Notes under the pieces: generated by a model | Told to the model about the DNA's origin: nothing | Databases searched by the model: none | The model's input: only the letters and a program-made list of their open reading frames with translations | Position numbers and translations under genes: made by a program | Shown: positions 1 through 25,628 of the stretch, piece by piece | How the letters are laid out: every line of letters begins with the position of its first letter | How positions within the stretch are numbered: position 1 is the first letter of the stretch | From: Promethearchaeota archaeon | GTDB lineage: Archaea > Asgardarchaeota > Lokiarchaeia > Sigyniarchaeales > SOKP01 | Direction: 5' to 3' | Assembly: GCA_048940925.1 (NCBI GenBank) | Contig: JBHLOC010000057.1 | Span: forward strand, 1-25,628 | DNA length: 25,628 nucleotides

Positions 1-10
1 AGGTTTAAAT

Positions 11-760
11 CTATCTTTTTTTTTCTCTTTTTAATGTTCTTTTTTCTAAAATCTTGATTGAAAAATTCTCAAGGTCTAATAAAAAGTTGTTTAAATTGTT
101 TTTTTCCATTCTATCTCTTATTGTACAAAACCCAGAGCATTTTCCCCAGTCAAATGGGGTCTCACAATTGTAACAGGTATGTAGAATACCATAGGCATGG
201 TATAGATTTAAAATAACAATTAAAATATTAAAAATAATAAATGCTATTATTGAATTTAAACTCTTTGGATAGGGGAGTTCCATAATCCAAATAAGTAGTA
301 ATGCAGCACCAAGACCAATTAGAAACTTTTGAACAATTTTAACTTTTTTATTTCTAATTAAATTTAAAGGACTGAGAAAAAAAGTTCCTATAAAAATAAC
401 ACTAACTAACAAAAGAAAGTGAGAAGGGATCAATTCATTTATTCTAAAGAAAATCAATAGAGGTAATGCAAGTAAAGCTGTAGGATAACCAATAAAACAA
501 CCAATACAAAATTCTTTTCCTCTAAATTTGATTGTATGTCCTTCGAATTTGTTGCATTCTGGATGATGTCTCAAAAAAATTGGGATAAAACATTTAGTAT
601 ACAAGTAATACTTTCTAAATTTCCCTTTAAATTTAACTGAAACATCACTAGTATTTGAAGTGAGTTCTTCCACTTGATTATTTTTACTGTTAAGTTGTAT
701 TTGATCCACCTCAATATATTTCCACTCTACAATTTCTTTTAAATTGAAACATTGCTCCAA
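11..760 (-). CDS. DUF2085-like membrane protein with Cys/His (probable Zn-binding) motifs
   Basis: HHPEC..HT...RGKEFCIGCFIGY motif, then four hydrophobic TM-length segments and a C-terminal CYNC..CSGFC cluster. The start codon is uncertain. Confidence 0.6.
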   Translation of the reverse strand: MEQCFNLKEIVEWKYIEVDQIQLNSKNNQVEELTSNTSDVSVKFKGKFRKYYLYTKCFIPIFLRHHPECNKFEGHTIKFRGKEFCIGCFIGYPTALLALPLLIFFRINELIPSHFLLLVSVIFIGTFFLSPLNLIRNKKVKIVQKFLIGLGAALLLIWIMELPYPKSLNSIIAFIIFNILIVILNLYHAYGILHTCYNCETPFDWGKCSGFCTIRDRMEKNNLNNFLLDLENFSIKILEKRTLKREKKR

Positions 761-843
761 ATTAAGATAAATTGCAGATTAAAAGTAAAATCTAAGATTT
801 GTAACTATGCTATAATTATTTCATTATTTCATTATTTTCCCTA

Positions 844-1269
844 CTAAATGGGTGAAATCGATCCAATCAATGAATACAAGAAGATCATACTTATAAGCCA
901 GCCTACAAAAGCAATTATTCCAAAAATTAAACCTGCTGTTGCCATTGAAGTATTTTGATCTCGTTTCATACCAAGAGCACCTAAAACAATAGCTATAGGT
1001 CCTAATACTATCCCAAAACAACAACAACCTATTATTCCACATATCAAAGCTGCCGTTCCATATTGAGTTGGTTTTTCAGGATAATATGTTTGTCGATAGG
1101 GTTGGACTTGATATGGTTGTGCTGGTGGTTGTGTTTGATACTGAGGTTCGGGTGATATTTGAGGTTGTGGTTGGGGGACTTCACTTTCCATTAGATTTTT
1201 ACCGCAATTAGGACAAACCCTCCAAGATTCTTCTACTTCATTTCCACATTTTGTACAAAATGGTGACAT
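844..1269 (-). CDS. Zinc-ribbon + P/Q/Y-rich linker + DUF4190-like membrane domain protein
   Basis: FCTKCG-x8-VCPNCG at the N-terminus and a PQPQPQ..QPYQVQPY linker. The C-terminus has AALICGIIG..LGPIAIVLG..G....G...ATAGLIFG-type DUF4190 pattern. Confidence 0.8.
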   Translation of the reverse strand: MSPFCTKCGNEVEESWRVCPNCGKNLMESEVPQPQPQISPEPQYQTQPPAQPYQVQPYRQTYYPEKPTQYGTAALICGIIGCCCFGIVLGPIAIVLGALGMKRDQNTSMATAGLIFGIIAFVGWLISMIFLYSLIGSISPI

Positions 1270-1386
1270 GATATTATAATTTATTACATTTGATAATTTA
1301 AATATTTCATTATCTTGAAGAAATCTTCTTCAAATTAATTAGATGTTATGAGATTGATTTAAATTAAACGAATTTTAAAATCTTTT

Positions 1387-2538
1387 TTACAAGCTTTGAC
1401 CAAGTTCTAGGGTTTGGTCTCTAATCTGGGAATTATTACTAATTTTACAATTTGGGGCAATGATTGCTCTCTCTAAAACTACATTTTCTCCTATTTCACA
1501 ATTATTGCATATTATACTTTCATTAATTATGCAACCTGCTCCTATATTTATATTATCCCATAAAACACTTTTTTCAATTTTCGTATCTTCGCCAATTGAT
1601 ACACTTTGACCTATTGAGGTCAAATCACCTATTTTCACGCGATTCCCAAGCACAACAAATTCCCCAAAACAAGATGGTCTGCCAATACTAATGTTCTGAC
1701 CAGAATTAATTATTCCTTTCACATAAATTCCGTCATATTCTACACCATCAGGTAAAATTGGCCATGCATATTTCCTTAGGAGGTCCCAATTTGCCCATAA
1801 ATAAGTAGTTGAATTTCCCGCGTCCATCCAATAGTAATTTTTTACAAATCCATATAAATCATAATTATTCTCAAGAAGGTATGGAAATAATTCACCACCA
1901 AAATCCATTAAACTTGTTTCATGAAGGATATTCTCAATATTTTTTTTAAAACAATAGATTCCTGTGTTCACTACATTTGTATGAAGAAAAAGATCTGTTC
2001 TTTGAGCCATACTGCTTAAATACAACTCCATGGGTGCTGGTTTCTCTAAGAATAGATATATCTTTCGGTTTTTATCTAAGAGTACAACTCCATATTGAGA
2101 AATATGACTTTCAACAGTTTTCATTGAAATAGTAGCTAAACCATCTTTTTCAGAATGAAAACTCATAAAATCTTTCATTGGAAGATTAGTAACAATATCA
2201 GCCATACTCACTACTACGTTTTCAGAGTCTATGCGATCTGTTAATAGTCTATATGCATCAGCTGTGCCTTTACTATCTTGAATTGCCCATTCTAATTCGA
2301 CATCTCCCAGTTTATCGGGAGTCCAAGTTTTTTCTACATATTCTTTTAATTTCTCGCCTCCATGAGCTAATGCAAGAATAATATACTTTATATCAGCATA
2401 TACTAAATGAGCAATTGCATAATCTACCATTGGCACATTAGTAACTTTTACTAACGGCTTGGGAATTAAAGAGGTCAAAGGCATTAAGCGTTTACCTTTA
2501 CCGCCAGCTAAGATTATTGCAGACCATTCACGAGGCAT
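1387..2538 (-). CDS. NDP-sugar pyrophosphorylase (mannose-1-P guanylyltransferase/GlgC-like) with C-terminal left-handed beta-helix
   Basis: AIILAGGKGKRLMPLT..PKPLV, GTADA, YGVV..FLEKP, NTGIYCF, DFGGELFP and YWMDAG motifs, followed by hexapeptide repeats. Confidence 0.88.
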   Translation of the reverse strand: MPREWSAIILAGGKGKRLMPLTSLIPKPLVKVTNVPMVDYAIAHLVYADIKYIILALAHGGEKLKEYVEKTWTPDKLGDVELEWAIQDSKGTADAYRLLTDRIDSENVVVSMADIVTNLPMKDFMSFHSEKDGLATISMKTVESHISQYGVVLLDKNRKIYLFLEKPAPMELYLSSMAQRTDLFLHTNVVNTGIYCFKKNIENILHETSLMDFGGELFPYLLENNYDLYGFVKNYYWMDAGNSTTYLWANWDLLRKYAWPILPDGVEYDGIYVKGIINSGQNISIGRPSCFGEFVVLGNRVKIGDLTSIGQSVSIGEDTKIEKSVLWDNINIGAGCIINESIICNNCEIGENVVLERAIIAPNCKISNNSQIRDQTLELGQSL

Positions 2539-2676
2539 TATATATTAATTTTACAATTGAAAAAGATAAAATGTGAATTCATCGAGTAAATACACATTAT
2601 ATATAAACATATACAACAGATATAAATCTAATTTTATTTACTTTAAAAAACTTATCAATTTATTGGAAAGAGAGTT

Positions 2677-3909
2677 TTAATTGAGATATTTTTGCAAAGA
2701 ATCTCTAATTTCTTTCGCTGCAATATGTGGTAGTTTCCTAGCTACTCGCATATCATCAGCCATTTCTGCCCCACCAATTATTTCATGAGGGATTATATCT
2801 GCAAATAAGTGAAAATCAGCATCATACCCAAAAGGACAGCTATTAAATAGGATATTACGATTTCTATCTATTTCTATATCATCCAAAGCTTGAAAAATAA
2901 TTTTTAATGAATAAGCCAAGTCGTTTATTTGATTAATCTTTAATTGAGAAAAACGTCGAATATGCTCATTAGGATGAAAGCGAATGTGGTAATTTCTTAC
3001 GGGACTACCCGTGGTGTAAAATGTCCAAAATTCAGTTTCTAATATGATTCTATCCGTACCCCCATGTGTTGTTTTACATAGATGACAATCATTTCCCATT
3101 TCTTTAAAAGCTCTAAGATGTCCTTCTAAACGACTCCCATGGCCATCCATGTTTAGATCAATATATGTTTGACTATGAATTCGAGGTTGGGAACCACCGA
3201 CTTTAGATCCTATATTAAAAAATGGCATGACAGGGATATCATAGTAGTCTTTATTGATTGCTTCTTCAATACAATAAAGAATTGCTGTTTTCATAGAAAC
3301 AAAAATAGCTGATAAAATCTCTTCAGGAATTAATTCAAAACATAAGGAAGGAAAAAAATGTCTTGAAATGCTCACTAAGTTTATCCCTTTTGAGAGTTTT
3401 AAATGAGAAGGTAATATTTCTAACGCATATTTCTCTACTTCTGGATCTACTATCCTTGCCATTGAGGGATATCTATTAATTAATGTAATTGCTTTACTTG
3501 ATTCAGGAATTCTCTCTATTCGATGGGGTGCACCTGAAAAAGGATGATCACGTTTTATTTCATCTTGTGTAATTATTATTGTGTATCCATCACCAATTAA
3601 TGTACCACCATCATCATAAATGGGTTTACCTTCTGTAACTGCTGTAAATACATCTTCATGCTTTCTAATTACTCTCTTAGAACAATCCTGTAATTCTTTT
3701 TCTTCTTCAATAGTTTTAAATCCTCGCGGTCTACTACCTCTTATTGGGCTAATATAAGAATAATGACCATAATATCGTATACGCTCCTTACGAAGTCCAA
3801 AATCTTCAGTAGTAATTTTTATTGTTGAAAGAGGATCCCACCGTTTAATTGGTAAATCAAAAGTAGTCTTATCCTTAAAGTTTTCTTTATTGATAATGCC
3901 CCACTCCAT
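2677..3909 (-). CDS. GalT/HIT-superfamily nucleotidyltransferase (galactose-1-P uridylyltransferase-like), divergent
   Basis: NRYP, FFNIG...GGSQPRIHSQ (GalT HxHxQ motif with R at the first position), CHLC Zn site, FHLFADIIP and GGAEM. The true start may be ATT at 3960. Confidence 0.72.
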   Translation of the reverse strand: MEWGIINKENFKDKTTFDLPIKRWDPLSTIKITTEDFGLRKERIRYYGHYSYISPIRGSRPRGFKTIEEEKELQDCSKRVIRKHEDVFTAVTEGKPIYDDGGTLIGDGYTIIITQDEIKRDHPFSGAPHRIERIPESSKAITLINRYPSMARIVDPEVEKYALEILPSHLKLSKGINLVSISRHFFPSLCFELIPEEILSAIFVSMKTAILYCIEEAINKDYYDIPVMPFFNIGSKVGGSQPRIHSQTYIDLNMDGHGSRLEGHLRAFKEMGNDCHLCKTTHGGTDRIILETEFWTFYTTGSPVRNYHIRFHPNEHIRRFSQLKINQINDLAYSLKIIFQALDDIEIDRNRNILFNSCPFGYDADFHLFADIIPHEIIGGAEMADDMRVARKLPHIAAKEIRDSLQKYLN

Positions 3910-4361
3910 GAATTTAGCTTTATATGTTTCCTGATTATCAATTTCTTTTTTAGCAGGAATAAAAAATCACATCTTCCTTTTTTTATTTAGATTTTATAAG
4001 TATTATTTCAATGCAATATATTTATTATTGTTCTTTATTATGAATCACAAATGAGAGATATTTTGAAAATATATTAATATGTCTTAAACTTAGCAGTTTA
4101 TTAGTTCACTTAAGATATTTTGTTCATTAATGAAAAAATCATAAAGCTAAAAAAAATAACGAACCTGTGATTCTGACTTTTATAAATAAAGAAACTGATC
4201 TTGTCTAAGAATTTTTCTTCTTTCCTATTTTTTTTGGAATACCATCTTTTGTATTGTATTTTCTCGGATTCATTATAAAAAATATTGAATCATTGCGTTT
4301 GCTTTAATTATAATTATATTTCCTAAGCTTCTTATAATCTTATTCTCTTTGATCTTTTTTC

Positions 4362-5207
4362 TCATTTTTTGGGTTTTAGTTTTTCAATTTCCGCTTTCAC
4401 ATTTTGTATCTCATCTTCTAATCTTTTAAGTTCTTTTTTTGATGAGTGTTTTTCAGCCTTTAAGAGTTTCATTTTGTGTTCGAGATGTCTTATATATGTA
4501 ATTAAATAGTCGACATCTTTCTTTGAGTGTTTTCTCTTCCTTTTAGTATGGGGAGATCGTTTTGGCGGAAATGGAAAACCAAGTTTATCTTTTATGGAGT
4601 AAGGGTGGTCTATATGAGGAGTATGGCGTGGGATTTGAGGTTCTAAATCAACTTTAATTTCATCTATATCCTCGTTCTCTAGAATTTTTATGATTTTCTT
4701 GAACATTTCTCTTAGATTTTCTCTTGTTTTTAGAGATATTTCAATTGATTCTGTGATATTATTAGTATTTTTGAAATCATCTACTTGTTTTCTGGTAACA
4801 TCTCGATTTTTTTCTAAATCTATTTTATTTCCTATTAATAATATTGGATGCTCATGTCCTATTTCATTTTTTATTTCTTTCAAGAATTCAGAGAGATTGT
4901 CTAAGGATTTTCGGTTGGTGATATCATATAACAAGATAGTTAGATTTGAGCCTCGAATGTAAACCCTCCAGTTAATTCTATTACATATATCATCACTAAG
5001 CATCCAAAATTGTAATTTTATTATTTTATCTCCATTAATAACAACACTTTTAGAAAAAAAATCAACACCGATTGTCATTGTCAAATCTTTATCAAAATAT
5101 GATACCAGATATTTAGTTACGAGCGCATTTTTGCCTACATCTTTACCTCCAAACACACTTATTTTATATCTTTTATGATAAGTCCTCATATATTTCGCTT
5201 TATTCAT
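4362..5207 (-). CDS. Rab-like small GTPase with degenerate G1/G3, plus basic segment and C-terminal coiled coil
   Basis: YKISVFGGKDVGKN (G1), TIGVDF (Rab switch I), KLQFWMLSDD (G3 position), YDIT, GNKID (G4) and EISLK (G5). Heptad repeat at aa 235-277. Confidence 0.85.
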   Translation of the reverse strand: MNKAKYMRTYHKRYKISVFGGKDVGKNALVTKYLVSYFDKDLTMTIGVDFFSKSVVINGDKIIKLQFWMLSDDICNRINWRVYIRGSNLTILLYDITNRKSLDNLSEFLKEIKNEIGHEHPILLIGNKIDLEKNRDVTRKQVDDFKNTNNITESIEISLKTRENLREMFKKIIKILENEDIDEIKVDLEPQIPRHTPHIDHPYSIKDKLGFPFPPKRSPHTKRKRKHSKKDVDYLITYIRHLEHKMKLLKAEKHSSKKELKRLEDEIQNVKAEIEKLKPKK

Positions 5208-5359
5208 TATCTTGTCTTTTGGTGATTTTTCACACTTAGATTAATTTGTTCTATTGATTTCAGTACATAATTTTATCTATTCAGTGTTAAAGATTCAAAT
5301 TTGTTATTTAAATGTATTGTAATTTTTTATTTATAAATGATGGATTAATCTGCTATTGT

Positions 5360-5560
5360 GGGTATTAAAAATGAAGAGAGAATACGAGGCGAGCAAGTAT
5401 TCTTCTGCTTGCAAAGGGAAGGATGGAAGTCCGAGTTGAATCAAGGAAGTCTACGGAAAATGACTAAAACATCTAAAATATTATACTGGTTTTTGGATCC
5501 TGCTTTCTCTTTCAACTTTTTTAGTGAAAGGAAAGTTTAATCTCATAGCGAAGCACTATA
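5360..5560. ncRNA. Putative structured non-coding RNA / cis-element (unclassified)
   Basis: GC-richer than neighbouring intergenic DNA and contains several stems (see findings). TTTATAAA lies at 5330-5337 and a T6 tract at 5517-5522 on the + strand. Confidence 0.3.
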
Positions 5561-5587
5561 GGACTATTGCTAATTCTAGTTTGTTGG

Positions 5588-5629
5588 AAAAAAATAAAAA
5601 AATAAAAGGGGGAAAGAAGGCTCCCTTCC
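5588..5629 (-). terminator. Hairpin + U-tract terminator of the RHH gene
   Basis: On the minus strand, GGAAGG-GAG-CCTTCT is followed by long T runs (the + strand A runs at 5588-5607), starting 24 nt after the RHH stop. Confidence 0.55.
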
Positions 5630-5652
5630 AAATCCTAAAATCTATCGAACAA

Positions 5653-5943
5653 TTATAATTCTAAACGTTTTATTATTTTGTAAGTTTTAAACTCACGTAC
5701 AGGTTCATTATTCTTATTTACTTTTTCAATAGGTACTCTTACATAGTTTTTATCATCAAAATTTTCAGTTTGGGATTCTTTATACTTAATCATCTGATTT
5801 GCTCTTTTTAATTCTTTTATTAAGAAATCTCTCACAGCACAACGAATTAGCTCGGATCTCGAAGGATATAATCCATCCTCTCCAATTAGCCTTTCAATAC
5901 TATCAAGATAGGATTCAGGAATGTTAACTGTTACTATTTTCAT
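5653..5943 (-). CDS. Ribbon-helix-helix (CopG/Arc/MetJ family) transcriptional regulator
   Basis: MKIVTVNIPESYLDSIERLI..GLYPSRSELIRCAVRDFL is a classic RHH pattern. An SD-like GAGAGTGAT lies 3 nt before the ATG. Confidence 0.92.
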   Translation of the reverse strand: MKIVTVNIPESYLDSIERLIGEDGLYPSRSELIRCAVRDFLIKELKRANQMIKYKESQTENFDDKNYVRVPIEKVNKNNEPVREFKTYKIIKRLEL

Positions 5944-5967
5944 GCGATCACTCTCTGAGTATTTTTA

Positions 5968-5992
5968 ATGCCGAAAATCAAATATTCGGCAT
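5968..5992. promoter_or_regulatory. Inverted repeat ATGCCGAA-N9-TTCGGCAT in the RHH leader (operator or 5'UTR hairpin)
   Basis: Perfect 8-bp arms at 5968-5975 and 5985-5992, located 25-49 nt upstream of the RHH start codon. Confidence 0.55.
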
Positions 5993-6045
5993 AATGTCTA
6001 AAGCCGTTTATTAAAACAATCGCCTTAAACCACAAATTTTTTTTG

Positions 6046-6053
6046 TATATAAA
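6046..6053 (-). promoter_or_regulatory. Putative TATA box (TTTATATA) of the RHH gene
   Basis: Archaeal TATA consensus about 100 nt upstream of the ATG, implying a leader of about 80 nt. Confidence 0.4.
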
Positions 6054-6446
6054 CTGTTATTATATTTTACTATTTAAAGATTTTCTTTTACTCGGTTAAT
6101 ACTTTAAAAATAGTTCGAGCATTACTATTATGTCATATCTTAAATAACTTGTAAATTAATTTTCAGTTAATAAATTTAAAATTCTGCTCAACTGCTCAAA
6201 TTTTAACAGCATTTCATATATCTATCTATATATATTAATATGTATGAACGTTGTTATAAAAAAGTAAAATTAACCTCAAACAAATAACTATAAAACTTGA
6301 GAAAATATAAATAATGTTTATTTTAAACTATTTTTTAATATAAATAGTCAATGGTTTGATTAAAAATCCTCACTTAATAGTATTAATTCTCACTTTTCAT
6401 TTTTTCTTTTAACTATTGATATTAGGAATATATTTATTCGAATCTT

Positions 6447-7499
6447 TTAATATTCTTCCTCTAGGTTCACAACATTAATAAAATCTTCTCGCCCTTGAGC
6501 CATTCGAGTTATATTTTCAATTAGTTCATTCCATCGTATTAAATCATTAAAAGGTGAATATCCTCTATGTGGTGAGAGAATAATATTATCAAGGGTATGA
6601 AATGGAAATGTAAAAGGATATTTTTTACCTTCTTTATTGCTTAGAGGAGTATAGTTGTACCACACATCAATTGCTGCTCCTTGTATTATCTTATCTTTTA
6701 AACATTGGTATAGACTTTCCTCATCAATAATGTCTCCTCTACTTACATTTACAAGTAATCCTTGAGAACCTAAAAGTTTTAATTCTTTTTTAGCAATTAT
6801 CTTTTTAGTCAGTGAAGTTAATGGGATAGCGATTAATAAAGTATCAACATATTCAAGAAATTCATTAAGTTGGGAGAATTTGTATTTCTTTATATTTGAG
6901 GAAAGATTTTCTTCTTGTTTTTCCCAATGTTTTCTTAAAATGGAAAATTCAACATCAAATCCACTTAAAAATCGGTGAACTTTTTGATTTATTGCCCCGT
7001 AACCCAGTAATCCAACCTTTCTATTTCTTAATGGAATAGATTCAGCATCATCATCTCCAGTTCTCCATTTACCTTGCTTCATCCACTCATGATGTTGTAT
7101 TACTTTATTCATCAGAGTTAATAAAAGTGCTACTGTATGTTGAGCAACAAAATATGAATTTCCATGACTATTGATTAGCAATATTTTCCTTTCTCTATTT
7201 ACATTTCTAAAGAGATCTATAATATGTTGAACACCAGCTCCAGGATTAATGAATAATTTAAGATTTTCAGCTTTTCTTAAAATCTCTTTAGTTGGGCGCC
7301 ATCCTATCAAAATATCTGCTTTTGGAACAACATTCAATAAATTATCTTTCGATTTATCTTCTCGAAAAATAATTTCAACATTATTCAGAGAATTTAATTT
7401 GTCAATTAAATATTTTTTAGCTTGTGTGGAAATTCTGGAAATGAAACATACAGTTACTATTTTATCCGAATTATTACCAAAAAAATTTGAATCCTTCAT
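6447..7499 (-). CDS. D-isomer-specific 2-hydroxyacid dehydrogenase family protein
   Basis: PGAGVQHI, NSHGNS..VAQH, KVGLLGYGAIN, IPLTSLT, LVNVSRG.IIDE, AAIDVW and ILSPHRG motifs. Confidence 0.92.
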   Translation of the reverse strand: MKDSNFFGNNSDKIVTVCFISRISTQAKKYLIDKLNSLNNVEIIFREDKSKDNLLNVVPKADILIGWRPTKEILRKAENLKLFINPGAGVQHIIDLFRNVNRERKILLINSHGNSYFVAQHTVALLLTLMNKVIQHHEWMKQGKWRTGDDDAESIPLRNRKVGLLGYGAINQKVHRFLSGFDVEFSILRKHWEKQEENLSSNIKKYKFSQLNEFLEYVDTLLIAIPLTSLTKKIIAKKELKLLGSQGLLVNVSRGDIIDEESLYQCLKDKIIQGAAIDVWYNYTPLSNKEGKKYPFTFPFHTLDNIILSPHRGYSPFNDLIRWNELIENITRMAQGREDFINVVNLEEEY

Positions 7500-7586
7500 A
7501 GTTCCGGATTGTTATAATAATTTCCTACTAATTAAAGAAGAGCCATTTCTTTAATTCTACTATATATTTCTTAATTCAAATAAATT

Positions 7587-7631
7587 TTTATATACATTTC
7601 GTTTCTTTCTTTCTAAGAAAGAATTTATATA
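7587..7631. promoter_or_regulatory. Back-to-back promoters with central palindrome TTCTTTCT-A-AGAAAGAA
   Basis: TATATAAA on the minus strand at 7594-7587, an 8-1-8 inverted repeat at 7607-7623, and TTTATATA on the plus strand at 7624-7631. Confidence 0.45.
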
Positions 7632-7663
7632 TCAAAATTATTAAGAAAGAAGGTATAGAGAAT

Positions 7664-9049
7664 TTGGCGGAAAAAAAGCTTTTTGAAGTTTTTGTAAATA
7701 AATTAGAATTTACTCTTGCTGACTATTTAATTGCATCCACAGAAGCTGAGCTTTCAGATTTTCAGAAAAAAGCGATTGAAAGTGCAACTTTAATTATGAA
7801 AGATAATATCGTAGAAGAAATTAAAGCATTTGGAGGTAGTTTAAAGATAAATGAGGAAAAGTTTAAGGAACTTGAAAAAAATGCTTCTGAAGAATTAGAA
7901 AACGAAGATTATGAGGATCTTAAAAAGGAACTAAAGGGTTATGTTAAAAAACTACGAGATTTAATCGAAAAAACATGTGTTGTAATAATCCCAGTAAAAG
8001 AAATGCCTTGGATGAACGTAATGTTTCGCACAGTACCTCGTATTATCTTTAATAAGAAATTAGAATTGTTAGATAATGCTATAGCATATTATGGTGAAAT
8101 TAAATGCCCTATCTCAAGACCTGTTATTTTTGGTAAAATAAAAGGAGAAAAACCTTTATTTGCTCCTATAACTGGAAGTCTAGATTTAGGCGGCTATAAA
8201 ATTGATGAATCTCAGAAAATTCCCAAATCAGAAATACATTCTTTTGTGAGTGCAGTTATAGATTCATTAGATTCCATTCTTAACCGAAATCAGCTTGCAA
8301 AATATCATGAAGAATTTCAAAGACATGGGGATCCAATTTGCGATTTTCTAATGAGGAACGATGAATTAATGAAAGCAATGGAAAGAATCACTTCAGGGTT
8401 GGAATCAAATCGACTTACTTCCGATATTGCTGCGTTTGCTATAGCAGTTCCTATCCCAGAAGATAATACCACATTATTATTAGTAATTGATGAGGGAGCA
8501 GACCCTAATAAATACTCTAGGTGTTTTGAAGCTCTTCTTAGATTTTCTGCTGAATGTTGTAATGCACCCTCTACTACTACGACCGTTCCTATTCAGGTTC
8601 CAGGAGCTATGCGGACTCCAAGTAGTCCAGAAATTAAAGTTTGGACCGCTGAAGAACTTGCTGAGGAAGCGCAAAAAAGAATGAGTGCTCAGCCAGATAT
8701 GCCCGCATGGACAGAAGAAGATTTATCTAAATTTGCTGCTGAACGAGGGACAGGATTACCAGCCGGTATGGAGGTATGGACAGAAGAAGAATTACAAGAT
8801 TTAGCACGAAAGAGACAAGGGGGTTTAGATATTCCTGAATGGGAAGCAGATAAAGAAATGAAAGAATGTGTTAAATGTGGGTATTCTCTACGTCCAGGAT
8901 GGAGTAAATGTCCAATTTGTGATACTCCTGTGGATGCTAAAATTGAACCAGAGCCAATTCCTGAACAAAAACAAGAATCAAAGGAAGAGGACCATGAAGA
9001 ACCAACAGATAAATCTTCTGATAATATTGAAAAAGAAGAGGATAAATAA
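7664..9049 (+). CDS. Hypothetical protein: ~300-aa unknown domain + four Trp-anchored acidic repeats + zinc ribbon + acidic tail
   Basis: 461-aa ORF with a TTG start. Repeats VWTAEEL, AWTEEDL, VWTEEEL and EWEADKEM, then CVKCG-x9-CPICD and an E/D-rich C-terminus. Confidence 0.85.
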   Translation: MAEKKLFEVFVNKLEFTLADYLIASTEAELSDFQKKAIESATLIMKDNIVEEIKAFGGSLKINEEKFKELEKNASEELENEDYEDLKKELKGYVKKLRDLIEKTCVVIIPVKEMPWMNVMFRTVPRIIFNKKLELLDNAIAYYGEIKCPISRPVIFGKIKGEKPLFAPITGSLDLGGYKIDESQKIPKSEIHSFVSAVIDSLDSILNRNQLAKYHEEFQRHGDPICDFLMRNDELMKAMERITSGLESNRLTSDIAAFAIAVPIPEDNTTLLLVIDEGADPNKYSRCFEALLRFSAECCNAPSTTTTVPIQVPGAMRTPSSPEIKVWTAEELAEEAQKRMSAQPDMPAWTEEDLSKFAAERGTGLPAGMEVWTEEELQDLARKRQGGLDIPEWEADKEMKECVKCGYSLRPGWSKCPICDTPVDAKIEPEPIPEQKQESKEEDHEEPTDKSSDNIEKEEDK

Positions 9050-9132
9050 CACTACTTTATATAATTTTCATATACTTATTTTTTAGATCAATTTAAAAAT
9101 ACCAAAAGCATAATAATCTTTTATATACTAAA

Positions 9133-9168
9133 CCGAAAACTTTAAAAGCAAGAAGATTTAAGAAGATT
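9133..9168 (+). promoter_or_regulatory. BRE-TATA promoter followed by a tandem AAGAAGATT direct repeat
   Basis: CCGAAAAC-TTTAAAAG at 9133-9148. AAGAAGATT occurs at 9150-9158 and 9160-9168. Confidence 0.55.
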
Positions 9169-9232
9169 CCAAATATTTTTTAAGAATTTTTTATTTTCAA
9201 ACTTATAAGAATTATGAAATTTGGATTTTTAA

Positions 9233-10249
9233 TTGTTACAAAATATATTTCTATTTAAGGGTACGAAGTTACAAAATTTAAAAGATTTAGAGATATATTG
9301 CTATCCAAATGAAATAATCAAAAATACCAATGAAGACCTTATAAAAGACATTATTCTTAGTCATAATAAAGGAGAATTAAATTATAACAATAAATCCTAT
9401 TCATATTGTAATAATCACAATCATTATAAAATTGACATTCCTGTTGCCCAAATAACTAAAAAATTAAATTTATACACGTCATGTATTAACGGAAACATTC
9501 TCATAGGATTAATATTTGATAAAGAAGATAATCCTTATGATTACAAACTTATCTTTGAAGAACAATTGAACGAATTATTAAATAATGGAGAAGGTTATTC
9601 ATTTGAGGATGAAATTGAGATCGATAATTTTTTAATATCAATTTTTATTGATATTCGCAGGTTTGGAGACGAAGTCATAGAAAAACCATCCGAAATAGAA
9701 TATTACTATCAAAAAGAAACTTTTTTCAAAGTGTTTCTCTTTGGTATTGATGAAGTAGGGAAGTCAAGTTTAGTAAGACGATTAAAAACAGGGGAATTTA
9801 ACGAAAATTTTTTTACGCCTACAAGGAAATTTAATATCGAATATATTCCAGTTGAAGAAAAAGGTTCCCTGTTAGCTGTGTGGGATATGCCTGGCCAAAA
9901 ACTCTTCAGATCAAAATGGCTTAAAGGTCTTCAAGATTCTAACATACTCGTCTACATGATTGATATTGCAAACCAAAGAAGATTTGAAGAATCAAAACAA
10001 GAATTTTGGGATATAATAAACAGAAGTGAGTTGGATGGAGTTCCTTTAGTAATTATAGGAAATAAAATCGATCTATTCAAATATTCAGATAATGAATATG
10101 AAGATCAGCTTCAATCTTTAAAGGAAGAACTTTTTAAGTATTTTGATTTTAAAAAAATTAAAAATAGAGAATGGTTCTTCCTCTTTACCTCAGTTAAAAC
10201 TAACTTCAATATGGAGACTTTAATAGAAACGATTTTTGATTTAATCTAG
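9233..10249 (+). CDS. Arf-like small GTPase with N-terminal longin/uDENN-like domain
   Basis: The C-terminal half has intact GIDEVGKSS, FTPT..FNIE, WDMPGQ, GNKID and TSVK. The N-terminal ~150 aa follow a beta-beta-alpha-beta-beta-beta-alpha-like pattern (NIFLF, EIYCYP, LNLYTS, ILIGLIF, DNPYDY). The domain name is inferred. Confidence 0.85.
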   Translation: MLQNIFLFKGTKLQNLKDLEIYCYPNEIIKNTNEDLIKDIILSHNKGELNYNNKSYSYCNNHNHYKIDIPVAQITKKLNLYTSCINGNILIGLIFDKEDNPYDYKLIFEEQLNELLNNGEGYSFEDEIEIDNFLISIFIDIRRFGDEVIEKPSEIEYYYQKETFFKVFLFGIDEVGKSSLVRRLKTGEFNENFFTPTRKFNIEYIPVEEKGSLLAVWDMPGQKLFRSKWLKGLQDSNILVYMIDIANQRRFEESKQEFWDIINRSELDGVPLVIIGNKIDLFKYSDNEYEDQLQSLKEELFKYFDFKKIKNREWFFLFTSVKTNFNMETLIETIFDLI

Positions 10250-10370
10250 TGAGAAAATAAAGTATTAGCTTAAATTAAAAATCATTTAATCATTAAATTT
10301 AAATATCTCGTCATTAATTTCTATTATAAGTATTTATAATTCATTTTGCTTATAAAATTGGGGAAATAAT

Positions 10371-10964
10371 ATGGAAAAAAGATTAAAAAAAGAGCTCCAG
10401 ATATTAATTGATGAAAAAACAGGACAACTGTATTTTGGAAATAAAAAGAAAGATTTACGTCTATTAATGTTAAGACCTATCGATTTAATCGAATTTTCCG
10501 AATTTGCTGGAACAAATGCAGATGATATTCTTATTTGGGTTGGTAAGTCATTAGGACGTTCCTTTATAGAAAAATTCTTTTATAATAAAGATTGGAACAC
10601 TGAAACTATGGCCACAAAAAAAGAAGTCATTTTAGGTGTCCTTGAAGCTATGGAACTTATGGGTTTTGGACATTTAACAGCAATTTTTAAAAAAAATTAT
10701 ATTCTAATAGATGTAGAAGATTCGCTTGCTAGTGACGAACGTGATAATATAATGGCAAAAAACTTATGTCTTATTTATCAGGGAATATTAAATGGGACAT
10801 TTGAAATCTTAAATATTGATGTTGACGGTGAGGAAATTGAATGTGTTCTTCTTGGTGGTCAAAAATGTGTGTATAGATTTAACTTTATTGGTGAAGAATT
10901 AGATGATAACTTAGTTGATGAGCTTCCAGAAGAATCCGTATCTGAATTCCTCTCAACACTTTAA
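10371..10964 (+). CDS. V4R (4-vinyl reductase / Bet3-TRAPP-related fold) domain protein
   Basis: RLLML, WVGKSLGR, MGFG and C133-x4-GILNG..E155-xx-C158-x7-C166 (V4R Zn site), plus an acidic tail. Confidence 0.85.
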   Translation: MEKRLKKELQILIDEKTGQLYFGNKKKDLRLLMLRPIDLIEFSEFAGTNADDILIWVGKSLGRSFIEKFFYNKDWNTETMATKKEVILGVLEAMELMGFGHLTAIFKKNYILIDVEDSLASDERDNIMAKNLCLIYQGILNGTFEILNIDVDGEEIECVLLGGQKCVYRFNFIGEELDDNLVDELPEESVSEFLSTL

Positions 10965-11100
10965 TTCTGAATTTGTTTAAAATAATTTTAATCCTTTCTA
11001 ACTAATCTCCCAAAATCTTTATATCAATTCCATCTATTTCCCACACTCTGGAAGGTAAGATCCTAATTTAGATTTTAATATGATATGCTCATTTTAAAGT

Positions 11101-11116
11101 GTGTGAAGCTTCACAC
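11101..11116. promoter_or_regulatory. Perfect 16-bp palindrome GTGTGAAGCTTCACAC upstream of cdhA
   Basis: Self-complementary 16-mer, separated by 8 nt from TATAAATA (11125-11132) and about 155 nt upstream of the cdhA ATG. Confidence 0.6.
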
Positions 11117-11270
11117 TAATTTTCTATAAATAAGTCGTGAATAAGCGTTTTAAAAGTAAATCAATAGCTTTTATTTTGTTAGATTATTTATTACAAATAT
11201 AATTAAAAGATTTTGATATAAAGATAAAAAAAAAATATATCAACAAATAATATTAGAATAGTGAATTAAT

Positions 11271-13616
11271 ATGGAAAAAAGAGGAGCAAAACTCAAGATT
11301 GATGAGTATAAAGGACCTCTTGGAACAATTAAAGGATTCGAACTGACTACTGGAAAAGTTTCTTACGGAGATGAGACGGAATGGGAGCCGATGGGACCTC
11401 ATCCTCAACCCCATATTCCTACCTTACGGAGCTGGTTTTTCAAATTGATGGATAGATATAAACCGTTCTATATGCCTATATGCGATATGTGTTGTTTATG
11501 TACATACGGAAAATGTAATCTTTCAAAAGGTAGGACAGGAGCTTGTGGAATTAATATGGAAACTCAGCAATCTAGAATTGTTGAAATTGCTTGTTGTATC
11601 GGAGCTGCGTGTCATTCTGCTCATGGTGATCATCTTCTACATTGGTTAAAAGAAAAATACGGAAATGTACCAATTAATTTCGGAAATAATATCGCAGTAG
11701 AGATGCCCCATACACGATTAGTCGTAGGTATGAAACCTGAAACATTAGAAGACTTAGAAACTGCAATGGAATGGGTTCATTATACTATAACTCACTTACT
11801 TGCTGCTGGTCATACTGGTCAAGAATCAAATTATCTCGATTATGAATCAAAAAGTTTTTTAGCAGGCTTAGCTGATTCAGTTGGTATGGAAATTTCTGAT
11901 GCCGTCCAAATTGCAGCATATGGATTCCCTATGGGTGATCCTGACGTTCCTATTGTAGAATTGGGGATGGGAACACTTGATACAAGCAAAGCAGTAATTT
12001 TAATGATTGGCCACAATGTAGCACCTGGTGTTGAGTTAGTCGACTATATAAGAGAAAAAGGTATCGATGAAAAGGTCGATGTTGGCGCAATTTGTTGTAC
12101 TGCCCATGATTTAACAAGATATTATGATGGTGCTAAGATAGTAGGATCAATGTCAAGACAACTTCATATGATTCGATCTGGGATTCCAGATGTAGTTATG
12201 GTTGATGAACAATGTGTAAATCTAAGATCTTTTGAGCAAGCTCAATTAATTGGAGCTCCATTTATTGCTACAAATGAAAAGAATATGAGTGGACTACCTA
12301 ATAGAACTGATGATCCTGTTAACGAGATTGTTGATGATTTAGTTAGTGGAAAGGAACCGGGAGTTCTTATTTTAGATCCAATTAAAGCTGGAGCGGTCGC
12401 CGCAGAAACAGCAATAAAAGTAAAACCCATTAGAAAAGCTAAAAGCGGAGTTCCTGATGAACAAGGATGTATAGATATGGCAATGAATTGTAATGGCTGT
12501 GGTAACTGTCAAAGAAATTGTCCAAACGATCTACCTCTTGTAGAGGGAGTAAATTTAGCAAAAGAAGGAGACTTTTCATTATTAGGAGATGTTTTTGATG
12601 ATTGTCTAGGTTGTGGTCGATGTGAAGGAGATTGTATGAAAGGTGTATCACCACTAACTCTAATTCAGTATGCTGCGAGAGAAAAGATTAGGAATGAGAA
12701 ATTTAATTGTCGGGCAGGACGTGGCCCTATAATGGATACTGAAATCAGAAATGTAGGAGCTCCAATTGTTCTTGGGGAAATTCCCGGAATTGTTGCTATA
12801 ATTGGGTGTGCGAGTTATGCGCATGAAATCCAAGAATTATATAAAATGGCAGAAGAATTTTTAAAAAGAAATTATATTGTGGTCGTATCTGGTTGCGGAG
12901 CGATGGATATTGGACTTGTAAAAAATGAAGAGGGTAAAACATTATATGATAGGTTTCCAGGTGATTTTGATAGAGGTGGTTTAGTAAATGTTGGAAGCTG
13001 TGTTAGCAATCCTCATATAACAGGTGCAGCAATTAAAGTTGCAAATATTTTTGCTCGAAGACCATTACGTGGGAATTTTGAAGAAATAGCTGATTATATA
13101 TTGAACAGAGTTGGCGCTGTAGGTGTAGCGTGGGGCGCTATGTCTCAGAAAGCTGCAAGTATCGCTAGTATGGCAAATGGTTTAGGTGTTCCTGCAGTAT
13201 GTGGACCACATGCAGCAGAGTATAGAAGAATGTACATTGGAAGATCTGATGATGAAGAAGTATGGAAAGTCTTTAATGCCAGAGACGGATCTTCTGATCA
13301 TCTAGTTGGTCCTGGTCCAGAACATTTATTAACAACCGCAGAAAGTATTGAGCAAGCCATTTGTCTAGTTGCTAAATTAGCAATAAGACCTGCTGATAAC
13401 TCTAAAGGTCGAATGATAAAACTCTCTCACTGGATTGATTTAGAACGAAAATATAAGGGCGTCAAATTCCCGAATGATTTAGAGAAATTCATCCGACAGG
13501 AAGCAGATATTCCTATTAACATGAAAGATGAAATTATGGAATATTTAGAAGAAAAAGGCTGGCAACCAAAAGAGATTGTCGATCCAACACTTTTAAAAAG
13601 ACTGTGTCGAACTTAA
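11271..13616 (+). CDS. cdhA: Acetyl-CoA decarbonylase/synthase complex alpha subunit (archaeal Ni-CODH)
   Basis: CDMCCLCTYGKC..GACG (B/D clusters) and HSAHGDH. C-cluster ligand motifs GHN, ICCT, DEQC, IIGC, SGC and GSC. A 2x[4Fe-4S] insert (CNGCGNCQRNCP, CLGCGRCEGDC), WGAMSQKA and a C-terminal DPT. Confidence 0.97.
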   Translation: MEKRGAKLKIDEYKGPLGTIKGFELTTGKVSYGDETEWEPMGPHPQPHIPTLRSWFFKLMDRYKPFYMPICDMCCLCTYGKCNLSKGRTGACGINMETQQSRIVEIACCIGAACHSAHGDHLLHWLKEKYGNVPINFGNNIAVEMPHTRLVVGMKPETLEDLETAMEWVHYTITHLLAAGHTGQESNYLDYESKSFLAGLADSVGMEISDAVQIAAYGFPMGDPDVPIVELGMGTLDTSKAVILMIGHNVAPGVELVDYIREKGIDEKVDVGAICCTAHDLTRYYDGAKIVGSMSRQLHMIRSGIPDVVMVDEQCVNLRSFEQAQLIGAPFIATNEKNMSGLPNRTDDPVNEIVDDLVSGKEPGVLILDPIKAGAVAAETAIKVKPIRKAKSGVPDEQGCIDMAMNCNGCGNCQRNCPNDLPLVEGVNLAKEGDFSLLGDVFDDCLGCGRCEGDCMKGVSPLTLIQYAAREKIRNEKFNCRAGRGPIMDTEIRNVGAPIVLGEIPGIVAIIGCASYAHEIQELYKMAEEFLKRNYIVVVSGCGAMDIGLVKNEEGKTLYDRFPGDFDRGGLVNVGSCVSNPHITGAAIKVANIFARRPLRGNFEEIADYILNRVGAVGVAWGAMSQKAASIASMANGLGVPAVCGPHAAEYRRMYIGRSDDEEVWKVFNARDGSSDHLVGPGPEHLLTTAESIEQAICLVAKLAIRPADNSKGRMIKLSHWIDLERKYKGVKFPNDLEKFIRQEADIPINMKDEIMEYLEEKGWQPKEIVDPTLLKRLCRT

Positions 13617-13625
13617 TTTAATATA

Positions 13626-13644
13626 TTTTTTTTATTTTTCTTTT
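13626..13644 (+). terminator. Oligo-T terminator after cdhA
   Basis: T8-A-T5-C-T4 begins 10 nt after the stop codon, and the next gene is convergent. Confidence 0.55.
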
Positions 13645-13665
13645 CTATAACTTATTTTTAATAGA

Positions 13666-14934
13666 TTAGATCCGATGATTTTCTAATTCTGAAGTTAACC
13701 AAGCAATTCTAAACAAATCATCATCTGAAATTAATTTTTCTATTACATTGTGACTAAATTGATTATAAAAAACAGGTTCCACGAATTTTAGTTCTTCGGA
13801 ATAAGGTTTTATCAAATTTCTCTGTAAAGAAGTGTCGGTTCTAATTAGATTCGCTAATTCGGTGTGTTCATATACTCTAAAGTAAGAATCAATGCTTATT
13901 GTCGTAGGTCGATGAGTTTTAAAAAAATTTATCATATTTTTAACAGATTCAAGTGATTCGTATGGGTAACCGACCAATAAATTAATTGCTAACTCTAACT
14001 CATATTCTCTACAAAAATCAATAATTTTCTCTAAATCGTTATATGTATAATTATTTGAATCTTGAATTTTTTTATCACTGGCAACATCAATAGAAATTCT
14101 ATAAGCATTAGTTTCATATAGTAATCTAAATAATTCTTTATTATAAGGATAAGGTTTCATAAAAAGCTGCCATTTTAAAGGAAGATTAGCCTCGATCAAT
14201 GCTTTACAAAACTCGATTGAAAAGTCTAAATCTGAGTTAAACTCATCATCACATAAATGAAAGTGAGTATACCCCTGGTTAACAATATATTTTAATTCCT
14301 CTATAATATTTCGGACCTTTTTGTACCAAGTTTGTGTACCAGCATTAATACAGTACGGACATTGTCCTAAACATCCTTTATGTGTTTCAAATCCAACAGT
14401 CTTAGTGAGAGATAAATATTTCATGTAATCAAACTTTTTTCCGCGTAAATGAATCAACTTAAGGTCATGATAATATTGCCAACCATCATAAATTTTTTTT
14501 GTTAATTGCCTAGATTGTAATAATTCTAAAAAATGGGGAAAAATTGCCTCACCAGGTCCTAATATCCCATAATCCCCATCGAGATAATCTAAGATTTCAA
14601 TTGGCATAGCAGAAAATCCAGAGCCACCAAGAAGTACGGGAATGTTGCGGTTTTTAACACATTGAACTAACTGTTTAATAGAAGGTAAAAAAAATTCATT
14701 ATTGAAATAACCTAAAGAATCTATGTTACGAATTGAGAAACCCACAAGATCGTAAAATTTTTTATTTAGGGTTTTAGTTAACATATCTCCTGGCGATTCA
14801 TAAAAACATAAATCTAATATATCAACATTATGACTATGTTTCTCTAACACAGTAATAAGATACTCTAAACCAATTGGGATTACTGGTGGATTTATAAATC
14901 TATTTGGATTCACTAATAATATATTAAAACCCAT
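13666..14934 (-). CDS. Cobalamin-binding radical SAM protein (resembles the TsrM / lipid-biosynthesis-type subgroup)
   Basis: ILLVNPN...PPVIPIGLEYL, VGFSIRNID, LGGSGFS, GPGE, ETHKGCLGQCPYC (CxxxCxxC), CDDEFN and LLVGYPYES. Confidence 0.88.
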   Translation of the reverse strand: MGFNILLVNPNRFINPPVIPIGLEYLITVLEKHSHNVDILDLCFYESPGDMLTKTLNKKFYDLVGFSIRNIDSLGYFNNEFFLPSIKQLVQCVKNRNIPVLLGGSGFSAMPIEILDYLDGDYGILGPGEAIFPHFLELLQSRQLTKKIYDGWQYYHDLKLIHLRGKKFDYMKYLSLTKTVGFETHKGCLGQCPYCINAGTQTWYKKVRNIIEELKYIVNQGYTHFHLCDDEFNSDLDFSIEFCKALIEANLPLKWQLFMKPYPYNKELFRLLYETNAYRISIDVASDKKIQDSNNYTYNDLEKIIDFCREYELELAINLLVGYPYESLESVKNMINFFKTHRPTTISIDSYFRVYEHTELANLIRTDTSLQRNLIKPYSEELKFVEPVFYNQFSHNVIEKLISDDDLFRIAWLTSELENHRI

Positions 14935-15274
14935 ATTTCTTCAGTTTTAATCCATTGCTCATTTTATTTTAAGGAAATACTCTTATATTCTATATGAATA
15001 TTTAATAAAAATAAATCTATGGAATCTTTATTTAATTTCAAAATTGAGGTAAAGAGGTTCATTTCTGGTTAATATATAACTATCTGGGGAAAGTTTCTTA
15101 TATAATTCTTTTTTGAAGTTTATATCGCTTTTATTCTTTATCAATCCTAAAGTAGTTAAAATAATTCAATAATTTTAGGTCATTCAAATCTATTTAAATA
15201 GAAAAACTAAAAAATAATGCTGTATAGAATTGTTTAATTTGTGAACTAATTTAACATTAAAGATATGATAAATT

Positions 15275-15487
15275 TTGGATAAGCAAGATAAAGATGTATT
15301 AAAGTTATCAAAATTGTGTAAACATTGGGCTGATCATAATGATTCCCATAAAGAGAGTTTTTTAAAGTGGAGAGATCTTGCAAGAAATAGAGGATTAGTT
15401 TCAGTCGCTGAGAATTTAACTAATGCCATTGAGATGTTAGATAAATGCAATGAATATTTACTTAAAGCTTATAATGATTTGGAATAA
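15275..15487 (+). CDS. Small helical His-rich (HWxxHNxxH) putative metal-binding protein
   Basis: LCKHWADHNDSHKESFLKW..LA..A.NL..AIE.L, 70 aa, TTG start, all-helical pattern. Confidence 0.75.
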   Translation: MDKQDKDVLKLSKLCKHWADHNDSHKESFLKWRDLARNRGLVSVAENLTNAIEMLDKCNEYLLKAYNDLE

Positions 15488-15569
15488 CTTTTTAGAATCT
15501 TCCTTTATATAATTTATAATAAAAATTAATGAAAAGAAAATAACATTTCTATATACTTGAAAAATATAT

Positions 15570-16778
15570 TTAAAGAAAGAGATTAATTAAAGGTAATAAT
15601 TGTTCTTTAAAATAATTCAATTTACCCTCTAATTTTTCAAGATCTTCAGCAAGTGCCCATAAATATACAGGAATCTGAAGATCTGAATATTCAAATAATT
15701 TTTCACCACGAATAGTAAAGCCATTTAGGGGTAAATCAAGTTTTATGGTATTTTCTCTTATTAGTCCTATCGAGTTATAAAAATTGGAAAGAGTTTGTAA
15801 CAGCAATGCTGTATTATTGACTAACATTTCATCAGTATCGGTTTTTGTATAACTTCCAAAGATTAAACCGTCCATAGATACTAAACTTGCGGCTTTTGCA
15901 TCTACCTGATTGATGAAATCTTCTAAAATATTTTCAATAATCTCTGAGGTATCGGAAACCTTTTTGAGCGCAACACTGAACATTTGCATCACGGTCCTTG
16001 GTTGAAACACCGTAGTATCACAAAACTCGATGGCAAATTGCTCGAATTCATCAACAATTTTAGAAAATTTATTTTTAATAGAAGTTACATTCTGTTGCCA
16101 TTGAAGAGTTTTTCTAAAATCTTGATCACTTTTACTCAAAACTATTAATAATTCTGGTTTTTCTCCTAACTTAGTAAATGAATTTAAAACTTCACGAAAA
16201 TAGTTAGCAGATTCAGGAAATCTATCTGGATCTTGAATATCTACTACATATAACATAATATCTGCTTCAGTGAAAAATAACTCTGGTCTATTGAAGTATA
16301 ATTTTTCTCGATATTGAACCTGTCCGCCTAAATCCCATGAAATGATAGGATAACCGAAAAAATCCAGTTTTTCCCTTTTGACTCCTCTTGTCGGCAATAA
16401 TGACTTTATAATCGAAAACTTTTCTTGAACTACTGCTAAAATAGAGGTTTTTCCCCCATTATCAAGACCAGTTAGTAAAATCTTCTTATGACGCTTTAGT
16501 TGCTCCCTCACATTCTTTTCTATAACCTGTGCAATTTTCACCCATTTTTGAAGGATATTTGGAAGTATTTCTTTGATTTCTGGGAGATTTGTTACAGTTA
16601 AATTAGCTAAATCTTCGATTGTCTTAATACCATTAGAAATTAAATGATCAGAGCTAACTTTATCAACACCTATCAACGTTTCTGGTTTAAATCGCAGTAT
16701 TTCTTCTAATTCATTGATTAGAACATGACTTTTAAAGAAATCTTTTAATATAACACTTTTATCTTCATTTTGTAACAT
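15570..16778 (-). CDS. HhH domain + Arf/Rag-like GTPase + C-terminal roadblock domain
   Basis: LIGVDKVSSDHLISNGIKTIEDLA..KW (HhH-type), then GLDNGGKTS, LLPTRG, WDLGGQ, SKSD and DTTVF. The C-terminal IENILEDF..AASLVSMDGLIFGSY is roadblock-like. Confidence 0.85.
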   Translation of the reverse strand: MLQNEDKSVILKDFFKSHVLINELEEILRFKPETLIGVDKVSSDHLISNGIKTIEDLANLTVTNLPEIKEILPNILQKWVKIAQVIEKNVREQLKRHKKILLTGLDNGGKTSILAVVQEKFSIIKSLLPTRGVKREKLDFFGYPIISWDLGGQVQYREKLYFNRPELFFTEADIMLYVVDIQDPDRFPESANYFREVLNSFTKLGEKPELLIVLSKSDQDFRKTLQWQQNVTSIKNKFSKIVDEFEQFAIEFCDTTVFQPRTVMQMFSVALKKVSDTSEIIENILEDFINQVDAKAASLVSMDGLIFGSYTKTDTDEMLVNNTALLLQTLSNFYNSIGLIRENTIKLDLPLNGFTIRGEKLFEYSDLQIPVYLWALAEDLEKLEGKLNYFKEQLLPLINLFL

Positions 16779-17003
16779 ATGGCATCAGATTTGTTAACAA
16801 TTATCTTAACTCTATTTTAATAGATAAATAAAGTATTATTAAATATATGTTATTTAGAAAATAAAACTTTATTTTTTCATTAATCTAAATAATTAAATTA
16901 TTGAACTATTATTTAATTATTAATAAAAGAATAATAATTAGAGTAATTAGCAAAGTTCTGAGATTTATTCTTTATAAATGTTCCTAAAAATCGTTAACAT
17001 AAA

Positions 17004-18209
17004 ATGGCTGAGCAAAGAATCCCAGAAAATATTGTTGTTTGTATAGATTCTTCGAGATCGATGTATAGAAAAGATTATTCCCCAAATCGACTGACTAGCT
17101 GTGTAAATGCTATTAAAACTCTAATAAAAGAGAGATTCAATAAAGATTGTTTAAGTGCATTTGCGATAATAAAATTTTCTGATACAGCAGAAAAAATAAT
17201 AGATTTTACAAGTTCCAGTTTTGTAGATAATATAGATTCTGCTTTAGATTCTTTAACTTGTGGAGGATATTCTTCTATTGGTGATGGATTAGCACTATCA
17301 ATTAAAACCCTCATAGCAGAATTACGAAAGGTCAGTGCAAAATCTCCCAGAATTCTCTTAATCTCTGATGGAAAAACAATGAACACCGCTGTGGATCCTC
17401 TAAAAATGGCACGACTTGCTCAAGGCTTGAATATTAAGATAGATACCTTTCTAATAGGAGAATTAAGTCATCAAAATATTTTAAAAAGATTAAGTGATCT
17501 TACGGAAGGTAGATTTTTTTATAATAATGATCCTGAATGCCTAATACGATCTGCCCAAGAAATCGCTGATGATAATTATAAGACTTATGGATTAAATACT
17601 CAGAAAATTAATGAAAATCCTGCTTTTCTTAGGAAAATCGCAGCAAATTTATTGAGAGTTCAAGATTTAACTAAAGATCAAGAACAAAGAGCTAAACAAA
17701 TAAGAGGAGAGGTAGATTATAAAAAATGTTCAATCTGTTTTTCTGATAAAAATCCTTATACTAAAGGTTCTTTTTATTTGACAGGCAGATACTGTCCTAA
17801 TTGTACTACTCCTTTTCACATACATTGTCTAGCTGCCTGGGCTGATTCTCAAAAGGATCATGTAGCAAAGAGATCTGGGACTGCTAGATGTCCACACTGT
17901 TTTTATTTAGTTAAAATTCCAATGGAAATATCTCAAATACAAAAATTACGTATTCTTACTGGAGGACCTAAAGAAAAACCAACTAAAAGACCAGAAGTTA
18001 TTCCAGCGAAATTTATCGAAAATGTTGCAATACTAGGAGAAGACGCTTTATTTAATGCTTGTCCAGTATGTCATTTTATTTTTGAAAAGGGACAGAGAGT
18101 AGTTCAATGTGGTAATTTAGGATGCAATACTCTTTATCATGAGGATTGCTTTAAAAAGTTAAAAGGTGGACATTGTAGAAATTGCGATGTAAAGCTCCAC
18201 CTTTATTAA
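17004..18209 (+). CDS. vWA domain + two C4HC3 RING-variant fingers; putative E3 ubiquitin ligase
   Basis: IVVCIDSSRSM (MIDAS DxSxS) and LLISDG. RING1 ligands C242/C245/C264/C267/H272/C275/C296/C299; RING2 ligands C353/C356/C369/C374/H379/C382/C391/C394. Confidence 0.88.
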   Translation: MAEQRIPENIVVCIDSSRSMYRKDYSPNRLTSCVNAIKTLIKERFNKDCLSAFAIIKFSDTAEKIIDFTSSSFVDNIDSALDSLTCGGYSSIGDGLALSIKTLIAELRKVSAKSPRILLISDGKTMNTAVDPLKMARLAQGLNIKIDTFLIGELSHQNILKRLSDLTEGRFFYNNDPECLIRSAQEIADDNYKTYGLNTQKINENPAFLRKIAANLLRVQDLTKDQEQRAKQIRGEVDYKKCSICFSDKNPYTKGSFYLTGRYCPNCTTPFHIHCLAAWADSQKDHVAKRSGTARCPHCFYLVKIPMEISQIQKLRILTGGPKEKPTKRPEVIPAKFIENVAILGEDALFNACPVCHFIFEKGQRVVQCGNLGCNTLYHEDCFKKLKGGHCRNCDVKLHLY

Positions 18210-18229
18210 AAAATAAGTTGAGAAATATA

Positions 18230-18484
18230 ATGAGTGATGTAAATAATTTAAAGCAACAAATAAATGTAGCAGCATATTTTCTTGCACAAAAGAATTATAC
18301 TTATGATAAATTATGTTGGATGCTTGCGGAAAGAGAACTTATTGCACAAAAAGACGCTAGATATAAGGAAGAACAGAGAAAAAAAGAAAAAGCGGCACAA
18401 ATATTCTTCCAAGGACTACCTTATGATCTTCTTACGTGGTTAATAGCTGAGCTTGATATTTTAATCAAATTAGGAAAAATTTAG
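18230..18484 (+). CDS. Small protein with two internal DUF2934-like repeats
   Basis: The ATG at 18230 avoids overlap with the upstream gene (84 aa). Repeats INVAAYFLAQKNYTYDKLCWMLAERELI and KEKAAQIFFQGLPYDLLTWLIAELDIL. Confidence 0.75.
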   Translation: MSDVNNLKQQINVAAYFLAQKNYTYDKLCWMLAERELIAQKDARYKEEQRKKEKAAQIFFQGLPYDLLTWLIAELDILIKLGKI

Positions 18485-18629
18485 CAAATTATAATTAATA
18501 CTTTAAAATATAAGATTAATTATATGCTAATTCCTACTTTATATCAAATTAATTTATTTTTTCAACATTAATTGATTAAAATAAATTAATCTACAAAATA
18601 GAGTTTTATATTATTGATAACACGTAACC

Positions 18630-19511
18630 ATGATCGATTCTAATTATTATTCTTATGGTAATATAAAATTAGGTAGAGGAAGTTTCGAACTACCTCCAGT
18701 GCTAATTGGTACAATTTTTTATCAAAATGAGACAATTTTAGATAGAAAAAAAAGTGAAATTTTTAATATTCAAAAAGCTAAAAAAAGGATTGACATACAT
18801 ATCTCCTTATCTGAGAAATACAATATTCCTAACCTAATTGAGATATCAGCTATAACGCCCAGAGCTATGGTGAAATATTTAGAATTCTATTTAGATCATT
18901 ATAAACCTCCGTTTGTATTAGGAGGAAATTTTGAATCCAGAGTTGCTGGAATTGAATATCTCGCAGATCATGGGATCAAACCTGAGCATTATATATATAA
19001 TTCTATCTCAAATCTAAAAAACAAAAGAGAATTACAATTACTCCAAAAATATAAAATTAGATCTTTAGTTGTGTTAATATTGGGTGCAAATAATATGACG
19101 TCCACTCAGAGATTTGCATATCTTACAGAGAATAATCAACCTAACAACACTAACATTCTTGAAGGCTTAAAAAATATAGGAATTGAAATGATTTGGATTG
19201 ATGGAGGTGTTATTGATTTAGAAAGTTTAGCACACATTTTAGAAACTCAAAGATTAATTAGCATGTCATTAAAACTTCCTGTAGGTACAGCGCCAAATCT
19301 TTTTCTTTTTAAATACTCCTCTCCACGTCTAAATGCTAAATTTCATACAAGATATAGAAGAGCAAGTATCATGTTTATAGCATCATGGTTCTCTAATTTT
19401 ATCTTTTATGGAGCTATTGAAGATGCAAAAGAATCATTTGCTTCAGCAAAACAATCATTTGAGTTTAAAAGTATACTAAAAAGTCAGAAAATTAAACTTT
19501 TTGAATTGTAA
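18630..19511 (+). CDS. MtrH/MtgA-like pterin-binding methyltransferase family protein (divergent)
   Basis: PPVLIGTIFY, FN..KA...I, AMVKYLEF, SRVAG, IYNSI, IDGGVIDL, LPVGTAPN and FIFYGAIEDA resemble MtrH-family motifs. No other mtr genes are in the window. Confidence 0.75.
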   Translation: MIDSNYYSYGNIKLGRGSFELPPVLIGTIFYQNETILDRKKSEIFNIQKAKKRIDIHISLSEKYNIPNLIEISAITPRAMVKYLEFYLDHYKPPFVLGGNFESRVAGIEYLADHGIKPEHYIYNSISNLKNKRELQLLQKYKIRSLVVLILGANNMTSTQRFAYLTENNQPNNTNILEGLKNIGIEMIWIDGGVIDLESLAHILETQRLISMSLKLPVGTAPNLFLFKYSSPRLNAKFHTRYRRASIMFIASWFSNFIFYGAIEDAKESFASAKQSFEFKSILKSQKIKLFEL

Positions 19512-19642
19512 TTTTTCTAAATTTAACTAATAAATCAAATAAATAACAAGAAAAACCAATCAATACTAAGATTTTAATATTTTAATTAAGTCTATGTAAT
19601 TAGAGTTAATTTATATATTGTTGAATTTTACCGAGAAAGATT

Positions 19643-20782
19643 ATGATAAATAATTTTGATAATGAGAGTAAGGAAATAGAAGCAATACAATTAATAGATA
19701 AAGCAGAAGATTTAGCTGATCGGAATAAAGGAGAAGAAGCAATTAATTTTTATGAAAAAGCAGCCCAGATTTATCTTGATTTAGGTAGTTATATCAAATT
19801 AGATGAATTATACATAAGAATAGCACAAATAATTTCACAGTTTAAAAATAATATTCAAGCAGTCTATAGATTAAAATCCATTATAAGAAAAACTGAGGAA
19901 TTGAAATTAAACGAAGTTTCAGCGAAATTGTTAATACAGTTAGGGAATGTTTCTTATAGAATGCGAGATTGGGAAACTGCAGGAGAATCTTGGCAAAAAG
20001 CTTCAGAATATCTAATTGAGGTTGATCCTGAAGAATATAATAGTCTTTCTTCAGTCTTGCTTTTAAAAGCAGGACAAACATTTGAGCGATCACGAATAAA
20101 AAAGGATTTAGGTAAACGCTTAATACTTAAAGCAGTAATGAAAATTAAGAAATTTGACGAATTATATGAAGAAGCAGAAAAACGTGCTTTATATCTCATA
20201 TCAGCAGGTGAACTTGAAGCAGCAGCTAAAAAATTCAATAATATTGCAACATACTTCCAGTCAGCATTAGAAGATTTGAGAGAAATTATTGATGAGGAAG
20301 AATCTACAGATACAATGCTTAATGCAAGAGCACGATTTATACATTTTGTAGCGGAATATCAAACATTCTCTGCATTATGTTTACGGGCATCTGAAAACCG
20401 TGACTTTAATGAGAAAATTAAGAAACTAGGTATGGATTCGATTAATCGCTTTAAGGAGTCAATTTCTCTTCTTAAAACTTATCTATTTCCTAAATCTCCT
20501 GAATTTGATCATGAAGTTATCCTAAGAGTGACTTTTGATACAATGCTCCTAGCTATTATTCAACAAATGTTAGGTATACAAGAAATAAATTCATCTGCAT
20601 ATCTTTTTGATGGTATGAAGGAGAATAAAGCATTAATTAAACAATTGAAAAAATCTCCTTATTTTACAATTACTGAAAGAATCGAAAGACTAGGAGTAAG
20701 AGAAGGATTTGAAGATCTCCTAAAAGTTAATCTAGGGCATTTTGAGAGTATAAAAAACACACTAATCTCTTATTTTAAATGA
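19643..20782 (+). CDS. Alpha-solenoid (TPR / alpha-SNAP-like) protein
   Basis: EEAINFYEKAAQIYLDLG, WETAGESWQKASEYL and LEAAAKKFNNIATYF repeat-type helices; predicted all-alpha. Confidence 0.65.
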   Translation: MINNFDNESKEIEAIQLIDKAEDLADRNKGEEAINFYEKAAQIYLDLGSYIKLDELYIRIAQIISQFKNNIQAVYRLKSIIRKTEELKLNEVSAKLLIQLGNVSYRMRDWETAGESWQKASEYLIEVDPEEYNSLSSVLLLKAGQTFERSRIKKDLGKRLILKAVMKIKKFDELYEEAEKRALYLISAGELEAAAKKFNNIATYFQSALEDLREIIDEEESTDTMLNARARFIHFVAEYQTFSALCLRASENRDFNEKIKKLGMDSINRFKESISLLKTYLFPKSPEFDHEVILRVTFDTMLLAIIQQMLGIQEINSSAYLFDGMKENKALIKQLKKSPYFTITERIERLGVREGFEDLLKVNLGHFESIKNTLISYFK

Positions 20783-20792
20783 AATAATTTAT

Positions 20793-21842
20793 TTAAAAAG
20801 CTTCAGGTCCTACTGAATCTATTAATCTTTTAATTTCATCTTCATTTTTCGCAAAAACTCCGATATTGCCAATCTGAATTTGCTTTAACCCTACCTCTTT
20901 TACCACATTATATGTTTCTATTATTTCATCTAACTTAGGAGAACGATAATCTTTTAATTTATACTGAGGGAAAAACGCTAATATATGAAAGGGAATATTC
21001 TCATCGATTTCTACAATTAACTCAGCAACTTTTTTAAATTGCTCTACCTCAATAAAATTTGGAATAAAAACTGTAAGAATTTCTAAAACAAAATTCCTCT
21101 TAATAATTTCTCTTGGAGCCCTAAGAACTGTCTTATTTGAAGTTCCACATAATTTTCTATAAATTTCAGCATCATAAGCTTTGATATCTAACCAATAAGA
21201 ATCTAATCCTGCTTTTTGAAGAAGATCTAAATTTTTTTCAGTAAGTCCAAATCCATTTGATTCTAAAAGCACCCATATATTATCACATTTTTGCTTTATT
21301 TTTTGAGTTGCTTCTGCATAAAATTCTCCCTGACACGCAATATCTCCGCCTGTAAACGCTACAATATTCCTAGCAGGACCAAATCCTTGAGGACCTAATA
21401 CAATCTGATCTCTTGAGAGCAGATTTGGACATAGTGGACTCGGTTTGTTGTATATTATACAGGAACCGCAGTGTCGACATTGTTTATTTGCATAATACAT
21501 TAAAGCTTGCTCCCGTGGTTCAAAAACAGTGACAAAACTCTCATATTGTTTGCATTCCTCAGCAATTTCATCTGTGGAATACCATCGCCCATTAAAATGC
21601 TTTGAGAATTCCCAAGAATGGCATTTAAGACAACTATGATTACAACCAGATTGATAGATTGAAAAATAATCTTCTGGTCTGGATAAATGCATCGCAGTTA
21701 TTACTCGATGATACTTTCCATTCTCAAACTTCAGGGTTGCTTGACATGCGGATTTTTTAGAATTATCTTTTAAATAAGTTTCACACGCGCCCTTTTGATA
21801 TCCTTGTTTAACCATATTACAAAAATATTCTAATTTGTCCAT
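20793..21842 (-). CDS. Radical SAM protein, PFL-activating-enzyme-like, with extra Cys-rich insert
   Basis: GCNHSCLKCHSW, VAFTGGD, ESNGFG, WLDIKA and FHILAFFPQYK motifs, with a CRHCGSC..LCP insert. Confidence 0.88.
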   Translation of the reverse strand: MDKLEYFCNMVKQGYQKGACETYLKDNSKKSACQATLKFENGKYHRVITAMHLSRPEDYFSIYQSGCNHSCLKCHSWEFSKHFNGRWYSTDEIAEECKQYESFVTVFEPREQALMYYANKQCRHCGSCIIYNKPSPLCPNLLSRDQIVLGPQGFGPARNIVAFTGGDIACQGEFYAEATQKIKQKCDNIWVLLESNGFGLTEKNLDLLQKAGLDSYWLDIKAYDAEIYRKLCGTSNKTVLRAPREIIKRNFVLEILTVFIPNFIEVEQFKKVAELIVEIDENIPFHILAFFPQYKLKDYRSPKLDEIIETYNVVKEVGLKQIQIGNIGVFAKNEDEIKRLIDSVGPEAF

Positions 21843-22215
21843 GACAATGAAGTTTAAAATTGATTCTTATAAAAATTTAATGATATCTTCTTATAAGATA
21901 AATTAAACAGATTAGAGAACACAAATATAATCATAACACTTCTTCTATAGCACTTATACGACCACTAATTTTACTATAGTTCTATGGATTATTCAGGCAC
22001 TCTAATACAATTTGGCAGCTATATAGAAATAACAAAAATTTATATAATATCAAACAATAATCTAGTTAATTAAACATTATTCAATAAAAAAGAGAATTAA
22101 AAGAAAAATTCTCAACGCTGTTTCTAATCTATTAGTTATATTAAAATTATTAACGACATAGATTAGAATAGGCAAGAATTAAAAAGATTAAAAGAAAAGT
22201 ACGGAGAAGAAAACA

Positions 22216-23802
22216 ATGAAAATTTTATATGTTAATCCTGCTCGAATTACCTCTGGTCTTGATGCTATAATTAAGGGACCCCCTCTAAGTTTAATATCAA
22301 TAGCGGCTATGGTTCCGGAACATGATGCGCAACTATTCGATTTTAAAGTCCACAAGTATAATGAGAAGAAATTTCATTCATTATTAAATGATAGTGATAT
22401 AGTAGCTCTCACAAGTATGACACCTCAAATCTCTCATGCATTTGAAGTTGCTCAAATGGCAAAAGAACACGGATGTATCACAATAATTGGTGGATATCAA
22501 CCTACATTAGCTCCTGAATATGTGGCGAAACATCCAGCAATAGATTATGCCGTTCGCGGTGAGGGAGAACATACTTTTCACGAACTTGTAGACTTTATCG
22601 ATGGAAATAAAGACAATACTGCATTAAGAAATATTGATGGAATTTCATATAAAAACAAAGAAGGACAAGTACTTCATAACAAAGATCGTAAATTAGAACT
22701 TGATTTAGATAAATTTCCAATGCCTCGAAGAGATTTATTAGACGATAAAAGATATATTTATTTAGGTGCTAGAGTAGCTCAACTTGAAACTTCACGAGGC
22801 TGCCCACATAATTGTAAATTTTGTTGTATTATAAAAATGTGGAGAAATCCAGATCGCCCTATTACATATCGGACAAAATCAATTAAAAGAATTATGCAAG
22901 AAATATACGACATTGATTGGAGAAATGATTTTATCTTTTTCTGCGAAGATAATTTTACAATTAAAATAAAAAGAACAAAAGAAATACTTGAAACAATAAT
23001 TCGTTCAGGAGTTCCAAACAAAATGTATTTTTCTTGCCAATCTCGAGTTGATACTTTATATCGAAATCAATGGTTAATTGATTTAATGCATAAAGCAGGT
23101 ATGAGGCAAGTATTCCTTGGTATTGAATCAGTTCATCAACAGAGTTTAGATGCTATGAATAAGCAGAATACAACTCCTGATATGGTCAGAAAAGTCGTAT
23201 CATTACTTCAAGATCGCGGAATTTCGATTTTTGGGGGTGTGATTATTGGGTACCCTGGAGAAACTAAAACAATGGTAAGGCAAAATATTCAATTTGCACG
23301 TTCACTTAATTTAACCTGTATACAATTCACTCCTATTACCGCATTTCCAGGTACTGATTTTTACAATGAAATGAAAGAAAAGGGCATGGTGACTAGCAAT
23401 AATTTCAAACATTATAATTTATTCCATCCAATGATGAGAACAAATCAGTTAACCAATATAGAAATGTATCGATTAGTAGCAGAAGCATATTCTGCTTATT
23501 ATCTTAATGGAGATTGGCTCAGATTACTTGCAAAAAGATATTGTAATCCATTTGGAAGATTCAATTGGATGGGTCGAAATGTTCCTCGTTTTGTTAAAAC
23601 ATGTATAGTGAGTGGTGTAGAAATGCTTCACGATATGGGGATGACTTCATCAATAATATCCGATGAGATGAGAGAAATTATGGAGCGTGCAAAAGCTGGA
23701 AAACCTTTAATTACTGAAAAACCTGAAAAACTTGAAAAAATGAATGAAATCTTACCCTTAGATAAAAAATCAATAGAACCAGTAAAAGCTACAAATTATT
23801 AA
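22216..23802 (+). CDS. Cobalamin-binding radical SAM protein (BchE/class B methyltransferase-like)
   Basis: PPLSL..IAA, IGGYQPT, RGEGE, ETSRGCPHNCKFC, FCEDNF, GIES, IIGYPGET and TAFPGT motifs. Confidence 0.92.
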   Translation: MKILYVNPARITSGLDAIIKGPPLSLISIAAMVPEHDAQLFDFKVHKYNEKKFHSLLNDSDIVALTSMTPQISHAFEVAQMAKEHGCITIIGGYQPTLAPEYVAKHPAIDYAVRGEGEHTFHELVDFIDGNKDNTALRNIDGISYKNKEGQVLHNKDRKLELDLDKFPMPRRDLLDDKRYIYLGARVAQLETSRGCPHNCKFCCIIKMWRNPDRPITYRTKSIKRIMQEIYDIDWRNDFIFFCEDNFTIKIKRTKEILETIIRSGVPNKMYFSCQSRVDTLYRNQWLIDLMHKAGMRQVFLGIESVHQQSLDAMNKQNTTPDMVRKVVSLLQDRGISIFGGVIIGYPGETKTMVRQNIQFARSLNLTCIQFTPITAFPGTDFYNEMKEKGMVTSNNFKHYNLFHPMMRTNQLTNIEMYRLVAEAYSAYYLNGDWLRLLAKRYCNPFGRFNWMGRNVPRFVKTCIVSGVEMLHDMGMTSSIISDEMREIMERAKAGKPLITEKPEKLEKMNEILPLDKKSIEPVKATNY

Positions 23803-23849
23803 AATTAAATTCTATTTGGAATAAGGAACTTTTTTCTTTACATTTTGTA

Positions 23850-24467
23850 TCATTTTGAAAACAAGGGAGATCCACATTCAGAACAATATTTAACGGTATT
23901 TCGATCAAACTCTGTTCCGCAATTTTGACATAAAACTTTAAATTTTACCATTGGAGGAATATTTTTTATAACACTTTCCAAAGTAATTTTTATTGAATTC
24001 TGAACTTCTTTGATTATTTCTTCTTTTTGTTCTTTAGAAAAAGAATGAATGTAGATTGATGAAAGCTCAACCAAGAAATTTTTGATGAAATTCAATTGAT
24101 CTTGAAAATTTTTATTTACTTTAACTTTAAGTATTTCTTCTCCTACATCAGTCAGAGAGTAAACTTTCTTGATAGGACCAATCTCACTTTTAACTCGTTC
24201 AATTTTTAGAAATCCATTTTTTTTCAATTTTGATAAAATGGGATATATAGTACCAGATTGCGCTTTCCATGTACCAGCAAAATGTTCATTTAAAATTCTA
24301 ATCAGGTCATACCCAGAGATTCTTTTACTATTAAAAATACTCTCTATAATTGTAAATTCAAGAGGAGTAAGTCTGTATATTTTTATATTATTAAAAACTT
24401 CTTCCTCAATTTTAGATCTTAAATTTTCTAAATCCTCTTCAAGATCTAAAAATTTACTTAACCACAT
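23850..24467 (-). CDS. PadR-family winged-helix regulator with C-terminal zinc ribbon
   Basis: SGYDLIR...W....GTIYPILSKLKKNG, KKVYSLTDVG and CQNCG..YCSECG. Confidence 0.9.
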   Translation of the reverse strand: MWLSKFLDLEEDLENLRSKIEEEVFNNIKIYRLTPLEFTIIESIFNSKRISGYDLIRILNEHFAGTWKAQSGTIYPILSKLKKNGFLKIERVKSEIGPIKKVYSLTDVGEEILKVKVNKNFQDQLNFIKNFLVELSSIYIHSFSKEQKEEIIKEVQNSIKITLESVIKNIPPMVKFKVLCQNCGTEFDRNTVKYCSECGSPLFSK

Positions 24468-24468
24468 C

Positions 24469-25002
24469 TTATTTTGTCTTTAGATTATTCTTTATTTGTT
24501 TTTTTCTCATTTTTTCTAATTCTTTTTCAATTGCTTTTTCTTTTCTTGATTTCCATCTTCCAGTTGGTTCAGCTTTTTTACTATAATATTGAAAGTATAT
24601 AAAAATATGTAAAATCACAGCAGCGCCCCAAAAAATGGATGGAAAAATTACCCAGTAAAACTCAGGAAATGTAGTAAAGTTAATTATAAATAAAAAAAGC
24701 ATAACAAAAACGTAAGATGTTAAATGATAAATAACGCCTCGTTTAGCCATTGGATAAACACCCCTAGCATATAATATATAGGCTAAGGCATGCATATTCA
24801 TACCTATTAACCATGAAAAAAAGGGAAAGATAATCCAATAAAAATCTGGTGTAAATCCTAGATCTACTATAAAAAGTAATATATTTACTATAACGAAAAT
24901 AGTTATATGTATCTTTACAGAAAACCTAAAACTAACTTTCTGCGCCGCTATTTCCCTTAAACTCTCTTCTGAAAATCCTGACTTAATTTTCATCATTTTC
25001 AC
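24469..25002 (-). CDS. Membrane protein with two tandem 2TM domains
   Basis: IHITIFVIVNILLF.....FYWIIFPFFSW....MHA and YHLTSYVFVMLFLF.IN....FYWVIFPSIFWG...LHI, with a W.SRKEKAIEKELEK tail. Confidence 0.85.
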   Translation of the reverse strand: MKMMKIKSGFSEESLREIAAQKVSFRFSVKIHITIFVIVNILLFIVDLGFTPDFYWIIFPFFSWLIGMNMHALAYILYARGVYPMAKRGVIYHLTSYVFVMLFLFIINFTTFPEFYWVIFPSIFWGAAVILHIFIYFQYYSKKAEPTGRWKSRKEKAIEKELEKMRKKQIKNNLKTK

Positions 25003-25177
25003 ACTATATTGAAAAATTTTAGGAAAGATGATTATAGTATAGTTTAAAAGAAATTATAATTATTTAAATATATTGTTGAATCTACATAGCTCAAAATCAA
25101 TCATTTCAGCATAATAAAATAATGAAAATAATACACCCAAAACTCAATCAATATCAGATCTAATAAAATAAGAAGGA

Positions 25178-25501
25178 TTAAAACTTGATTGTTAGTTTAT
25201 TATATTTAAGAGTACTAATTTTACGGACTCCATGATCTCCAGAAGAATAGGAACATGTAACAAGTCCGGCTTCTTCAAGTTTTTTAATTTGAGCAGATAT
25301 ATTTGCTTCTGTCATATCTAGATTTGAGGCGATATTTGAAACATCCAGCGGTTCATCTTGGATATAATGAAGAATTTGACGCCTTGTTCGTGAGGATAAG
25401 GCTTTGACAATCTTTTCGATTTGATCATCTGATTCTATTACTATAGATTCAGAATCATTTTTTAAATTAACCTCTAATATACTAGATTGAGTGATTTCCA
25501 T
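25178..25501 (-). CDS. ArsR-family HTH transcriptional regulator
   Basis: KALSSRTRRQIL, LDVSNIA..L.MTEANISAQIKKLEEAGLV and G..G.RK motifs. Confidence 0.9.
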   Translation of the reverse strand: MEITQSSILEVNLKNDSESIVIESDDQIEKIVKALSSRTRRQILHYIQDEPLDVSNIASNLDMTEANISAQIKKLEEAGLVTCSYSSGDHGVRKISTLKYNKLTIKF

Positions 25502-25628
25502 AACTAATTATCCAACCCTTAATAATTAACTTAAGGTTATCTACATGAAACCAATATTATTGGGGATATTTATATTTACCTTGTGTCTCATTTGTAAATA
25601 ATAATTACTTATTATTACAATGATTACA

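Follow-up and report, generated by a model that had tools for sequence, protein, structure and literature searches.

The window (the whole analyzed stretch of DNA, 25,628 nucleotides, G+C approximately 30%) carries a gene whose product consists of a vWA domain, a linker, and two C4HC3 fingers, RING1 and RING2 (Table 1). The ORF with its vWA domain and the two fingers that follow had been described in an earlier note on this DNA, and the coordinates and motifs given there were exact. Genes for Ras, Arf, and Gtr1/RagA-like GTPases and for MtrH, radical-SAM, and prismane proteins are among the neighbors, a gene content typical of Loki-type Asgard archaea. Three small-GTPase genes are located within 25 kb: a Ras-like gene at 4362–5207 (−), an Arf-like gene with an N-terminal extension at 9233–10249 (+), and the Gtr1/RagA-like gene listed in Table 1.

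Table 1. Features of the vWA-RING-RING locus and their positions in the window.
Feature	Position	Strand	Basis
vWA-RING-RING protein gene (P0001)	17004..18209	+	ORF, 401 aa, ATG start
vWA domain, residues 5–192	17016..17579	+	Pfam VWA_2, VWA, Ssl1; family HMM envelope 5–192
Linker, residues 193–241	17580..17726	+	AlphaFold model: two helices, one short stretch of low confidence
RING1, C242...C299, C4HC3 cross-brace finger	17727..17900	+	Ligands invariant; structural matches
RING2, C353...C394, C4HC3 finger without Trp and Pro	18060..18185	+	Ligands kept; profile and structural matches
Gtr1/RagA-Arf-like GTPase gene, 402 aa	15570..16778	−	Pfam Gtr1_RagA 1.8e-20, Arf 2.6e-18
Shared intergenic region between divergent genes, 225 bp	16779..17003	.	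ORF coordinates

In the AlphaFold model, the mean pLDDT was 85.4 for the whole vWA-RING-RING protein and 80.9 for residues 236–401. The linker helices were predicted at residues 206–212 and 224–234, and pLDDT was below 50 at residues 197–200. Homologues numbered 331, nearly all of them 401 aa long and 60–88% identical. Because of these homologues of near-fixed length and the confident model, the architecture was considered real and not a product of chance. The public relatives are annotated as "VWA domain-containing protein" and assigned to Promethearchaeota or Lokiarchaeia. In the literature search, no paper was found on an Asgard vWA-RING, p44-like, or Rpn10-like protein, nor on a vWA-RING-RING family. 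The vWA-RING-RING protein represents a strongly conserved, unstudied family of Loki-type Asgard archaea.

The full architecture was detected in 68 of 68 genomes of the family to which the window belongs, in 7/7 genomes of the sister family, and in one of two further genomes from the class. Sampling of other classes in the phylum yielded weak matches only (E 1e-11 to 1e-13), which were presumed to be vWA-only. Each genome holds 2–6 family copies. A second full copy from the same genome is found on contig C55 (P0121, 29% identical), together with three shorter relatives elsewhere in the genome. Three divergent relatives in this genome map to contig C41 (31843–34145) and contig C70 (14560–15606), and two of them form a tandem pair having the vWA domain and RING1 only. 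No common neighbor was seen in the gene neighborhoods of the distant paralogues.

Pfam placed the vWA domain at residues 9–178 (VWA_2, 1.3e-15; VWA, 1.6e-13), and the Ssl1 model (PF04056) scored 38.9 bits on it against a cut-off of 27. The latter match is not p44-specific, since Rpn10 proteins match PF04056 too. The MIDAS, previously read from the motifs DSSRS and LISDG, is complete: all five residues (D15-x-S17-x-S19, S90, and D122 in "LISDG") are present and were identical in 36/36 orthologues (at least 58% identity), except for one Thr at position 90. In the paralogues, the MIDAS residues are partly kept. Structure alone did not discriminate between the candidate relatives of the domain, as the VIA Z was 24.5–24.9 for the p44/Ssl1 vWA (rmsd 1.9–2.0), 23.4–24.1 for bacterial vWAs, and 22.3–22.9 for Rpn10. 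Scored against the family by HMM, the best prokaryotic vWAs (95–115 bits) ranked above Rpn10 (70–76 bits) and p44 (53–74 bits).

The closest solved structures by sequence were those of p44/Ssl1 and Rpn10, the two proteins that the vWA domain had been said to resemble. The single-sequence search of solved chains returned human p44 as the best match (1.5e-7), followed by S. pombe Rpn10, and the family profile matched Rpn10/S5a (1.2e-18, 70.6 bits) and p44 (1.4e-16) ahead of bacterial vWAs. When the whole model was submitted to Foldseek, the top 17 matches were full-length p44/Ssl1 chains, aligned over approximately 390–410 columns (E 1e-17 to 1e-12); vWA-only matches reached approximately 1e-11 to 1e-12. 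The hhalign comparison of the family with the vertebrate p44 alignment (99.2%, E 3.2e-19) was collinear over 322 columns and placed RING2 on the p44 RING. In RING1, only C264/C267 and C296/C299 ("GRYCPNC...RCPHC") were paired with p44, namely with its four zinc-ribbon cysteines; that the site II cysteines of RING1 may be homologous to those of the ribbon is a suggestion from the alignment, not a result.

The vWA-RING-RING protein and p44/Ssl1 (GTF2H2) belong to the same length class (401 and 395 aa, respectively), have the same order of vWA domain, zinc finger, and C-terminal RING-like finger, and have the motif D-x-S-R-[ST]-M...D..PNRLT in common. However, the central finger of p44 is a one-zinc C4 ribbon, whereas the vWA-RING-RING protein has a full two-zinc RING with E2-contact residues. 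The p44 protein also has an N-terminal extension of approximately 55 residues, which is absent from the vWA-RING-RING protein; the latter differs further in its complete MIDAS and in the linkage of its gene to a GTPase gene, not to XPD. The p44 C1_4/TFIIH C1-like model (PF07975) gave no match at this gene, either in the Pfam search of the protein (E up to 10) or in the genome-wide scan, although RING2 aligns with the p44 RING both in structure and in hhalign. Yeast Ssl1 has been reported to have E3 activity, and within TFIIH p44 binds p34 through its C-terminal RING. Rpn10/S5a (PSMD4) shares with the family the vWA domain, being its best profile match among solved structures and grouping with it in the tree (see below). 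It differs in being a proteasome subunit with UIMs, no RINGs, and a degenerate MIDAS (D-N-S-E-Y). Pfam detected no UIM (PF02809) in the vWA-RING-RING protein, whereas Rpn10 proteins carry PF02809, and the two RINGs occupy the place where Rpn10 has its UIMs after the vWA domain.

For the vWA tree, 25 family sequences, 6 sequences each of vertebrate p44 and Rpn10, and the 40 top-ranking prokaryotic vWAs from outside the family were analyzed in IQ-TREE under LG+C20+F+G4. A branch with support of 100/98 separated all 40 prokaryotic outsiders from the family side, on which p44 and Rpn10 were placed together (96/86) among the family's branches. Either of them alone stayed with the family when the other was removed (97 each). 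The vWA phylogeny, which the earlier note had proposed as a check, groups the domain with p44/Rpn10 and not with the nearest generic prokaryotic vWAs (100/98); the eukaryotic branches are long and come from vertebrates only, and the outsiders were picked by likeness to the family. In the first tree, which included P0258 and P0219, p44 and Rpn10 were found with the other prokaryotic vWAs (unstarred 88). Both rows were unstable: P0219 is a fragment, and P0258, which has a long branch, belongs to the family but had been labelled an outsider. The AU test on the first tree (p 0.017 against family+p44) was discarded, because the constraint put P0246 and P0258, both of them family members, on the wrong side. 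Trees without these rows were used instead, and the instability of the first tree is a caveat.

As far as sequences can tell, kinship of the vWA module with those of eukaryotic Rpn10 and p44 is better supported than a generic vWA resemblance, within the limits of the sampling and the narrow distribution. In the reverse search, the fish Rpn10 vWA and zebrafish p44 were run against 301 Asgard genomes, and matches were obtained only in genomes of the class to which the window belongs and always at loci of the vWA-RING-RING family; the zebrafish p44 query matched the window gene at 1.5e-10 (32% identity). Apart from the vWA domain of the family, none that groups with the Rpn10 and p44 vWAs was found in the searched Asgard genomes. 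Rpn10 and the non-helicase TFIIH core count as eukaryotic inventions, and no paper on an archaeal relative of either was found in the literature searched. Descent of p44 or Rpn10 from the vWA-RING-RING family is plausible but unproven, and the tree fits, but does not demonstrate, the earlier suggestion of a possible relation to the ancestor of one or the other.

The RING1 ligands are arranged as C242-x2-C245-x18-C264-x2-C267-x4-H272-x2-C275-x20-C296-x2-C299. Conservation of the fingers was assessed in two alignments, one with 33 and one with 72 relatives, the most distant being 21% identical. The eight RING1 ligands and W279, located four residues after ligand 6 (C275), were invariant in 72/72 sequences; position 244 ("CSIC") was Ile in 68/72 and Val in the remaining four, and P297 ("CPHC") was kept in 69/72. 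RING E3s such as c-Cbl and Rbx1 contact the E2 through an Ile after the first Cys, a Trp four residues after ligand 6, and a Pro in the last CPxC. These hallmarks of RING1 had been picked out from the single sequence as CSIC, the Trp of CLAAW, and CPHC; they are near-invariant in the 72 relatives, and I244, W279, and P297 are kept even in paralogues of only 22–35% identity. The RING2 ligands (C353, C356, C369, C374, H379, C382, C391, and C394) were each found in at least 90% of the sequences. At the E2-contact positions, RING2 has V/I, Leu/Met (Trp site), and Lys/Arg (Pro site), and its lack of Trp and Pro, likewise described before, holds for the family.

The two-finger model was compared with 48,161 representative solved chains using VIA-align. 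RING1 best matched the FANCL RING 4ccg_Y (Z 7.8, rmsd 2.0, 64/67 residues, 28% identity), a chain from an E2-E3 complex, and human FANCL 7kzp_L gave Z 7.2. The Ltn1 RINGs (yeast, Z 6.5; human, Z 6.0; 28–30% identity) and then Nse1 were also matched, and the rmsd to the FANCL/Ltn1 RINGs was 2.0–2.2. FANCL and Ltn1, to which RING1 had been likened by its motif, are its best structural matches in the predicted model. RING2 best matched E2-binding RING-H2 domains with Z of 6.3–7.1 (RNF165, 7.1; ZNRF1, 7.0; RNF12, 6.8; RNF13; RNF38), and its Z against the p44 C-terminal RING was 6.0 and 5.1. Z values of 6–8 for domains of approximately 60 residues are modest and within the range that the tool calls common. 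The RING assignment was nevertheless adopted, as the structural matches are consistent and agree with those of the family profile to the RINGs of Arkadia, RNF165, and RLIM (6e-8 to 1e-6; 6e-8 to 1e-5 for the RING-H2 domains overall).

With Foldseek, the two fingers matched RING ligases (TRIM2, RNF165, Slx1, Ltn1, FANCL, APC11, and RNF13) at a probability of 0.97–1.0 and PHD arrays at 0.15–0.4; the two-finger model had no match below E 1e-3. The Pfam scores of the fingers were below cut-off for zf-RING_2 (23.9 vs 27.3), FANCL_C (PF11793; 13.9–16.1 vs 27.3), and, in RING2, Prok-RING_1 (PF14446; 28.1 vs 29.1 bits), and a precomputed PF14446 match exists in some orthologues. The eight-ligand cross-brace order is present, as is, in the model, a predicted RING fold (Z 6–7.8 and rmsd 2.0–2.5 to FANCL, Ltn1, and RNF165). 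The likeness of RING1 to FANCL is structural and seen in the predicted fold, the FANCL_C score being far under the cut-off. The FANCL and Ltn1/Listerin RINGs share with RING1 the C4HC3 ligand order and the Trp in the central helix, but their ELF/DRWD domains and HEAT repeats are unrelated to the vWA-RING-RING protein.

The gene lies head to head with the Rag-like GTPase gene, a neighbor absent from the earlier note. According to the coordinates, the same head-to-head pair of orthologue and Rag-like GTPase gene occurs in approximately 60 genomes of the family and in 3/4 same-contig cases in the sister family, the gap between the two genes in relatives being approximately 200–400 bp; a spacing close to that in the window, approximately 200–230 bp, is recurrent among them. 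The paired GTPases of the sister family are only 34–38% identical and the pairing is still kept, so that it is conserved across the order. The paralogues of the vWA-RING-RING gene do not have a Rag-like GTPase neighbor. With small GTPase genes so abundant in these genomes, having one as a neighbor is in itself weak evidence, yet the pairing is orthologous and recurrent, and it is the strongest contextual clue. A Rag-like GTPase gene is also found between two vWA-RING-RING family genes in another genome (G183, contig C66:82724–86616).

On the 3' side, the vWA-RING gene is directly followed by an 84-aa helical ORF at 18230–18484 (+). It represents a conserved domain, which is present in 58/61 family genomes in 1–5 copies each and also sits within frames of 200–1300 aa. 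The position directly after the vWA-RING gene is kept within the genus; the ORF is co-directional in this genome (G000), G156, G192, G171, and G008, and convergent in G195, G150, G049, G177, and G189. Further downstream, a 379-aa TPR/SNAP/RPN7-like protein is encoded at 19643–20782 (+), and such genes are recurrent near family members: one is located directly downstream of the 43%-identical P0122 (L008), and the gene follows that of MtrH in L010 and in the window. The distant member P0129 (34% identical) is divergent to a 271-aa ThiF-type E1-like gene (L012:2158–2973, −), and a 542-aa Ras/Roc GTPase gene is found two genes away.

The ubiquitin operon of the genome is on contig C30 (36000–50000, locus L024), a different contig from that of the vWA-RING-RING gene, and contains three Ubl genes and genes for an E1 (411 aa, L024:6579–7811), an E2 of 175 aa, and a JAB peptidase of 277 aa. 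Three UQ_con E2 genes were found in the genome, two of them outside the operon. In the complex prediction, the operon E2 (L024:7925–8449) and RING1 scored 0.13 against a mark of 0.32, which speaks neither for nor against binding. The last operon gene encodes P0391, a multi-pass membrane protein of 392 aa. Its C-terminal sequence, CIFC...CPKC-x4-H-x2-E-x3-W...CSRC, has a RING1-like pattern with Glu in place of ligand 6. This likeness comes from motif reading only, as hhalign of the finger profile against P0391 gave 52% probability in a shifted register. An XPD homologue is encoded on contig C62, another contig than that of the vWA-RING-RING gene. For the TFIIH subunits Tfb4/p34 and Tfb2/p52, the genome gave only a weak 18-bit self-match and no match, respectively.

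On balance, the vWA-RING-RING protein is probably a cytosolic E3 ligase or adaptor of the RING type that is specific to Lokiarchaeia, judged from sequence comparison and predicted structure. Its reading as a substrate-docking adaptor of the RING E3 type is based on the RING fold, the E2-contact residues kept in RING1, the complete MIDAS, and the ubiquitin machinery of the genome. The vWA domain would dock partners or substrates, and an acidic side chain would complete the Mg2+ site; RING1 would recruit the charged E2~Ub and promote discharge onto the docked protein; RING2 may act as a second binding or assembly module; and the Rag-like GTPase could be a target or a switch of the ligase activity. 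The E3-adaptor interpretation had been offered in the earlier note. Its claims on the vWA domain with p44 and Rpn10, on FANCL/Ltn1, and on the RING nature of the fingers hold, and its functional core stays something we infer.

The ligase reading is weakened by the location of the gene outside the ubiquitin operon, by the finger Pfam scores under cut-off, and by the existence of RING-like scaffolds, since RING-like folds also serve purely as such in the p44 RING, the GATOR2/SEA RINGs, and Nse1. The main rival, possible but on the unlikely side, is a non-catalytic scaffold in the style of p44/Ssl1, which would hold a complex (e.g., around the Rag-like GTPase and the TPR/SNAP-like protein) or act as an allosteric regulator with no ubiquitin transfer. 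Such a scaffold would fit the collinearity with p44 in hhalign, the full-length p44/Ssl1 chains that head the Foldseek matches, and the match of RING2 to the p34-binding RING of p44. High identity at fixed length would suit a protein with many interfaces, and the TPR/SNAP-like gene recurs beside family members. However, a pure scaffold would not need the E2 contacts that are kept even in the distant paralogues, and human p44 has no full RING at the position of RING1. The C4HC3 spacing C-x2-C-x4-H-x2-C is also that of PHD fingers, and PHD_NSD (17.9–20.8 bits) and PHD gave weak Pfam matches below their cut-offs, but a role of the fingers as PHD-type modules that read peptide tails, on chromatin or another substrate, is very improbable. 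RING ligases outscored PHD arrays in Foldseek and were the top VIA matches, so that the fingers come out as RING; a PHD outcome is what the earlier note had named as counting against its reading. The hallmark PHD Trp two residues before ligand 7 is absent as well: position 294 is occupied by Ala in this protein and by Phe in most of the family, and Arg 295 is near-invariant.

The likeness to p44 might also be taken literally, as that of a true orthologue or ancestor-like form of TFIIH p44 acting with the archaeal XPD in repair or transcription. The Ssl1 score above cut-off, the rank of p44 as the best solved match by sequence and fold, the grouping of the vWA domain with p44 and Rpn10, and the XPD homologue in the genome all point that way. 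This identity is nonetheless strongly doubted, as Tfb4 is represented only by the 18-bit self-match, Tfb2 is not found, the C1_4 model has no match at the gene, and the N-terminal extension of p44 is absent. The Ssl1 model matches Rpn10 also, XPD is unlinked and the conserved neighbor is a GTPase gene, and XPD is widespread in archaea, whereas the vWA-RING-RING family was found in one class only. There is equally little reason to expect an Rpn10-like ubiquitin receptor or proteasome-associated factor: the best profile match among solved structures is Rpn10/S5a, the tree groups the two, and a gene for a proteasome alpha subunit is found near one distant member, but the protein has no UIM, Rpn10 itself has neither RINGs nor a complete MIDAS, and no link to proteasome genes was found in the window.

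Proteins with vWA and RING domains in one polypeptide, acting as E3 ligases or scaffolds, are described in the sources consulted for plant RGLG and WAV3/SOR1 and for yeast Ste5/Far1, the latter with RING-PH-vWA (PMC12647413, PMC5924906, PMC11047095, PMC3023161). As described, these eukaryotic proteins differ from the vWA-RING-RING protein in having another domain order or a single RING and a vWA domain of the copine type or other clades. For archaeal RING E3 activity, the ubiquitin operon of Caldiarchaeum subterraneum provides a precedent, with a small RING finger that was shown to work with its cognate E1 and E2 (PMC5654768). That RING is a small stand-alone, operon-encoded protein with no vWA domain and no second finger.

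Going further, the vWA-RING-RING family might be the surviving archaeal stock of the module that gave the Rpn10 vWA and the whole of p44/Ssl1, the p44 ribbon being a half-decayed RING1 that retains only site II (C264/C267 and C296/C299), and the p44 C-terminal RING deriving from RING2. We regard this scenario as rather unlikely; if it is true, Rpn10 and p44, which are eukaryotic signature proteins, would trace to an Asgard ubiquitin-ligase adaptor, and if the evolutionary link holds, two eukaryotic machines would have a testable origin. The finding concerns a widespread conserved Asgard protein whose vWA domain groups with those of Rpn10 and p44, whose layout is p44-like, and one finger of which shows the full active-RING E3 signature. 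Should the protein prove to be a ligase, the Asgard ubiquitin system would have in it an E3 that docks substrates and is tied to a Rag-like GTPase, a combination reminiscent of the RING-bearing GATOR2/SEA complexes that regulate Rag GTPases in eukaryotes.
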